A stretch of DNA of 64,000 nucleotides from the NCBI GenBank assembly GCA_963768855.1, contig CAVYJM010000018.1, positions 96,001 through 160,000 on the forward strand, written 5' to 3'. Under the pieces are notes generated by a model that did no database searches, was not told the origin of the DNA, and worked only from the letters and a program-made list of their open reading frames with translations. The stretch's first letter is position 1. Each line of letters starts with the position of its first letter. The stretch is from an uncultured Thermoplasmata archaeon (GTDB taxonomy: Archaea > Thermoplasmatota > Thermoplasmata > RBG-16-68-12). The position numbers and the translations under genes were made by a program. Shown piece after piece: positions 1 through 64,000 of this stretch.

Positions 1-99
1 ACCTCCCATCGATGGCTCGGAATCCCGCCGTGGGCGCGAGGAATACCTTCTTATCCGCGAGCCCCGGTTCGCGCGCGCCCGAACGGCGGGAGGCTGGCC

Positions 100-2076
100 A
101 TGGCCACGAACCCACGCGCCTCGACGAAGCTCACGAAGCCCGAGATCCTCTTCCTGACGACGCCGGACCAGGTCTCGAAGACGGCGGAACGCAAGCTCAG
201 CGAGGCCCGCGACCTCCTAGGCCGCATCCTCGAGGTCGGCGGCAAGCGGACCGTCGCGAACACGCTCGCCCCGTTCAACGTGCTCTCCAACCTCATCTCC
301 CTCGTGGCCTTGCAGACCCAGCTCCTGTTCAACGCGCACACGGACGCAGGCGTGCGCGATGCGGCGAACAAGGCGTACCTCGCGGCGGACAGCCTCTCGA
401 CGGAGATCAGCCTCAACCGCCCCCTGTACGATGCCTTCATGCGACTCGACGTCCGCAAGGCCGACCCGGAGACGCAGCACGCGGTACGGAAGATCCGCCG
501 GGACTTCCGCCGCGCGGGCGTGGACCGGGACGAGACCACCCGGGCGAAGATCCGGGCCCTGAACGATGAGATCTCCGAGATCGGCTCGGCGTTCGACCGG
601 ATCATCAACGAAGACCGCCGCTCGATCCAGCTCGACGACGTGTCGGACCTGAAGGGTCTTCCGGAAGACTTCATCGCCGGCCACCCACCGAAGGACGGCA
701 AGATCACGCTCACGACCGCGTACCCAGACGCGATTCCCGTGTTCCAGTACGCCGCGAAGGCGAGCGTTCGCCAGCGACTGCAACGGGAGTTCTACGACCG
801 TGGCTTTCCGAAGAACCTCGAGGTCCTCGCGCGGCTCCTGGAGAAGCGCCATGAGCTCGCGACCCTCCTGGGCTACGCGAACTATGCGGAGTATGTGACC
901 GGGGACAAGATGATCCGCACAGCGAAGGCCGCCTCGAAGTTCGTGGAGAAGGTCGCCCGCGCGAGCCGGGCGCGCACGGATCGGGACTACGCGCAGCTCG
1001 TCGAGCGCAAGCGGAAGGACGTGCCCGCGGCGGCGGGGCTCGACCCCTGGGACGCGAACTACTACACGGAGCGGGTTCGGGCCGAGCAGTACCGCTTCGA
1101 CTCCCAGGAGGTCCGCCCCTACTTCCAGTTCGAGAAGGTCCGCGAGGGGGTTTTCGACATCACGGGGCGCCTGTTCGGGCTGCGGTACAAGCGCGTGACC
1201 GGGGTGCCGGTCTGGCATGAGTCCGTCGACGTCTACGACGTCTACCAGGGCCGCACCCGCCTCGGCCGGTTCTACCTGGACCTCCATCCGCGCGACGGGA
1301 AGTTCAGCCACGCGGCCGAGTTCAGCCTCGTCGTCGGCCTCCGTGGCGTCCAGCTCCCGCAGGCCGCTCTCCTGTGCAACTTCCCCGATCCGCGGTCGAG
1401 CGCCGGGCCCGCCCTCATGGAGCGCACGGAGGTCGAGACGTTCTTCCACGAGTTCGGGCACCTCCTGCACGCGATCCTCTCCGGTCGCTCGAAGTGGCTC
1501 AAGACGAGCATGGAAGGGATCGAGTGGGACTTCGTCGAGGCGCCGTCCCAGATGCTCGAGGAGTGGACGCGGAAATACGAGAGCCTCGCGCGCTTCGCGA
1601 AGCACCACAAGACGGGCGAGACGATCCCGAGGGAGCTCGTGGAGCGGATGGAGCGCGCCGGCACGGTCGCCCGCGGCCTCTGGACCTCCCGCCAGGATTT
1701 CCTCGCGGCCCTCTCCCTTGCCTACTACAGCCGCGACCCGAAAGGTCTCGACACGACCGAGGTCGCGAAAGAGCTGAATGGCCGGTACTATCCGGTGCCC
1801 TGGTACGACGGCACGCATTTCCAGTGCAACTTCGGCCATCTGAACGGCTACTCGGCCGTGTACTACACGTACCTCTGGTCTCTCGTGATCGCGAAGGACC
1901 TGTTCAGCAAGTTCGCGAAAGCGAAGTCGATCCTGGACCCGAAGACGGCGGCCCGCTACCGCAAGCAGATTCTCGAGGCCGCGAGCGTGCGCCCGGCGGC
2001 GGACATGGTGAAGCAGTTCCTCGGCCGCGGGATGCGCTTCGATGCGTTCCAGGCGTGGCTCGACGAGGATGCAGGC
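100..2076 (+). CDS. M3 family metallopeptidase (thimet oligopeptidase-like); no stop, reads through into a multicopper oxidase fragment (ORF 100..3546)
   Basis: HEFGH zinc motif (FFHEFGHLLH, about 1447-1461), WDFVEAPSQMLEEW, FGHLNGYSAVYYTYLWS; typical M3 C-terminus FDAFQAWL ends at about 2076. Confidence 0.9.
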
Positions 2077-2136
2077 TGGTGGGAGAGTCGGGGTCAGCGA
2101 AATCTGCTTAACGCCGGGCGCATGGGTGCCATCCGC

Positions 2137-3174
2137 ATCCACTGGGCGGACGTTCCCGGGTTCGACGGGACGAACCCCGTCCCGCTGGTCACCCACGTGC
2201 ACGGCGCGGAGGTCCAGTCCTACTCGGATGGCGGCCCGCAGGAATGGTTCACCAATTCGGGTCTGCACGGGAAGGACTACAGCAGCCTCCCCGGCGCGGC
2301 ACGGAACGAGGCCATCTACTACTACCCGAACGAGCAGCAAACCACGACCCTGTGGTACCATGACCACGGTCTCGGCGTCACGCGGCTCAACGTGATGTCC
2401 GGACTGGCGGGCTTCTACCTGCTCCGGGATCCGGAGGACGCCGTGGCCCCGCTCTTGCCCGCCGGTCCGTATGAGATGCCGCTCGCCATCCAGGACCGAA
2501 TCTTCTACCCGGACGGACGCCTGTGGCAGCCCATCGAAGGGATCAACCCGGACCTCCACCCAATCTGGCAACCCGAGTTCTTCGGGAACACGATCATGGT
2601 GAACGGCCTCGTCTGGCCCTTCATGAACGTGGACCAGGGATGGTACCGCTTCCGGATCCTAGACGGATCGAACGCCCGGTTCTACACGCTGACCTTCCGG
2701 GCCCAGCTCGGAGCGAGCGGGCCCACGCTACCGTTCTACCAGGTCGGATCGGATGGCGGGTACCTCCGCCAGGCCGCGCCCACGACGAGCCTGACGATCG
2801 CGCCCGGCGAACGCGCGGATGTCCTGATCAACTTTGCGGGCTTGCCGGCCGGGGCGCGGGTGCTCCTCGCGAACACGGCGAAGGCGCCGTTCCCGATGGG
2901 ATCGCCTCCGGACCCGCGGGCCACTGGGCAGATCGTCCAGTTCCGCGTGACGGGGAACGCGGGCGCCTCCCTCGATCCCTCCGTCCTGGCGATGGGGCTG
3001 AATCCGACACTCCCCTTGACGGACCCGTTCCCGAACCTGCCCGCGCCGTCCCTGACACGGACCCGAGTCCTGTGGGAGGTCGAAGGTGAACTGGGACCCG
3101 AGATGGTCACGCTGAACGGCCAGATGTGGGACGGGGCTCTGTCCGAGACGCCCACCCAGGGGGCGACCGAGGTT
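2137..3174 (+). pseudogene. Internal fragment of a CotA/bilirubin-oxidase-like multicopper oxidase
   Basis: IHWAD...PVPLVTHVHG, TLWYHDH, WQPEFFGNTIMVNG, YRFRILDGSNARFY, LTIAPGERADV. Stops at PTQGATEV before the domain-3 HPxHxH/HCH Cu ligands; the N-terminus is also absent. Confidence 0.8.
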
Positions 3175-3202
3175 TTCGTTGACCGCGTCCCGGGCCTCTC
3201 CG

Positions 3203-4642
3203 CTAGTCGCCGATGCCGGCCAGGCGGCGCGCCATCTCCTTCTTGCTCTCGAGGTCGGCGAGTTGCCGAATCCCGAGGGACGCCGCGGCGGGCGATCCGC
3301 CCCCGTGCATGCAGAGCGTGGACAGCTTGCCTGGGCCGAAGACCATGCTCTCCAGGAGGCGGGCGACCCGCAGCCGCTTCTCCGCGGTCACGTCCCGCAG
3401 TCCGCGGTAGTACTTGTCCACGAACGCGCCGACGCGATCCGAACGCAGGTCGCGGTCCGAGGGCATGCAGGAGACCATCCCGCCGCCCACGTCCTCGGCG
3501 AGCCGCTGGATCTCGAACGGGAGGCGGGTCACGCTCGTCTTCGTGACGTTCGCCAGGAGGGGGTCCGGGAACCACGCGCCGGACGGGGTCACCTGACCCT
3601 GGTACGCGGCCCCGAGCGCCTGGGCGTACATCGCCTCGGAGAGATACGTCATCTCGACGAACCGATCCATTAGCTGTCGCGAGAGGCCGTTGAACTCGGC
3701 CAGGAGGGCCGCGGCGCCCGTGAGCACGTCCCCGCAGCCCGCGAGGCAGCCGCCCAGGGTCATCCGGTGCAGGAGGACGAACTTGGAGACGACGTCTCCG
3801 GTGAATTCGGTCTCGCCGGCCATGAACACGCGCTCCTTCGGCACGAAGACGTCGTTGAAGACGACGAGGGACTCGGACGAGCCGAATCGCACGTTCCCCT
3901 TGTCGAAGCCCGCCTCGAGCTTGCGCTCGTCCCCCATCTGGCGGTTGACGACCTGGGTGACACCGTCCGCGTCGAGCGGGACGGCCGCGGCAACCGCGTG
4001 GTCCCGCTCTGCCTCGGAGAACGCGGCACCCGGCTGGACGAGAATCTCGTGCGAGCCGACCGCGCCTCCGATCATCGTCTTCGCACCGCGCAAGACGATG
4101 CCATCCTTGCGCTCCTCGACGATCCGCAGGTAGACGTCGGGGTCGGGCTGGTGCTTCGGTTTCAGGGAGCGAGCGCCCTTGGGGTCCGTGAGCGCACCCG
4201 CGACGGTCAGGTCCTCGCGGCGCACCTTCGCAATGTAGCGCTGGAGGCGCCGGTGGTACCCCGTGCCGTTTCGGGCGTCCATCTCGAACGTGGTGTGCCA
4301 CAGGGCGTTCATGGCGTCCCAGCCGCAGCAGCGGCTTGCCGTGCAGACGCCGGTGCGCTGGCACAGGAAGCGGGCGACGCGCACCCGGTTCACGAGGTCC
4401 TCGCGGGACCGGTGGATCGAGCAGTAGACGCTGAAGGGGCCCTGGCCGTTGCGTTGCGTCATCGTCTCCCGGTATCGCGGGTCGCGGCTGAGGTCGTAGA
4501 TCGCGCCTATTCCCTCCAGGGCGAGCCGGGTGAACCCGTTCTTCGTCACGTCGGGGACGCGCTTGCCGAGCAGGTAAACGTCCGCCTCGAGGTCATGCAT
4601 GCTTTCCAGGTACCGCTCCTTCGTCTTCAGGGTCATCTTCAT
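3203..4642 (-). CDS. 4-hydroxybutyryl-CoA dehydratase (AbfD)/HpaB-family FAD-[4Fe-4S] protein, divergent
   Basis: CTASRCCGWDA, GALTDPKG, LRGAK, ESLVVFNDVFVP, HRMTLGGC (HX6C), MHGGGSP. Confidence 0.8.
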   Translation of the reverse strand: MKMTLKTKERYLESMHDLEADVYLLGKRVPDVTKNGFTRLALEGIGAIYDLSRDPRYRETMTQRNGQGPFSVYCSIHRSREDLVNRVRVARFLCQRTGVCTASRCCGWDAMNALWHTTFEMDARNGTGYHRRLQRYIAKVRREDLTVAGALTDPKGARSLKPKHQPDPDVYLRIVEERKDGIVLRGAKTMIGGAVGSHEILVQPGAAFSEAERDHAVAAAVPLDADGVTQVVNRQMGDERKLEAGFDKGNVRFGSSESLVVFNDVFVPKERVFMAGETEFTGDVVSKFVLLHRMTLGGCLAGCGDVLTGAAALLAEFNGLSRQLMDRFVEMTYLSEAMYAQALGAAYQGQVTPSGAWFPDPLLANVTKTSVTRLPFEIQRLAEDVGGGMVSCMPSDRDLRSDRVGAFVDKYYRGLRDVTAEKRLRVARLLESMVFGPGKLSTLCMHGGGSPAAASLGIRQLADLESKKEMARRLAGIGD

Positions 4643-4646
4643 CGCC

Positions 4647-5783
4647 TCACAGGAGTTCGTTCGAGATCACGAGCCGCTGGATCTCCGACGTTCCCTCGTA
4701 GATCTCCGTGATCTTCGCGTCCCGGTAGTAGCGTTCGAGTGGCAAGTCTCGCATGTAGCCGTACCCGCCGTGGATCTGGAGCGCCTTGCGGGTCGCCTCG
4801 ACCGCGGTGGAGGCGGCGAAGAGCTTCGCCATGCTCGCCTCCATCGTGTGCTTCTTGTGGTGGTCCGTCAGCCACGCCGCGCGGTACGTGAGGAGGCGCG
4901 CCGCATCGAGGTCCGTCGCCATGTCCGCGATCATCCACCGGATCGCTTCGAGGTCGGCGATCGGCCTGCCAAACTGCACGCGGTGACGGGCGTACTGCAC
5001 CGCCGCATCCAGGGAGGCCTGGGCGATCCCGACGGCCTGCGCCGCGATGCTGATCCGCCCGCAGTCCAGGGTCTCCATGGCGATCTTGAAACCATCCCCC
5101 ACGCGGCCGAGCAGGTTCTCCGGTGGCACGCGCACCTCGTCGAAGATCACCTCGGAGGTGACGGAGGACCGGATGCCCATCTTGTCGAAGATCTTCCCGA
5201 TCCGCACGCCCGCCGACTTCCGCGGGACGAGGAACGCGGAGATGCCGCGGTGGGCGAGGGACTTGTCCGTCATCGCGAAGACGACGAACGTGCTCGCGAC
5301 GGGGGCGTTCATGATGAAGTACTTCCGGCCCGTGAGGACGAAGTCGTCTCCCTTCCGGACGGCCTTCGATTCCATGGCGGCGACGTCGCTGCCCGCGCCC
5401 GGCTCGGTGAGGCAGAAGGATCCGAGCTGCCTCCCCTGGGCGAGCGGCCGCAGGAAGCGCCGCTTCTGGTCGTCGTTCCCGAACCAGAAGATCGGCTGGC
5501 TCGCGAGGGACACGTGGACGGCGAGCGTCACGCCAAGCGCGGCGGACGCCCTCGAGATCTCCTCGACGGCGATTGCGTAGCTGAGCACGTCGCGTCCCCC
5601 GCCGCCGAACTTCGCGGGGAACGGGAGCCCCGCCAGCCCGGCCTTGGCCAGCGCCTTCCAGGCATCGAGGGGGAACTCCGCCTCTCGGTCCCACGTGTCC
5701 GCGCGGGGCGCCACATGCTCCTCGACGAACCTTCGGGCCTTCCTTCGGACCTCGTCATGGCGGCGGTCGACGGCGAACTCCAT
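4647..5783 (-). CDS. Acyl-CoA dehydrogenase
   Basis: FCLTEPGAGSDV, LTGRKYFI, GFKIAMETLDCGRISIAAQAVG, IHGGYGY, KITEIYEGTSEIQR. Start chosen at MEFAV; 4 bp upstream of the AbfD-like gene. Confidence 0.95.
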   Translation of the reverse strand: MEFAVDRRHDEVRRKARRFVEEHVAPRADTWDREAEFPLDAWKALAKAGLAGLPFPAKFGGGGRDVLSYAIAVEEISRASAALGVTLAVHVSLASQPIFWFGNDDQKRRFLRPLAQGRQLGSFCLTEPGAGSDVAAMESKAVRKGDDFVLTGRKYFIMNAPVASTFVVFAMTDKSLAHRGISAFLVPRKSAGVRIGKIFDKMGIRSSVTSEVIFDEVRVPPENLLGRVGDGFKIAMETLDCGRISIAAQAVGIAQASLDAAVQYARHRVQFGRPIADLEAIRWMIADMATDLDAARLLTYRAAWLTDHHKKHTMEASMAKLFAASTAVEATRKALQIHGGYGYMRDLPLERYYRDAKITEIYEGTSEIQRLVISNELL

Positions 5784-5937
5784 GGGCATCCCCGCAGACA
5801 CTCCGAGTTCGAGACCAAGAAGGTTGCCCATGTATTGTGCATAAACCGCCGGGAGAGCACCCGCGTTCGGCCCGACGCGCGCGAATGGGGGGCTTCAAGC
5901 CGCAAGGGCTATACCCGGCCAGGGGCTAGCCGTCCGC

Positions 5938-6477
5938 GTGACGGTCGTTGCCAAGATTGGGTTCATGGACCAGCACGGGAAAGTGCGGACCGCGGAGGGC
6001 ATCGTCGAGGTCCGCCGGTCCCCAGACGGCACGTACTCGGTTCCAGCTCCCGCGGCAGGCGAGTCCGGCCGAGTGAAGTATGATGACGAGCACGACATGC
6101 TCGAGATCGAACGACCCGGCGTCTACGTTTCGATCCATTTCCGCGGAGAGACGGAGCACACACGGTTCGAGTTCGGCGGGCACGTCTACGAGGTGGGCAC
6201 GATGGACTTCGGCGCGATCTCTATCAAGGAAGGCGGACGCCCCGTGGTCCAAGGGCACGTGACCGTGAGCGGGGTCCGCCTCCTCTCCGTCGCGCCCGAT
6301 CTGCAGCCAATCCAGCGCGAGCTCGCCTTCGGCCTCGCGCTCCACAGCGACGCGATCAGCAAGGGGTTCTGGCGGGAGGACGAGCCCTTCCTCGAGGGCA
6401 TCAAGGAGCAAATCGAGGGGGACCTGCTCGAAGGGGACGCGCGCCTCCGCCATGGGCAAGAGAAGCCCGACGAGTAG
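5938..6477 (+). CDS. Hypothetical protein (179 aa)
   Basis: GC3-biased codons, divergent from the ACAD gene, TATA-like GGCTATAC about 30 bp upstream; no motif recognised. Confidence 0.65.
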   Translation: MTVVAKIGFMDQHGKVRTAEGIVEVRRSPDGTYSVPAPAAGESGRVKYDDEHDMLEIERPGVYVSIHFRGETEHTRFEFGGHVYEVGTMDFGAISIKEGGRPVVQGHVTVSGVRLLSVAPDLQPIQRELAFGLALHSDAISKGFWREDEPFLEGIKEQIEGDLLEGDARLRHGQEKPDE

Positions 6478-6594
6478 CCGACCGGCGCAAGCGGACGGAC
6501 AATCACGCTAGGAGTTACGTGTCCTTCTGCGGCTGGGTTCGGTCTCGCGGCTCCGGCTGCGCCGAACTTCAACCCGTCCCGGCGAACCGCGGGC

Positions 6595-6696
6595 CTATCG
6601 TCGGCGCCGCTTGATCCGATGCTCGGGTCCCGCGCCGTGACGGCGGCGAGCGCGTCGCCGACCCGCCCGCGTCAGCCGGACTTCCTTCTTCGCCAT
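6595..6696 (-). CDS. Possible 33-aa Arg-rich peptide MAKKEVRLTRAGRRRARRRHGAGPEHRIKRRRR
   Basis: ATG at 6696, TAG at 6595, TATA-like TTCAAATA about 25 nt upstream; could instead be a frameshifted remnant. Confidence 0.3.
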   Translation of the reverse strand: MAKKEVRLTRAGRRRARRRHGAGPEHRIKRRRR

Positions 6697-6873
6697 CGGC
6701 GCGGAGAGGCTGGACGCGCTATTTGAACCATGCCGTCGCAGCTCAGCGAAGGGCGCGGGATGTGCACGTCTCACTTCGATGACTCACCCCCGTGTTTGGA
6801 AGAGCGGGGGGCGGCCGTCCCATGGCCCGGTCCCCTGACTACTCGCAGGCGAGAGGCGGACACCTCCCATTCA

Positions 6874-6895
6874 TCCGGGTCGAACGCCCCGGTCG
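6874..6895. repeat. 22-bp imperfect direct repeat, copy 1 (TCCGGGTCGAACGCCCCGGTCG)
   Basis: 20/22 identical to 7445-7466; 6884-6896 also equals 16520-16532 (tRNA-Asp 3' end, reverse complement). Confidence 0.6.
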
Positions 6896-6964
6896 GTAGG
6901 CTTTCTGCGAGAAGGTATTAGTAAGCCAGCCAAGATGTCAATTCGCGCGGGCAGGAGGGGGCAC

Positions 6965-7390
6965 ATGTCTGAATCCGACGCCGTCCGCAAAACGATCGAC
7001 GAGCACAATGCGAACATCTGCAAGTGGTATGCGGCCGGGGATGCGGACCGGCTCTCCCACATGTTCACGGAAGACTGCTGGCAGATGCCGCCGCACGCGG
7101 AGCCCCTCGTGGGACGTGCGGCGGTGCGGGAGTTCTGGAAGCAAGCCCTGCATTGGGGGAAGTGGAACTTCAGCCTCGAGACGCAGGACGTGGTCGCGAG
7201 CGGATCGGTCGCCGTCGAGCGGGGTCGGTACACCGTCAGCTTTTCCGCTGGCCCCTCCGCGCCGCCTGGCATGGGCTCCTCTGACGACCAGGGCAACTAC
7301 GTCGTGATGTGGCGCCGCGGCCGCGACGGTCAATGGCGCATCGTGTGGGATACGCCCGTCAGCACGGTACCCCTCTCGACCTCGCAGTAG
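6965..7390 (+). CDS. NTF2/SnoaL-like (DUF4440/YybH-type) protein
   Basis: WYAAGDADRLSHMFTEDCWQMPP...GRAAVREFW...AVERGRY...GNYVVMWRR...WRIVWD; GGAGG SD before ATG 6965. Confidence 0.85.
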   Translation: MSESDAVRKTIDEHNANICKWYAAGDADRLSHMFTEDCWQMPPHAEPLVGRAAVREFWKQALHWGKWNFSLETQDVVASGSVAVERGRYTVSFSAGPSAPPGMGSSDDQGNYVVMWRRGRDGQWRIVWDTPVSTVPLSTSQ

Positions 7391-7444
7391 TGATAGGGCA
7401 ATCCGTCGCGTGCCCTCTTGTCGGATCCCAACCTCGACCGACCC

Positions 7445-7466
7445 TCCGAGTCGAACGCCCGGGTCG
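7445..7466. repeat. 22-bp imperfect direct repeat, copy 2 (TCCGAGTCGAACGCCCGGGTCG)
   Basis: 20/22 identical to 6874-6895. Confidence 0.6.
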
Positions 7467-7604
7467 TGATGCCTTTGACCGCCTTCGACTTGTTCGCCCG
7501 GGTGAGCGAACGTGGAAAGTGCCCGCCCCGTAGGGCGGGCGTGAGGGGACAACAACACGCAACGGTGGGTTGTGGCGCTACTGCGAGTCCGGGCGGGTGC
7601 ACAA

Positions 7605-7626
7605 CGGGAGAGCGACGCCCCGGTCG
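7605..7626. repeat. Degenerate copy of tRNA-Asp 3' end plus trailer (possible old att site)
   Basis: CGGGAGAGCGACGCCCCGGTCG versus 16511-16531 CGGGAGAG-GACGCCCCGGTCG: identical apart from one inserted C. Confidence 0.6.
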
Positions 7627-7786
7627 AATAGAGGAGTAACGGGCACCGTCCTCATCGATGAGTCGACCCTCGCGGCGTTCTCGGTCGGTCCGCCTCCTCG
7701 TCGAATATAATCGCCACGGGTATATCGTGGCCATCCGGATAGCCGTTTCGTGGTCAGCTCAGTTCCATCCGGAGAGAGACGCACTA

Positions 7787-8422
7787 TCACGACGTCGCAT
7801 GCTTCAGGACCAGGAACGCTTCCATCATGTCCCGTTCCTCGAGGACGAGGATGGTGTCCGTGTGGCAGCTCATCACTTGGAGGACGTTGAGCCCGTGGGA
7901 GGCAAGGCTCGCCATGAGGAATGCCAGGACGCCGGGAATCTCCTCGATGCTCTCGGGGCTCGTGACGCTCAGCTCCACGAGTCCCTTCCTGACCCGCAGG
8001 ACGTTGCCCGGGCTGATCGCCTTCGTGACCACGGGCAGCGTGTCGTCCTCGAGGATGAGGACAATGCCCTGGGAGGTGGGAATGAGTCGGATGATCCGGT
8101 TCGCAAGGAGCAGCTCGTTCACGACCTTCTCCAGGCGCACGAGGTTGTCGTAGGAGTATCGGACGGTTACGGTGGCCACCCGGGTTCGCGTCTCCAGCCG
8201 CGAACGGTGAAAAAGACGACGCAGGGCCTGCGCCCTCGCGGCGGACCGAGGCCGGACCCGGTACCGCCGACACGCCGCGAGGACGGCATCCATGCGCTCG
8301 ACGTCCAACTCCGTTGCGATCTTCCGAGCGAGGGCGGAAAGGTTGACGAGGCCGTCGGCCAAGCACTCCTTGATCGCGGGTTGGGCATCCAAGTAGCCCC
8401 TCACCTGGCGTGCGACGCTCAC
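7787..8422 (-). CDS. Archaeal HTH + ACT-domain amino-acid metabolism regulator
   Basis: N-terminal YLDAQPAIKECLADGLVNLSALARKI; C-terminal ACT-like IPGVLAFLMASLASHGLNVLQVMSCHTDTILVL; divergent from argG. Confidence 0.75.
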   Translation of the reverse strand: MSVARQVRGYLDAQPAIKECLADGLVNLSALARKIATELDVERMDAVLAACRRYRVRPRSAARAQALRRLFHRSRLETRTRVATVTVRYSYDNLVRLEKVVNELLLANRIIRLIPTSQGIVLILEDDTLPVVTKAISPGNVLRVRKGLVELSVTSPESIEEIPGVLAFLMASLASHGLNVLQVMSCHTDTILVLEERDMMEAFLVLKHATS

Positions 8423-8543
8423 TGTTTCGCCTCGCCATCCGGAAGGTGCGTCCCATATTAGACAGTTGAGTTGGATTCTGACCTAAATTGGCCACAACGG
8501 TTATCACCTGTCCTCGGTCTGGCCCGTTCTCACAGGGAGGCAG

Positions 8544-9791
8544 ATGGTCGAGAAGGTCGTCCTCGCGTACTCGGGCGGGCTGGACACGTCCGTGGCCATC
8601 GCATGGCTCCAGGAGCAATTCGGAGTCGAGGTGATCGCGGTCACGGTGGACGTGGGCCAGGATGAGGACCTCACCGCGCTTGCGGAGAAAGCGAAAGCCA
8701 TTGGGGCCGTGTCGGCGGAGGTCATCGACGCGAAGGACGAGCTCACCGAGGAGTATCTCTTCCCGGCCCTTCAAGCGAACGCCATCTATGAGGGAGTGTA
8801 CCCCCTGAGCACCGCCCTCGCGCGCCCCCTCATCGTCAAGCACCTAGTCGCTGCCGCGCACGCCCACGATGCGGGCGCCGTCGCCCACGGGTGCACGGGC
8901 AAGGGAAACGACCAGGTGCGGTTCGAGGTGGGCATTGCTGCGCTGGATCCTTTGCTGAAGGTCCTCGCCCCCGCCCGGACCTGGGGCATGACCCGCGAGC
9001 AGGAAATCGACTACGCGCAAATCCACGGGATCCCAACCGGTGTGACGAAGCAGAAAGCCTACAGCGTCGACGCGAATCTCTGGGGCCGCTCCGTCGAAGG
9101 TGGTCGGCTCGAGGACCCCACCCTGGAACCGTCGGAGGATGCGTTCCTCTGGACCACGAGTCCCATTCTCGCGCCACCGGAGCCGCAGCTCCTTGAGATC
9201 GTCTTCGACCAGGGAGTGCCCGTCAAGGCTGCGGAGGCCGAAGACTCTGTGGAAATCGTACGGCGCCTGAATCGCTTGTGCGGTCGCAACGGGATCGGAC
9301 GCATCGACCACGTGGAGAGCCGGGTGGTGGGCATCAAGTCCCGCGAGGTCTACGAGTGTCCTGCCGCGACGGTGCTGATCGCGGCCCACCGCGCCCTCGA
9401 AGCCCTCACCCTGCCCAAGGACGTCCTTCGTTTCAAGTCCATCGTGGAGACGCGCTACGCGGAACTGGTTTACGACGGCCTATGGTACACCCCCCTCCGG
9501 GAATGCCTCCAGGCGTTCGTGGCGGAATCGCAAGCGCGCGTTACGGGACGTGTGAGCCTGAAGCTGTACAAGGGGTCCGTAGCTGTCGTCGGCCGCGACT
9601 CGCCCAATGCCCTCTACGACCACGGCCTCGCGACGTACGGGTCGGGCGATGCCTTCGACGCTTCCGCGGCAGAGGGATTCGTCAAGCTCTGGGGGCTGCC
9701 CTCCAAGGTCTGGGCGCAGGCGGGCCAGAAACGCGTCACGATGAAGAAGAAGGAGGTGACCGCCCCTGCGGCCCTTGTCCACGGTCCCTGA
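8544..9791 (+). CDS. argG: Argininosuccinate synthase
   Basis: VVLAYSGGLDTS, HGCTGKGNDQVRFE, YSVDANLWGRS, GIKSREVYECPA. Confidence 0.97.
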   Translation: MVEKVVLAYSGGLDTSVAIAWLQEQFGVEVIAVTVDVGQDEDLTALAEKAKAIGAVSAEVIDAKDELTEEYLFPALQANAIYEGVYPLSTALARPLIVKHLVAAAHAHDAGAVAHGCTGKGNDQVRFEVGIAALDPLLKVLAPARTWGMTREQEIDYAQIHGIPTGVTKQKAYSVDANLWGRSVEGGRLEDPTLEPSEDAFLWTTSPILAPPEPQLLEIVFDQGVPVKAAEAEDSVEIVRRLNRLCGRNGIGRIDHVESRVVGIKSREVYECPAATVLIAAHRALEALTLPKDVLRFKSIVETRYAELVYDGLWYTPLRECLQAFVAESQARVTGRVSLKLYKGSVAVVGRDSPNALYDHGLATYGSGDAFDASAAEGFVKLWGLPSKVWAQAGQKRVTMKKKEVTAPAALVHGP

Positions 9792-11220
9792 GCCGAAGGC
9801 GTTCCCGTTCGTCGCCCAGGGCGCGACCGCGGCGTTCATTGCCTCTCTCCCTGTGGACCAGCGCCTCGCCGCAGCCGACATCGCGGGCAGCCTCGCCCAC
9901 GTGGCCATGCTCCAGAAGGCGGGGCTCCTGAACCGCCAGGAGGCGAAGAAGCTCGCCGCGGCCCTCCGGACCTGTTCTGCGGAGATCGAGGCGGGAGCAT
10001 TCCCTTGGCAGGAGTCCCTCGAGGACGTCCATACGAACATCGAGGCCCGCGTCCTCGAGCTGGCCGGTGCCGCAGGGGAGAAGGTCCACGCAGGGCGCTC
10101 CCGGAACGACCAGGTGGCCCTCGACGAACGTCTCTACCTGCGCCTCGCCATCCAGTGCCTTCTCTCTAGGATCGTCGCCCTGGAGGAATCGCTCCTCGGT
10201 CAGGCGAAGAAGGCACAGGAGATCGTCCTTCCCGCTTACACCCACCTCCAGAGGGCGCAGCCCGTCCTCCTGGCCCATGCCCTCCTCGCCCACTTCTGGC
10301 GCCTGGCCCGGGACGCGGACCGGCTCCACGATACATTCGCCCGGGTCAACGTGAGCCCCGCCGGCGCGGCGGCGGTTGCCGGGACCTCCCTGTCCCTCGA
10401 TCCTCTCCTGCCGGCCGCCCTCCTGGGGTTCGACCACGCGTTCTCCAACTCCATCGACGCGACGTGCGACCGGGACGCCCTCGTGGAGGTGACGTTTGAC
10501 CTAGCGTTGCTTGCGGTGCACCTGAGCGAGCTCGGCGAAGACCTCGTCCTGTGGTCGAGCCACGAGTTCGGGATCGCCACCCTCGGAACGGACCACCTTT
10601 CGGGGAGCAGCTTCCTGCCGAACAAGCGGAACCCTGACGTTCCCGAGCTCGTACGGGGTCAGGCCGGCGCGGTGATCGGAGACCTCGTCGGCCTCCTGAC
10701 GATGCTCAAGGGGTTGCCCCTGGGCTACAACCGGGATCTTCAGGCGGACAAGGCGCCCGTCTTCCATGCGATCGACACGGTCACGGCATCCTTAGGTATC
10801 CTGGCCCAGGTCGTCTCCCATGTCAGTTTCCCGCCGGAAGCTGGGGCCGCCATGATCGATCCCACCCAGAGCGCCGCACTCCTCGTGGAGTTCCTCGTCC
10901 AACGGCAGGTTCCGTACCGGGAGGCGTACGATCTCGTGAAGGGGCACATCCTCGACCTTGCATCCACCGGCGACGAGGCTACCCAACTCTCCCAACTGCG
11001 CATGACCTCCCACCTATTCGACGAAAGCGCGCTACCCCTCCTCAGCCCGCAAGGAGCCGTCGCGGCTGTTGTCTCCCATGGAGGGACGGGGCCCGAGCCC
11101 GTCGCGGCTCAAATCCACGAGGCGGAGGGAACGCTGGGCCAGCAGGCCTACTATCTCAATGTCATCGCGAAGAAGAACAGCCGGATCGCGGCCGTGCTGT
11201 CGGGCGAGGTAGGTCCATGA
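9775..11220 (+). CDS. argH: Argininosuccinate lyase
   Basis: EDVHTNIE, HAGRSRNDQV, YTHLQRAQP, GSSFLPNKRNP (variant of the SSxMPxKxNP signature), LPLGYNRDLQ. Confidence 0.93.
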   Translation: MSTVPEPKAFPFVAQGATAAFIASLPVDQRLAAADIAGSLAHVAMLQKAGLLNRQEAKKLAAALRTCSAEIEAGAFPWQESLEDVHTNIEARVLELAGAAGEKVHAGRSRNDQVALDERLYLRLAIQCLLSRIVALEESLLGQAKKAQEIVLPAYTHLQRAQPVLLAHALLAHFWRLARDADRLHDTFARVNVSPAGAAAVAGTSLSLDPLLPAALLGFDHAFSNSIDATCDRDALVEVTFDLALLAVHLSELGEDLVLWSSHEFGIATLGTDHLSGSSFLPNKRNPDVPELVRGQAGAVIGDLVGLLTMLKGLPLGYNRDLQADKAPVFHAIDTVTASLGILAQVVSHVSFPPEAGAAMIDPTQSAALLVEFLVQRQVPYREAYDLVKGHILDLASTGDEATQLSQLRMTSHLFDESALPLLSPQGAVAAVVSHGGTGPEPVAAQIHEAEGTLGQQAYYLNVIAKKNSRIAAVLSGEVGP

Positions 11221-11319
11221 ACGCCCGACCGCATCCGTCACCACCGCCGAACCCTCGAGCGGCCGCGCTCTAGGGCTCCGGGTTCATCGCGGTGTTCTCG
11301 AGGTTCTGGAAGTGGTTCC

Positions 11320-11480
11320 ATGAATGCATGCCTGACGTGCGGAGCGGACGTTTCCGTGAAGGGAGCGGAGCAAGGAGAAATCTTCACCTGCGGGGAATGC
11401 GGGACGGATCTTGAGGTCCTGTCCCTGGAGCCGATCGTGCTCGGCCTCGCTCCGGAGACGAAGGAAGACTGGGGGAGTAG
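11320..11480 (+). CDS. lysW: LysW/ArgW amino-group carrier protein (1-nt deletion in terminal G-run)
   Basis: CLTCG...CGECG Zn ribbon; ends GAC TGG GGG AGT AG, and one extra G gives the canonical EDWGE-stop. Confidence 0.9.
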
Positions 11481-13109
<1,629 letters not shown>

Positions 13110-13435
13110 TCGAGCCAACTCACGACGGCCTTCTTCACCGTCTCCACGTAGGACCCGGCGCGCCCCGCGTCGAGGAGGCGTTACACTTCGTCGTCGAGCA
13201 AGTCGTCCCTCTGCTTGGCCTTCAAGCGGACGTACTCGCTCGGGGTCACGCCGACGGATTCACAAAACGGCCCAAGGTCCGGAGGTAGTTGTCCGCCGTA
13301 TGCCGAGCCGTGCGGGCCAAGGCGTTGTACCACCTGCGCACGTCCGGCGCTTCGAGCAGATGGCGATTGGCGGATGCGCGGCACGGAAGGAGCCTCCGCG
13401 GCGCGGGATATAAGATATTCGAACCCAGTTGGGAG

Positions 13436-13448
13436 CGCCCCGGTCGGG
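13436..13448. repeat. 13-bp match to tRNA-Asp 3' end (CGCCCCGGTCGGG), inside a 7-bp hairpin 13435-13454
   Basis: Equals 16521-16533; sits about 75 bp upstream of the integrase remnant. Confidence 0.45.
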
Positions 13449-13609
13449 GGGCGCTTTACCCTGTCGCGATGGTCGGATTGACCCCCTGGTAGGATCCTAG
13501 CTTCGGTTGCGTTCCCACTATGCCGGGCCTTCGCGGCCCGGCCCGTTCCCACCGTGCAACGTGCTGGAACTCCGGGACCGTGCGCGCGGCGTATTCGCCA
13601 GACGCAGCC

Positions 13610-13693
13610 TTACTTCTGCTCTTGTGCGACCTTCAGCGTTTCTCGGCAGAACGCGGGCAGGTCCATCGGGTAGCGTGAGGTCACGAGGTTGCC
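13610..13693 (-). pseudogene. C-terminal tail of a DJ-1/PfpI-family protein
   Basis: GNLVTSRYPMDLPAFCRETLKVAQEQK-stop; in-frame stop a few codons upstream. Confidence 0.6.
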
Positions 13694-13831
13694 GGACCCC
13701 AGTCGACATCCTCATCAACCGTCGAAACCTCCTGCAAGCCCTTCGACAGGTTGTGGTCCCCTTCGCCACATCGTCTTATAGGTTGAGGGCCGATACTGCT
13801 CGGACCGGCGGTTCTGGACTAGGGCCCTCAC

Positions 13832-14395
13832 ATGATTCCTGTACACACTCCTGGCCTCGCGCTTTTTTTCGAGCGCGCGTCCGGCCTGGGGGTTGAGTAC
13901 ACAATCGGGCCCAGGGAGCCGGTTCGGGCGGAACTCATCCGCGACTTGATGCCCTTCAGGCACGTCGCAGCGGTGGGCTTGCCTCTTGACCTTGCCCAGG
14001 ACCTTCGGCTCTCCCTCGAGGGCAAGCTGCTGGAGGTTCCAGGGGTAACTTTGGAATCCCTGGAGACCGCGGAGGCATGCGTTACCGTGAGCGAGCAGCT
14101 CGTGGCGGAATCGGGCTCCGTCGTCCTTGTCTCGAAGAACTTGGAGGAATGGAGAGCAACGGCGCTCCCCGATCGCCTCCACATATTCTGCGCAACGCCA
14201 AGGGTTTTCCCTCGCGTGACCGAGTTCCTGAAAGCGTCCTCGGCGGGATTCCAGCCGAAGACTACTGTCACCCTCGTCTCTGGTCCGAGTCGCACCGCGG
14301 ATGTCGAGATGATCCTTGTGAAAGGGGTTCACGGTCCGAGTTACGTCAAAGTGTACGTGTCCACGGAGGAGGGGCGTGGGCGGAACACCGCTTGA
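13832..14395 (+). CDS. lutC: LutC/LldG (LUD domain) lactate utilisation protein
   Basis: VAESGSVVL, LVSGPSRTADVEMILVKGVHGP. Confidence 0.85.
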   Translation: MIPVHTPGLALFFERASGLGVEYTIGPREPVRAELIRDLMPFRHVAAVGLPLDLAQDLRLSLEGKLLEVPGVTLESLETAEACVTVSEQLVAESGSVVLVSKNLEEWRATALPDRLHIFCATPRVFPRVTEFLKASSAGFQPKTTVTLVSGPSRTADVEMILVKGVHGPSYVKVYVSTEEGRGRNTA

Positions 14396-16478
14396 ACGGC
14401 GCGTGGAGTGGGGCCTTCGCGATCGCGGCCGGGTCTCCGCCATCCGTTCCGGGCTCCGGAACCTGAGACGGCAGCGGCACGAGGCCCTCACGGAACTCGG
14501 AGACGTGGCCGAACTGCGCGAAGCGGCGTCGAAGGTGAAGGACCGCAGTATCCGGGAACTGCCGCGCCTCTTGCGCGATTTCACCGCCGCGTCGGAGCGC
14601 CAGGGGGCGGCGGTCCATTTCGCCGCCGACGGCGAGGAGGCCCGGGAAATCATTTCCGGACTCCTGATCGCTCGCGGCATCAGGAAGGTCGTCAAGTCCA
14701 AATCGATGACCTCCGAGGAGATTGCCCTAAACCATGAACTCGAGGGGCAGGGCATCGAGGTCATCGACACGGACCTGGGGGAGCGCGCGGTTCAGTTGTC
14801 CGGGGAGAAGCCCTCACACATTGTCGCTCCTGCCGTCCATTTGACTCGGCATGACTTCGCCCGGCTCTTCCGAGAAAAGGAGGAAGTCGATGTGCCCCCA
14901 GACCCCGGACAGATCACCCGCGCGGCCCGGCAGATCCTCAGGACCCGGTTCCTGGCTGCCGAGGCCGCCATCTCGGGGGCCAACATCCTCGTGGCGGAGT
15001 CTGGGTCCGTCGTCCTTGTCACGAACGAGGGAAACGGACGGCTCGGCCCCTCAATGTCCCGGTTGCACATCGTTGTGGCAGGCGTCGAAAAGCTCGTGGA
15101 GACATGGCAAGAGGCAGGGCCCCTCCTCGAGCTCCTTGCGCGTTCGGCGACGGGACAACGTCTCACTGTCTACACGACCTTCATCCACGGGCCGCAGGTC
15201 CTCAACGATGGTTCCCCTCAGGAGCTCCACATCGTCTTGCTGGACAGCGGTCGCATGAGGGCGCGCGGGACCGGCCTCGAGGTGGCGCTGAAATGCATCC
15301 GCTGCGGCGCCTGCCTCAACACCTGCCCGACGTTCAGCGTCCTCGGCGGCCACGTGTTCGGGGGTCCCACCTATCCGGGCCCCATGGGCATCCTCTGGAC
15401 CGCAATGACCGAAGGTCCCGATTCCGCGAACGAGTTCTCGGATCTGTGCATCTCCTGTGGCCTCTGCTCGAGCGTATGTCCCACCGAGATCCCCTTGGCG
15501 GAGACGATCATGGAGATCAAGGCGCAGGGGGCGAACCGAAGGGGCGGTAGGCTTTCGGAGAAGGTTCTCGCCTCTGTGGGTACAATCGACCGATGGGCCT
15601 CCCTCGTGCCGGCTCTCTGGAACCGGGTGGTCACGGCACCGGTTGGCGCAGGCGTATTGAGGGCAGTAGGACTCGAGTCGAGAAGGAGCCCGCTCCTCGT
15701 CGAGCGGCCGTTGCGGCTGAAGGGGACAATCGGCCGTCCCGAGGACACCCTCGTCTACTTTTCCGATATCTACGCCCGGTTCAACCGCCCCGAGGTCGGT
15801 CGGCTCACGGAACGAATCCTCGCTGCCCTCGGCTGGAACCTATTCCATCCCAGAGGGCAGACCGAGGCCGGCATGCCGTACCTCTCCTACGGCATGGTCC
15901 AGGCCGCGCGGCGCTCCGCCCAGCAGAACCTGCGTGTCCTGGCTCCTTATGCAGAACGCGGATATCGGATTGTGGTCACGGAGCCCACGGCCCTGTACCT
16001 GTTGCGGAAGGTGTATCCGAGGTTGGTGCCGGGTCCTCGGGCGGCGACCGTCGCGGGACGAAGCCTGGGCATCGATGAGGTCATTCTCCAGGAAATTCTA
16101 CGAGGTGGACTCCAGCTCGCGAAGACGCGGCCTGCGTCCTCCCTTTTCTACCACGTCCCCTGTCATGCTCGGTCCATGGGTGCCCAGGCGTACCCAGGAC
16201 TGCTGGAGCGCGCGGGCTACAAAGTAACCGGGAGCGACGTAACATGCTGCGGGATTGGTGGATCCTTTGGGTACAAACACGGGCCTCTCGGTTACGACCT
16301 TTCGATGGTCATTGGAGAGGAGCTGTTCGACCAGGCACGGAGATTCACTCAAGGGATTATCGCCACCGAAAGCTCGGTCTGTGCCATCCAGCTTAAGGAT
16401 GGATTGGGTCTCCGAAAGGTGTTCCATCCCCTTGAGCTGTTCGAGGCCAAGCCGCCGAATCAAGCTCGGCCGGATTGA
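14376..16478 (+). CDS. lutB: LutB/LldF Fe-S protein fused to C-terminal cysteine-rich (LutA-like) domains
   Basis: VKSKSMTSEEI, TDLGE, PSHIVAPAVH, VTNEGNGR, RSATGQ, CIRCGACLNTCP, CISCGLCSSVCP, YHVPCH...CCGIGGSFG. Confidence 0.9.
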   Translation: MGGTPLERRVEWGLRDRGRVSAIRSGLRNLRRQRHEALTELGDVAELREAASKVKDRSIRELPRLLRDFTAASERQGAAVHFAADGEEAREIISGLLIARGIRKVVKSKSMTSEEIALNHELEGQGIEVIDTDLGERAVQLSGEKPSHIVAPAVHLTRHDFARLFREKEEVDVPPDPGQITRAARQILRTRFLAAEAAISGANILVAESGSVVLVTNEGNGRLGPSMSRLHIVVAGVEKLVETWQEAGPLLELLARSATGQRLTVYTTFIHGPQVLNDGSPQELHIVLLDSGRMRARGTGLEVALKCIRCGACLNTCPTFSVLGGHVFGGPTYPGPMGILWTAMTEGPDSANEFSDLCISCGLCSSVCPTEIPLAETIMEIKAQGANRRGGRLSEKVLASVGTIDRWASLVPALWNRVVTAPVGAGVLRAVGLESRRSPLLVERPLRLKGTIGRPEDTLVYFSDIYARFNRPEVGRLTERILAALGWNLFHPRGQTEAGMPYLSYGMVQAARRSAQQNLRVLAPYAERGYRIVVTEPTALYLLRKVYPRLVPGPRAATVAGRSLGIDEVILQEILRGGLQLAKTRPASSLFYHVPCHARSMGAQAYPGLLERAGYKVTGSDVTCCGIGGSFGYKHGPLGYDLSMVIGEELFDQARRFTQGIIATESSVCAIQLKDGLGLRKVFHPLELFEAKPPNQARPD

Positions 16479-16520
16479 AAGATGCGGTTCGCCTTCAAGC
16501 GGGTTTGCAGCGGGAGAGGA

Positions 16521-16593
16521 CGCCCCGGTCGGGATTCGAACCCGAGCACCCGGCTCGACAGGCCGGGATCATAGACCGCTAGACCACCGGGGC
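16521..16593 (-). tRNA. tRNA-Asp(GTC), 73 nt, no intron, CCA not encoded
   Basis: GCCCCGG/CCGGGGC acceptor stem, CCGGC-CTGTCGA-GCCGG anticodon arm, GGTTCGAATCC T-loop. Confidence 0.96.
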
Positions 16594-16620
16594 AGTGGGC
16601 GATGGCAACTGAAGGGGGCT

Positions 16621-16631
16621 AATTAGGCTTT
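16621..16631. repeat. Left att core AATTAGGCTTT, overlapping the tRNA-Asp BRE/TATA promoter
   Basis: Exact 11-bp AT-rich copy at 24021-24031, 7,400 bp away; on the minus strand AAAGCCTAATT ends 27 nt before tRNA position 1. Confidence 0.85.
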
Positions 16632-16666
16632 GGGACCGATATCGTGCTTTCCCGTGGTGCCAAATT

Positions 16667-17740
16667 TCAGTCCAGGGCAAGCGACTTCACCGCCTCGCGG
16701 TACGTCTCCATGGGCTGGAGGCAGTACGCGTCCCATGCGTCGCGGACCGCCCAGGCGCCCTGTCGTTGCAGGAAGAGCTCGGGTACGCCTTGGAGGAGTC
16801 CGTGGGTGTTCGCGGACCGCCGGAGGGTGTGCGAGGACACACGGACCTTCAGCCCGGCCCGCGCGGCGTACTCCTTGAACCTCCGGTTGTAGAGGTTCAG
16901 GTACACCTTCTTCGATGTCAGCGGGTCCCGGAAGACCGGGTCCTCGGGCTGCGGGTCCTTGAGCCGTTTCCACTCCTTGAGCCGCCGGGCCAGGCCCGCG
17001 TCCAAGAGTTTCTCCGCGTTCCAGCCGTGCTTTGACGGCCGCGGGTACGTCACCTTGGGCGGGGGTCCGAGTTCGACCTGGCCCCACGTCACGGTCCACA
17101 GGTCCTCGTGGCGGCCGATGGTCGTCCATTGGAACCGCGCGGCGAGGGACCAGGCGAAGTCCGATTCGGCCTCGGCGACGGCGAGCACGCGCTGGAGGTC
17201 CTCCTTGGAGATAGGCGCCCGGTTCTCCTTCGCCCGGTTGACCTCCTCTAGGGAGTACCGCTCCAGCTTTCGCCCCAGGTCGCGCACGCCGAGCCGGTCG
17301 AGTTCGAGTCGGTCGACCGCGTGCCGGAAGAAGCTCTGAATCGCGGAGACCCACACGTTGACCGTGTTCGGCTTCAAGGGTCGCCTTGAGTTCCAGGCAC
17401 GCCGGTAGGCCTCGAGGTCTTCCCAGGTGACCTCCCGGAGGTCGGACTTCCCGAGGGACGCCTCGACCCACTCGAACGTCGCCCGCGCCTTCTGCGTGTA
17501 CTCCCGGCGCGTGCCGGGAGCCTTCCGCTCGAGGTACGCGTCCCACTTGTCGAAGACCGGGCGCCAGGCCACGCGGACCGTGTGCTCGTCGGGTCCGTTG
17601 TCGGTGTCGCTTGCCGCGGGCTGCATCTCCCACGGATTTCGGTCGTCGTTCCTCAGAATGGGCTGAGGCAGCTCGTCGAGCGTCACGACCATGGAGACGG
17701 TCGCGCCGCTGGCGCTCTGCCACACTTGGGTTTCGCCCAT
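16667..17740 (-). CDS. Tyrosine recombinase/integrase
   Basis: Catalytic set R (TTIGRHEDL), K (RPSKH), HxxR (SSHTLRRS), W (QGAW), Y (WDAYC); N-terminal core-binding domain. Start at 17740 or 17692. Confidence 0.92.
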   Translation of the reverse strand: MGETQVWQSASGATVSMVVTLDELPQPILRNDDRNPWEMQPAASDTDNGPDEHTVRVAWRPVFDKWDAYLERKAPGTRREYTQKARATFEWVEASLGKSDLREVTWEDLEAYRRAWNSRRPLKPNTVNVWVSAIQSFFRHAVDRLELDRLGVRDLGRKLERYSLEEVNRAKENRAPISKEDLQRVLAVAEAESDFAWSLAARFQWTTIGRHEDLWTVTWGQVELGPPPKVTYPRPSKHGWNAEKLLDAGLARRLKEWKRLKDPQPEDPVFRDPLTSKKVYLNLYNRRFKEYAARAGLKVRVSSHTLRRSANTHGLLQGVPELFLQRQGAWAVRDAWDAYCLQPMETYREAVKSLALD

Positions 17741-17885
17741 CTCTGCGCACGACGACGGCATGGGCCTCGGAGGCTTAGAACCTTCGGGAGGAGACCCGCC
17801 GGTCCGACGAGCGACAAAACTGTTGTGCGCAGAGATGTCGTGACGAGGGCCGACGGGTCGGTCATCGGGAGAGGCGGGCCGCGCC

Positions 17886-18134
17886 TTAGGACTTTCCATG
17901 GAGCCTCCCGAGGGCTTCGTGTACATGCGCGTCCGTGAGCCGGCGGACGGGCTCGAGGCGCTGCATGGCGCGGAGTTCGTTCTGGGACTGGAGGGAGCGG
18001 GCGGATTCCTCGGCGAACATCGCGGCGAGCTCCTCGAGGGCCGCGCTGAAGGCGACGACGGCGGACTCGGCGACCTGGCCGTCGGCGAGGCGGAGCCGGA
18101 GGAGGCGGCGCACGTCCGCGGGGCGGACAATCAT
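17886..18134 (-). CDS. Histone-fold protein (82 aa) with extended alpha2
   Basis: By-eye alignment to HMf-type histones: ADVRRLL (a1), QVAESAVVAFSAALEELAAMFAEES (a2), RRLTDAHVHEAL (L2/a3); ATGA overlap with the RHH gene. Confidence 0.65.
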   Translation of the reverse strand: MIVRPADVRRLLRLRLADGQVAESAVVAFSAALEELAAMFAEESARSLQSQNELRAMQRLEPVRRLTDAHVHEALGRLHGKS

Positions 18135-18346
18135 CGCCAGCGCTCCCCATGGCGGATGGTCGCGAGCTCCTTCTCCTTGTAGGCCAGGAAGCTCAGGAGA
18201 GCGGCTCGGACAAAATTCGCCCGGTCCCGGAAGTGGAACTCTGGGGCATCGACGAGGGCGTCCATCCGCTCGATTTCGAAGCGGGTGACGCTGACCGTGA
18301 CGATGTGCTCAGCTTCGACCTCGGCGCTCGCGTTCGTCTCGTCCAT
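18131..18346 (-). CDS. Ribbon-helix-helix (CopG-like) regulator
   Basis: IVTVSV strand, RFEIERMDALV helix, RDRANFVRAALLSFL helix; AGGAGG SD before ATG 18346. Confidence 0.8.
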   Translation of the reverse strand: MDETNASAEVEAEHIVTVSVTRFEIERMDALVDAPEFHFRDRANFVRAALLSFLAYKEKELATIRHGERWR

Positions 18347-18657
18347 GCTTGTCCTCCTGTTCTGGTCTGAAGGCCTTCGTCTGGACCACAAGCTCGATGA
18401 GGAACTGGGGCTCGCGTCTCGGCGGGCGGTCCTCGGGGCTCACGGTCGGTCTCTCCTTCGCCGCATGGCGGCCGTCGTAGGGGGTGCTCGCCAGAAGCGG
18501 TTCCAGCGCATCCTGGGCCTCTCGGGCTCCTGGCAGGCCCTCGGGCCCGTCTGGGGCGGAAGCGTTCCCACGGCCCTTCTCGTCGTTTTTCTACCGAAGT
18601 AGAAGGTGGGTGCGGGCCGGGCTGGACCCGACACGACCCGCACCGTTGATTCGGAAC

Positions 18658-18878
18658 TCACGCCCGCCCTCCGGCGCGGCAGGGAGCACAGACGACCTCG
18701 ACCGCCTCGACCTCGGTCACGGGACCGCCGCGGTTCTTGGCCCCGAACCCGCTGCCGAGGAGGAGCGTCGTGATGAACGGCTTCCGGCATCGCTGGCACG
18801 CCGCGAGGGCGGAGAGCTCGAAGACCAGGCCGCTGGTCCGCGCCCCGAACGCCTCCCGGACGAGCTTGAGGTCGCCAT
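18658..18878 (-). CDS. Small Zn-finger protein, apparent 1-nt frameshift after codon 3
   Basis: ATG directly after the upstream TAG; restoring one C gives MATLKLVREAF...CQRC...CAPC. Confidence 0.55.
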
Positions 18879-19061
18879 CTAAATCGCCGCCGTCACGACC
18901 AAGTTCAGTCGCTCGGAGACCCGCGCGTGTCGCTCGACGACCACGTTCTTGACGTTCATGTCCGTGATGCCGTTCGCCACGAGGAACGCGTCGATGGCCG
19001 CCTTCTGCTGGGCGTCGGTCTTCGTCGCATCGACAGTCAAGACGAAGGCGTGCAAGACCAT
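18879..19061 (-). CDS. Hypothetical 60-aa protein
   Basis: GGGAGG SD, strongly GC3-biased codons. Confidence 0.65.
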   Translation of the reverse strand: MVLHAFVLTVDATKTDAQQKAAIDAFLVANGITDMNVKNVVVERHARVSERLNLVVTAAI

Positions 19062-19151
19062 GCTCAGGCCTCCCGCCGCCCGCGGACCCGAGTGACTCCC
19101 GGAGGAGGCGGAGCTCCGCGCGGTACGGGGCGACCGCCTCCTCGACGGCGA

Positions 19152-19505
19152 GTCGCGTCAGCCGCGACGGGCCTGGGCTGGCCTGCGAAGACATTCTACG
19201 CGCACCTCGACTACTTGGTGCGCCGCGGCGATGCGGCCCGCTCCGTGACCCGCACGGAGCGCGGCGGCGTGCGAGGCGTTTACCTGGAGGCGACCGAGGA
19301 CGGCGATTGCGCGAGCGCCCGCGCCCGCGCGACCGCCTGGCGGGAAATCCAGGATGTCACGGGGCGGGCGCGATGGCAAGGGAGGGGCCTGACGCCGCGG
19401 GAGTACTTCGACTGCCTGGAGGCGCTGGCCCGCGCCGGGGGCTTCCCCCGAAGCCCGGGCCGGGGACAGCGACGCGCGGAGTCGGGCGTCACGTGGGGCG
19501 AGTGA
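19152..19505 (+). CDS. Winged-helix protein, apparently lacking its N-terminus
   Basis: AKTFYAHLDYLVRRG helix followed by ARSVTRTERGGVRGVYLEATEDG wing; no convincing start codon. Confidence 0.5.
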   Translation, partial: VASAATGLGWPAKTFYAHLDYLVRRGDAARSVTRTERGGVRGVYLEATEDGDCASARARATAWREIQDVTGRARWQGRGLTPREYFDCLEALARAGGFPRSPGRGQRRAESGVTWGE

Positions 19506-19508
19506 CGG

Positions 19509-19765
19509 ATGCCCGGAGGTCCGGTCGCCATCGCGGGCGGTATCCTCCTCGTCGCGGAGCGGTCTTCCTGGTCCTCGCCATCCTCCAGGCGCAAGCGGGC
19601 TGCCTCGTCAACGCGACGTGGATGCTGGGCGCGGCCGCACTCGGACTCGGGCTCGGCGGCAAGGCAACCGTCAACCTCCCCGGAGGCCTCGTCGTCGCGG
19701 GCCCCATAGGCGTCGCCCTCATCGTCGCCTCGCTCGTCATCGGCCGCATGTACGGCGGCTGCTAG
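19509..19765 (+). CDS. Small (about 85 aa) 3-TM membrane protein, apparent 1-nt frameshift near 19558
   Basis: MPGGPVAIAGGILLVA joins GAVFLVLAILQ...VIGRMYGGC-stop in the neighbouring frame. Confidence 0.55.
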
Positions 19766-20038
19766 CGGCCCTCCCGTTTCGCCTCGAGGGCCTCGCCGCG
19801 ACCCCAGGGCCGCTCCCAGGGCGTCCCGGTCGCGGGACGGGCCCGAGGCCGTCCTCGAGGCCGGGCGCGTAGGGCGGGTCTCCTGCGCGTTTCTCCACCT
19901 GACATCCCCCTCCATGGACGGACAGCGGTCCCTCCATGCGGGACGACGCGCTCATTCGCCGGGCGTCGGGCAGCCTGGCGTATGCTTCGGAAGGCCCTCG
20001 AAAGGACTATATCTCCGGGAACGGGGTGGGGAGCCTCC

Positions 20039-20506
20039 ATGCAACCACCGTCGGAACCGCCGAAGAGCCACATCTGGCAGCGGCACCCGGGGCCCGTGGC
20101 GGGTCTGGTCATCGTGGGCCTGTTCGTCGTCGGCCTGACGGTCCTCATCGCTTGGCACGGTTACGGACTGACCGAGCCGCAGGCCAACGACTTTCTCAGC
20201 GCCACGCTGACCGTCACCGTAGGGCTCCTGGCTGGCGTCTTCTTCGTCGCGCAGCTGGCCATCTCGTCGCTCGCACGGCATCCGGCCGACCCGCGGCTGG
20301 GAGACCGGGAGGGCTGGGTCCTCGTATTCCTCCTCGACATCGGCGCATTGTCCCTCGCGCTGCTATTCGCGGCCGCGGGCCTCGTGGGCGCTTGGTCCGC
20401 GACCTCAGCCGTCGCGGCCGTGGCGTTCAGCTGGTTGGCCGGAATGTTCCTCATCGCCTTCGGCATCTTCTTCTTCTTCGGGCGTGCCCCGCCGGGCGCG
20501 AGCTAA
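20039..20506 (+). CDS. 4-TM membrane protein
   Basis: Four hydrophobic stretches; TATA-like GACTATAT at about 20005; convergent with the terminase (4-bp overlap). Confidence 0.7.
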   Translation: MQPPSEPPKSHIWQRHPGPVAGLVIVGLFVVGLTVLIAWHGYGLTEPQANDFLSATLTVTVGLLAGVFFVAQLAISSLARHPADPRLGDREGWVLVFLLDIGALSLALLFAAAGLVGAWSATSAVAAVAFSWLAGMFLIAFGIFFFFGRAPPGAS

Positions 20507-22266
20507 ACTCCCGGATTCTGAAGCCCGGCGGGACACCGGGCGTGCCGTCTCGCGTTCGCACCAACGTACTCCTGGCCGGAAACGATGGGCTGATGACACG
20601 TCTCGCACACGCCGAGGACGAGCGGCCGCTCAGGAGGCCGATGCCGCTCCAGGAGGGGCCGGGGCGATGCGGGGCCGAGCGTCGACCAGGTGCTCGGGAA
20701 GACGACGGGGCCCGGCTTCCCGCGCTCCCGCGTCAGGGTGCGGGACGCCAGGGCGAGGGAATCCGGGAAGTCGTCGTGCCCTCCCGCGGCCGCGTGCAAC
20801 ATGAGGTTGCCGCTCGCCGAGATGCGGTACTCGAAGGACGCGAGCTCGCGGAGGAGGTTCGCTTGCTGGGGCAGCGTGAGCTTGTCCGCCTCGAGGGCGG
20901 CCTTCAGGCGCGAGTAGAGCTCGACCTTGGACGGTAGGCTGAAGGTCACGGGCTCGACTGGGAGGCCCTTCGCCCGGAGGAGGTCGTTGACCGCGTGCGC
21001 GGAGGCGTCCGAGTAGATGCGGCGGAAGCGCCAGAGCCCATGCAGCCACGCGACGTAGGCGACCTGGTCGACGTACGACGTCCCCTCGAAGGTCTTGAGC
21101 CAGAGGACGCGGCCGTGGCCCGACGCGTCGACGCCGACGACCGTGAGCACGGTGCGGTCGCCGCCCTCGACCCTCGCCCAGTCCGCGCCGAGGTACCTCG
21201 TCATCGCGGCGTGCTCCTCGAGCGGCGTCTCGACCAGGGGGTAGGCCTGCACGGCGCGGGCGACGAGCTCGGAGGGGAAGTACGCGTTCTGCGAGGACAG
21301 GAACGCGGCGTGGTACTCGGACTCGAAGGACAGGGAGTCCATGGACGCCCGCTCCTTCTCCAGGAACGCGGGGGCGATGAGGGGACAGCGTTCCGCGGGG
21401 ACGTGCGACCGTGCGTACAGCTCCGAGTTCCACGCCCTCCAGAGGAAGCCGCTCTGCCCGAACGGCGTCGAGATGAGGACGACCTTGCCGCCCTCCGACG
21501 CCGCCAGGAACGGGCCCGCGGCCTGGTACACGGACTCGTCGACCCACGCGGCCTCGTTGAAGACGAGGAGGGAGACGCGGCTGAAGCCGCGGATGGTCAC
21601 GCCGCCGGACATGCCGCCCGGCAGGGAGTACACGCGGCTCGCGTTCGTCAGGGAGAGTTCGGAGGAGGAGAGGTCGACAACGGACTCGCGGAGCTCGCGC
21701 CGGGAGAGGGCGAAACCCTGGAGGCGTTCCATCCACAGGTCGCTCTGCCGCTGGGAGGGTGAGACGCACACGACGACCGCGCCGGGACGGACGACGGCGA
21801 GCCAGAGCGCGTACAGCGCGGTCAGGTGGTCCTTGCCGCTCTGCCGCGACCACACGAGGGCCGTGCGGTCGTGTCCGCGGATGAGCTCCAGGGCGTCGGC
21901 CTGGTAGTCGAAGAGGGAGACGCCGAGCCAGGTCAGGAACGCGGCCGGGTCCTCGACGAACCGGCGGACGAGGTTGTCGTCAAGACGCTCTATCGCGGGC
22001 TCCGGCTCTGGGGCGAGGCCGAGGAGGGACGCGACGCGGGCCGCCAGGCCGCCCTCCTCCCGCCGGGGGCGAGGCGGGCCGCCCGAGCCGGCGAGGGTCG
22101 AGGGCCTGCGGACGCCGAGGCGCGACAGCCGCTGCCGGATGTTGTCCCGCGACGTGTCGAAGCGGTCCGCCAGGTACGCGGTCGACTTGCCCTCGAGGTA
22201 CAGGTCCCTCAGGAGGGCGTCCTCCTGGGCCGTCCACTCCCTCGGACGGCCCGGCTTCCCGGTCAC
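20503..22266 (-). CDS. terL: Large terminase subunit with N-terminal HTH and C-terminal Cys/His motif
   Basis: LFDYQ (adenine-binding), SRQSGKD (Walker A), LLVFNEAAW (Walker B variant), ISTP; nuclease LGADWA, YSDAS, HDDFPDSLALA; GAGGTG SD before GTG 22266. Confidence 0.88.
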   Translation of the reverse strand: MTGKPGRPREWTAQEDALLRDLYLEGKSTAYLADRFDTSRDNIRQRLSRLGVRRPSTLAGSGGPPRPRREEGGLAARVASLLGLAPEPEPAIERLDDNLVRRFVEDPAAFLTWLGVSLFDYQADALELIRGHDRTALVWSRQSGKDHLTALYALWLAVVRPGAVVVCVSPSQRQSDLWMERLQGFALSRRELRESVVDLSSSELSLTNASRVYSLPGGMSGGVTIRGFSRVSLLVFNEAAWVDESVYQAAGPFLAASEGGKVVLISTPFGQSGFLWRAWNSELYARSHVPAERCPLIAPAFLEKERASMDSLSFESEYHAAFLSSQNAYFPSELVARAVQAYPLVETPLEEHAAMTRYLGADWARVEGGDRTVLTVVGVDASGHGRVLWLKTFEGTSYVDQVAYVAWLHGLWRFRRIYSDASAHAVNDLLRAKGLPVEPVTFSLPSKVELYSRLKAALEADKLTLPQQANLLRELASFEYRISASGNLMLHAAAGGHDDFPDSLALASRTLTRERGKPGPVVFPSTWSTLGPASPRPLLERHRPPERPLVLGVCETCHQPIVSGQEYVGANARRHARCPAGLQNPGV

Positions 22267-22409
22267 GACGGCACCTCGCTCCTCCCTGGAGAGGCCCGTG
22301 AATCCTCGAGGCGCGACCTCGACGGTTGAGGGCAAACTGTCATTATGTCACCAGGGGCCGCGTCACGGGCCCGGGGTTGCCCCGGCGACCTTTTTGTACG
22401 TGGGGAGCC

Positions 22410-23012
22410 GTGTCCGAGCCCGTGAAAGTCGCCACTGTCCTGGCAATCCTCGACCTCGCCATGATGGTCGTCCTCGGGGCCATCCTCATCCTCGGGTGGC
22501 TGTTTGCGCTGGCCTTGCGCGATGCGGCCTGGGCCGTCGCGGCAGCGACGATTGCCTTGGCCATGGCCACGATGTTCCAGCTGCGTCACTCGGCGGCCCT
22601 GTCGAATCAAACCAAGGCGCTCACTGAGGCCACCCGCGACCTCAACCGAATCGAAGAAAAGCGGGACCTCCAGGCCCGTCTCGGGAGGGCGATTGCCGCC
22701 GCGGACGCCTTTCTGCTCCTCAGCCCGGACGCGGTCAAGGTCAAATTCACACAGGGGATGGTCGACGCTCAATTCAGGGGCGGTCTCTACGCGCTCGCTA
22801 ACTACACGGACCTGTTCTCCGACGACGCCCGCAAGTCGCTGATGACCTGGCGTGACTACGTCGAAGGGCTCCATCCGTTCGAGGCGGGAAAGTACCTGTT
22901 CTCCTCGCCCTCCGGTGCGGACGGGGCGAAGCAGCCGGGCGAGGTTCGAGACCTTCAGACGCTCGTCGAACGCGAGGCACGCGCCTGGCGCGAGAGGCTC
23001 GTCAAGCTCTGA
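22410..23012 (+). CDS. 2-TM protein with coiled-coil and soluble C-terminal domain
   Basis: Two N-terminal hydrophobic helices, then QTKALTEATRDLNRIEEKRDLQARL; TTTTTGTA and GGGGAG before GTG 22410. Confidence 0.7.
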   Translation: MSEPVKVATVLAILDLAMMVVLGAILILGWLFALALRDAAWAVAAATIALAMATMFQLRHSAALSNQTKALTEATRDLNRIEEKRDLQARLGRAIAAADAFLLLSPDAVKVKFTQGMVDAQFRGGLYALANYTDLFSDDARKSLMTWRDYVEGLHPFEAGKYLFSSPSGADGAKQPGEVRDLQTLVEREARAWRERLVKL

Positions 23013-23023
23013 CGGGGGGTCGG

Positions 23024-23127
23024 GGTTCCCCGGCGAGTCGTTCGTCATGGCGATACCTCGGGAACCTTTCGGGGAACCGCACCCGCCTTCCCTCCCGTGC
23101 GAGCCGGGGAACCGTCCGGGGAACCGT
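23024..23127. repeat. Cluster of (CC)GGGGAACC repeats, four direct and one inverted
   Basis: CCGGGGAACCGT twice in tandem (23104-23127), CGGGGAACCG (23070-23079), CGGGAACC (23059-23066), inverted GGTTCCCCGG (23024-23033). Confidence 0.7.
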
Positions 23128-23956
23128 GCTCCTTCATGTGCCGCTTGACCTCCCGGCGGAGCATGAGCATGGCCTCGGAGTTCTCCCGGACCTGGAGGGC
23201 GAGCGCCTCGAGCTTGGCGTCGCGTCCGACGGGCTGCCGCCGCTCGAAGAAGGCCTCGAGCTCGTCCCACGAGAGCTTGACCGCGGGCGGACGCACCTCG
23301 ACGCGGGCGAGGGTGCCGCGTCCGTCCTCGTGGTTGTACGCCTTGAGGAGGAGACCCTCCGCGTCGAGGTAGGTCCGCGCCTCGACTCCCTCGAACCTCG
23401 CCGACGCCCCGTCCCGGAAGGCCTCGAAGGTCAGGGTGGCCTCCGCGTCCCGGTCGAAGGGGAGGCCGAGGAGGGCGAGGACGAGGTGTACCTCGGACAG
23501 GGTGAAGCCCCGCGGGGAGAGGAGCCGCAGCTCGAGGGTCGAACCGCCCACGACGACCTCCGCGGCCCCTTCGAGATGCGGCAGTGGGACCGCGGCGGTC
23601 AGCTTGTGGTCTCCGCGGTCCTTCCAGGGGCCGAGGGCCGCGAGCCGACCCGACGAGGGGAGGGAACCGGGGGAGACCGTGTCTGGGTCGGTTCCCCCGA
23701 CGATGCGCACGTTCTGCAGGAGGACGGGGCCGAGGAGCGAATCGAGGCTCGGCCGGTGAGCCTTGCGCCAATCATGAAGGAGCCGCTTCGCGTACCCCGT
23801 CGTCACATGGAGACGGGCTGCGACCTCGCCAGGTTTGCGGGCGAGCTCCGGGTGCTCGTCGAGGTAGGCGAAGACGCGAGCTCTTGCCGTGGGGGACGCG
23901 GTCGACGTTCGTTCGTCCCCCTGGTAAAGGTTCATGGAACCCTCCGCGTCGACCAT
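23045..23956 (-). CDS. HTH protein with possible replication-initiator (Rep_trans-like) core and coiled-coil tail
   Basis: N-terminal HTH (RVFAYLDEHP...GEVAARLHVTTGYAKRLLHDW); TFEAFRD...LLKAYNH...ARVEVR motif order; Rep call is inference. Confidence 0.55.
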   Translation of the reverse strand: MVDAEGSMNLYQGDERTSTASPTARARVFAYLDEHPELARKPGEVAARLHVTTGYAKRLLHDWRKAHRPSLDSLLGPVLLQNVRIVGGTDPDTVSPGSLPSSGRLAALGPWKDRGDHKLTAAVPLPHLEGAAEVVVGGSTLELRLLSPRGFTLSEVHLVLALLGLPFDRDAEATLTFEAFRDGASARFEGVEARTYLDAEGLLLKAYNHEDGRGTLARVEVRPPAVKLSWDELEAFFERRQPVGRDAKLEALALQVRENSEAMLMLRREVKRHMKEHGSPDGSPARTGGKAGAVPRKVPEVSP

Positions 23957-24020
23957 GTCAGAGAGTCCTCCGGCTGTCCGTCGAAAAATGAGAAAAAGGG
24001 TTCAGGGAACGACTATTTCG

Positions 24021-24031
24021 AATTAGGCTTT
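24021..24031. repeat. Right att core AATTAGGCTTT
   Basis: Exact copy of 16621-16631. Confidence 0.85.
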
Positions 24032-24115
24032 TGTCTCCACGGTCCGGAATGTCGCTATCCTCTGGCTCCGGAGCGGCGCCCGCTGACTCGAGAACCTGAA
24101 GGCGCGCCCCCTTCG

Positions 24116-24700
24116 CTACGATTCGCGTCGCTCGAGGAGAGGCCACAGGGCCAGAAGCAGGATGACGCACACGAGGGCGGCCGCCAGAACGAGGGCCGTG
24201 GGGATTGTGGTCACAGGGAGCGTGCCCGCGAGGGCAAGGTCCGCCGCGAGGGTCGATCCCAGGAACGCGATCCCGGAGACCGCCACGATCCGGACGAGGG
24301 AGCGCTGCAGGGCGGACCCGAGCCGCTCCCGATCCTCTGCCTCCAGGGAGCCCACGTAGAGCGGGACGAAGCGGTCTGCGACGAGCCGCAGCTCCACCGC
24401 GAAGAGCGCCAGCGTCAGGAACCCGATCGAGGACGCCGCGTCCAGAGGCAGGAGGACAATGTGCACCGTGAGATAGGCCGCCACCAGGAGACCGAGGCCG
24501 AAGCGGCGAAGCGGGCCGTACTCGATCCGGATCCCCAGGAGGGTCGCCGCGAGCGCGACCAGGAGGGCGACCACGAAGTCCTGGCGAAGCGCCGTCGACG
24601 GGATGTCCAGGAAGTCGACCAGCGCCCACGCGAACAGCGCGAGCGCGACGAGCACGGGCAGGACCGAGAGGATGATCGCGGTCAGGCGGGACGAGGCCAC
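24116..24700 (-). CDS. Multi-pass membrane protein, last gene of MoxR operon
   Basis: About six hydrophobic segments; GGAGG before GTG 24700; overlaps the DUF58 stop. Confidence 0.75.
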   Translation of the reverse strand: MASSRLTAIILSVLPVLVALALFAWALVDFLDIPSTALRQDFVVALLVALAATLLGIRIEYGPLRRFGLGLLVAAYLTVHIVLLPLDAASSIGFLTLALFAVELRLVADRFVPLYVGSLEAEDRERLGSALQRSLVRIVAVSGIAFLGSTLAADLALAGTLPVTTIPTALVLAAALVCVILLLALWPLLERRES

Positions 24701-25950
24701 GATCGCATCCTCCGGAGCGGCAAGGCAAGCGGCGTCTGCGGGTCCCAGTCCACGACCTGTGCCACCTGCCGCATCTGGGAGATCAGGTTGTCCCGCTCCA
24801 TCCGCAGGATCCGGTACGCCGTCTCGCGCTGCGTCGACCCGGCGAAGACGTGCCGCTCGATCTCTAACGGCGACGGAGAGAGGACGGACACGTCGTAGCC
24901 GCGCGCGGCGAGGACCATCACCGCCTCGAGCGCGGACCGGTCCGTGAGCGGAGTGATGAGCACAACGAGCGCGTCCCGCGGAAAGTACCGCGTCAGGACC
25001 CAAGTGACGAAGGAGAACGGCCACTCGCCGCCTGCGCGCACGTGGATCAGGTGGTCCAGGATGCGGTAGAGCTGCTTCTTCCCGAATGCGGGCGGGACCC
25101 AGTCGAGCACGTCCCGCTGGACGATGAGCCCGACGCGGTTCTTCGAGGCGAGGACGTGCTCCGCGACCCCGAGCGCGGCCCGCACGCCGACCTCGACCGC
25201 GTTCGCCGTGGTCGTGCCGACCGCGCTCTCCGCCCGCGCGTCCAGGAGGATCACGACGTCTCCAGACCGGTCGCCCTGGTACTCGTTCGAGTAGAGGTCG
25301 CCCAGCCGGGCGGAGACCTTCCAGTTGATCCGACGGACATCATCCCCGGAGACATACTCCCGGACGCCCCAGAACTCGGATCCCGCGCCGATGTGCCGCG
25401 ACGGCACGTGTCCGAACCAGGGACGCGTGCGGCGGGGCCCGAGCTGCGCCCGTCCGAGGGACTCCATCGCCGGGGCCACGGTGAGGGTCGTGGTCGCGGG
25501 GACGATGAGGTCCTCGACCCCGAGGCCCAGCGCATCGAGGGCCCGGAGCCGCAACGGCCCGATCGGATATTCGCCTTTCAGGGTGGGCCGCACGACGTAC
25601 GTGATGTCCACGGTCTCCCCCGCGGCGAGCGGGAGGATCGTGTGGTTCGACCCGCGGACGACCGCGAGCTCCGGCGGCAACGTGTCGAGGCATTCGAGGA
25701 GAGCGATCGCCGCGCCCTCGTTCTTCAGCTGGACGGCCACCTTCGCCTCCATGCCGACGGAGAGGCGGTCCCGCGACACGGTGCGCGCGACCGCCACGCC
25801 GGGCCTCGGCGGCGGGTCCAGGGACCCGAGGGCGAGGAAGACGAGGGGCGGGAGGGACAGAAGCACGAGGGGCCAGCTGCGCAGCGCGAGTCCGGCAAGG
25901 AGGGCCGCCAGGGCGATCGCGACCAGGCCGCTGGCCAGCGGGGTCCGCAT
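24682..25950 (-). CDS. DUF58 (vWA-related) protein
   Basis: GSEFWGVREYVSGDDVRRINWKVSAR, VVILLDAR, RVGLIV; follows MoxR. Confidence 0.9.
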   Translation of the reverse strand: MRTPLASGLVAIALAALLAGLALRSWPLVLLSLPPLVFLALGSLDPPPRPGVAVARTVSRDRLSVGMEAKVAVQLKNEGAAIALLECLDTLPPELAVVRGSNHTILPLAAGETVDITYVVRPTLKGEYPIGPLRLRALDALGLGVEDLIVPATTTLTVAPAMESLGRAQLGPRRTRPWFGHVPSRHIGAGSEFWGVREYVSGDDVRRINWKVSARLGDLYSNEYQGDRSGDVVILLDARAESAVGTTTANAVEVGVRAALGVAEHVLASKNRVGLIVQRDVLDWVPPAFGKKQLYRILDHLIHVRAGGEWPFSFVTWVLTRYFPRDALVVLITPLTDRSALEAVMVLAARGYDVSVLSPSPLEIERHVFAGSTQRETAYRILRMERDNLISQMRQVAQVVDWDPQTPLALPLRRMRSWPRPA

Positions 25951-25951
25951 G

Positions 25952-26908
25952 TCACGGCACCTTGGGCACGGGCACCTGGTTCAGTACGTCCTGGAGGACC
26001 GCGGTGGTCCGCACCCCGCGAATCCACGGGTCGGGCTTCAGGATGATCCGGTGGGCGAGGGCATACGGCGCGACGGCCTTGACGTCGTCCGGCGTGATGA
26101 AGTCGCGCCGCGCGAGGGCCGCGCGGGCCCGGGACAGCTTGAGGAGGGCCAGGGAGCCGCGGGGGCTCGCGCCGATCTCCACCTGGGTGTGCATCCGCGT
26201 GCCCGCGACGATGCTGACGATGTACCCGTCGACCGCGGGGTCCACGTGGACCGTCTCGACGGCCGCCTGGAGGGCACGCACCTCGTCCCCGGTGGTGACT
26301 GGCCGGATGGGCATGTCGTCGGACTGGCGGGCCTCGCGACGGCGGAGCATCTCGACCTCCTGCTCCGCGGTCGGGTAGCCGACGTCGATCCGCAGGAGGA
26401 ACCGGTCGACCTGGGCCTCGGGCAGCGGGTAGGTGCCCTCGTGCTCGATCGGGTTCTGGGTCGCGAGGACGAAGAACGGCGGGTCGAGCGGGAACGTCTG
26501 TCCCTCCAGGGTGGCCTGCCGCTCCTGCATCGCCTCGAGGAGCGCGGACTGGGTCTTCGGCGGCGCGCGGTTGATCTCGTCCGCGAGCAGGACGTTCGTG
26601 AAGATGGGGCCGCGCCGCATGACGAACTCCCCGCTCTTGCGGTCGAAGACGTACGTGCCCGTGATGTCAGCCGGCAGCAGGTCCGGCGTGAACTGCACGC
26701 GGCGGAACTGGAGGCCGAGCGCGGCCGCGAAGGACTTCGCGATCAGGGTCTTGGCGACCCCGGGGACGTCCTCGATCAGGACGTGCCCGTCCGACAGGAC
26801 GCCCCACAGCACGCGTTCGAGGACGGCCCGTTTCCCGACGATGACGGTCTCGAGCTCGTCCATCACGGCCTTCCCGCGCTCCGCCACGTTCCCGAGATTC
26901 ACCGCCAA
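25952..26908 (-). CDS. moxR: MoxR-family AAA+ ATPase
   Basis: DVPGVAKT, RVQFTPDLLPADITG, LADEINRAPPKTQSALLEAMQE, TQNPIEHEGTYPLPEAQVDRF. Confidence 0.96.
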   Translation of the reverse strand: MAVNLGNVAERGKAVMDELETVIVGKRAVLERVLWGVLSDGHVLIEDVPGVAKTLIAKSFAAALGLQFRRVQFTPDLLPADITGTYVFDRKSGEFVMRRGPIFTNVLLADEINRAPPKTQSALLEAMQERQATLEGQTFPLDPPFFVLATQNPIEHEGTYPLPEAQVDRFLLRIDVGYPTAEQEVEMLRRREARQSDDMPIRPVTTGDEVRALQAAVETVHVDPAVDGYIVSIVAGTRMHTQVEIGASPRGSLALLKLSRARAALARRDFITPDDVKAVAPYALAHRIILKPDPWIRGVRTTAVLQDVLNQVPVPKVP

Positions 26909-27510
26909 GCCTCCATGTGGTCCAAGACTTCATCGAGCGCCGTCTCGAACCCGCCGCGCATCCGGCACTCCTGCACCCACCGGTAGCGCTCGTCCGAGTC
27001 GGTCGTCGCCAGGAAGAGGAAGTTCTCCAGGAGCGGGTCGTGGATCGTCCGCCGCAGCGCGGCCCGATCCGCCTGGAGCCGCCGCATCGCCTCGGGCGAG
27101 ATGCCCCGGGAGAGGCGAGCGTGTTCCGCGAACGCCTCCCGGGCGCGCGAGGAGACGGAGACCTCGCTGTACGTCAACCCGGCGTTCGCCCGGCGGACCG
27201 CAGACGCGAGGACCGTGAGTTCGCCCGTCCGGGCACGGGGCCGTGGCACCGGCTTGACGAGAGGCTTCGGCTCCGAGGTCCGCTTGGCCACGCTGGACCA
27301 TACGAAGGCCGCAAGGGCCGCGATCACCGCGAACCCGAGGATCCATCGCACGCTGCCGCTGAACTGCGCGGCGTACAGCATGTACCCGAGCAGGAAGACG
27401 AGGCCCACGATGATCGCTGCCTCGACGAAGAGGCGCCTCAGGAGGCGCTGGTCCTGGACTCCGCGCATCTGGGCTTCCATGCGGCTGTAGAGGTCGTTGC
27501 GGCCGAGCAC
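26899..27510 (-). CDS. Membrane-anchored hypothetical protein of the MoxR operon
   Basis: Two N-terminal TM helices; overlaps the moxR start. Confidence 0.75.
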   Translation of the reverse strand: MLGRNDLYSRMEAQMRGVQDQRLLRRLFVEAAIIVGLVFLLGYMLYAAQFSGSVRWILGFAVIAALAAFVWSSVAKRTSEPKPLVKPVPRPRARTGELTVLASAVRRANAGLTYSEVSVSSRAREAFAEHARLSRGISPEAMRRLQADRAALRRTIHDPLLENFLFLATTDSDERYRWVQECRMRGGFETALDEVLDHMEAWR

Positions 27511-27511
27511 G

Positions 27512-28432
27512 TCACACCTCCAGGTCCGCCCGGATCCGCCCGAGGCTCTGGACAGCGCGGTCGCGGTCCGCCTCCCCGAGCGCGTGCTCGCTGTACCGCG
27601 CCTCCTCGAACAGGGAGGTGAGGGACTCCGCGGAGTCCGGCGACACGGAGAGCCGCGACACCGCGAGGTCCTCCAGCTCGTGGGGGGTGAGCGGCTCCTG
27701 TTGGGAGACGCCCCGCGCGAAGAGGAAGTAGCAGAAGCGCTCGTAGCACGCCAGGATCACCGTGCGCACGTCGCCCCCGATCTGAAGCTCGGAAATCGCG
27801 GCCTGGACCGCCTGCGCCGCGCCCAGGCGCCGCTGGTTGAGCCCCCCCATGTCCTTCGGTCGTCCGAGATTCAGGCCGACGCGCAGGAAGAGGGCCATCG
27901 CGACGATCGAGACGAAGAGGGCTCCCGCCAGGAAAACGCCGAGCGGGATGCCGCCCGGCGCCTGGACCATCGTGATGTTCGACGTCCCGTTCTGGGTCGC
28001 GTTCCCCCCGGACGAGGGAGGAGTCACCTTCGTCACGATCTGAGGCCAGAGGAGAAGGACCGCCAGGAGCATCCCAAACGCCAGGAGCGTGGCGAGGACG
28101 TCCGCCCAGGTCGTCGGCCGCACGATCCGCTTGACCCGAGTCCCCCGCTGCCGCAACAAGACTGAGAGGATGAACGCCAACACCAACCCGCCCAGGATCA
28201 CGACGAACAGGACGGCGGCGGTGTGCGGGTCGAGGAGGCCCCAGGGGTTCGAGGAGGTCGTCCCCGAGTTGTCGGGGCCGGGCACCTGCTCGCCCCCCGT
28301 GTCAAGGTTCGCGAGGTTGAACGCCAGGGCGGCCGCGAGGAGAATCGCAAGGAACAGGAGCAGGGGGATGACCCAGGCGGCCCTCCCCCGCGGGATCCGC
28401 GGCACACGGAGGCGAACGCGGGAGGGTGACAT
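27512..28432 (-). CDS. DUF4129-containing membrane protein
   Basis: TM helices, then VILACYERFC...LTPHELE...SLTSLFEEARYS. Confidence 0.8.
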   Translation of the reverse strand: MSPSRVRLRVPRIPRGRAAWVIPLLLFLAILLAAALAFNLANLDTGGEQVPGPDNSGTTSSNPWGLLDPHTAAVLFVVILGGLVLAFILSVLLRQRGTRVKRIVRPTTWADVLATLLAFGMLLAVLLLWPQIVTKVTPPSSGGNATQNGTSNITMVQAPGGIPLGVFLAGALFVSIVAMALFLRVGLNLGRPKDMGGLNQRRLGAAQAVQAAISELQIGGDVRTVILACYERFCYFLFARGVSQQEPLTPHELEDLAVSRLSVSPDSAESLTSLFEEARYSEHALGEADRDRAVQSLGRIRADLEV

Positions 28433-28477
28433 AACGGTTTGCGGTATTGCGCGCGACGCGCGGGTCACGGCCTCCCT

Positions 28478-29053
28478 TCATGCGCCGGCGAGCTCGGAGA
28501 AGAACCGCTTCCGTCGCCGGCTCCCGAGCCAGTACAGCACGACGGCGGCGGCCGCGGCAGCGGCTGCGAGGACCAAGGCGATCGCGCCGCCCGCCATCGC
28601 CGGGTTCGCAAGGCCGAGGAACTCCTGGGCGGCGGCGGGGGGAGCGAGCGTGGCGTTCGTCGGGCCGGACCCGGGGCCGGCGATGAGTCCACCCGAGCCG
28701 ACCGCGAGCAACAGGAACGCCCCGATCGCCGCCAAGACTCCCGCGCCCGACAAGGCAAGCACGATCGCGACCTTCTCGGGGTGCAGGAGCTTCCTCCCCT
28801 TCTGGGAGAGCTCGTAGTAGATCCACTTGCGGCCCTCGTCGACGCGCTTCACGAGCCCCGCGGCCTGGAGCTTCTCGAGATGCTCGAGGAGGGTCGGCTT
28901 GCTCAGGGCCAGGAGCGCGCTGAGGTCCGTGACCGTCTGTCGGCGCTCGTCGAGCTTCTTCAGGATGTCCACGCGGACCTCCGAGGCGAGAGCCTTGAAG
29001 CTCTCCTGGTCCAGGGTGATCGTCGACGGCCCGGGGAGCATCGGGGTTCGCAT
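28478..29053 (-). CDS. ArsR-type wHTH regulator with two C-terminal TM helices
   Basis: FKALASEVRVDILKKL...TVTDLS...SKPTLLEHLEKLQAAGLV...YYELS, then two hydrophobic segments. Confidence 0.85.
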   Translation of the reverse strand: MRTPMLPGPSTITLDQESFKALASEVRVDILKKLDERRQTVTDLSALLALSKPTLLEHLEKLQAAGLVKRVDEGRKWIYYELSQKGRKLLHPEKVAIVLALSGAGVLAAIGAFLLLAVGSGGLIAGPGSGPTNATLAPPAAAQEFLGLANPAMAGGAIALVLAAAAAAAAVVLYWLGSRRRKRFFSELAGA

Positions 29054-29183
29054 GGCCGGAAGGCCTCTTCAGGACATCCCCGTGATTCGGGATGAACCTA
29101 ACGACCGCGTTGCGCACGTCGCACGGCCCGTGCCGGCCACAACGATAAGCCGAGGACGGTCCTCCCCCCTGCGAGGTCGATCC

Positions 29184-29552
29184 GTGACCGCGCCGGTGAA
29201 GGTGAACCTCGACGAGAAGCTCGGGGCGTTCCGCGAGCTGTGGGATCCGAAGATCGTGGCCCAGGTGAACGACGCGTCCGTGAAGCTCGTGAAGGTGAAA
29301 GGAGAGTTCGTGTGGCATCACCACGAGGAGGAGGACGAGCTGTTCCTGGTCGTCCGAGGGCGGATGATCATCCAGACCCGGGACGGTGACGTCCCGCTGC
29401 ACGAAGGCGAGCTCGTCGTCGTGCCGCGCGGGGTGGAGCACCGACCCGTCGCCGAGGAGGAAGCCGCTGTCCTCTTGCTCGAGCCGAGCTCGACCCTCAA
29501 CACGGGGAACGTGCGCGATTCCAGGACGCGGGACCGGCCTGAGCGGATCTGA
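29184..29552 (+). CDS. Cupin-domain protein
   Basis: KGEFVWHHHEEEDELFLVVRG...VVVPRGVEHRP. Confidence 0.9.
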   Translation: MTAPVKVNLDEKLGAFRELWDPKIVAQVNDASVKLVKVKGEFVWHHHEEEDELFLVVRGRMIIQTRDGDVPLHEGELVVVPRGVEHRPVAEEEAAVLLLEPSSTLNTGNVRDSRTRDRPERI

Positions 29553-29556
29553 GTCG

Positions 29557-30204
29557 CTATTTCGGGACCTTCTGCCAGTCGTCGAGGAAGCGCTTCAGCC
29601 CGACGTCGGTCAGAGTGTGCTGGGTCATCTTCTTCAGGACGTCGAACGGCACGGTCACGACGTCCGCGCCGAGCTTGGCGGCCTCGATCACGTGGAGTGG
29701 GTGGCGGATCGACGCGACCAGGACCTCGCAGTCCCAGTCGTAGTTCCCGAAGATCTGGACGATCTCCCGGATGACCTGCATGCCTTCCTGGCCCTGGTCG
29801 TCGAGGCGCCCGATGAACGGGCTCACGTACTTCGCGCCCGCCTTGGCCGCGAGGATGGCCTGATTCGCGCTGAAGATGAGGGTCGTGTTGACCCGGATGC
29901 CTTCCGACGAGAGGACCTTGATTGCCTTCAGCCCCTCCGTCGTCATCTGCACCTTCACGACGACGTTCTTGTGGAGCTTCGCGAGCTTGCGGCCCTCCTT
30001 GATCATCTCCTCGGCCTGGGTCGAGGTGACCTCGAGGCTGATCGGTCCGTCCACGAGGGCGAGCACGTCCTGGACGACCTCGGACCACTTCCGGCCGGTC
30101 TTCGCCACGAGGGACGGGTTCGTCGTGACGCCGTCCAGGACGCCCCACGAGGCGGCCTCGCGAATCTCATCGACGTTCGCGGTGTCGAGGAAGATCTTGA
30201 CCAT
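29557..30204 (-). CDS. tal: Transaldolase (short Tal/FSA type)
   Basis: [15 protein letters not shown], Schiff-base Lys in [22 protein letters not shown]. Confidence 0.93.
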
Positions 30205-30328
30205 GGCGCATCGCCCGCCGCGTGCCGATAGCAGGCCCCGGTTAAGAGGGTTTCCTCCCTGAAGGAGAGCCGCCCCGACAAGGGACGGAGCAAGCTACTT
30301 ATGCGGTGGCCGCGGTCCGCGCGGCTCG

Positions 30329-31570
30329 TTGGCGTCCCCCGCGTCCCTCTGGCGGCACCGCGACTTCATGCTCCTCTGGATCGGCCAGAGCGTCTCCCAG
30401 GTGGGCAACCAGTTCACGGGGCTGGCGCTGCCGCTCATCGCGGTCCTGACGCTCGACGCGACCGCGGGAGAGATGGGCCTCCTGGGCGCGATGGGCACCC
30501 TCCCGTTCCTGCTCTTCGGCCTCCTGATCGGCGTCTGGGTGGACCGTCATCCCCGCCGGCCGATCCTGTTGCTGGCGGACCTCGGGCGCGGGGCGATCGT
30601 CGCGGCGGTCGCGGCGCTGGCCCTCGTGCGGCTCCTCGGAATCCCCACCCTGTACGTCTTCGCGTTCCTCGTCGGCATCTTGACCGTCTTCTTCGACGTC
30701 AGCTACCAGGCCTACCTGCCCTCCCTCGTGGACCGCTCGCAGCTCGTCGAAGGAAACAGCAAGCTCGAGACGTCCAACGCGATGGCGGCCGTGGGCGGCC
30801 CGGTCCTCGCCGGGGTCGTGATCCAAATCCTCTCCGCCCCCTTCGCCATGATCTTCGACGCGCTCACGTTCTTCTTCTCGTCGGGCACCTTGTGGCGGAT
30901 CCGCAAGGTCGAACCGCCGAAGGAGGCCCTCGTCCACGGCTCCGTCCTGCACGACGTGAAGGAGGGCTTGGCGGTGATCTTCCGCGACCGGCGCCTCTGG
31001 TCCATCGCCGGGTGCACGGGCACCTCGAACTTCGCGAGCGGCGCGATCTTCGTCGCCCTCCTCGTGTTCTACGCGGTGCGGTACCTCGGGATGAACGCTG
31101 CCACGCTGGGCGTCGCGACGGGCATCGGCGCCCTCGGCGGAATCGTGGGGGCCGTGAGCGGCGGGGCGATCGCGGAGCGTCTCGGCGTCGGCCCGACCAT
31201 CGTGGCCTCCGCCTTCCTCTTCGGCCTGGGGCCCGCGGGGCTGCTCTTCGCGACCCCCGCCACGGCCATCCCGTTCATCGCGATTGTCACGGCGGTCACC
31301 GCCTTCGGCTCCGTCATCTACAACATCAACCAGGTCAGCCTCCGCCAGGCCCTCGTCCCGCTTCGCCTGCAGGGTCGGATGAACGCGTCCATGCGCTTCC
31401 TCGTCTGGGGCACCCTGCCCATCGGGAGCGTCGTCGGCGGCGTCCTGGCGAGCGTCCTCGAAGTGCGGACCGCCATCCTGCTCATGGTCGTCGTGGGCCT
31501 CGGGTCGTTCCTCTGGGTGTTCTTCTCGCCGGTCCGTCGGCTCCGGACCGTGCCCGAGCCGCTTGCCTGA
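30329..31570 (+). CDS. MFS transporter
   Basis: About 12 TM segments, GVWVDRHPRR motif A, LRQALVP...GRMNA. Confidence 0.92.
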   Translation: MASPASLWRHRDFMLLWIGQSVSQVGNQFTGLALPLIAVLTLDATAGEMGLLGAMGTLPFLLFGLLIGVWVDRHPRRPILLLADLGRGAIVAAVAALALVRLLGIPTLYVFAFLVGILTVFFDVSYQAYLPSLVDRSQLVEGNSKLETSNAMAAVGGPVLAGVVIQILSAPFAMIFDALTFFFSSGTLWRIRKVEPPKEALVHGSVLHDVKEGLAVIFRDRRLWSIAGCTGTSNFASGAIFVALLVFYAVRYLGMNAATLGVATGIGALGGIVGAVSGGAIAERLGVGPTIVASAFLFGLGPAGLLFATPATAIPFIAIVTAVTAFGSVIYNINQVSLRQALVPLRLQGRMNASMRFLVWGTLPIGSVVGGVLASVLEVRTAILLMVVVGLGSFLWVFFSPVRRLRTVPEPLA

Positions 31571-31662
31571 CCGGGCTCGCGCTCGAAGGCCGACAGAAAA
31601 AAGGGGGAAGGAGGTAATCAGAAAAGGGGAAGGGAGGGGCCACAAGGGCCCCTTGTAGTCGT

Positions 31663-32244
31663 CTAGCCGAGGGTCGTCGCAATCCGCTTCAGGAGCGGCC
31701 GGCGCTCGACGAACGAGGTGTTCTGGAGGATCCCGTCCAGGCCGAAGAACCGGCCGGGCACCAGGAAGATGAACGCAACGAACACCAAGATGTAGATGAT
31801 GTACGAGCTGACCAGCGCATTCTTGGAGAGCAGGAAGTCGAAGTACGAGCCTGCGAACCCAGCGGTCATCGCCGGAAGCGTGGACAGGTACAGGAGGCTC
31901 GACAGGAGGGCGCCACTGAGGCCGCCGACCCGCGTGAGGACCCCGAAGATCAGGGAAATCCCGATCAGCAACTCGCCGTAGACGAGCAGGTACTCGACGG
32001 CAGGGTTGCCCGACATGCCCGTGAACACGGCCGCGAACGGTCCGGCCACGTGGGACAAGAAGCCCTGCGTCGCCATGCCCCCGCTCAACTCAGTCTCAAT
32101 CTTTTCGTAGCCCCCGTACAGAAACATGAACCCGAGTGCCAGTCGCAGGGCGAAGATGGACCACGCCGTGCCGGACTTCAGGTTCTTTCCGAACAGGGTC
32201 TTCGTCAACGTCTTGTGCTCGCTCTCGCTTGCATAGGCCCCCAT
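31663..32244 (-). CDS. DoxX/DoxD-like membrane protein
   Basis: LRLALGFMFLYGGYEK, GELLIGISLIFGVLTR, GRFFGLDG; start 32244 or 32268. Confidence 0.8.
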   Translation of the reverse strand: MGAYASESEHKTLTKTLFGKNLKSGTAWSIFALRLALGFMFLYGGYEKIETELSGGMATQGFLSHVAGPFAAVFTGMSGNPAVEYLLVYGELLIGISLIFGVLTRVGGLSGALLSSLLYLSTLPAMTAGFAGSYFDFLLSKNALVSSYIIYILVFVAFIFLVPGRFFGLDGILQNTSFVERRPLLKRIATTLG

Positions 32245-32431
32245 CGGCTTCACCTCGGGAACGACCAATCCGGCGGTCGGCTAAGAGAAGTATTGACATA
32301 CACTTCATTCGAATATATACGGATTCGAAATATGGAAGGATACCACCCCCGCGACCGAGCCCCTCTCCCGGTCCCGGGGTCCTACAGACGTAGTCGATGG
32401 GCGGGGTATGTACTTGCCATTTAGGTGGACG

Positions 32432-32728
32432 TCACACGGCGAGGAGGGCCTGGACGAGCACCAGACCGCCGGCGACGACGAGGACGACCCCGATCGCCCG
32501 GGACGCGAAGGGGGGCCGCCAGCCGATCTTCTCGACGAAGATTCGCGATCGAGATCCCGCCCATCCAGACGAGGCTCATCGCGCCGGAGACGAAGAGGAC
32601 GAGTATGAAGAGCCAGCAGCACCCGATGCAACACGGCGCATGGTGCATCCCCATCCGCCATGCGCCCCTCCGCCCGCTGCGCCAGTGCTCCATGACGAAC
32701 CCGAGCGGGGACTGGCAGTGGATCAGAA
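32432..32728 (-). pseudogene. C-terminal remnant of a DUF2182 metal-binding membrane protein
   Basis: HCQSPLGF...WR.G..GAWRMG..H...CIGCCW...WMGG; frameshift before IFVEKIG; no N-terminal part. Confidence 0.7.
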
Positions 32729-32751
32729 CCCACCCTGGGCGTGCAGGGCGG

Positions 32752-33711
32752 TCAACGCGCTCGGCGCTTGACGACCGCCCGCGCCGCCTCGGCCACCTTC
32801 GCCGCGGTCAGGCCGTACTTCGCGAATAGCTCCTCGGACTCCCCGCTCTCCCCAAAGACGTCCTGCACGCCGACGAACGCCATGGGCACGGGATGGTTCT
32901 GGACCACCACCGAGGCCACCGCGCCGCCGATGCCGTGGACCACGGTGTGCTCCTCCGCGGTCACGATGCCGCCGGTCTCCCGCGCCGCCTTGTCGATCGT
33001 GGCCACGTCGAGCGGCTTGACCGTCGAGAGGTTGATCACGCGCGCGCTGATCTTCTCCTGGGCGAGGGTCTCGGCCGCCTGAAGGCAGCGGGCCACCATC
33101 ACGCCGCAGCCGACGAGCGTGACGTCCGATCCGTCCCGCATCACGGTCGCCTTCCCGATCTGGAAGCGGTCCTCGGGGCCCGTCAGCGTGGGCACGTTCG
33201 ACCGAGAGAAGCGGCAGTAAACGGGTCCCTGGACCGCGACGGCGGCCTCGACGCATCGGCCCGTCTCGGGCCCGTCCGCGGGGACGAGGACCGTCATCCG
33301 CGGCAGGCCGCGCATGAGTCCGATGTCCTCATTGATCTGGTGCGTCGCCCCGTCCGGCCCGACACTGAGCCCGGCGTGGGAGCAGAAGATCTTCACGTTC
33401 AGCCTCGTGTACGCCACGTTCTGCCGGATGATGTTGTACGTGTGCGCGCTCCCGAAGACGGAGTAGGTGGAGGCGAAGGCGATCTTGCCGGCCGCCGCCA
33501 GGCCCGCGGCGATGCTCATCATGTTCGGCTCCGCGATGCCGACCTGGAACAGCCGGTCGGGGAACGCCTTACCGAAGTCGACCGTCTTGATGGACTCGGT
33601 CGTGTCCGCTCCCACCACGACAAGGTCCGGGTTCGTCTTCCCGAGCTCCACGAGCGCCTTGCCGAAGTAGCCGCGCATGCTCTCCGATTTCCACGGCTGC
33701 GGCAGCGTCAT
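32752..33711 (-). CDS. tktC: Transketolase, C-terminal subunit
   Basis: GIAEPNM, HAGLSVGPDGATHQ, GPVYCR, VTAEEH. Confidence 0.93.
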   Translation of the reverse strand: MTLPQPWKSESMRGYFGKALVELGKTNPDLVVVGADTTESIKTVDFGKAFPDRLFQVGIAEPNMMSIAAGLAAAGKIAFASTYSVFGSAHTYNIIRQNVAYTRLNVKIFCSHAGLSVGPDGATHQINEDIGLMRGLPRMTVLVPADGPETGRCVEAAVAVQGPVYCRFSRSNVPTLTGPEDRFQIGKATVMRDGSDVTLVGCGVMVARCLQAAETLAQEKISARVINLSTVKPLDVATIDKAARETGGIVTAEEHTVVHGIGGAVASVVVQNHPVPMAFVGVQDVFGESGESEELFAKYGLTAAKVAEAARAVVKRRAR

Positions 33712-34544
33712 GGCGGCACCACCAGTTCCGCGAGGGCCTCCTTGTACTCTTCGTCCGTCGTCGCGGCCCCGTGGTACTTGATCTTGTTCTCCATGAACGA
33801 GACGCCCTTCCCCTTGACCGTGCGGGCGAGGATCACGGTGGGCCGACCCTTCGTCCCCTGGGCCTCCTCGATCGCCGCGAGGATCTGGCGGAAGTCATGC
33901 CCGTCGATCGTGAGGACGTTCCAGTTGAAGGCCCGCCACTTTTCGGCGAGCGGCTCGAGCGGCATGATGTCCTCCGTGCGGCCCTCCTGCTGGATGCCGT
34001 TCCGGTCCACGAAGGCCGTGAGGTTGTCGAGGCCGTACTTGGCCCCCGCCATCGCGGCCTCCCAGGTCTGCCCGACGTCCTGCTCGCCGTCGCCCATGAT
34101 GCAGTAGACCCGCCAGGGCTTGTGGTCCGTGCGCGCGGCGAGCGCGAGGCCGACGGAGAAGGAGAGACCCTGCCCCTCCGCGCCCGCGGCGTTCTCGATC
34201 CCCGGGGTCGTGCCGAGCTCGGGGTGGCCCTGGAGGCGGCTGTTGATCTTGCGGAACGTCAGGAGCTCCTCAACCGGGAAGAAGCCGCGCTCGGCCAGGG
34301 CGGCATACCACACCGGGCAGGCGTGGCCCTTGCTCAGGACGAACCGATCGCGATCGGGCCACGTCGGGTTCTTCGGGTCCACGCGCAGCGTCCGGAAGTA
34401 GAGCGCGGTCACGAGGTCGCACGCGCTCAGCGAGCCGCCGGGGTGGCCGCTCTGGGCCGCGTGGGTCATCTGGATGATGTGGCGCCGGAGGATCGTCGCT
34501 TGTCGCTTCAGATTCGCGATCGTCTCTTCCGTGATTTCGCCCAT
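33708..34544 (-). CDS. tktN: Transketolase, N-terminal subunit
   Basis: SGHPGGSLS, DRFVLSKGH, LQGHP, GDGE ThDP motif; start MGEITEE. Confidence 0.93.
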   Translation of the reverse strand: MGEITEETIANLKRQATILRRHIIQMTHAAQSGHPGGSLSACDLVTALYFRTLRVDPKNPTWPDRDRFVLSKGHACPVWYAALAERGFFPVEELLTFRKINSRLQGHPELGTTPGIENAAGAEGQGLSFSVGLALAARTDHKPWRVYCIMGDGEQDVGQTWEAAMAGAKYGLDNLTAFVDRNGIQQEGRTEDIMPLEPLAEKWRAFNWNVLTIDGHDFRQILAAIEEAQGTKGRPTVILARTVKGKGVSFMENKIKYHGAATTDEEYKEALAELVVPP

Positions 34545-34790
34545 GGCCGCCTCCCACCCGCTCGCCCCTTCCCTCGGGGGATGCGGCGGGAGAAGACCCC
34601 TTGGACTTAAGGGCTTTGGTCGTCCGTGGCGGTGGGACCCATGTCGTTGAAACAAAGAGCCCGTGACGCCCTCGTCCCCCGGCGCGGCCGTCGCCCCCGA
34701 GCGGCTGCACGCCATCGTAAGTTTCTTGTAACGACGACCCGATGGGTACTACGTGGAGTCGATGCCGCAATCGCCGGAGGGAGTGATGTC

Positions 34791-35465
34791 ATGCGGACGC
34801 TGACGGAGCGGGGGCTTCGGTGGATCGTGGTCTCCTTGGCGCTTGCACTCGGCGCGAACGCCGTCTTCTTTGGGTTCTCCGTGGTCGTCATCGGTGGCCC
34901 CGGACTTGACCTTGGAACTTGGACGCTCGTTCTGGGGCTCTGGGAAGCTCTCCTCTTCGCAAGCGTCGTGCCGGGATTCCTCGGGTTCTGGCGAATGTGG
35001 CAGGGCAAGCGCGAATACAACTCGAAGCGCGATCACGACATGAAATGGGCCAGCGCCGCATTCGTCCTTGGCGCGGTGAGCGCCCTCATGTTCTTTGGCA
35101 CCGGCGTGGTCCTCGGGCTCTTCTACGTGCAGGCGACGTCCGCGCCAGGCTGGACGCTCCGGGCAGCGCATCAGAGTGCGCCGGTCCTGCTCGTGATCCT
35201 CGTCGGTTTGTTCCTGCTTTGGACCATCTGGCGGCTGGGAACGACACTGTCTCGGTGGGTCGCCGCCGGGGCGTTTCTGTCCGGGGTTCTGGTGCTGGTC
35301 CTCGGCACACTTACCGTGGCGTATTCGCTTCCCATGAGCGTATGGGACATCGCACTCGCGCTGCCGGTCCTTTCCGTTGGCCTGTGGCTAGTGGCATATC
35401 TGCTCGTCACGGCGCACCTTCGGGATGGCAGTCCCCGACCGTCCGCGAGTCCCGCGACGACCTGA
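34791..35465 (+). CDS. Hypothetical multi-pass membrane protein
   Basis: About six TM segments; GGAGG before ATG 34791; more T-ending codons than neighbours. Confidence 0.7.
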   Translation: MRTLTERGLRWIVVSLALALGANAVFFGFSVVVIGGPGLDLGTWTLVLGLWEALLFASVVPGFLGFWRMWQGKREYNSKRDHDMKWASAAFVLGAVSALMFFGTGVVLGLFYVQATSAPGWTLRAAHQSAPVLLVILVGLFLLWTIWRLGTTLSRWVAAGAFLSGVLVLVLGTLTVAYSLPMSVWDIALALPVLSVGLWLVAYLLVTAHLRDGSPRPSASPATT

Positions 35466-35750
35466 GGCAGCATCGCACTACCGTCGTTGGCGTCCGCCCT
35501 CGTCGCCCCCGAGCGGACCACCCGCCTCCGGAATGCATTTGGGAGCGATATCCTGGATGAATCCTGCATGAGGACCATTTGGGTGTGCAGGTAGGGGGTC
35601 GGAAGCGGGATGGGAAGATGCTAGGGTCGCCCTCATGGGTTGGACAGGCGGCGAAGACTGCCAACTGGTGCGCTCGTCGCCTCAAGTTCGGCCGTCAGGG
35701 TTGCCCAAAGAGCATTGGCCGCGCCGGAGCAAAGTCCGCGAGGACGCGCA

Positions 35751-35978
35751 CTATCGGGGATGCGCCGGCCGCCGCACCGCTCCCCGGATCAGGAGGCCCA
35801 CGAACGCGGCCAGGAAAGCGACGGTGATCGCGAGGGTGGCGAACTCGGGAGCGTCGGATGCGGACGAGGCGAAGGTCAGCACCACGATGACCGCCACGGC
35901 GAACGGCACGAACCAGAACCCCGCGATCCAAAGCGGCTCCAGGACCCAGCGGTTGGGGCGTGGCTCCGAGCCCGTCAC
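35751..35978 (-). CDS. Small 2-TM hypothetical protein
   Basis: WVLEPLWIAGFWFVPFAVAVIVVL and LAITVAFLAAFVGLLIR; start uncertain. Confidence 0.45.
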   Translation of the reverse strand: MTGSEPRPNRWVLEPLWIAGFWFVPFAVAVIVVLTFASSASDAPEFATLAITVAFLAAFVGLLIRGAVRRPAHPR

Positions 35979-36024
35979 GGACCCGAATGGAGGGACGGGG
36001 TAGATACGCCCGCCGCTCGCCGAC

Positions 36025-36720
36025 TCAGCTTGGGCCGCGGGCCGCCTCGTCCGCGACCTTGCGGATCCGGGCGATGTTCTCCGCCACGTGGTCGGGAAAC
36101 ACCCCGGAGCCGGACACGAGGATGTCGGCGCCCGCGCCTGCCGCGGCCGCGGCCGTGTCGGCCTTGATGCCGCCATCCACCTGGAGTTCCACGCGGAGGC
36201 GGTTCCGATCGATGAACGAACGCGCCTCGCGGATTTTGGGAAGGACATCAGCGCGGAAAGCCTGGCCCGCGAAACCCGGGTGGACTGTCATCACCAGGAG
36301 CAGGTCCACCTCCTTCAGGTAGGGGACCGCCTTCTCGAACGGCGTCGCGGGGTTCAGCACGAGCCCGGGCCTCACGCCCGCGTCGCGGATGGCCCGGATC
36401 GTGGCGTGCGGGTCGTGGTCGCTCTCCACGTGCACGGTCAGGTCATCGACGCCCGCCTCGGCGAACGCCTTCACGAAATCCTGGGGTCGTGTGACCATCA
36501 GGTGGGCGTCGAACGGGACCCGGGTCAGCGGGCGGATCGCCTTCACGATGGCCGGGCCCATCGTCAGGTTCGGGACGAAGTGGCCGTCCATGACGTCGAT
36601 GTGGAGCAGGTCCGCGCCTGCGTCGACGGCCTCTTTGACCTGCTCCCCGAGGCGGTCGAACCGGGCGGAGAGGATCGAGGCCGCGATCTTGATGGCCACG
36701 GGCGCGGCGAATGCGCGCAA
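36025..36720 (-). CDS. rpe: Ribulose-phosphate 3-epimerase
   Basis: IAASILSA, HIDVMDGHFVPNLTMG, DAHLMV, MTVHPGFAGQ, VDGGI. Confidence 0.97.
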   Translation of the reverse strand: MRAFAAPVAIKIAASILSARFDRLGEQVKEAVDAGADLLHIDVMDGHFVPNLTMGPAIVKAIRPLTRVPFDAHLMVTRPQDFVKAFAEAGVDDLTVHVESDHDPHATIRAIRDAGVRPGLVLNPATPFEKAVPYLKEVDLLLVMTVHPGFAGQAFRADVLPKIREARSFIDRNRLRVELQVDGGIKADTAAAAAGAGADILVSGSGVFPDHVAENIARIRKVADEAARGPS

Positions 36721-36777
36721 GGAGAATAAGGGTTCCCTCCCCCGCGGGGGCGCCGCGGAGGAGGTTGGGTCCCGGGC

Positions 36778-37764
36778 TCAGGGATACGTGTACGCGACGA
36801 GGTCCGCCCGGAGCGACAGGTCGTCCCACGGGCCGAGGGTCGCCTGCGCCTTCACGACGTTGCCGACCTGGCCGCTGTACCAGAGCACGGCGAGCGCCTG
36901 GGACGGCTCCATCTCCACGGAGGTCGTCACGTTCATGACCTCGCTGGCCACACGGTCGGAGAGGTCGTCATCGTGGCCGGCGGCGACCTGGACCGGGATC
37001 GCGCCGAAGGTCCCCGCGGGGACCGTCACGTTCGACGCGGAGCCGGTGTGGACCGCGAGATCGAGGGCGAACGTCTCGTTCGACGAGCGGTTCCAGGTGT
37101 ACGTGTGGTTGCCGTACGTCACGAGCGCCTCGGACCGGTGGTGGACCGACACGTTCGACGCGGCCGCCCAGCTCGCGTTCGCGGTCACCGGAAACTGCCA
37201 CAGGGCGAGCGCAGGCGCATAGGCCGTCCAGGTGCTGGCCGTGTACACGTAGCTGAAGGTCTGGTTCTCGTACGTGTACGAGCCGTTCATCGAAAGGGTC
37301 CAAGCCGCTCCCACGCGCGCGAGGTCCGACGTCCGGTAGAGGATGTACCCGGCCACGCTCGCGGTGCGATACGTGGCGGAACTGTCCTCCCTCGAGCAGA
37401 AGGAATCACTCAGCGTGTACGACGCCGTGACGGTCACGTTGTAGACGGAGCCCGCGGGGTTCGACTCGGTCCCTGCGACGGCCTCCTTCACCCAGCCATG
37501 CAGCAGGGGGGATCCGTCCGCGTCCTGCGTGTCGATCCCGGATCGACCCACCGTCACGTTGTACGTCCACGAGTCGCCGGAGTCCCAGGCGGGGACGGAG
37601 TAGTTCCCGACGTTCCCTCCAGTACCCGGGTTCGACGGATTGCTCGTCGGGGCCCCGGGGGTGTTCGGCGTCTCTTTCTGAACGTTCGGCGACAGAACGA
37701 GTCCTGCGAGGATGACCGCGACGGCGATCACGACCGCGAGGACGATGTATCGTTTCCCCTTCAT
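36778..37764 (-). CDS. Secreted/membrane-anchored beta-rich protein, paralog 1
   Basis: N-terminal hydrophobic anchor, P/T/N/G linker, PAWDSGDSWTYNV, WQFP...NASW, VTVPAGTF, WYSGQVGNVV. Confidence 0.75.
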   Translation of the reverse strand: MKGKRYIVLAVVIAVAVILAGLVLSPNVQKETPNTPGAPTSNPSNPGTGGNVGNYSVPAWDSGDSWTYNVTVGRSGIDTQDADGSPLLHGWVKEAVAGTESNPAGSVYNVTVTASYTLSDSFCSREDSSATYRTASVAGYILYRTSDLARVGAAWTLSMNGSYTYENQTFSYVYTASTWTAYAPALALWQFPVTANASWAAASNVSVHHRSEALVTYGNHTYTWNRSSNETFALDLAVHTGSASNVTVPAGTFGAIPVQVAAGHDDDLSDRVASEVMNVTTSVEMEPSQALAVLWYSGQVGNVVKAQATLGPWDDLSLRADLVAYTYP

Positions 37765-37935
37765 CCATGCACCTCCTGACGGGTGCGGCCAGACACGGGG
37801 CGGGTATTTCCGTTTTGTAGAACACCTGTCGAACAAATGTCTGACATTGACAAAACGTCGGACGCCACGGACCGAGGTTCAGAAAGAGATCCCTCCCCCG
37901 GCGGATGGTGCCGGGAGAGGGCGGGGCGACTTCGC

Positions 37936-38955
37936 TCAGCTGAAGGCGTAGGACACGAGGTCCAGTTCGACGCGCGGCCTGTCGAAGAGTCCAGACCCGA
38001 AATCCGCCCGAACGACGTTCCCGGCCTGGGCGCTGAACCAGGCCGTCGCGAACGATCGGGGCATCTCGAAGTCCATCTCCCCGGTCAGGTTCATCATCGC
38101 GCTTGCATCCCGATCCGGAATCTCTCCGAACCGGAGACCGTGCGAGGCCCACGCCGGGAGGGCACGGAACGTGCCCGCGGGCGTCGTCACGTTCTCGAAG
38201 AAGCCCGTGTGCATCGCGACGTCCACCGGAATCGTGAAGTTCGCGAAGTGGTCCGCCTCGTACGTGACGTTCGGTCCGAGGATCCGGAACGCGGACGCAT
38301 AGTGGATCGTGGCGTTCGAGCTCGCGTTCCACGAGGCGTTCTCCTCGAGCGGGAACTGCCAGATCGCAAGGGGTGGGGCATACCAGACCTGGGTCGTCGC
38401 GTCGTAGCTCAGGGAATACGTCGTGTTCGCGAGCATGCCGTACCAGCCCGATAGGCCGTCCCATAGCGTCCAGTTGCGATCCAGGTGCACCGTCTTCAGG
38501 GAGTAGATCGGGGCGAGGTCCGACTGGCGTAGCCAGACGAACCCGGACGTCTTCACCGCGGGCATCGAGAGGGACTGGACCGTCGGCTCCGTCGACAGCA
38601 TCGCCGGCGGAGATTCGAACCCGAAGCTTCCGTCAAGCGTGACGTTCCATGCCTCGCCGGACGGCGTGGAGACGCTGCTCACGACCGTTTCGGTGAGCGT
38701 CCCGACGACGAACGACTCATTCGAGACTGTCGCCACGGGCATCATCGTGACCGGAAGGATTTCTTTCTCTCCCGTCGAGGTCAGCGAAACGTTGTAGGTC
38801 CAGCGGTCCCCGACGTTCCAAGCAGGGGCCGAGACCGACGTCGAGGGCGGACCTTGGGAGAGGCCTGTCAGAATCCCCGGCGCGATCGCCAGCGAGGCGA
38901 CCACAAGGACTAGCACCAACGTGGGCAGGGCGATTACCAGAAGGCTCTTTCGCAT
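37936..38955 (-). CDS. Secreted/membrane-anchored beta-rich protein, paralog 2
   Basis: PAWNVGDRWTYNV, WQFPLEENASW, VTTPAGTF, WFSAQAGNVV; clearly paralogous to 36778-37764. Confidence 0.78.
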   Translation of the reverse strand: MRKSLLVIALPTLVLVLVVASLAIAPGILTGLSQGPPSTSVSAPAWNVGDRWTYNVSLTSTGEKEILPVTMMPVATVSNESFVVGTLTETVVSSVSTPSGEAWNVTLDGSFGFESPPAMLSTEPTVQSLSMPAVKTSGFVWLRQSDLAPIYSLKTVHLDRNWTLWDGLSGWYGMLANTTYSLSYDATTQVWYAPPLAIWQFPLEENASWNASSNATIHYASAFRILGPNVTYEADHFANFTIPVDVAMHTGFFENVTTPAGTFRALPAWASHGLRFGEIPDRDASAMMNLTGEMDFEMPRSFATAWFSAQAGNVVRADFGSGLFDRPRVELDLVSYAFS

Positions 38956-39078
38956 CGTGCTCCGCCTCCTCGCAAGACTCGATAGGCATCAGATCGGGAG
39001 GCTATTTCCCGCTTATTGGACGCCTGTGGAAGACCGGCCGCACTCCCGGACTTCGGTGTCCCGAAACGCGGAGCCGGA

Positions 39079-39690
39079 TCAGTGGCGAGCGGGCTGCCGG
39101 ATCACCGTCTTGAGCTTCTCCGGCGCGGAACGTCGCGGGTCGCCGAGGTAAATCTCGTGGTGCTTCCCCGAGAGGCGGTAGCCGCTCTCGCGGATGAACG
39201 CGTGAACCCGCTCGATCGTCGGGCGCTCCGCGGAGTACGGGCCGATGTACATGATCTGGGCCACCGTGCCCTCCCGCCACCGCTCGAAGCGGACCTTCGT
39301 CAAGGCGGGCGGATCCTTCTTCTCGCGCAACTGGGACGCCGCGTCCTCGAAGTCTTTGCGCCTGACCACGTCGGGCTGCATGATCAGGGAGGTCCACTTC
39401 CACTCATCTTTCGCATCGATGGAGAACCCGCCATCGTCCTCCGTCCACCACAGGCTCTCCAGTGGGCCTGCCTTGTAGTCCGCGACGCCGGCGTGCTTGA
39501 GCATGAACTTGAGTGTGTACGAGACGCCGAAGAGCGCTTCGAGCGCCTGGATGTAGTCCGGACTTCCGTTCGGGTTCCCGACCCCATCGACCATGGCGAA
39601 CTGCATCGCGGGCACATCCACGAGGACGACGTCCTTTGCGCCGGGAAGGTACAGGTGCCCGAACTCCTTCTTGAAATCGATCTTCTTCAT
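39079..39690 (-). CDS. GyrI-like small-molecule-binding protein
   Basis: KIDFKKE..LY, GVGNPN, PLESLWW, QIMYIGPYSAE, KHHEIYLGDPRR. Confidence 0.88.
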   Translation of the reverse strand: MKKIDFKKEFGHLYLPGAKDVVLVDVPAMQFAMVDGVGNPNGSPDYIQALEALFGVSYTLKFMLKHAGVADYKAGPLESLWWTEDDGGFSIDAKDEWKWTSLIMQPDVVRRKDFEDAASQLREKKDPPALTKVRFERWREGTVAQIMYIGPYSAERPTIERVHAFIRESGYRLSGKHHEIYLGDPRRSAPEKLKTVIRQPARH

Positions 39691-39857
39691 TGCGGCCACG
39701 CCCCCTGAGACTCGCGGTCCCAAGGAGAGCACCACGGCCGCCATGTAGGATTCGCAACGGCCATGCCGGACGGTACATACCGCGACGAGGCCGGATGCGT
39801 CGGAAAGGGAGGCGTCGCAAACCTTTAAGCGCACGAGGTCATCGAGGCGCCCCGTCC

Positions 39858-40025
39858 ATGGCCCGGATCCCGTGGTCCCTCATCGTCGGCCTCGTCATCC
39901 CACTGATCCTCATCGTGGTCAACCTCGTGTGGAACCTCGGCGGGATCTTGATCCTCATCCTGTTGTTGCTGTGGCTCGGCCTCGGCGTGATCTTCGTCAC
40001 GCCAGAGGACCGCGGGACCGCCTAG
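39858..40025 (+). CDS. 55-aa 2-TM membrane protein
   Basis: Hydrophobic ORF; AAACCTTTAAG promoter 28 nt upstream. Confidence 0.65.
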   Translation: MARIPWSLIVGLVIPLILIVVNLVWNLGGILILILLLLWLGLGVIFVTPEDRGTA

Positions 40026-40417
40026 CCTTCGAGGGAATCGCCGGAGACGCTCAGCGCCACCCATTCATCGATGGACTGCACGTCCTCCAGGAGGACCGTC
40101 AACATCTCACCTTGTTCGTCCTCTACGATCAGGGAATCGAGAACGTCCTCGGCCTCCACGGTGTCCCGCACGACGCCGAGGAACTCTCCGTCGCTGTCCA
40201 CGACGTTCAGCCCCGCGAGAATCTCGACGAGCGGCCCCTTGAGCGTCACCTTGTCCGCGATCGACCCTAGGTACCGCCGCCCGAGGCGCAGGGTGCCCGT
40301 GGACCCGTCCCCGATCACGAGGAAGGCCTCTTCTTCCGAGGAGACGTACCCGAGCTCGATCCCGTCTGGGTCCACCACCGCCATCCCGATGAGGGATGCA
40401 CCCCTTCGAGCTGCCAA
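40022..40417 (-). CDS. Tandem PRC-barrel-like protein
   Basis: Two repeats, GMAVVDPDGIELGYV and GLNVVDSDGEFLGVV; start may be 40384. Confidence 0.7.
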   Translation of the reverse strand: MAARRGASLIGMAVVDPDGIELGYVSSEEEAFLVIGDGSTGTLRLGRRYLGSIADKVTLKGPLVEILAGLNVVDSDGEFLGVVRDTVEAEDVLDSLIVEDEQGEMLTVLLEDVQSIDEWVALSVSGDSLEG

Positions 40418-40647
40418 CCCATGACCTCCCCGGACCGCCCCGGCGGGACGGTCGGGTCAGCGGCCGATGAAACCGGGCCTACTTGAAGCTTTTCGGCATG
40501 CCGCCGTTCCCGCGGACGAGGCGGCCCGAGAGGGCTATATCGTTATCGCCCTCGATATCGAGGGCGCTTCTTTTATACCCGAAACCCCGCCATCGCGACG
40601 GTCGTCCCTCCTCTCCTATACAGGGGAGAATCGACTCGGTCGGTAGC

Positions 40648-43600
40648 ATGCCGCGATGCGTCCTCTGCGAATCCGAAGTCCCCGACGGGCGGACCACATG
40701 CGACGCCTGCGGACAGCCGCTCGATCGGCCCGTGACCGGCGCGGCCTCGGCCGGCGCGGTCCGCAAGGCCCTCGAGGGAGCGCGCAAGGACCTCGCCGCG
40801 GCCACCCATGACCGCGTGGACATCGCCTTCGCCCGGGGACTCGTGGAGCGGGCGGAGCAGACGGAGGCGGCCGGGGAGCTCGGACGCGCCCTGGACCTGG
40901 CCCGCGCCTCCCGGCGGGCGATCGACCTCACGAAGCGCCGCGCGCGCGTCGCGGACGCTTTGGCCCGAGCGGAGGCCGTCCTCGCGGGGGCCAAGCAGGC
41001 CGGCATCGAGACGACCGCCTTCGAGTGGAACATCGCGAAGGCGAAGGCCCGCGCCAACACGGGCGACGCGGCAGGGGCCGAGAAGCTCCTGCGCCGCATC
41101 TCCATCCGCACCCTCGACCAGCGTCGGGAGCGGCTCCTCCAGAAAGTCCTCGACAACGCCCAGGCCCGCGTGAACTACGCACGGGAGCGTGGAGGCAGCG
41201 TCATGGACGCCGAGGCGGTCCTCGCCGACGCCCGGGAGGCACTCGCCCTCCGCGACTACGCGAAGATCCGACCCCTCACCGCCAAGGCGATCGAGAAGGC
41301 GGAGGCCGCCCGGAAGTACGCCCGAGCGGAACGGATCCTGGACGGCGCGGCCGTCGAGGTGGACTCCGCCCGGAAGGCGGGCGTCAACATCACCGATTCC
41401 CGAAAGCATCTCACGAGCGCCCGCGATGCCCTGAGGAAAGGCGTCTTCGCGGACGTCCAGACCCTCGCGCAGAAGGCCCGGCACGGGCTGCAAGAGGCCC
41501 GGCGCCGCGCCGCCGCGGAGGGCGTGCTCCGCGAGGCCGAGCGGGAGACAGGCCGGGAAGGGCACAAGGGCGTCGATGTCACTCATGCGGAGGCCTTCCT
41601 CCAGGAAGGCGGCAAGGCCCTGCAGAACCGGGACTACCCGAAGGTCCGCGAGAACGCGGCGGACGCCCATGATGCCGTGCGGGAAGCGGTCCTCCTGAAG
41701 CGTGTGGAGGACTCCCTAGCTGCGCTGCGTCTCGACCTCGAGGATCTGCAGAAGCTCGGCGCGGACTCCTCCGAGTTCGAGTCGGTCCTCGCCGACCTCA
41801 CCAAGGCGGTCGGCTCCCATGATCTCGGCGGAGCCCGGAGGCTCGTGGCCCATGCGCGGCACGCGGCGGAGACCGCCCGCGATGCCCACTACCGCGGCGT
41901 CATGGAGCGCTCCCTGAAGGTCATCCTGATCAACGCATCCCGCGGGCTGGACCCAGAGGTGGGCCGGCAGCTCCTGCGCCAGGTCGACGACGCGATCTCG
42001 CTCGGGAAGACCGTGGACCTCCAATCCCTCATCGACCAGCATCTCCAGACCGCGGACACGGAGACGGAAAGGAAGCTCAATGACCGCGTCCTGGTGGCGC
42101 GCGACGAGATCGTCAAGCTGCGCCAGGCCGGGCAGGACACCGTCGCCATGGAAGGGAAGCTCGCGGACGCCGCAATCGCGATCCAGGAGGGGCGGTTCCC
42201 CAACGCGGACGGCCTCCTCGACGCGGTCGAGCACGATTTCCAGACGATGCGCGAGACCCTCCGAGGCGAGGCCGCCGAAGTCCTCGGCCGCGCGCGCGGG
42301 GAAATCGACCATGCCCAGGCCGCCGGCGTCCCGGTGGATTCCCCCGTTCTGATGATGCTCAAGGAGGCCGAGTCGGCCTACGCGGAGAGCCGCTACGGCG
42401 ACACGGTCTACGTCGGCAAGTCGTGCATCGACGAGGTCCAGCGGATTACGACGGAGGCGCGGCAGGTCAAGGCCGCGTCGACCCAGCAGCAGGCCCGTGT
42501 GAAGGCGGAGCGGATCCAGGGGCTCCGCGACCGGATGCAGACCCTCGGCACGGAGGTCCAACGCCTCGTCGAGGAGAACCTGGACCTGGCGAAGGCGATG
42601 TCCCTCCTGTCCAGCGCAGAGCTGGCCATCAAGGACGACGACCTCGACCGCGCGGAACGGTACGTGTCCGCGGCGGAGGGACTTGTCGACGGGGCGAAGA
42701 CCGCACTCACGCGGGAGGCGACCGAGGCGATCGAGCGGCTGAGGGAGAAGGTCGCCGCGGCCCGCGACGAGGGGTTCCTTTCACCCGAAATGGAGTCGGG
42801 TCTCGCGGAGGCGGAGACCCACCTCAAGGAGGACCGGGCGGGCCACGCCCTGCGCGCCGCCAAGGCCCTGGAGCAGACGATCGAGGCGAAGCGCCACGAG
42901 CGCCTCGTCGAGCAGCAGCGGGTCGCCATGGACAAGGCGAAGTCCGCAGCCACGAAGTTCATCGCGGTCAAGAAGATCATCGAAGACCTCCGCAAGGCGG
43001 ACATCGACATCACCGGCGCGGAAGAGGATCTCCACAAGGCGGAAAAGGCGCTGGACGAGCGCGCGTTCGATGATGTGGACGCGATCCTCACTGAACTCGA
43101 CGAAACCGCCAAGGAGCTCATGGACGAGCTCGTCGCCGCGGCCCGCGCCCTCATCCAGCGGGCCGAGAGGCGAATCCAGGAAGGCAAGGAGAAGGGCATC
43201 GACACCGCAGAGGCGTCGGAGCAGCTCGCACGGGCCCAGGGTCACTTCGACCACACCGAGTACGCGGACGCCGTGGAGTTCGCGCGGGCCGCCGAGACGA
43301 AGGTCACCGAGGCTCTCAAGATCATCGAGGACACGAAGGCGCTCGAGGCCCGCCGGGCACAGGAGACGGCTCGCGGGGAGCTCCAGTCCCTCCGCAAGGT
43401 CATCGCCGACCTGGCGCGTGCCGACATCGCCATGGTGAACGCGGACGGCGCGATGGCACGGGCGGAAAGAGCCTTCGAAGAGGGGCGCTACTCCGAGGTC
43501 CACGCAGAGCTCGCGGAGACCAAGGAGATGGCCCATGGTCTCACGATCGGCCTCGAGGCCGCCGCTCGCGACCTCGTCGGGACCGCGGAGCGCGACGTCG

Positions 43601-46600
43601 AGGAAACCCGCACGGCCGGGTTGGACCCCGGGCGTGCCGCTATGGTCCTCCTCAACGCCCATGAAGCGATCGACGACGGCCGATACGTCGAGGCCATCGA
43701 GTACAAGAAGGTCATCGAGGACATCCTCACGGACGCGAAGCGCGTCCGCGCCACCCGATCCATGAAGGACGACCTGTCGGAACTCAAGGCCCGCATCGAC
43801 GCCCACGCGAAGCTCGGGGCCGACATGCGCATCCCCCAGGAGATCTGGGACAAGGCCGACGTCCGCGCCGCCCAGGGCGACCTGGAGGAGATGGACAGCT
43901 ACCGCAAGGAGATCTCCGAGGCGATCGATATCGCCTCGAAGGCCCACCTGGACAACCTCGTGGGCTCACTCACGCCCCTCGTCGAGGAGGGGACGGAGCT
44001 CGGACTCCGGACCGAGGACCTCGAGGAATCGAGACAGCACGCCTCGGAGGCGGCGCTCGCGGGAGACCTCGAGAGCGTCTATCGCATTAAGGGCGACCTC
44101 CAAGAGAAGGTGCTCGAGGCGAAGCAGCGCGCCCTCCAACGCCGCTCCCTGCAGGAGGTCCAGACCCTCGAAGACCTGCTCGTCCAGAGCGAACGCCTCG
44201 GGATCCCCGTCACGGATGCTCGCACGCGCCTCGACGAGGCGCGCCGCGCCATCGAAGCGGGAGACGTCCCCGGGTTCCAGAACGGCGTCGCCTCCGCGAA
44301 GGAGGCCCTCGATCAATCGAGGAACGATCACTTCATCAGCCGCTACCAGTCCCGCATGCACGCCGTGTCCGCGATGATCGCGAACGCGAAGCGCCTCGGC
44401 GCGGAGATCGGCGAGTCGGAATCCTCTTTGCAGCAGGCGGAGGACGCGGTCCGCAAGAACGACCTGGCGATGGCGGACATCCTGATCAAGCAGGCCGAGG
44501 TCTCCATCGGGATGCAGATCGCGAACTTCATCAAGAACCGGTACCCCAACCTGTCCCTCCACCTCCCGACCACGGGCTTGCAGGCGAACAACTGGAACCG
44601 GTACGTCTTCGAGGTCGAGAACAAAGGCAAGCTGCCTGCCCGCAACGTCGAGTTCGGGTTCGAGGGGGACATCGAGGTCAAGGGCTCGACGCCGATCGGC
44701 GAGCTCGGCGTTGGCGAGAAGAAGCTCGTCGAGGTCGGACTCAAGCCGGGGAGCTCGGGCGAACTGCCGATCACCGTCGATGTCGCCTACCAGCGGATGT
44801 TCGATGAGAACCGCTACGAGCTCAAGGACCGCCAGGCCGTCAAGGTCGAACCCGAAGGCACGTACCTCGTCGAGGACGTGTTCCTGATCCACTCGGACGG
44901 GCGGCTCATCTGCCACCACTCCCGCAAGTTCCGGGAGGAGATCGACGAGGACATCTTCTCCGGCATGCTCACGGTCGTCCGCGACTTCGTCAAGGACTCC
45001 TTCAAGCGCGCGCGCAAGGGGCTCGACCGCCTCGGCTTCGGCGACGAGAAGGTCTTGATCGAGCGGTCCGACCACACCTACCTCGCGACGGTCCTCGTCG
45101 GCGAGGAGCCCAAGCTCTTGCCCCTCTACATGGCCCAGATCCTCGAGGAGGTCGAAACGAAGTACGGGACCGTCCTCGAGAGGTGGACCGGCCTCCTGCA
45201 CCAGCTCGAGGGCATCGACGACATCATCAAGAAGCTCCTCCTGGTCGCGAGCGACCCCAAGGCGGACATGGGCCCCCTCGCGAACAGTTCGATCACGCTC
45301 ACCGCGAAACTCATCGACGCCCTCGGCGTCGAGCAGACGATGGAGGCGAACGAGCTCCTCAGCAAGGCCGAGTCCACGCTCGACACGGACGTGCGGCTCG
45401 CCCTGCAGTTCATCGAGCAGGCGAAGGCCCAGGCGGACGCCGCGCAGCAGCAGCTGCAGGGGAGGATGAGCGACCTCCTGGCGGCCGCACGCGACACGGT
45501 CGCGGAAATGCGGACCCTCGGCGTCGACGTCAGCCAAGCGGAGCTCCTGTTGCGGGAGGCCGAGGAGGCCTACAACGAGGGCAAGTACGAGCGCGTCCGC
45601 GAGATCCATGCCGGGCTGCACGAGTCCCTCGAGCGTGCCAAGGGCGAGATCGCCGCGAAGCGCGTCGAGATCGAGCTCGCATCCCTGATCAACGACATCC
45701 AGATCGCGAAGAGCCAGAACCTCGACGTCCGCGAGGCGGAATCGTACCTCACGAAGATCGAGGCTGCGATCCAGCGGAAGAACTACCGCCAGATGGAGGA
45801 CTACCTCCGGCGGGCCAAGGAGAGCCTCGCGCGCCAGCGGCGGCACACCGTGCTGACCCGCGCGAAGGAGGAACTCACCCGCCTCCAGGCGACCGTCACG
45901 GAGGCCAAGGAGGTCCATGCGGACCTCGGCGACGTGGAGGTCCTGCTGGCCAAGGCGGAGGACGCGCTGAAGGCGGAGGACTTCAAAGGGCTCGAGCCCC
46001 TCATCGACCGCGCCGAGGCCACCGCGAAGGCGCGGGTCGAACAGATCCTGCGGGACCGGTATCCGCGGCTCTTCCTCGAGGAGAAGAACGCGGGTCTCCA
46101 GGCGAACCGCTGGAACCGGATGGAGCTGCAGATCGAGAACAAAGGCGACTGGCCTGCGCGGAACATCATGCCCGTCGTCAACGGCCCCGCGGACGTGCAG
46201 GGCCTCCACAGCGTCGACAAGCTCGACCCCGACGAAAAGGTCTCCCTCGAGTTCGGCGTCCGCCCCCGGGAAGCGGGCACGATGGACCTGGACTTCGAGG
46301 TTCACTACTCGCGTCCCCTGGATGATGCGAAGCACCAGGTCACGGACTCGAAGGTCGTCCGCGTGGAAACCGAGGATGGGTACTCCGTCGAGGACGCCAT
46401 CCTCTTCCACGAGGGCGGGGTCCTCATCTGCCATGAGAGTCGGCTCTACCTCGCCCCGGAGGAGTCGGCGAAGGCGACGAACCTCCAGGCCCAGGCGAAG
46501 GCCCTCGTGACGAAGGCGTACGCGGACCCTGCCGTGAAGGGGGTCCAGCGCGCCCAGATGGGGGACAAGGACTTCTTCGCTACGCGCGGGCCGCGTGTGT

Positions 46601-47802
46601 TCCTGGTCCTCGCCCTCCGGGGCGCGGAACCGAAGACCTTGCCGCTCTACGCCGTCCAGGTGCTCAAGGAGATCCACGACCTGTACGGCATCCGCCTCGA
46701 GAACTGGAGCGGGGACCTGAACGTCCTCGGAGGCATCCAGGACCTCGTCCGCAAACTGCTCTTCGCGACCGAGGTCGAAGGCGTGTCCCTCGGCCCGCTC
46801 GAGGACACCCCGGTCAGCAAGATCGAGTTCCTGCTGGGCCGCGGGTTCCTTGGCGGCAAGGAGGGCGACTTCCTGGCGTCCGCCCGCGCCGCGATCGAGA
46901 CGAGCGGCTACGAGGCCGGGACGAAGATGCTGCAGAAGGTGATTGAGGCGACGGCCGGCCCCGCAGAGGAGATCCAGAGCCAGATCCAGCGCGAGGTCCT
47001 CACCGCGAAGGAGGCGGGGACCCTCCAGCTGTCGGACGAGCAGGTCAAGGCGTTCGTCGACGTGCTGCGGCGCGCCCTGGAGGCGAGCTTCCAGGCGAAG
47101 ATGCGCGCGGGGATCGAGCGCTACTGGCCCGTTTCCCGTCTCGCGATCAAGGCGGACGACCCGCTCGTCTACGATGCGGTCAGCGCCTTCCGGAAGATCA
47201 TCGTCGGGCAGAGCGGCGCGAAGGAGCTCGACATCATCCCGCCGAACGAGACGTGGCGGGGCATGAGGATCGACATCGACGTCCACATGGACTCCGTATC
47301 AGCGGCCTACAAGCTCTGGGCCAAGAAGATCGAGATCCTGCTCCGGTCCCAGGACGCCTGGAAGATCAAGGCGGGCCTCGAGAAAGGCGAGTACTCCGTC
47401 GGCATCGAGGGCCAGAAGGTCCGGATCGATCCAAGCATGGTCTCCTTCGTGGAGAGCATCCCGGAGCACGTGGTCGAGGAGCCCTTCGAAGGCGGCGTCG
47501 TCTTCCTCGACACGCGGCTGAACAAAGACCTGCTCGCGGAGGGCTACGCGCGAGAGATCGTGAGCATCGTCAAGGACTCCCGGAAGGAGATGAAGCTCGG
47601 CGACGACAGCGTCGTGGAGCTCGAGATCGTCGGGACGGCGGACGTCCGGAACATGCTGAAGCCGTGGCGGGACATGATCCTGCGCGAGTCGAACGCCCTC
47701 GAAGTGCGGTTCGGCTCCAAGGCGCCGCAGGACGCCTACGTCGTCGAGGCGGTCCTCGGGAAGGACACCTTGTACCTGGGGATCCGTCAGGCGCAGATGT
47801 AA
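40648..47802 (+). CDS. Giant (about 2,384 aa) protein: Zn ribbon, helical repeats, 2x(Ig-like + longin-like), IleRS-like C-terminal module
   Basis: CVLC...CDAC start; long A/E/K/R/L helical region; internal duplication RYPNL...NWNR...ENKG and RYPRL...RWNR...ENKG; C-terminal VFLDTRL...EGYAREIV. Confidence 0.85.
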   Translation: MPRCVLCESEVPDGRTTCDACGQPLDRPVTGAASAGAVRKALEGARKDLAAATHDRVDIAFARGLVERAEQTEAAGELGRALDLARASRRAIDLTKRRARVADALARAEAVLAGAKQAGIETTAFEWNIAKAKARANTGDAAGAEKLLRRISIRTLDQRRERLLQKVLDNAQARVNYARERGGSVMDAEAVLADAREALALRDYAKIRPLTAKAIEKAEAARKYARAERILDGAAVEVDSARKAGVNITDSRKHLTSARDALRKGVFADVQTLAQKARHGLQEARRRAAAEGVLREAERETGREGHKGVDVTHAEAFLQEGGKALQNRDYPKVRENAADAHDAVREAVLLKRVEDSLAALRLDLEDLQKLGADSSEFESVLADLTKAVGSHDLGGARRLVAHARHAAETARDAHYRGVMERSLKVILINASRGLDPEVGRQLLRQVDDAISLGKTVDLQSLIDQHLQTADTETERKLNDRVLVARDEIVKLRQAGQDTVAMEGKLADAAIAIQEGRFPNADGLLDAVEHDFQTMRETLRGEAAEVLGRARGEIDHAQAAGVPVDSPVLMMLKEAESAYAESRYGDTVYVGKSCIDEVQRITTEARQVKAASTQQQARVKAERIQGLRDRMQTLGTEVQRLVEENLDLAKAMSLLSSAELAIKDDDLDRAERYVSAAEGLVDGAKTALTREATEAIERLREKVAAARDEGFLSPEMESGLAEAETHLKEDRAGHALRAAKALEQTIEAKRHERLVEQQRVAMDKAKSAATKFIAVKKIIEDLRKADIDITGAEEDLHKAEKALDERAFDDVDAILTELDETAKELMDELVAAARALIQRAERRIQEGKEKGIDTAEASEQLARAQGHFDHTEYADAVEFARAAETKVTEALKIIEDTKALEARRAQETARGELQSLRKVIADLARADIAMVNADGAMARAERAFEEGRYSEVHAELAETKEMAHGLTIGLEAAARDLVGTAERDVEETRTAGLDPGRAAMVLLNAHEAIDDGRYVEAIEYKKVIEDILTDAKRVRATRSMKDDLSELKARIDAHAKLGADMRIPQEIWDKADVRAAQGDLEEMDSYRKEISEAIDIASKAHLDNLVGSLTPLVEEGTELGLRTEDLEESRQHASEAALAGDLESVYRIKGDLQEKVLEAKQRALQRRSLQEVQTLEDLLVQSERLGIPVTDARTRLDEARRAIEAGDVPGFQNGVASAKEALDQSRNDHFISRYQSRMHAVSAMIANAKRLGAEIGESESSLQQAEDAVRKNDLAMADILIKQAEVSIGMQIANFIKNRYPNLSLHLPTTGLQANNWNRYVFEVENKGKLPARNVEFGFEGDIEVKGSTPIGELGVGEKKLVEVGLKPGSSGELPITVDVAYQRMFDENRYELKDRQAVKVEPEGTYLVEDVFLIHSDGRLICHHSRKFREEIDEDIFSGMLTVVRDFVKDSFKRARKGLDRLGFGDEKVLIERSDHTYLATVLVGEEPKLLPLYMAQILEEVETKYGTVLERWTGLLHQLEGIDDIIKKLLLVASDPKADMGPLANSSITLTAKLIDALGVEQTMEANELLSKAESTLDTDVRLALQFIEQAKAQADAAQQQLQGRMSDLLAAARDTVAEMRTLGVDVSQAELLLREAEEAYNEGKYERVREIHAGLHESLERAKGEIAAKRVEIELASLINDIQIAKSQNLDVREAESYLTKIEAAIQRKNYRQMEDYLRRAKESLARQRRHTVLTRAKEELTRLQATVTEAKEVHADLGDVEVLLAKAEDALKAEDFKGLEPLIDRAEATAKARVEQILRDRYPRLFLEEKNAGLQANRWNRMELQIENKGDWPARNIMPVVNGPADVQGLHSVDKLDPDEKVSLEFGVRPREAGTMDLDFEVHYSRPLDDAKHQVTDSKVVRVETEDGYSVEDAILFHEGGVLICHESRLYLAPEESAKATNLQAQAKALVTKAYADPAVKGVQRAQMGDKDFFATRGPRVFLVLALRGAEPKTLPLYAVQVLKEIHDLYGIRLENWSGDLNVLGGIQDLVRKLLFATEVEGVSLGPLEDTPVSKIEFLLGRGFLGGKEGDFLASARAAIETSGYEAGTKMLQKVIEATAGPAEEIQSQIQREVLTAKEAGTLQLSDEQVKAFVDVLRRALEASFQAKMRAGIERYWPVSRLAIKADDPLVYDAVSAFRKIIVGQSGAKELDIIPPNETWRGMRIDIDVHMDSVSAAYKLWAKKIEILLRSQDAWKIKAGLEKGEYSVGIEGQKVRIDPSMVSFVESIPEHVVEEPFEGGVVFLDTRLNKDLLAEGYAREIVSIVKDSRKEMKLGDDSVVELEIVGTADVRNMLKPWRDMILRESNALEVRFGSKAPQDAYVVEAVLGKDTLYLGIRQAQM

Positions 47803-47841
47803 CGACAAGGCTTTACGCGCTCCCGCCGTTCGACCGCCGCC

Positions 47842-48864
47842 ATGGGAATCATCCTCTCCGACATCGTCACGCCGGAGCGGCGGACGCTTGAGGACTTCTC
47901 GGGGAAGATCCTCGCCATCGACGCGTTCAACACGCTGTACCAATTCCTCGCGATCATCCGCCAGCCGGACGGGACGCCCCTCATGGACAGCCAGGGCCGC
48001 GTGACGTCGCACTTGAGCGGCCTGATCTACCGCCTCTCCAACTTCGTCGCGGCGGGCATCCGGCCCGTGTTCGTGTTCGACGGGCAGCCGCCGAGGCTCA
48101 AGGCGCGCACAATCGAGGCCCGGATCGAGGTCAAGGCGCGGGCCGAGCGGGAGTGGAAGGAGGCGGTCGAGATCGGAGATCTCGCGACCGCGCGGACGAA
48201 GGCGATGCAAACCTCCCGGCTCACGGGAGAGATGGTCGACCAGTCCAAGCGGCTCCTCGACCTGCTCGGGATCCCCTGCGTCCAGGCGCCGAGCGAGGGC
48301 GAGGCCCAGGCCTCCGCGATGGCCCGCGCGGGCAGCGCGTACGCGGCCGCCTCCCAGGACTACGACGCGCTCCTCTTCGGCTCGCCGCGGCTCGTGAAGA
48401 ACCTCGCGATCACGGGGCGCCGTAAGCTCCCTCGCAAAGAGGTCTACGTGGATGTCCAGCCGGAGGAGATCGGGCTCGAACCGACGCTCAGCGCGCTCGG
48501 CATCAGCCGCGAGCAGCTCGTCGACATGGCCCTCCTGATCGGCACGGACTTCAACGAGGGCGTGCGCGGCATCGGGCCGAAGAAGGCGCTCCACCTGATC
48601 CGAAAGCACGGATCCCTGGAGCCCGCGCTCGCGGAGCTCAAGGTGGACATCGAGTCGAAGGACGAGGTGCGGGAGATCTTCCTCCAGCCGCGCGTCCTCG
48701 CGGAGGTCCGGGTCGAGTTCCGGGACCCGGACGCGGACGGGGTGCGTCGGATGCTGTGCGACGAATTCGCGTTCTCGCGGGAGCGAATCGACCAGGCCCT
48801 CGCGAAATTCGCCGGGGCGAGAGGGCAGCAGAAGCAGAAATCCCTCGACACCTGGTTCGGCTGA
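47842..48864 (+). CDS. fen: Flap endonuclease 1
   Basis: AIDAFNTLYQFL, VFVFDG, QAPSEGEAQ, SQDYDALLFG, GTDFNEGVRGIGPK, PIP box QKSLDTWF. Confidence 0.97.
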   Translation: MGIILSDIVTPERRTLEDFSGKILAIDAFNTLYQFLAIIRQPDGTPLMDSQGRVTSHLSGLIYRLSNFVAAGIRPVFVFDGQPPRLKARTIEARIEVKARAEREWKEAVEIGDLATARTKAMQTSRLTGEMVDQSKRLLDLLGIPCVQAPSEGEAQASAMARAGSAYAAASQDYDALLFGSPRLVKNLAITGRRKLPRKEVYVDVQPEEIGLEPTLSALGISREQLVDMALLIGTDFNEGVRGIGPKKALHLIRKHGSLEPALAELKVDIESKDEVREIFLQPRVLAEVRVEFRDPDADGVRRMLCDEFAFSRERIDQALAKFAGARGQQKQKSLDTWFG

Positions 48865-48897
48865 CGGGGCTGGGAATCGCTTTCCGGCAATCGAAGG

Positions 48898-48908
48898 AAA
48901 GCCTTTAT
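48898..48908 (+). promoter_or_regulatory. BRE/TATA element AAAGCCTTTAT
   Basis: Ends 26 nt before ATG 48935; similar AA(A/G)-G/C-rich-TT(T)A boxes at 39819 (+), 47807 (+), 56119-56129 (-), 34607-34617 (-). Confidence 0.65.
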
Positions 48909-48934
48909 CCCGTACGCCCCGTGCCGGGGGGGCC

Positions 48935-49723
48935 ATGGTCTTGGACGTCGTCACGTCCGCCCTCGTCAGCACGGGTCTCTGCGGGGTGCTGTGCTATCTC
49001 GCGTACGCGGAGGACGTGCTGACGCTGGACGGCACCGTCGCGGCGTTCGGCGTGGGGATGGTCATCGGGATCTTCGGCGACGTCACGTGGCTGCTGCTCC
49101 TCCTCTTCTTCCTCCTCTCGAGCTTCCTCGCGACGCGGTACAAGTTCGCCCTCAAGGAGGCCATGGGCGTCCAGGAGGGCGTGAAGGGGGAGCGGCGCGC
49201 CTCGAACGTCCTGGCCAACGGCATCGCGCCGATGGCCGCGGCCATCCTGTCCTTCGTCGATCCGCCCTGGTTCCCGCGGGCGCTGAGCGGCATCGTCTTC
49301 CTCTCCGCCCTCGCCGTCGCGGGCTCCGACACCCTCGCGAGCGAAATCGGGGTCCTCCAGCGGAACGCGTACCTCATCACGACGTTCAAGCGGGTCCCTC
49401 CCGGGACGGACGGCGGGATTTCCCTGCTCGGGCAGGCGTGCGCCCTCGGCGCCGCCCTGTACACCGCGGTCGTCGGATGGTTCGTCCTCGGGGACCTCGC
49501 GCGCATGTACAACCTGTCCGTGACGATGCCCGTGGTCGCGGGCTACCTCCTGATCCCCGCGGTCATCGGGTTCGTGGGCTGCCAGATCGACAGCGTCATT
49601 GGCGCGACCCTGGAGAGGAAGGGGCTCGTGAACAAGAAGACGACGAACCTGCTCGCCACATGCGCGGGCACGATCCTCGCCTACGTCGCCCTGGCGGCTT
49701 GGACCCCCGGGCTCACGCTCTGA
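48935..49723 (+). CDS. DUF92/TMEM19 family membrane protein
   Basis: LTLDG...A, R.ASNVLANG, AGSDTLASEIG, VPPGTDGGISLLG, DSVIGATLE. Confidence 0.9.
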   Translation: MVLDVVTSALVSTGLCGVLCYLAYAEDVLTLDGTVAAFGVGMVIGIFGDVTWLLLLLFFLLSSFLATRYKFALKEAMGVQEGVKGERRASNVLANGIAPMAAAILSFVDPPWFPRALSGIVFLSALAVAGSDTLASEIGVLQRNAYLITTFKRVPPGTDGGISLLGQACALGAALYTAVVGWFVLGDLARMYNLSVTMPVVAGYLLIPAVIGFVGCQIDSVIGATLERKGLVNKKTTNLLATCAGTILAYVALAAWTPGLTL

Positions 49724-51068
49724 CCGCGCGGCGCACCAGGTCCGCGCCCTCCGCGGCGAGCGCCTTCGCGCGCTCCGCGGTCCGCGCCTCCGCGTAGATC
49801 CGGAACAGGGGTTCCGTCCCGGAAGGCCGCACGAGGACCCAGCCGTCCTCTTCGTGAATCTTGACGCCGTCGATCGTGTCCACACGGCGGCCCTTCACGA
49901 GCGCGACGAGCGCGTCCAGGGTGGCCTCCCGCTTCGCGACCGGGACCTCGACCCCCGCCTTCGAAAGACTGTACTGGGGAAGCTCCGCGACGAGGCGGGA
50001 GAGGGGTTTTCCCTCCCGAGCGACGACCTCGAGCATCTTCGCGAGCGTCATGCCGCCATCCCGGCAGAACTGGTGCTCGGGGAAGATGATGCCCCCGTTC
50101 TCCTCCCCGCCGAACGCGGCGCCCTGGGCGAGCATCGTGCGCGCGACGATCGGCGATCCGACCTTCGTTCGCAGGACTCGGCCGCCCGCCTCCTTGACGA
50201 CGTCGTCGAGGACGCTCGACGTGCTGACCGGGGTCACGACCAGCCCGCCCCGCTTCGCGAGCTCCGACTTCGCGATCAAGGCGAGGCTCCGGTCTCCATA
50301 CAGGAACGCCCCGGTCTCGTCGATGAAGATCGCGCGATCCGCGTCGCCGTCGTGGGCGACGCCGAGATCGGCCTTGGATTCCCGGACCACGTGCATCAGG
50401 TCGCCGAGGTGCTCCACGGTCGGCTCGGGGAGTCGGCCAGGGAACGCGCCGTCCGGCTGGCCGTTGAGCGTCAGGACACGGCAGCCGAGCATCCGCAGGA
50501 GGTACGGCGTCGTGACGCAGCCCGCGCCGTTGGCGGGATCCGCCACCACGGTGAGCTTCTTCCGGCGGATGAGCTCGACATCGACCCGGGAGAGGATGCC
50601 CCGGAGATACAGATCGACCGCGCCCGAGTCGCTCCGGAGGTCGCCCACCCCGGACCAGTCCGCGGCCCGGGACCGGTCTTCGAAATAGATTGCCTCGATG
50701 GCCTCTTCCTCCTCGCGGGCCATCTCCATGCCGAGCCCGTCGAGGACCTTGATCCCGTTGAACTCCCGCGGATTATGGGAGGCGGTGATCACGACGCCGC
50801 CCCGGAGGTCCCCGCGCGTGTGAACGTAGTACTGGGCACAGGGCGTCGGGACCATCCCCAGGTCGATCACCTCGAGGCCCGCGGACATGAGGCCGGCCGC
50901 GACGGCCCGTGCGAGCATCGGCCCCGAGAGGCGAGGATCCCGTGCCAGCGCGACGGAGCCCGGCCCGAAGTGCGTGCCGATCGCGCGGCCCACGCGGACC
51001 GCGAGCTCCACCGTCATGTCCTGGCCGACGACCCCTCGGATCCCGTTCGTCCCGAAAAGGCGGGTCAT
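49713..51068 (-). CDS. glmM: Alpha-phosphohexomutase (GlmM/PMM-PGM)
   Basis: LFGTNGIRG, ITASHNP, HDGDADR, GGEENG, VRPSGTEP; substrate not resolvable from motifs. Confidence 0.88.
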   Translation of the reverse strand: MTRLFGTNGIRGVVGQDMTVELAVRVGRAIGTHFGPGSVALARDPRLSGPMLARAVAAGLMSAGLEVIDLGMVPTPCAQYYVHTRGDLRGGVVITASHNPREFNGIKVLDGLGMEMAREEEEAIEAIYFEDRSRAADWSGVGDLRSDSGAVDLYLRGILSRVDVELIRRKKLTVVADPANGAGCVTTPYLLRMLGCRVLTLNGQPDGAFPGRLPEPTVEHLGDLMHVVRESKADLGVAHDGDADRAIFIDETGAFLYGDRSLALIAKSELAKRGGLVVTPVSTSSVLDDVVKEAGGRVLRTKVGSPIVARTMLAQGAAFGGEENGGIIFPEHQFCRDGGMTLAKMLEVVAREGKPLSRLVAELPQYSLSKAGVEVPVAKREATLDALVALVKGRRVDTIDGVKIHEEDGWVLVRPSGTEPLFRIYAEARTAERAKALAAEGADLVRRAVRA

Positions 51069-52075
51069 CGGTCCACCCTCGCCCCGACGAGCTTCGCGTG
51101 GGGGGGAACCTGCACGCCGTCGCCCACGATCGTGTTCCGGACGACTGAGCCTTCCCCGATCGCGGCGCCCGCGCCGATGATCGCCCCGTCCAGGTCGGCC
51201 TTGTCGTCCACGCTCACACCGTCGAACAGGGCCGCGTTCCGGATCGCGCAGCGTCCGATCTTGCACCCTCTCCCGAGGACGACGTTGGGCCCGAGATGCC
51301 CCTCGACGAAGGAACCGCCGGCGACCAGGACCGGGGACCGGACCTGTGCGCGGGACGCCTCCGCCCCGGCCGCGATCCCGGCCTTCCCGTTCTCGAGCAG
51401 CAGGCGCTGCGCTTCGAGGTAGGCGGGGAGCGTCCCCGCGTCCGACCAGAAGCCCGTCTCCCGGAACGCGTGGAGGCCGAGGGGGATGAGCTTCGGGAAG
51501 ACCTCCCGCTCCAGGGAGACCGCGCGGCCTGCCTCGATGAAATCGAAGACGTCGGGCTCGAAGAGGTACCGCCCCGCGTTCACGAGGTTGCTCGGGGCCT
51601 CCGTCTCCTGGGGCTTCTCGACGAACCGCGTAATCCGCTCCCCGTCCAGAGCGACGACCCCGAACGCGGTCGGGTCCTCCACGGATCCGACCCCAAGGGA
51701 GCCGATCCCGCCGTGACGGCGGTGGAACTTGAGGAACGCCCCGAAGTCGATGTTGTCGATCACATCCCCGTTCGCGACCGCGAACGTGCCGGAGACGTGG
51801 GCCTCCACGTTCTTGATGGCCCCGCCCGTGCCGAGGGGCGTCGACTCGTTCACGACGACGACCTCGACGTCGGAGTCGAGGGCCTCGAAGTAGTCCCGCA
51901 CGGGCTCGTACAGATAGTTCACGGCCACGATGATCCGCTCACAGGAAGGGGGAAGGCGGTCCAAGACATGGAGGATCTGCGGACGATTGAGGAGGGGCAC
52001 GAGCGCCTTGGGGCGCTGAAGGGTCAGCGGGCGGAGCCGGGTCCCGAGTCCGCCCGCGATGACGATGAACTCCAC
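51065..52075 (-). CDS. NDP-sugar pyrophosphorylase (GCD1-like) with C-terminal beta-helix
   Basis: IAGGLGTRLRPLT..RPKALVP, LGTGGAI, FGVV, FVEKP, VNAGRY, WSDAG. Confidence 0.92.
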   Translation of the reverse strand: MEFIVIAGGLGTRLRPLTLQRPKALVPLLNRPQILHVLDRLPPSCERIIVAVNYLYEPVRDYFEALDSDVEVVVVNESTPLGTGGAIKNVEAHVSGTFAVANGDVIDNIDFGAFLKFHRRHGGIGSLGVGSVEDPTAFGVVALDGERITRFVEKPQETEAPSNLVNAGRYLFEPDVFDFIEAGRAVSLEREVFPKLIPLGLHAFRETGFWSDAGTLPAYLEAQRLLLENGKAGIAAGAEASRAQVRSPVLVAGGSFVEGHLGPNVVLGRGCKIGRCAIRNAALFDGVSVDDKADLDGAIIGAGAAIGEGSVVRNTIVGDGVQVPPHAKLVGARVDR

Positions 52076-52123
52076 ACCCGCGCGGATGTAGGGTCGCGGA
52101 TATCTATTTTCTGCCCGCGGCGG

Positions 52124-52339
52124 TCACTTCGGGACGATCGTGACCACGTTGTTCCCGCGGAGGACCACGGTGCCGACGCGCCGCACGTTGTCTTCCTTCG
52201 TCTCTTCCGTGTCCTCGAGGACCATGTTCATGTAGTCGTCGTAGCCGACGAGCTTGCCCTCGAGCAAGCGGTTGTCCTTGAGGAGGAGCTGGACGCGTTT
52301 GTTGATAGATTTTTCTAGGACGTTGAGTGGCATCACCAT
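52124..52339 (-). CDS. Sm-like archaeal protein (LSm/SmAP)
   Basis: Sm1 GKLVGYDDYMNMVLED, Sm2 VVLRGNNV. Confidence 0.95.
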   Translation of the reverse strand: MVMPLNVLEKSINKRVQLLLKDNRLLEGKLVGYDDYMNMVLEDTEETKEDNVRRVGTVVLRGNNVVTIVPK

Positions 52340-52490
52340 GAAAGGCCGTTCCCCCTTCTGTGGCGGCGGAAGCGAGTGGGCGGTCTTAAACCTTTTCGTC
52401 TCGTCCCCGGAGAACCGGGGGTTGCATGGAGGGACCGACGGCGGGGACGAACGTATTTATCGCGAGGCGCCGGTTCGCCGGGCGGAGATC

Positions 52491-52751
52491 ATGGAACGAG
52501 TGAAGGTCGGGGAGGTCTTCCACTACTTCGGGAAGATCGGCGTCGCGGCCATCCGCCTGACGGACGGCGCGCTAGCGGTTGGGGACACGATCCAGGTGCA
52601 GGGACCGTCCACGAACCTGACGCAGGTCGTCGACGCGATGCAGATCGAGCATGGCGTCGTCGCGCGCGCGGAGAGGGGCCAGGAGGTCGGCGTGAAGCTG
52701 AACGACCGCGCGCGGGAACGGGACCTCGTGTTCAAGGTTCTGCCGGGTTGA
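52491..52751 (+). CDS. Small beta-barrel protein (EF-Tu domain II / U32 C-terminal-like)
   Basis: VGEVFHYFGKIGVAAI...L.VGDTI...QVVDAMQIEH...GQEVGVK. Confidence 0.75.
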   Translation: MERVKVGEVFHYFGKIGVAAIRLTDGALAVGDTIQVQGPSTNLTQVVDAMQIEHGVVARAERGQEVGVKLNDRARERDLVFKVLPG

Positions 52752-52760
52752 GCAGCGCGC

Positions 52761-53225
52761 TCAGAGCAGCCAGCCACGCAGCACGGTGTAGAGAGCGAGC
52801 AGGCTGCCGACGACCGCGAGGCCGTGGAACAGGGCGCTGATCCCCTTCTCGCCGCGGTGGTGCGTGAGCTCCGCCGCCATGTAGGTGAACCGGTGCGCTC
52901 CGTGGAGGAGCGCGCCCGCGATCAGGACCAGGAAGAAGAGGCGCACGAGCAGCCCCTGGAAGTTCGGGGCCGCGGGGTTCATCGCGGAGGCAAGCCACGT
53001 GTACTCGATCCGGTCCGGCGTCCAGAACCCGAACGGGACGAGGAAGGACAGGGCGACGATCGTGACGGGCAGGAGGAACGCGGTCAGGAAACCGCCCAGG
53101 GAGAAGAGGCCCCAGAAGAACGGTTCGAGGACCACGCCGCCTTCCTTCTGCGCCGCCTCGACCCGGATGGCCCGGTGGCCGGGGTTGTAGCGGGGGTCGA
53201 ACGTCCCGGCGGGCTCCTCGGCCAC
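52761..53225 (-). CDS. frdD: Fumarate reductase anchor subunit D
   Basis: EPFFWGLFSLGG, LLHGAHR; last gene of frdABCD. Confidence 0.85.
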   Translation of the reverse strand: MAEEPAGTFDPRYNPGHRAIRVEAAQKEGGVVLEPFFWGLFSLGGFLTAFLLPVTIVALSFLVPFGFWTPDRIEYTWLASAMNPAAPNFQGLLVRLFFLVLIAGALLHGAHRFTYMAAELTHHRGEKGISALFHGLAVVGSLLALYTVLRGWLL

Positions 53226-53226
53226 G

Positions 53227-53622
53227 TCACAGCCCCCCGAACACGAGGAAGAGCACGCCGACGGACGCGGCCACGAAAATCACGATCATGAGCCCGAAGA
53301 TCCGCGTCCACTCCGGCGCGCGGTACGCGGACATCACGGCCTGGCTCTTGCCGATCAGGTAGAACCAGGTGAAGGCGTGGACCAGGACGAAGGCGAGGAT
53401 CACCGCCTGGATCGCGAGCATGGCGGGAGTCTGGAGGAACGCGAGGTAGTCCTCGTACGAGGCCTGTCCCATGTCGAACGTGACCAAGAGGCCCAGGAGG
53501 AGAATCCCGTAGACCGCGGACAGGGAGCCGCCGACTTCCCGGAGCATGAACAGGAGGTAGTGCCCGTTCTGGGTCCACCATCCGCTCCGTCGCCTCCAGA
53601 CCGCTTCGCGCACCTCGACCAT
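53227..53622 (-). CDS. frdC: Fumarate reductase anchor subunit C
   Basis: WW....Y..FMLRE, FLQTP, LVHAFTWF. Confidence 0.85.
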   Translation of the reverse strand: MVEVREAVWRRRSGWWTQNGHYLLFMLREVGGSLSAVYGILLLGLLVTFDMGQASYEDYLAFLQTPAMLAIQAVILAFVLVHAFTWFYLIGKSQAVMSAYRAPEWTRIFGLMIVIFVAASVGVLFLVFGGL

Positions 53623-53626
53623 CCGC

Positions 53627-54382
53627 TCACCTCGACGCGAACTTCGGCATGAGCAGCTTGCGCATGTGGCGGATCGTCGCGAGGACCTTCAGGCTCTGGA
53701 TCGCGCCCGCCGGGTCGACCTCCTTCGGGCACACGACGGAACACTCGCCGACGAACGTGCACTCCCAGATCCCGTGCGGGGTTGAGAGGAGGTCGAGGCG
53801 CTCGTCCGCTCCCTCGTCGCGCGTGTCGCGGATGTACCGCAGCGCGAGGGCCAGGGAGGCGGGCCCGACGAAGTGGTTGTCCCCCTGGAACACGGGGCAC
53901 GCGGCGTAGCAGAGGGTGCAGTTGATGCAGAGGCTCTGCTGGCGGTACGCCGCGAGCTCCTCGGGGAACTGGGTGTACTCGCCCTCCGAGAGAGGCCGCT
54001 GCTTCTCGCGGATGACCCACGGCTTCACGTAGAGGAAGTGCTCCATGAACGGGTCGAAGTCCGCGACGAGGTCCTTGATTGAGTTGAAGCCCGTGAGCGG
54101 GTCCACCTGGACGATGCCGCCGGGACTCACGTCCCGGATGAACGTGCCGCACGTCAGGCGAGGCTTGCCATTCACGTCCATGCCGCAGGAGCCGCAGATC
54201 CCCATCCGGCAGGACCATCGGAAGGTCAGGCTCGGGTCGAGGTTGTCCTTGATGTAGTTCAGCCCGTCCAACACGACCTCGTCGCTGCGGTACGGGACGC
54301 GGAAGTCCTGGTAGTACGGGCCCTTCGTGCCCTGAGGCTGGTAGCGGCGGACTCGGAACACGACTTGGTTCTCGGCGGCCAT
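53627..54382 (-). CDS. frdB: Fumarate reductase/succinate dehydrogenase Fe-S subunit
   Basis: CRMGICGSC...LTC, CINCTLCYAACP, CTFVGECSVVCP. Confidence 0.95.
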   Translation of the reverse strand: MAAENQVVFRVRRYQPQGTKGPYYQDFRVPYRSDEVVLDGLNYIKDNLDPSLTFRWSCRMGICGSCGMDVNGKPRLTCGTFIRDVSPGGIVQVDPLTGFNSIKDLVADFDPFMEHFLYVKPWVIREKQRPLSEGEYTQFPEELAAYRQQSLCINCTLCYAACPVFQGDNHFVGPASLALALRYIRDTRDEGADERLDLLSTPHGIWECTFVGECSVVCPKEVDPAGAIQSLKVLATIRHMRKLLMPKFASR

Positions 54383-54383
54383 A

Positions 54384-56093
54384 TCAATACTTCCTCTCGG
54401 CGGGCTGCCACTTTGTGATCTTGACGGGGAGATAGTCGATCCGCGGCGCGCCGTCCGTGCGGTACGCCAGGGAGTGCTTCAGGTAGTTCGCATCGTCCCG
54501 GTTCGCATAGTCCGTCCGGCTGTGCGCCCCGCGAGACTCCCGCCGGTTCAGCGCGCTCCAAGCGATCGCCTGGGCCACGTCGAGCATGAAGTCGAGCTCG
54601 AGGGCCTGGGTGAGGTCCGTGTTGAAGACGCGGTCTTTGTCCGCGACGCTCACGTTCGCGAAGCGCTGACGCAGGGTCGCGAGCTTCGCGCAGGCGTCCG
54701 TCAGGCCCTTCTCGTCTCGGAAGATGCCGACGTCCCGCTCCATGATCTGCTGCATCTCGCGCCGGATGCCCGAGAGGCTCTCGCTCCCCGTCTCCCGCTT
54801 CAGGAGGCCGCCGAAGATCCGCGCCTCCTCCTTCGCGAGCGCGTCCCGCGCGGCTCCCCCGCGCGGCCAGCCCGTCCGCTTGACGAACGCCGCGACGGCC
54901 ATGCCCGCGGACTTCCCGAAGACGAGGCACTCGCTCAGGCTGTTCGACCCGAGCCGGTTCGCGCCGTTCATCGAGACGCAGGCCGTCTCGCCGACCGCGT
55001 AGAGGCCCTTCACCGGCGTTTCGCCGACGAGGTTCGTGGAGACGCCCCCCATGATGTAGTGCTGGCCCGGGCGGACCGGGATCGGCTCGTGGATCGGGTC
55101 CAGGCCGAGATACTTCTCCGCGAGCTCCCGGACCATCGGGAGGCGCTCGTCGATCGCCTGCTCCCCCAGGTGGCGGAGGTCCAGCCCCATGTAGTCGCCA
55201 TGGGGCCCCTTGAAGCCGCGCCCCTCGCGGATCTCGATCATCTCGGAACGCGACAGGATGTCCCGCGGACCCAGCTCCATCTTGCTCGGGAGGTACCTCT
55301 TCATGAAGCGCTCCCCGTCCTTGTTGATGAGGGTGCCACCCTCGCCGCGCGCCGCCTCCGTGATCAGAATCCCGGTCCCCGGGAGGCAGGTCGGGTGGAA
55401 CTGGACCATCTCCATGTCCTTGAGCGGCGCTCCGGCCCGGTACGCGAGGGCCATCCCGTCCCCAGTCTTGATGAAGCCGTTCGTCGTGAACTCGTACACG
55501 CGGCCGCAGCCGCCCGTCGCCAGCACGACCGCTTTCGCATTGATGTAGCTCAGCTCGCCGCGGCGGATGTCTAGGGCCACGACGCCTGCTGCCGCGCCGT
55601 TCTCCTGGATCAGGTCCGTCACGAACCACTCGTCGAACCGCACGATCTGCGGGTGCCGCATGGACTCCTGGAAGAGCGTGTGGAGGATGTGGAAGCCGAC
55701 CTTGTCGGCGGCGAAGCACGTCCGCTTGACGGACATGCCGCCGAAGGCCCGTTGCTGGATCTTGCCGTCGTCGTCCCGCGACCAGGGGCAGCCCCAGTGG
55801 TCCAGCTGGACGATCTCGTCCGGGCACTTGGCGACGAAGAACTCGACCGCGTCCTGGTCCGCGAGGTAGTCAGACCCCTTGATCGTGTCCAGCGCGTGCA
55901 GCTCGAAGTTGTCGTAGTCCCGCATGACCGCCGCGGTCCCGCCCTCCGCGGAGACCGTGTGGCTCCGCATCGGGTACACCTTGGAGACGAGGCCGATGGT
56001 CAGTTTCGGGTCGGACTCTGCGGCGGCGATTGCGGCGCGCAGCCCCGCCGCTCCCCCGCCGACCACGACGATGTCGAAGGTGAGCTGGTCCAC
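54384..56093 (-). CDS. frdA: Fumarate reductase/succinate dehydrogenase flavoprotein
   Basis: VVGGGAAG, MRSHTVSAEGG (covalent-FAD His), QFHPT, EAARGEGG, HYIMGG, RLGSNSL, ESRGAH; GTG start at 56093. Confidence 0.96.
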   Translation of the reverse strand: MDQLTFDIVVVGGGAAGLRAAIAAAESDPKLTIGLVSKVYPMRSHTVSAEGGTAAVMRDYDNFELHALDTIKGSDYLADQDAVEFFVAKCPDEIVQLDHWGCPWSRDDDGKIQQRAFGGMSVKRTCFAADKVGFHILHTLFQESMRHPQIVRFDEWFVTDLIQENGAAAGVVALDIRRGELSYINAKAVVLATGGCGRVYEFTTNGFIKTGDGMALAYRAGAPLKDMEMVQFHPTCLPGTGILITEAARGEGGTLINKDGERFMKRYLPSKMELGPRDILSRSEMIEIREGRGFKGPHGDYMGLDLRHLGEQAIDERLPMVRELAEKYLGLDPIHEPIPVRPGQHYIMGGVSTNLVGETPVKGLYAVGETACVSMNGANRLGSNSLSECLVFGKSAGMAVAAFVKRTGWPRGGAARDALAKEEARIFGGLLKRETGSESLSGIRREMQQIMERDVGIFRDEKGLTDACAKLATLRQRFANVSVADKDRVFNTDLTQALELDFMLDVAQAIAWSALNRRESRGAHSRTDYANRDDANYLKHSLAYRTDGAPRIDYLPVKITKWQPAERKY

Positions 56094-56184
56094 GAGTTGT
56101 CCGGATTCACGACGGGGGCATAAGGCTTTGGCACGTATCCGCCGATTTCGCCGAACCGAAAAACGAATCGCGTCAGCGCGGGTC

Positions 56185-57177
56185 TCACGGGAGGAATTCA
56201 ACGAGCAGGGAGCCGAATCTCGCGTCGGCGGAATACTGAACGCGAAGGGTGGTATCCTTCTGCGCGGTCAGCGTCCAGCCAAGCCAATACCCGTCCGCGG
56301 GGCTCCACTGAAACTCGGAGCTGAGCGACACGGAGACGTTGCCGGCAGTTCCTGCGTCCAAGGCGATCGGAGGAAGGAGGTTGCGGAAGGGACCGGCGGT
56401 CACCAGGGCCACGCTGACGTCGGCGAGTTCCCCCAGAGTGGAGCCTTTGGAGAGGTTCTCCTCCCGGACGCCACCCATGGACAGCAGATTGGCGCCGCTC
56501 GGGAGGGATGTGTTCGCGGAGGGCAGCGAATCGCCGTAGGCTCCCCATCCGAAGAGGGAGTAGTTAACCTGGATCCACCTCTCCTCGACGGACGCGACCG
56601 TGGCCGCCACGCGGGAAATCGTGTAGTTCATGAGCCACCGCTCGTGGTAGACCATGTTGATCCCGGGCCCTTGCGAACCGACCGCCCACGAATGGCGGGC
56701 TCCGGACTCGGAGCAGTTCCCGGCCGGCATCGCCAGGAATGTGTTGGGGCCTCCTTCCCGGAAGGCGGTCGCAGCGGATGGCCCAATGGTAGGGGCGAGG
56801 ACGAAGCGGACGGGATCGGTCGGCCCCGTGACATTGGCCCAGCGGAGGATGAATGTCGAGTTCGGTTCGGCGGTCGCGGACGAGACCGACCAGGACATGT
56901 TCGCCTCGAAGCCTTTGTTCTGTGGCGCAGACGGCGTGTAGAACGTCATCAGAGGGACGTCAAGCCACGTCGAACCGTTCGCGAGGAGTTCCAGGACATG
57001 AGGCGGGATGTGGACAGGGGGGGCCGTTGGAGGCGAGACATACAAGATGTATCCCGCGATTGCAGCAACTACCAACACCGCGGCAACGGCTAGGGCCCCC
57101 AGCCACAATCCGCGGCGCAATCTCGCAGGGGGCTTCATCGGAGTAACATCGCCAGACGCGGGCGGCGACATGAGCAT
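56185..57177 (-). CDS. Hypothetical membrane-anchored extracellular protein
   Basis: One N-terminal TM helix, many N-x-S/T sequons, atypical codon use. Confidence 0.65.
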   Translation of the reverse strand: MLMSPPASGDVTPMKPPARLRRGLWLGALAVAAVLVVAAIAGYILYVSPPTAPPVHIPPHVLELLANGSTWLDVPLMTFYTPSAPQNKGFEANMSWSVSSATAEPNSTFILRWANVTGPTDPVRFVLAPTIGPSAATAFREGGPNTFLAMPAGNCSESGARHSWAVGSQGPGINMVYHERWLMNYTISRVAATVASVEERWIQVNYSLFGWGAYGDSLPSANTSLPSGANLLSMGGVREENLSKGSTLGELADVSVALVTAGPFRNLLPPIALDAGTAGNVSVSLSSEFQWSPADGYWLGWTLTAQKDTTLRVQYSADARFGSLLVEFLP

Positions 57178-57336
57178 CCCTCGCCCCTCCCCATCGCTCG
57201 GAGCGACCCAAATACCTTGCTATGTACTGTCGACGCAATCAGGGAGCCGCTGCGCAACTTCCATCTCCCGTCAGGCGGAAGATGCATCCAAGTCGGGCGA
57301 GGAACCCTCAAGTACCCACTCGGCATCGAAGGCGTA

Positions 57337-58215
57337 ATGAGCGTCATCGAGGTGGCGGGACTCGGGAAGACCTACCCAGGCGGGACGGAGGCCCTCCGGG
57401 ACGTGTCCTTCGAGGTCCAGAAGGGAGAGGTCTTCTGCCTCCTCGGGCGGAACGGGGCGGGCAAGACGACGCTCCTGCGAATCCTCGCGACGCAGCTCCG
57501 GCCGACGACGGGCCGTGTCACGGTCCTGGGCCACGATGTCGTCAAGGAAGCCAAGGCCGTCCGCGAGCGGATCTCGGTCGTCCCCCAGGAAGCCCGCCCG
57601 CAGATGATGCTCTCCGCGTACGACCACATCTACCTTATGTGCCGGATCCGCGGAACGCCGCGGGCGGAGGCGAAGCAGCGGACGAGGGCCATCATGGAGG
57701 AGTTCGATCTCTGGGAGCACAAGGACAAGCTCACCGCGGACCTCAGCGGTGGCCTGCGGCAGCGGGTCATGATCTCGATCGCGCTGACGATCGACGCGGA
57801 GCTCCTGTTCTTGGACGAGCCCACGATCGGCCTCGACCCCCTCGGCCGGAGGCAGGTGTGGGCCCTGATCCGCCGCCTCACGAAGGAAGGCGTCACCGTG
57901 CTGCTCACGACGCACTACATGGACGAGGCGGAGAAGCTCTCGGACCGGCTCGCCATCGTGGACAAGGGGCGGACCGTCTACCTCGGAGGCGTCGAGGAGG
58001 CGAAGGCCCGCGAGGGCCACGGGATGCAGGTCATCATCGAATCCCTGAACGACGGAGGGGAGCGGCAGGTGCTGAACCCCACGTCGGACCAGGAGATCGT
58101 CCAGATCGTCCAGCGAGGCATCCAGGAGGGCCGCAGGGTGACGTTCAAGCCGCCGACCCTGGAGGACGCGTTCATCGCGATGGTGGGAGGTGGGATCGAT
58201 GATGAGAACTCGTGA
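57337..58215 (+). CDS. ABC exporter ATP-binding protein
   Basis: GRNGAGKTT, LSGG, LFLDEPT, TTHYMDEAE. Confidence 0.95.
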   Translation: MSVIEVAGLGKTYPGGTEALRDVSFEVQKGEVFCLLGRNGAGKTTLLRILATQLRPTTGRVTVLGHDVVKEAKAVRERISVVPQEARPQMMLSAYDHIYLMCRIRGTPRAEAKQRTRAIMEEFDLWEHKDKLTADLSGGLRQRVMISIALTIDAELLFLDEPTIGLDPLGRRQVWALIRRLTKEGVTVLLTTHYMDEAEKLSDRLAIVDKGRTVYLGGVEEAKAREGHGMQVIIESLNDGGERQVLNPTSDQEIVQIVQRGIQEGRRVTFKPPTLEDAFIAMVGGGIDDENS

Positions 58216-58936
58216 AGCCCTCTACATTGGCCTCTTCGACTCCCTCCCGCTTCTGCGGGACCCGATGCTCATGATCCTCCTCAGCCTCATCTCCTTCCTT
58301 CCCGTCCTCTTCATCTTCGCGTTCGGAGTCGGAGGGACCGCCCTCTTGCAATCCGTCGTGGGGGCCATCGTCCTCAGCCTCGCGTTCGCCGGCATCGGAA
58401 GCGCGCAGTCCGTCTACTTCAACAAGCACTGGTTCCGGTTCCAGGACATCTTCGTGGCTTCCAGGGTCTCTCCGATCTCCTATGCCCTCGGCCTCAGCGT
58501 GAGCACGCTCCTCGTCTCGATGCCCGCCCTCGTCGTGGCGCTCGTGGTCCTCCTGCTCGGAACGTCCATGGGCATCCTCGGGCTGCTCGCCCTCCTGGCG
58601 GTCTGCGCGATCACGTGGATGGCGATGCTCCTCATGGGCTTCGCCCTCGGCGCGTCCACGAAGAACACCCGGCGCGCGAACTCCCTGCCGCAGCTCCTCG
58701 GCCTGCTGCTCGGGTTCCTGCCCCCGGTCTACTACCCGCTCAGCCAGCTGCCCTCGTACCTCCAGCCCTTCGCGCTCCTCATCCCGACGACCCACGCGGC
58801 CCAGCTCGCGAAGTACTACGCGGGCCTCATCCCGCTCAGCTCGTTCGACATCGGGCTCAGCTGGGCCTACCTGATCGGCTTCGTAATCCTCCTGGTCATC
58901 ATCGCCTCGAAACGAGCCCACTGGACCGACCCGTGA
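58199..58936 (+). CDS. ABC-2 type permease
   Basis: Six TM segments, PPVYYPL..LP...Q...LLIPTTHA. Confidence 0.88.
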   Translation: MMRTREALYIGLFDSLPLLRDPMLMILLSLISFLPVLFIFAFGVGGTALLQSVVGAIVLSLAFAGIGSAQSVYFNKHWFRFQDIFVASRVSPISYALGLSVSTLLVSMPALVVALVVLLLGTSMGILGLLALLAVCAITWMAMLLMGFALGASTKNTRRANSLPQLLGLLLGFLPPVYYPLSQLPSYLQPFALLIPTTHAAQLAKYYAGLIPLSSFDIGLSWAYLIGFVILLVIIASKRAHWTDP

Positions 58937-58958
58937 GGCGGCGGGACAAAAGGTAAAC

Positions 58959-59435
58959 GTGGCCCGTCCCCATCGCCTGGGCATGAAGGTCAGCTTCGTG
59001 TACACGGGAGTCCGCGTGAGGGACATGGACCGCGCGGTTGATTTCTTCACCCGCGTGCTCGGGATGAAGCTCGAAGGTCGAGTCAGGGTGCGGTGGACGA
59101 AGGGGGAGTTCGCGAACCTCCTAAGCGGGGACGGAAAGCACTGGTTGGAGCTGAACTGGTACGCGGACGACAGTCCCGTGGCGGGACCCTACCGAGAAGG
59201 CGACGAGCTGGACCACCTGGGGTTCGAGGTCGAGGACCTCAACGCCGCCCTGGAGCGGCTGAAGGAGGAAGGGTACACACCCAAGCACGGCCCGTTCCAT
59301 GGAGGCGGCTGGCATGTGGCCTTCGTGCCCGTGGTCGACGGCCTGTGGCTGGACGTGTTCCACCGCGGCCCGGCGAAGCCAGAGAAGAAGGCGAAGCCCA
59401 AGGCGAAGCGCGCGAGGCACGCGAAGCGGCGCTGA
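58959..59435 (+). CDS. VOC/glyoxalase family protein
   Basis: YTGVRVRDMDRAVDFFTRVLGMK, WLELNW, LDHLGFEVEDL. Confidence 0.88.
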   Translation: MARPHRLGMKVSFVYTGVRVRDMDRAVDFFTRVLGMKLEGRVRVRWTKGEFANLLSGDGKHWLELNWYADDSPVAGPYREGDELDHLGFEVEDLNAALERLKEEGYTPKHGPFHGGGWHVAFVPVVDGLWLDVFHRGPAKPEKKAKPKAKRARHAKRR

Positions 59436-59444
59436 ACGAGCCGC

Positions 59445-61379
59445 TCAGCTCTTCGCCGTCGGCGTCGGGCGCTCGAATCGCACCCGCAGCTGGTAGTTCC
59501 CCGCGGACGCGATCGTCTCGACGGGGAAACCAAGCTTGTGGAGCACCTTCATCGCGGCCGGGTTGTCCGGTAGGATTTCGGCCTCGAATCCCGCGATGCC
59601 GTTTTCGCGCGCGATCCGTGCGAGGTATTTCACCAGGTATGACCCAATCCCGCGCTTCTGGTAGTCGTCCCGCACGAGGTACGAGACCTCGGCGATGTTC
59701 GTGGCTCGGTTCAGGTAGTACCGCCCGATGCAGATGATCTCCTCGCGCTCCGGCTTGTCCGGGTCCTGCACGATGCCGACGATCCCCATCTCGTTCGTGT
59801 AGTCGATGTGGACGAAGTGGACGAGATCGCGGTGGGGCATCGACTTCAGGGAGCGGAAGAACCGGTGGTAGATCGTCTGCTCGGAGAGGCGGTAGAAGAG
59901 GTCCTTCATCATCTCCTCGTCCGTCATCTTGATCGGGCGGAAGAAGAGGCGCGTGCCGTCCTCGAAGGTGTGGCTCATCTCCCAGCGCTCCGGGTAGACC
60001 ATGCCAATCTCCGAGATCTCCGGGACGTCGTCCGCGATGTACTTGAAGCGCTTCGCCTCGCGGATGAGCTCGGGCCGGAACTTCGGGTGGGCGATCGAGA
60101 TGAGGGCGAGGGCACGCTCCTGGATCGTGCGGCCGTGGAGGTAGGCGACGCCCCATTCCGTGACGACGTAGTGCACGTCGCCGCGGCTCGTGACGACGCC
60201 GGCACCGGGCTTGAGCTGCGCGGCGATCCGCGAGACGGAGCCGTCCGCCGCGGTGGAAGGCAGCGCGATGATCGGCTTCCCTCCCTTGGACCGGGCGGCG
60301 CCGCGGACGAAGTCCACCTGCCCGCCGATCCCGGAGTAGAAGTAGGCGCCGAGGCTGTCCGCGCAGACCTGGCCCGTGAGGTCCACCTCGAGCGCGCTGT
60401 TGATTGACACCATCCGGTCGTTCTGCGCGATGACGAACGGATCGTTCGTGTACGAGACGGGGTGGAACTCGATGAACGGGTTGTTGTCCACGAACTCGTA
60501 GAGCTTTTTGGAACCCATGCAGAAGGCCGCGATGATCTTCCCGCGGTGCAGGGACTTCTTCATGTTCGTGATGACGCCGAGCTCGACGAGGTGCATCATG
60601 CCGTCGGAGAACATCTCCGTGTGGATCCCGAGGTCCTTCTTGTCCCGCAGGTAGTACAGGACGCTGTCCGGGATCGTCCCGATGCCCATCTGGAGCGTCG
60701 AGCCGTCCTCGATCAGGGTCGCGATGTACTTCCCGATGTTGCGGGCGGTCTCGTCCGCGACGCCCACCTGAGTCTCGAGGATCGGATAGTCCACGGGAAC
60801 GAGGAAGTCGATGTCGTCCACGTGGAGGAAGGAGTCACCGAGGGTACGCGGCATCTGTGTGTTGACCTCCGCGATGACGAGGTTGGCCGCTTCCGTCGCG
60901 GGCTTGACGACGTCCGTGCTCACGCCGTACGAGCAGTATCCGTGCCGGTCCGGCGGGCTCACCTGGATCAGCGCGACATCGATCGGCACGCGGCCGGTCT
61001 CGAAGAGCCGCGGGATCTCACCGAGGAAGATGGGGGTGTAGTCTGCGCGGCCCTGGGCGACCGCCTCCCGAACGTTCGGGCCGATGAAGAGCGCGTTGTG
61101 CCGGAAGTTGTCGCCCCACTTCGGCTCCGCGTAGGGCGCGATGCCGAGGGTCATGATGTGGACGATCTCCGTCCCGAACACGGCGTTCGCGCGACGGACG
61201 AGCGCCTCGACGAGCTTCTGCGGTTCCGCGGCGCCCGAACCGATGAAGATGTGGTCTCCGCTCTGGATCGCGCCGACGGCCTCGTCCGCGGATCGGACCT
61301 TCTCCTCGTACACCTGCTGCCAGTCCGGTGCGGAGGTCGAATCGGGTCTCTGCGTCGGGATCACCTTCAGGGCTCGCAC
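59445..61379 (-). CDS. Acetyl-CoA hydrolase/4-hydroxybutyrate CoA-transferase-family protein fused to a C-terminal GNAT domain
   Basis: TLQMGIG.IP, GIHTEM (catalytic Glu), EVDLTGQV, GGQVDF, VVTEWG; C-terminal EVSYLVRDDYQKRGIGSYL. Confidence 0.9.
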   Translation of the reverse strand: MRALKVIPTQRPDSTSAPDWQQVYEEKVRSADEAVGAIQSGDHIFIGSGAAEPQKLVEALVRRANAVFGTEIVHIMTLGIAPYAEPKWGDNFRHNALFIGPNVREAVAQGRADYTPIFLGEIPRLFETGRVPIDVALIQVSPPDRHGYCSYGVSTDVVKPATEAANLVIAEVNTQMPRTLGDSFLHVDDIDFLVPVDYPILETQVGVADETARNIGKYIATLIEDGSTLQMGIGTIPDSVLYYLRDKKDLGIHTEMFSDGMMHLVELGVITNMKKSLHRGKIIAAFCMGSKKLYEFVDNNPFIEFHPVSYTNDPFVIAQNDRMVSINSALEVDLTGQVCADSLGAYFYSGIGGQVDFVRGAARSKGGKPIIALPSTAADGSVSRIAAQLKPGAGVVTSRGDVHYVVTEWGVAYLHGRTIQERALALISIAHPKFRPELIREAKRFKYIADDVPEISEIGMVYPERWEMSHTFEDGTRLFFRPIKMTDEEMMKDLFYRLSEQTIYHRFFRSLKSMPHRDLVHFVHIDYTNEMGIVGIVQDPDKPEREEIICIGRYYLNRATNIAEVSYLVRDDYQKRGIGSYLVKYLARIARENGIAGFEAEILPDNPAAMKVLHKLGFPVETIASAGNYQLRVRFERPTPTAKS

Positions 61380-61397
61380 GGCTTCCGGAGGACACTT

Positions 61398-63359
61398 CTA
61401 CGGAGCCTTGCCCTCCACAGCCGCCAGCCACTTGCGTACTTCCTCGACCGCGCCCGGGTCCTCCAGCGTCGTCGTGTCGCCGATCTCCTGTCCGCTCACG
61501 AGGGCGCGGATCACGCGGCGCATGATCTTCCCGCTGCGGGTCTTCGGGAGCTTGTCCGTGATGTAGATCGCTTCCGGGGCGGCGATGGGCCCGATCTCCT
61601 GCCGAACGTGCCTCTTGAGCTCCGCCTTGAGCTCCTCGGAACGGACCTCGTTGCCCTTGAGGACGACGTAGGCCACGAGGACCTGCCCCTTGAGCTGGTC
61701 CGGCTTCCCGACGACCGCGGCCTCCGCGACCTTGGGATGGCTCACGAGGGCGGACTCGACCTCCATCGTCCCGATCCGGTGGCCGGCCAGGTTGATCACG
61801 TCGTCGATGCGGCCCATGAGCCAGAAGAATCCGTCCGCGTCGAGCCGGCACCCGTCCCCCGTGAAGTACTTGCCCTTGATCTGGGACCAGTACGTCGCCT
61901 TGTACCGCTCGGGGTCCTTGTAGATCGTCATGAGCATCGCGGGCCAGGGCTTCGTGATCACGAGATACCCCCCGTGGTTCGTGGTCGCGACCTTGCCGGT
62001 CTCGTCCACGACCTCGGCGAAGACGCCGGGGTACGGCCTCACCGCGGACCCGGGCTTCAGCGTGCTGATCCCGGGGAGCGGCGTGATCAGGATCATCCCC
62101 GTCTCCGTCTGCCACCAGGTGTCCACGACGGGACAGCGGCTGTTCCCGATCGTCTTGTAGTACCACCGCCACGCCTCGGGGTTGATCGGCTCACCGACGG
62201 AGCCGAGGAGACGCAGGGACGACAGGTCGTGCATCCGGGGCCACTCCTCGCCCCACCGCATGCATGCGCGGATCGCGGTCGGGGCCGTGTACATGATCGT
62301 GATCCCGTACTCCTCGACGAGCTGCCACCAGCGGTCCTGCTTCGGGAAGTCCGGGGCGCCCTCGTACATGAAGGACGTCGCGCCGATGGCCAAGGGCCCG
62401 TACACGATGTACGAGTGTCCGGTGACCCAGCCGATGTCGGCCGTGCACCAGTAGAAGTCGTCCTCGTGCATGTCGAAGATGAGGCGCTGCGTCGAGGCGA
62501 CGCCGACCAGATAACCGCCCGTGGAATGCACGATCCCCTTGGGCTTGCCCGTCGTCCCCGAGGTGTACAGGATGAAGAGCGGGTCCGTGGCGTCCAGGGG
62601 CTCGGGCGGGTACCAGGACTCCGCCTTCGCCATCGCGTCGTGCCACCAGAGGTCGCGGCCCTCCTTCATCGCGCAGTCGCCCGACGCGCGCTTGAAGACG
62701 ACGACGTGCTTCACGATCGGCAGGTCCGCAATCCCCTCATCGACCGCCTTCTTGAGGGCCACCAAGCCGCCGCGACGATAGCCGTAGTCCGTCGTGACGA
62801 CGACGCGCGAATCGGCGTCCACGACGCGGTCGTGAACCGCCTTGGAGCTGAAGCCACCGAAGATGACGCTGTGGATCGCGCCGATGCGGGCGCACGCGAG
62901 CATCGCGATCGGCAGCTCGGGGATCATGGGCATATAGATCGTGACCCGGTCCCCGCGCTTCACGCCAAGGCCCTTCAGGACGTTCGAGAACTTGTTGACC
63001 TCTCGCCAGAGCTGATAGTAGGTGAAGATCTTCTTGTCGCCCGGCTCGCCCTCCCACACGATCGCGGCCTTGTTGCGCCGCCCGTCGTGCAGGTGACGGT
63101 CTAGGCAGTTCTCGGAGACGTTGATCTTCCCGCCCACAAACCACTTCGCGAAGGGGGTCTCCCACTCGAGGACCTTGTCCCACTTCTTGACCCAGTGGAG
63201 GGACTCCGCCTCGCGGGCCCAGAACTTCTCGAAGTCCTTGTCGGCTTCGCGGTAAATCGAGTCATCCTTCACGAGCGCCTGCTCGGTGAACTCCTTCGGC
63301 GGGACGTACTTCTCGCCTTCCTTGAGCAGGCTGTCGATCGTTGCACTGGACACGACCAT
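61398..63359 (-). CDS. acs: AMP-forming acetyl-CoA synthetase
   Basis: YTSGTTGKPKG, WCTADIGWVTGHSY, DTWWQTETG, GRIDDV, PKTRSGKIMRR. Confidence 0.96.
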   Translation of the reverse strand: MVVSSATIDSLLKEGEKYVPPKEFTEQALVKDDSIYREADKDFEKFWAREAESLHWVKKWDKVLEWETPFAKWFVGGKINVSENCLDRHLHDGRRNKAAIVWEGEPGDKKIFTYYQLWREVNKFSNVLKGLGVKRGDRVTIYMPMIPELPIAMLACARIGAIHSVIFGGFSSKAVHDRVVDADSRVVVTTDYGYRRGGLVALKKAVDEGIADLPIVKHVVVFKRASGDCAMKEGRDLWWHDAMAKAESWYPPEPLDATDPLFILYTSGTTGKPKGIVHSTGGYLVGVASTQRLIFDMHEDDFYWCTADIGWVTGHSYIVYGPLAIGATSFMYEGAPDFPKQDRWWQLVEEYGITIMYTAPTAIRACMRWGEEWPRMHDLSSLRLLGSVGEPINPEAWRWYYKTIGNSRCPVVDTWWQTETGMILITPLPGISTLKPGSAVRPYPGVFAEVVDETGKVATTNHGGYLVITKPWPAMLMTIYKDPERYKATYWSQIKGKYFTGDGCRLDADGFFWLMGRIDDVINLAGHRIGTMEVESALVSHPKVAEAAVVGKPDQLKGQVLVAYVVLKGNEVRSEELKAELKRHVRQEIGPIAAPEAIYITDKLPKTRSGKIMRRVIRALVSGQEIGDTTTLEDPGAVEEVRKWLAAVEGKAP

Positions 63360-63597
63360 GTTGTCACGTACCCCGGTATAGAACGAATCGACGGCGTTCT
63401 CCCTTTTATAAGGGCTAGTCAAGCACAATCCTTAGAAGGTATATAGCGTGAGCGCATTTGGCCGTCCGCAAGGTCTCGGCGCGCACGCTCCCCGTCCCCG
63501 TACGGTATGTTCCATAGCTCTTTGCGTCTAGGAAGCTCACCGGGCGGAGAAGTCCACAGGAGATACGGTGGACCGAAATGGACGGAGGTAGAGGAAA

Positions 63598-64000
63598 ATG
63601 AGTCAGCAGGTGGTGTTCCCGAATCCGAGCGTTCATGACAAAGCCCTCATGGCAGACCCCGCGCCGCTCGGTCTGGCGGGCTTCGCGTTCACGACGTTCC
63701 TCCTCAGCTTCGTGAACGCCGGGTGGATCCAGGAGGGCGACGCGATCGGGACGATCATTCCGCTCGCGATCTTCTGGGGCGGCCTCTGCCAGCTCCTAGC
63801 GGGCATGTTCGAGATGCGCAAGGGGAACACATTCGGGTTCACGGCCTTCAGCAGCTATGGGGCCTTCTGGCTCTTTGTCGCGTTCCTGCTCATCCTAGGG
63901 AACATAGGCGTCGTCACGGTCACGGCCCTGGGACTCGGCACCGCGCTCTTGCTCTTCGGGATCTTCACCTTCTACATGTGGATCCCCGCGATGTTCGCGA
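63598..64000 (+). CDS. satP: Acetate uptake transporter (SatP/GPR1/FUN34/YaaH), runs off the window
   Basis: Manual translation MSQQVV...ADPAPLGLAGFAFTTFLLSFVNAG...GGLCQLLAGMFE.RKGNTFG.TAFSSYGAFW. Confidence 0.9.
   Translation, partial: MSQQVVFPNPSVHDKALMADPAPLGLAGFAFTTFLLSFVNAGWIQEGDAIGTIIPLAIFWGGLCQLLAGMFEMRKGNTFGFTAFSSYGAFWLFVAFLLILGNIGVVTVTALGLGTALLLFGIFTFYMWIPAMFA

Follow-up and report, generated by a model that had tools for sequence, protein, structure and literature searches.

What a histone-like protein does directly upstream of a tyrosine integrase, on a mobile element and in an archaeal lineage without canonical histones, is the question raised by the gene pair at positions 17886–18346 of the 64-kb stretch of DNA analysed here (the window), which derives from an uncultured Thermoplasmata archaeon. 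An earlier note, made from the sequence alone, had read this pair as a histone-fold protein translationally coupled to a ribbon-helix-helix (RHH) regulator, and had offered three roles for the former: compaction of element DNA, recombination directionality, and interference with host or helper chromatin.

Both genes are located on the minus strand: the histone-fold gene (P0001, 82 aa) at 17886..18134, assigned from its open reading frame and its membership in an integrase-coupled protein family, and the probable RHH gene (P0002, 71 aa) at 18131..18346, assigned from a sub-cut-off match to Pfam RHH_8 and from language-model clusters. The two reading frames lie where the earlier note had placed them and its remarks on the sequence are correct, including the layout of translational coupling, in which the tetranucleotide ATGA, as read from the sequence, holds both the stop codon of P0002 and the start codon of P0001. 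GC contents at codon positions 1/2/3 were 0.80/0.45/0.89 for the 82-aa frame and 0.67/0.40/0.83 for the 71-aa frame, both coding-type for a genome of 67% GC, and a long overlapping frame showed the opposite pattern. Compared with a homologue from the same genus, the 82-aa gene differed at 5/2/12 sites over codon positions 1/2/3, a third-position bias which points to purifying selection.

The nearest genomes were soil and sediment MAGs labelled uncultured 'Thermoplasmata archaeon', so that the proposed host holds at the level of this lineage but not as Thermoplasmatales proper. The host genome (93.6% complete, 7.7% contamination) encodes Alba, HU was not found in it, and its sole match to the Pfam family PF00808 (CBFD_NFYB_HMF) is the 82-aa gene itself. 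PF00808 was matched in 0/79 genomes of the host's order, 24 of them of high quality, and in 5/401 genomes of the class, two of these five by way of members of the integrase-coupled family. The remark that the host lineage lacks canonical histones is borne out by these counts, which are in line with the literature, according to which histones are missing from most Thermoplasmatota (PMC13260811).

With the single P0001 sequence, phmmer against the PDB returned chance matches only, a word-indexed protein search recovered the query alone, and a scan of genome contigs gave no match; against PF00808 the protein scored 18.6 bits, under the Pfam gathering cut-off of 21.4. When 1.84 billion representative proteins were searched exhaustively, a family of 14 proteins with lengths of 56–94 aa was obtained at E ≤0.001. 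PF00808 matched 7/14 of these at E <1, its cut-off was passed by two relatives, and at least one family member has been annotated automatically in NCBI as an NFYB/HAP3 family protein. When the family profile was compared with the PDB, HPhA (E 2.4e-5) and HMfA (E 2e-4) were found, followed by many H2A chains and almost nothing else; from α1 to the middle of α2 the alignment of the family to HPhA and HMfA required just one gap, of one residue, located in L1.

Structure prediction with AlphaFold2, using the family alignment, gave a model with a pLDDT of 93.4 and a pTM of 0.74, in which helices at residues 5–15, 23–57 and 68–78 follow the short-long-short order α1-L1-α2-L2-α3. The best 50 rows of a Foldseek search of the PDB with this model were histone-fold proteins or complexes holding them (TM 0.56–0.75), among them NF-YB/NF-YC, H2A, NC2 and TAFs; no E-value was below 0.05, which is expected for so short a chain. 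The best match in the ESM Atlas (TM 0.80, 78 residues at 1.7 Å), again a histone fold, is a cluster of 99 proteins, 29% of which carry PF00808 and half of whose taxon-bearing members are labelled viral, and the same cluster was ranked first by a language-model feature search. The predicted structure, on which the earlier note had let its claim stand or fall, is a histone fold; family profile, AlphaFold, Foldseek and ESM Atlas agree, and on these predictions P0001 belongs, as a divergent member, to the histone-fold proteins.

For the homodimer, a prediction score of 0.77 was obtained, against 0.00 for the best control. In the calibration of this score, the mark was reached by 20/30 proteins solved as pairs and by 1/23 solved as single chains. 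At least 95% of the contacts agreed between runs, the partner pLDDT was at least 87, and the contacts comprised residues 21–22 of L1 with 66–68 of the partner's L2 and a crossing of the α2 helices near residue 36. The arrangement predicted is an antiparallel handshake homodimer with L1 against the L2 of the partner, whereby the passing score may partly reflect likeness to solved histone dimers, since many such structures have been solved.

Within this fold, the family departs from canonical histones in the length of its elements and at several conserved positions. HMf-type histones have an α2 of about 28–29 residues and a short L2. In the AlphaFold model of P0001, α2 comprises 35 residues (23–57) and L2 ten (58–67), and set against those general HMf lengths the α2-L2 stretch is about 12 residues longer; the extra residues reported before are indeed present, distributed over α2 and L2. 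No insertions or deletions occurred from L1 to L2 across 20 family members of 18–65% identity, which makes the longer α2 and the longer L2 family traits. L1 reads GQVAE in P0001 where HMf histones have RVS, and the L1 Arg position is occupied by Gln, Pro or His in the family. The L2-α3 segment of P0001 reads RRLTDAHVH, with the canonical Asp five residues after Thr replaced by His; family-wide, the RxT of L2 is kept (R65 nearly invariant, T67 in most members), and the fifth residue after T67 is His or Arg, never Asp, which leaves the RxTxxxxD motif incomplete. The changes noted previously at these contact positions (RV to QV, RKT..D to RRLT..H) can thus be read directly from the sequence. Invariant residues are A25, N52 and R55 throughout the family, with Q58 and T67 added within a closer set; of these, N52 and R55 are specific to the family. 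N52, R55 and Q58 follow each other at three-residue spacing on the α2 extension, within the stretch 49–63, which lies outside the predicted dimer interface.

Compared with HMfA/HMfB and HPhA, the family has the same fold, the predicted handshake dimer and the RxT, but a longer α2-L2 stretch, neither the L1 Arg nor the α3 Asp, and the new invariants N52/R55. Judged by these sequence traits, P0001 is not a canonical nucleosomal histone. That the family-specific invariants sit on the α2 extension, away from the predicted dimer interface, and that the classical DNA-contact residues are partly lost would suit an adaptor or chaperone of the integrase which does not bind DNA, the histone fold providing a dimer scaffold and the N52/R55/Q58 face docking the N-terminal domain of the integrase; for Orf2 of the haloarchaeal SNJ2, an action on the folding or stability of Int has been proposed (PMC5861418). 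We consider such an adaptor distinctly unlikely, in view of the retained RxT of L2 and of the mostly basic character of the family (median pI 9.8), with its charge on the surfaces by which histones usually bind DNA. P0001 itself is nearly neutral (net +1, pI 8.5), its positive charge being found on α1 (+4) and on the α2 extension plus L2 (+2).

The borders of the DNA that carries the pair were located near a tRNA-Asp (GTC) gene at 16518..16594 on the minus strand (ARAGORN; Rfam tRNA, 57.9 bits). At 27 nt from the 5' end of this tRNA begins the left copy (16621..16631, plus strand) of an 11-bp direct repeat, AATTAGGCTTT, of which the right copy lies at 24021..24031 (plus strand); both are assigned as putative att cores from the repeat count and an empty site. 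The 11-mer occurs exactly twice in the 64-kb window, in direct orientation, where 0.06 occurrences would be expected by chance with one mismatch allowed, and the copies are 7,400 bp apart, which gives a 7.4-kb element. A wetland metagenome contig joins position 16620 to 24021 over a single copy of the 11-mer, that is, an empty site. In a freshwater-sediment sample which also contains the element, one contig matches the left flank exactly and then runs on, past 16631, into the 14 bases found after 24031, so that the occupied and the empty form occur in one metagenome sample. From the empty-site contigs it follows that the element is a discrete insertion, which some genomes in the population carry and others lack. 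Carriage of the gene pair on a mobile element, as had been suggested, is hence supported by exact borders and an observed empty site; among the public metagenome contigs listed, none contained a circular attP junction, and none of the public runs listed as containing the element was an RNA data set.

A duplicated fragment of the tRNA-Asp gene was considered as the att site and rejected, as no significant copy was found to the right of the tRNA; with the repeat and the empty-site evidence, the border of the element is placed at the 11-bp repeat upstream of the tRNA rather than at a tRNA-Asp duplication. Around positions 6884, 7614 and 13436 the window has weak partial copies of tRNA-Asp. In related genomes of the same genus (e.g. 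G070:C38:2713-4520), tandem partial copies of the 3' part of tRNA-Asp are found near the full gene, which suggests that other elements have repeatedly used this tRNA as their integration site. Scanned against Rfam, the element gave the tRNA alone, plus one sub-threshold chance match.

In addition to the integrase, the histone-fold gene and the RHH-like gene, the element contains a terminase-like gene and a few ORFs without assignment. The terminase-large-subunit-like gene (20503..22335, minus strand) was recognised by PHROG phrog_2 (E 5.8e-38) and a weak match to Pfam Terminase_6N and has an N-terminal HTH; no capsid, portal or small-terminase gene was recognisable in the 7.4 kb, a gene content that suggests a satellite-like or decayed element. 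A full tailed provirus was rejected, given the length of only 7.4 kb, the lack of capsid and portal genes, and the resumption of host genes (DUF58, MoxR, DUF4129, transaldolase) from 24682, about 0.65 kb beyond the right repeat. Two cargo ORFs at the right end had no family match. The ORF at 18658–19194 (minus strand) has a zinc-ribbon-like CxxC...CxxC in its C-terminal part, its full-length composition is non-coding-like (GC3 0.70), and the true gene is probably shorter than the ORF. Neither the histone-fold protein nor the RHH-like protein matched PHROGs, tblastn searches of 50,697 phage records with P0001 and with the integrase gave no match, and a scan of IMG/VR viral contigs with a sub-family alignment gave none either.

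The integrase itself, a tyrosine recombinase at 16667..17740 on the minus strand, was identified by Pfam Phage_integrase (E 4.6e-7) and a SAM-like N-terminal domain, which agrees with the earlier placement of an integrase downstream of the histone-fold gene. This neighbourhood was compared across all loci of the family with enough sequence. At 23/23 loci (the window, L003/L004, L005, L015–L020, L121, L125, L127 and L128–L138), a tyrosine integrase was encoded on the same strand, zero or one gene downstream of the histone-fold gene; two further contigs, too short to judge, are outside this count. The gap between the genes ranged from a 4-nt overlap (L019, L121, L134) to about 250 nt, or was filled by one small intervening ORF. 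The loci span GC contents of 30–67% and many families of the phylum: L003/L004 and L005 are soil metagenome contigs and L015 is a genome of the same genus; L016–L020 come from five genomes of 38–59% GC that belong to other families of the class (Phage_integrase E 1e-19 to 1e-38); L121–L124, L125/L126 and L127 are further metagenome contigs; and L128–L138 are eleven genomes from other classes of the phylum. Seen from this comparison of sequences, P0001 is one member of a phylum-wide, integrase-coupled family and not an isolated odd gene.

The distribution of the family is patchy, with members in 2/29 sampled genomes of the genus, 8/401 of the class and 21/401 of the phylum, and of the roughly six tyrosine-recombinase loci in the host genome only one has a family gene. 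The nucleosomal histones of archaea are lineage-wide housekeeping genes, from which the family differs in being element-borne, patchy and located beside an integrase. At one locus (L137, G568:C56:103550-106738, 1227–1442 and 1459–1785), a canonical-type histone gene with RVS in L1 and RKTVKREDV in L2 lies directly upstream of a family member, and the integrase follows.

These arrangements bear on whether the protein might coat or compact the DNA of the element, or replace or disturb host chromatin, in the manner of bacterial plasmid-borne nucleoid proteins. A host order without a canonical histone, a host genome with Alba only and no HU, and the predicted histone-type dimer are points in favour of such a chromatin protein. 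Nonetheless we hold it to be very improbable, since it fits the linkage worst among the alternatives, leaving the integrase at 23/23 loci unexplained; so strict a tie to int speaks against a general role in chromatin, the longer α2/L2 and the missing canonical residues argue against HMf-type wrapping, and the canonical histone beside a family member in L137 suggests different jobs for the two. Nothing was found in support of compaction of element DNA or of interference with host or helper chromatin, two of the roles put forward at the outset. The third, recombination directionality, is the only one of them to have gained evidence, namely the integrase downstream at every locus that could be judged.

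A further possibility concerns transcription, on which the partner gene and the region in front of int have a bearing. P0002 matched Pfam RHH_8 at E 0.016, below the cut-off, its nearest language-model clusters were RHH_1/CopG/MetJ/TacA (scores 0.88–0.93), and a profile of three P0002 homologues found no relative in the PDB; the RHH regulator of the earlier note is retained as probable, on the strength of the clusters but with a sub-cut-off Pfam match. In L003/L004, L005 and L015 the histone-fold gene is likewise preceded by a homologue of P0002, and the ATGA overlap with an RHH-like gene recurs in the high-GC subgroup. The pairing is not universal: elsewhere the upstream partner is a wHTH protein of MarR/TrmB type, a coiled-coil protein or a protein without assignment. 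In L017 (G136:C12, 7133–9670), for instance, a wHTH gene (MarR/TrmB-like, 295 aa), the histone-fold gene, a 77-aa ORF, the integrase and a tRNA-Arg follow each other on one strand.

Between the histone-fold gene and the integrase lies a spacer of 145 nt (17741..17885, minus strand), delimited by composition and alignment. The integrase frame is open up to 17899 in all four loci compared, and some gene callers place the start there, with a 14-nt overlap with the histone-fold gene; this start was judged unlikely because the composition is non-coding up to 17740 and substitutions before 17740 show no third-position bias. The start is most likely the ATG at 17740 (MGETQVWQ...), where coding-type composition begins and which is kept as ATG/ATG/ATG/GTG in the four loci. 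A 60-aa ORF in the spacer was likewise discarded, its frame containing stop codons in L003 and L005. GC contents by codon position were 0.66/0.68/0.62 in the spacer, its substitutions are not third-position biased, and blocks of conserved nucleotides are present across the four loci; it is about 83% identical to L005, compared with about 54% for the sampled 3' end of the histone-fold gene. The spacer is apparently non-coding and may contain an operator, an int promoter or arm-type binding sites.

With a conserved non-coding spacer directly upstream of int, a translationally coupled partner that is a probable RHH repressor-type protein, and NF-YB/NF-YC and NC2, promoter-type histone-fold factors, among the best structural matches, P0001 could be a regulator of the integrase or lysogeny module, targeting the spacer or the promoter of the operon jointly with the RHH-like protein and taking no part in the recombination complex. 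Gene adjacency fits a transcriptional regulator of int equally well, and in P2 a single small protein, Cox, is both repressor and directionality factor. As the sole function of the family, regulation is nevertheless judged unlikely: the 4-nt overlap with int in L019, L121 and L134 leaves no room for a target spacer, many loci have no RHH partner, and a regulator would not need so tight a link to int across divergent integrases.

The reading towards which we lean, if only cautiously, is that the histone-fold protein serves the integrase as an accessory factor that bends DNA, or as a directionality factor, like IHF/Xis or like Orf2/Orf3 of SNJ2. The dimer would bind and bend DNA, help to assemble the recombination complex on the att DNA of the element, and so set the efficiency or the direction of integration and excision; the RHH-like protein would probably provide sequence-specific DNA binding or repress the operon. 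DNA binding, bending, contact with the integrase and a favoured direction of recombination are what we infer from fold, charge and gene order. The mostly basic character of the family and the position of the positive charge of P0001, in α1 and in the α2 extension plus L2, fit DNA binding, whereas the only partly kept canonical DNA-contact features and the near neutrality of P0001 speak against this reading. In a phylum largely without histones and a genome without HU, it would be plausible for an element to bring its own bending protein. The more specific proposal, that the family is the dedicated architectural or directionality partner of the integrases of Thermoplasmatota elements and that the N52/R55/Q58 face either reads att DNA or docks the integrase, is put forward tentatively, at a little less than an even chance.

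Known systems offer partial parallels for an accessory factor. In lambda, xis lies directly upstream of int, and this is where lambda-type excisionases sit. Lambda Xis, P2 Cox and IHF are, like the P0001 family, small and mostly basic proteins, but Xis and Cox have winged-helix or HTH folds and IHF the HU/IHF fold, all unrelated to the histone fold. All three bend att DNA to build the recombination complex (reviewed in PMC8371274). According to the same 2021 review, the archaeal integrases characterised so far all recombine in either direction with no need of a directionality factor, and no archaeal factor of this kind is recorded there as characterised (PMC8371274); a helper is therefore not obligatory, which is a point against the accessory reading. 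Among archaea, integrase helpers have been characterised for SNJ2 only, where Int is co-transcribed with two overlapping small genes that raise the efficiency of integration, orf3 coding for a MarR-type wHTH protein and orf2 for a helical protein of 111 aa (PMC5861418). The likeness consists in an archaeal tyrosine integrase preceded by two small overlapping genes on the same strand, and the layout of L017 comes close to it. Orf2 of SNJ2 has, however, been described as coiled-coil and prefoldin-like and not as a histone fold (the comparison being one by description only), and SNJ2 lives in haloarchaea, a group that has histones.

That viruses and elements of prokaryotes can encode histone-fold proteins has been described before, among the prokaryotic histone categories as 'phage histones' (PMC11390915) and for Caudoviricetes (PMC13681535). 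These proteins resemble the integrase-coupled family in being borne by viruses or elements and in lacking the full RxTxxxxD, but the phage histones described have a truncated α3, a shorter α2 and a C-terminal tetramerisation helix, in contrast to the full α3 and longer α2 found here. Integrases and members from Thermoplasmatota are mentioned in neither of the two papers (PMC11390915, PMC13681535). In the literature searched, no paper was found that describes the family, its altered architecture or its coupling to integrases.

If the accessory reading is true, archaea would have in this element-borne family their first equivalent of IHF/Xis, with a histone dimer as its framework. Histones are regarded as packagers of chromatin and archaeal integrases as free of helpers, with SNJ2 as the one exception; the family suggests, beyond the packaging histones, a third use of the histone fold, as a cofactor of site-specific recombination. 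Counts of histones in Thermoplasmatota may partly be counts of mobile-element cofactors, as two of the five PF00808-positive genomes of the class owe their match to element-borne family members. The small module of an RHH-like gene, a histone-fold gene, an integrase and an 11-bp core might serve as a compact recombination system, and the family would open a first way into the question of how the elements of archaea control integration versus excision.

Follow-up and report, generated by a model that had tools for sequence, protein, structure and literature searches.

Introduction

Among the features regarded as hallmarks of membrane traffic in eukaryotes are the longin and roadblock platforms of Ras-superfamily GTPases, whose roots are placed in the Asgard archaea. 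The eukaryotic and Asgard longin domains considered here are those of Sec22b, VAMP7 and Ykt6, the N-terminal domains of AP sigma and mu, sedlin and synbindin of TRAPP, Mon1-Ccz1, and a Lokiarchaeota Roadblock-Longin protein (8yqg). Proteins of the related MglB/Roadblock-LC7 type (PF03259) are partners of MglA-type GTPases, and both longin and roadblock domains are characteristically dimeric (PMC10933270). In the bacterial Group 1 Rup system, a Ras-like GTPase gene lies directly downstream of the gene for a TM-OmpA protein, in which one copy of a juxtamembrane domain on the cytoplasmic side precedes the TM helix and the periplasmic OmpA domain; the gene cluster also encodes a cytoplasmic coiled-coil protein (Wuichet & Sogaard-Andersen 2014, PMC4316618). 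A further system of comparison is the C-terminal region of type-2 (archaeal/eukaryote-type) IleRS (8c8v, 8wnd; PMC13752280).

Here we analyse a giant gene in a 64,000-nt stretch of DNA (the window) from an uncultured Thermoplasmata archaeon. In its product, two copies of a domain homologous to that of the Group 1 Rup protein, the first of which is modelled as a longin domain, stand in one soluble protein together with long repeats, Ig domains and a tail derived from IleRS.

Results

The giant gene is conserved across one order of Thermoplasmata

The gene for the giant protein (P0002) occupies positions 40648..47802 of the + strand, from an ATG at 40648 to a stop codon at 47800-47802, and its translation in the ORF listing has 2,384 aa. 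The GC content at the three codon positions is 0.71/0.41/0.91, which is typical for real genes of the window, and the protein has more than 100 homologue clusters, nearly all of 2,384-2,386 aa, at 45-93% identity. The first-pass annotation had given the extent as 40648-46800; the start holds, while the end was set ~1 kb short, as the ORF runs on into an IleRS-like tail that was also missing from the list of domains. This is a single ORF. As the annotation had it, the product lacks TM segments and a signal peptide, with a Kyte-Doolittle mean that nowhere exceeds 1.05 over 19 residues, and the giant is a soluble, cytoplasmic protein.

The gene overlaps with a 1,106-aa ORF on the opposite strand, and spurious long ORFs are common in GC-rich windows, which would favour a chance ORF or an assembly chimaera over a real gene. 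We give this reading practically no credence, and the conservation data already refute it: the homologue clusters hold a length of ~2,385 aa at the identities given above, and the family is present in 21/21 sampled genomes of the order, apparently in single copy. In addition, the GC3 pattern fits the coding frame, and two domains (L1 and the IleRS-like tail) fold with high confidence in AF2. Contigs that are ~90% identical and span most of the gene were found in one soil metatranscriptome (X20); they are a weak hint of transcription, since they come from relatives and DNA carry-over is possible.

The homologues are named Thermoplasmata, in agreement with the non-Asgard host that had been proposed. 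The distribution across Thermoplasmatota, which the annotation had wished to see checked, is that of a protein conserved across one order: when the region with both Ig-longin units was searched against 200 other sampled genomes across the phylum, 3/200 matched at E<=1e-30, and none of them over both units.

The N-terminal half contains a zinc ribbon and a long repeat region

From its N terminus, the giant is composed of a zinc ribbon, the repeats, a first Ig domain followed by L1, a linker, a second Ig domain followed by L2, and the IleRS-like tail, all encoded on the + strand. The Cys4 zinc ribbon (residues 4-25; 40657..40722) has its cysteines as C4-x2-C7...C18-x2-C21. The Pfam Zn_Ribbon_1 match is weak (E 0.03), and the CxxC...CxxC motif is kept in 76/96 long homologues, in line with the ribbon noticed earlier.

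The following ~1,270 aa (residues 27-1295; 40726..44532) consist of degenerate repeats with units of 63-71 aa. When the region was aligned with itself in profile-profile mode (hhalign), off-diagonal matches appeared at offsets of ~63, 126 and 141 residues with probabilities of 95-99% and E values of 1e-8 to 1e-19, and the autocorrelation has a peak at 141 (z 6) with further peaks at 63/66/126/189. The repeats are visible with profiles only, as a BLAST self-comparison of the region gave nothing at E<=0.01. The first-pass annotation had described ~1,300 aa of amphipathic helical repeats; the repeats and nearly all of their length are borne out, while the helices are presumed from composition. 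An ESM Atlas feature search with residues 150-560 returned only unnamed Thermoplasmatota clusters and a weak lead to EzrA (0.76). Judging from its position and the repeat motif at residues 1638 and 1770, the linker between the two units (residues 1540-1795, ~255 aa; 45265..46032) probably contains about four repeat-like units, again presumed helical.

Two Ig modules precede longin-type domains

Ig-like domain 1 is of the CARDB type (PF07705, residues 1305-1387; 44560..44808) and passes the Pfam cut-off (E 4e-7, 30.6 bits against 22.7). Ig-like domain 2 (residues ~1811-1893; 46078..46326) has a Pfam Ig match below the cut-off at 1825-1889 and is homologous to the first through an internal duplication, in which residues 1290-1550 align with 1795-2057 at 35% identity over 262 aa (E 2e-56). 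Both the Ig/CARDB assignment and the homology between the two units had been noticed from the sequence, and each alpha/beta domain lies where it had been placed: L1 at residues 1401-1539 (44848..45264) and its divergent copy L2 at residues 1907-2046 (46366..46785).

The AF2 model of L1 (pLDDT 81, pTM 0.78) has the topology beta-beta-alpha-beta-beta-beta-alpha. DSSP assigns strands to model residues 8-15, 20-25, 60-64, 67-73 and 77-83 and helices to 34-51, 91-111 and 117-130. We took the longin fold to be a five-stranded antiparallel sheet in the order beta-beta-alpha-beta-beta-beta-alpha(-alpha) with one helix on one face and the C-terminal helices on the other, and the model agrees with it both in the order of strands and helices and in its structural matches. 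The best VIA matches were Sec22 (Z 13.2) and VAMP7 (Z 12.8) over ~120/139 residues; AP sigma, sedlin and the Lokiarchaeota longin domain (Z 10.7) also matched, and the top 22 matches were all longin domains (Z 9.6-13.2 over 110-133 residues). Foldseek matched the model to AP sigma and COPZ. L1 is thus modelled with a longin fold, and L2 probably shares it by homology, being 37% identical to L1 (E 1.5e-23).

Of the two folds that had been suggested, longin or roadblock, the structural comparison upholds the former and not the latter. Roadblock structures, including those of the MglB/Roadblock-LC7 type, have a related alpha/beta sandwich and matched the L1 model at Z ~8-9, lower than the longin domains. 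Unlike them, the L1 model opens with two strands, has no N-terminal helix and carries extra C-terminal helices, and PF03259 (Robl_LC7) has no Pfam match in the giant.

Compared with the eukaryotic and Asgard longin domains, the L1 model has the same sandwich over ~120 residues (Z 10-13, rmsd 2.5-3.6 Å). However, no sequence homology to them is detectable: the whole giant has no longin-type Pfam match (Longin, Clat_adaptor_s, Sedlin_N, SRX and others) at E<=1, and a PDB search with the profiles A1 and A2 of the domain gave neither longin nor roadblock chains at E<=10. The likeness is therefore at the level of the fold only. The context differs as well, because L1 follows an Ig domain in a 2,384-aa soluble protein, without a SNARE, adaptor or DENN setting. 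Marginal profile matches to the PDB (MotA, E 0.009; ribosomal L28e, E 0.68) were treated as chance. That a common fold is no proof of a common function speaks against a GTPase-platform role for the giant.

By column identity among the homologues, L1 (mean 73%) is one of the most conserved parts of the giant. It retains the consensus of its domain family, and even homologues with only ~30% identity over residues 1290-2384 keep >=60% in L1. L2 has a mean column identity of 50%, and its helix-1 motif is not conserved. A predicted complex of L1 with L2 scored 0.02 against a mark of 0.32 in a run without controls, a value that speaks neither for nor against such a pair.

The C-terminal domain is derived from IleRS

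The tail (residues ~2130-2384; 47035..47799) corresponds to ARD2 + INS + ARD3 of type-2 IleRS, to which it is homologous by sequence and fold. It matches Pfam DUF5915 (PF19302; E 3.5e-11, 43.4 bits against a cut-off of 27), its profile finds yeast IleRS in the PDB (8wnd, E 2e-9), and its AF2 model (pLDDT 91) is matched by Foldseek to P. megaterium IleRS2 (E 1e-16; TM 0.63 to 8c9d/8c8v). The tail of the same genome's IleRS is 31% identical to it, without gaps over 238 aa (E 2e-37). We conclude with high confidence that the tail is a paralogue of the tRNA-binding region of the lineage's own IleRS.

The giant, a putative scaffold, is nevertheless not a synthetase, in that the catalytic, editing and ARD1 domains of type-2 IleRS are absent; Pfam finds neither tRNA-synt_1 nor Anticodon_1 in it. 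The genuine ileS of this genome lies elsewhere (G000:C7), and the IleRS of the order carries an HhH-zinc ribbon-DUF835 extension. In the G34 pocket, R2312, K2313 and L2317 are the kept counterparts of R964/K965/L969 of P. megaterium IleRS2; conservation does not extend to the pocket's Gln. The INS-like part has many invariant residues, and the mean column identity of the whole tail is 60%. ARD1 of IleRS reads anticodon bases 35 and 36; its absence makes specific recognition of tRNA-Ile by the tail doubtful.

The gene neighbourhood also has a link to translation. In two families (f2 and f3) and in metagenomic relatives, ileS directly follows the giant gene; a position next to the L3-L4-L23-L2 ribosomal operon is likewise seen in two families and metagenomic relatives. 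The window's clade and families f4 and f7 have lost the adjacency to ileS.

The domain family is a regular neighbour of Ras-like GTPases

The family of L1 and L2 comprises at least 4,376 clusters at E<=1e-3 and has no model in Pfam or NCBIfam. It is unnamed and, like the giant family, uncharacterised. As a rule the domain is separated by ~25 aa from a TM helix and faces the cytoplasm. With tblastn, L1 is 32-40% identical (E 1e-14 to 1e-17) to sequences of Nostoc, Fischerella, Mesorhizobium, Bacteroidales and others, and profile A2 matches the whole domain in Nostoc (E 6e-31) and Mesorhizobium (E 3e-33). The premise of the first-pass annotation that longin-type domains mark eukaryotes and Asgard archaea is weakened, because Thermoplasmata and many bacterial phyla contain thousands of members of this family.

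The bacterial loci represent at least six phyla, and in 19/20 of them a Ras-like gene follows 0.9-2.1 kb downstream on the same strand, the exception being one truncated locus. These loci are the Group 1 Rup neighbourhood (PMC4316618), with clear sequence homology of the domain. Unlike the Group 1 Rup family, the giant has two copies of it, is fused to repeats, Ig domains and an IleRS tail, has no TM helix and, in the window's clade, has no GTPase gene nearby: the nearest Ras-like gene is 50 kb away, and the neighbours are fen1, DUF92, PGM and a PRC-barrel gene.

The source genome encodes 16 further copies of the domain. Most of them form the cytoplasmic end of single-pass DUF11/Ig/fn3 surface proteins or follow bundles of 4-6 TM helices; one of the 16 has a sub-threshold Robl_LC7 match (E 1e-3). 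Partner small GTPases, for which a search had been suggested, are available as candidates: the genome has ~18 strong Ras-family GTPases. Separate from the L1/L2 family are 7 genuine Roadblock genes, two of which adjoin an Arf-like GTPase gene. A Ras-like gene comes immediately after two of the copies of the domain and lies 2.4 kb from a third, so that 3/16 copies lie within 3 kb of a Ras-like gene against 0.66 expected (p ~0.02). The adjacency recurs in the related genomes G003, G013 and G015, and by hand count over six genomes 11/53 copies outside the giants are adjacent to a Ras-like gene. Among non-giant archaeal loci, 26/28 have no GTPase within 3 kb. Genomes of the order have 10-20 Ras-like GTPases and 4-19 copies of the domain.

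In the most divergent homologue of the giant, P0111, the repeats, both CARDB+longin modules and the IleRS-like tail are found again within 1,539 aa. Its gene shares 14 nt with the end of a gene for a 295-aa Ras-family GTPase. We also considered that the Ig-longin module is the tail of a surface protein that lost its TM helix. This found no support, as the BLAST alignment of the module with the 16 paralogues covers mostly the longin part.

Discussion

The L1/L2 family has in common with the eukaryotic and Asgard longins and the MglB/Roadblock-LC7 proteins an association with Ras-superfamily GTPases, which in its case is one of gene neighbourhood. Since the family is regularly encoded beside Ras-like GTPases, the giant points to a eukaryote-style GTPase-platform system outside Asgard. 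We propose, with about even confidence, that the giant serves a small-GTPase network of the Ras-like (Rup-type) kind as a soluble scaffold in the cytoplasm, with an RNA/IleRS-linked tail. The analysis establishes how the protein is built, its folds and family, where its tail comes from and that genes of the domain family are associated with those of Ras-like GTPases; the physical interactions and the direction of signalling are what we infer from domain content and genomic context. Points against this reading are that GTPase genes are missing near the giant gene in the window's clade and within 3 kb of most archaeal copies of the domain, that the likeness to eukaryotic longins is one of fold, and that the tail has neither ARD1 nor a conserved pocket Gln. 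The two Ig-longin modules would be the working heads, with L1 as the canonical, strongly conserved one and L2 as the divergent one. Their probable task, by analogy with the domain family and the longin platforms of eukaryotes, is to dock a Ras-like GTPase, whose regulator, anchor or effector they would be. The ~1,270-aa repeat region may be a long spacer or a rod for assembly, a counterpart of the coiled-coil protein that bacterial Rup1 clusters encode separately. The IleRS-type tail may give the scaffold a contact to RNA (tRNA) or to IleRS and would thereby connect the GTPase module with the machinery of translation.

The first-pass annotation had thought of a spectrin- or tether-like scaffold, a role that is conjectural. 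The same architecture could be read as a spectrin-like rod whose longin domains pair with the homologous tails of surface proteins and thereby organise or anchor the envelope, with GTPases taking no direct part. The long repeat rod without an enzymatic domain, the dimer habit of longin and roadblock domains (PMC10933270) and the 16 paralogous domains, mostly cytoplasmic tails of surface proteins, are consistent with this. However, the pairing of the giant's domains with the tail domains is a supposition, and neither the consistent bacterial adjacency to Ras-like GTPase genes nor the overlap of the P0111 gene with a GTPase gene nor the IleRS-derived tail would be explained; we consider a membrane skeleton unlikely. 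We judge it equally improbable that the essential function sits in the tail, which would bind tRNA or IleRS/ribosome as a synthetase-complex scaffold or a charging sensor, and that the longin domains merely serve assembly. The paralogy of the tail with the lineage's own tRNA-binding region, its invariant INS-like residues and retained Arg/Lys/Leu of the G34 pocket, the place of the gene immediately before ileS and next to the ribosomal operon in two families and metagenomic relatives, and the extension on the order's IleRS argue for such a translation factor. Against it, the ileS adjacency is gone in the window's clade, f4 and f7, the tail has no ARD1, L1 is better conserved than the tail, and the GTPase link of the domain family would be left unexplained.

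Returning to the GTPase scaffold, a wider reading is that the order runs a eukaryote-like longin/Ras-GTPase network that evolved independently of Asgard, in which longin-tailed surface receptors and the giant converge on Ras-like switches and the tail reports tRNA or amino-acid status. Functionally, this would be a prokaryotic analogue of the nutrient-sensing axis of Rag-Ragulator/FLCN and aminoacyl-tRNA synthetases, and we hold it to be a long shot, less probable than either alternative above.

A longin-fold family that has no curated model is regularly encoded next to Ras-like (Rup-type) GTPases, both in bacteria and in one Thermoplasmata order, and the giant joins such modules to a borrowed IleRS tRNA-binding domain, a combination without described precedent. 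If the proposed contacts are true, each orphan prokaryotic Ras-like GTPase would gain a testable partner, the longin-GTPase pairing would be far older or wider than the Asgard-eukaryote lineage, and an archaeal tie of GTPase signalling to translation would be suggested.

Upstream of the giant gene, ~70 nt 5' of its ATG, we noticed a candidate promoter region on the + strand (40548..40577). It is composed of an 18-nt perfect palindrome, GCCCTCGATATCGAGGGC (40548-40565), followed by TTTTATA (40571-40577), and a promoter function is suggested by reading of the sequence.

Domain organization of the giant protein

The giant gene is a single long plus-strand ORF whose longest frame spans 40483-47802 in DNA of ~67% GC, and its first ATG, at 40648, gives the 2,384-aa protein P0002. 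The GC contents of its three codon positions (0.71/0.41/0.91) follow the pattern of the window's real genes. The long ORF of the first-pass annotation is therefore real, while the end assigned there, 46800, falls ~1 kb short of the stop at 47802. As that annotation also stated, we found no TM helix or signal peptide in P0002, since no 19-residue Kyte-Doolittle window has a mean above 1.05.

The first 25 residues contain a CxxC-x10-CxxC motif, kept in 76 of 96 long homologues, although Pfam matches this zinc ribbon only weakly. The following 1,270 residues, described earlier as ~1,300 aa of helical repeats, gave no BLAST self-hits. In contrast, profile-profile self-comparison of an 18-sequence alignment gave many off-diagonal matches (probability 95-99%, E 1e-8 to 1e-19), with offsets of ~63 and ~126 residues within the first 400 residues and ~141 in the middle. 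Because autocorrelation peaks agree with these offsets, the sequence of this region is best described as a degenerate array of ~18-20 units of 63-71 aa; the repeats are thus borne out, and their composition suggests that they are helical.

Beyond the repeats, Pfam recognized a CARDB (Ig-like) domain that passes its cut-off (residues 1305-1387, E 4e-7), DUF5915 (2226-2361, E 3.5e-11) and, below threshold, a second Ig (1825-1889). The only NCBIfam match, a weak one, was to the C-terminal section of an IleRS model. The Ig plus alpha/beta unit is duplicated, as the internal homology noticed earlier had implied: residues 1290-1550 align with 1795-2057 at 35% identity over 262 aa (E 2e-56).

A longin fold predicted for the alpha/beta domains

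The AF2 model of the first alpha/beta domain, L1 (residues 1401-1539; mean pLDDT 81, pTM 0.78), follows a beta-beta-alpha-beta-beta-beta-alpha order, with two additional short helices. In an exhaustive comparison with 48,161 PDB representatives, longin domains took the first 22 places, including Sec22 (Z 13.2; 123 residues, 3.2 Å), VAMP7 (12.8), AP-3 sigma (11.5), synbindin (11.2), sedlin (10.7) and a Lokiarchaeota Roadblock-Longin protein (10.7); Roadblock/MglB/LAMTOR structures ranked below the longins (Z 8-9). Foldseek agreed, returning AP sigma, zeta-COP, VAMP7 and Asgard roadblocks at E 1e-5 to 1e-4. The original longin/roadblock fold call is therefore supported, with longin the better fit. 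The second domain, L2 (residues 1907-2046), is 37% identical to the modelled L1 and, by this homology, probably shares its fold. No sequence link from L1 or L2 to known longin families was found in Pfam or with profiles against the PDB. Forty-four copies of the domain (L1 and L2 from 22 homologues) made up alignment A1. Mean column identity is 73% for L1 and 50% for L2, and L1 stays ≥60% identical even in homologues only ~30% identical over residues 1290-2384.

An IleRS-derived tail

Profile A3, built from residues 2100-2384, matches yeast and P. megaterium type-2 IleRS (E 2e-9 to 7e-8) at residues about 783-1041, a region comprising ARD2, INS and ARD3 (PMC13752280). The AF2 model of the tail (pLDDT 91) matches the "fully resolved C-terminal tRNA-binding domain" of PmIleRS2 (Foldseek E 1e-16). 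Because it aligns without gaps to the C-terminal region of the genome's own IleRS (31% identity, 238 residues, E 2e-37), the tail is a lineage-internal paralogue of that region. Of the ARD3 residues Q961, R964, K965 and L969 that form the G34 pocket (PMC13752280), the giant keeps counterparts of the last three (R2312, K2313, L2317; Arg and Leu nearly invariant), whereas, unlike type-2 IleRS, it lacks the pocket Gln and ARD1. The IleRS proteins of the order (1,420-1,500 aa; loci G000:C7:82335-85865 (L039), L036:14197-18582 and L037:13948-18447) consist of a full synthetase followed by HhH motifs, double zinc ribbons and DUF835. DUF835 also occurs fused to a longin-fold domain (P0163).

Distribution of the domain and of the giant

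The A1 profile matched 4,376 of 1.84 billion cluster representatives at E≤1e-3 and 2,731 at E≤1e-10, and no curated model in Pfam or NCBIfam covers the longin-fold domain. Among the 150 best non-giant matches, the domain typically begins ~25 residues past a TM helix, at the C-terminus of large signal-peptide proteins with PKD, FG-GAP, Big or DUF11 ectodomains; alternatively it follows bundles of 4-6 TM helices, sometimes in tandem, and a few members stand alone or are fused to zinc ribbons or DUF835. Each of the 21 genomes sampled from the order carries 4-19 copies. An ESM Atlas shape search found the same fold in proteins of Thermoplasmatota, Promethearchaeota and Methanobacteriota and in bacterial OmpA proteins.

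The giant itself has >100 homologue clusters, nearly all ~2,385 aa and named as Thermoplasmata, Methanobacteriota or Methanomassiliicoccales MAGs. A sample of 200 further genomes from the phylum contained only three with a match to the two-unit region at E≤1e-30, and in none of these did the match span both units. Giant relatives at L070 and L071 (CP070751.1, Thermoplasmata bin33) carry three or four tandem longin-fold units ~505 aa apart, so the unit number varies between lineages.

Association with Ras-like GTPases

The search for partners proposed earlier yielded candidates: the 2.87-Mb genome encodes ~18 Ras-family GTPases with strong, full-length Pfam matches (80-135 bits), an Arf-like GTPase, and seven Roadblock genes, two of them next to the Arf-like gene. 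The 15 Ras-family proteins inspected have GxxxxGKT, NKxD (TKKD in one) and mostly DIMGQ/E (G3), and some genes form tandem arrays of two and three (e.g. C7:106450-108233; C12:41751-42891). In five relatives, each from a different family of the order, Ras-like GTPases number 10-19 per genome.

Of the 16 further domain copies in this genome, three lie ≤3 kb from a Ras-like gene (0.66 expected, p about 0.02): longin-tail genes C6:748095-749174 and C6:703413-705059 are directly followed by Ras-like genes (from 749275 and at 702980, respectively), and a third is 2.4 kb from two. By hand count over six genomes, 11 of 53 non-giant copies abut a Ras-like gene, a descriptive figure as related genomes are not independent. 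One copy adjoins a Roadblock gene; at C6:391799-392858 (L030), a Roadblock/LC7 gene and the longin-fold-domain gene directly after it are separated by a TGA, an order recalling the Lokiarchaeota Roadblock-Longin fusion protein (PDB 8yqg).

Bacterial homologues of L1 are 32-40% identical to it. In Nostoc and Mesorhizobium, a domain-TM-OmpA protein is followed by a Ras-family GTPase of 164-165 aa. Of 20 bacterial loci (Cyanobacteria, Alphaproteobacteria, Bacteroidota, Planctomycetota, Acidobacteriota and Deltaproteobacteria), 19 have a Ras-like gene 0.9-2.1 kb downstream in the same orientation; the exception is a truncated locus. This arrangement is the "Group 1 Rup" neighbourhood of Wuichet and Sogaard-Andersen (PMC4316618), for whose domain our literature search found no paper assigning a longin fold. 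In Nostoc sp. FACHB-280 (L106:1849-5189), the cluster comprises a 202-aa coiled-coil protein, the longin-fold-TM-OmpA protein, a 165-aa Ras-like GTPase with WDLYGE replacing DxxGQ, and an unannotated 134-aa protein.

Possible roles of the giant

The best-supported reading, which we consider about equally likely to hold or to fail, is that P0002 is a cytoplasmic scaffold of a Ras-like GTPase system. In such a scaffold, a GTPase would dock on the longin heads, the repeat rod would serve as a spacer or as an assembly element of the complex, and contact with RNA or IleRS would fall to the IleRS-derived tail; we infer all of these contacts. P0111 (1,539 aa), the giant homologue that has diverged furthest, is built from the same parts, and 14 nt of its gene overlap the end of the gene for a 295-aa Ras-family GTPase, while no GTPase gene lies beside the giant in the window or in a 44%-identical relative. 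P0002 might instead anchor a membrane skeleton by pairing with longin tails on surface proteins: most of the genome's further copies are TM-anchored C-terminal tails, with DUF11, Big_5 or fn3 ectodomains. It might also be a translation-centred factor; in two families of the order (f2, f3) and among metagenomic relatives, the giant gene is immediately followed by a long ileS (about 1,460-1,500 aa, with the HhH, zinc-ribbon and DUF835 extension) and adjoins the L3-L4-L23-L2 operon. Neither rival excludes the GTPase scaffold or the other.

Genomic context

In the window, PRC-barrel and GyrI-like genes lie upstream of the giant gene and fen1, DUF92 and PGM downstream. The FEN-1 flap endonuclease gene (XPG_N/XPG_I; 47842-48864, same strand) starts 40 nt past the giant stop, and the two may be co-transcribed, since their order is kept in the 44%-identical relative (L035). 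An 18-nt perfect palindrome, GCCCTCGATATCGAGGGC, with a TTTTATA box directly 3' (40548-40577), lies ~70 nt before the giant ATG, and the pair may serve as regulator site and promoter. A 1,106-aa antisense ORF (43966-47286, minus strand) overlaps the giant gene and is most likely a GC-rich artefact, its frame lacking the coding GC3 pattern of the plus-strand gene. DNA runs containing the giant sequence are wetland and freshwater-sediment metagenomes, and contigs ~90% identical to the gene in a soil RNA library hint weakly at its transcription.
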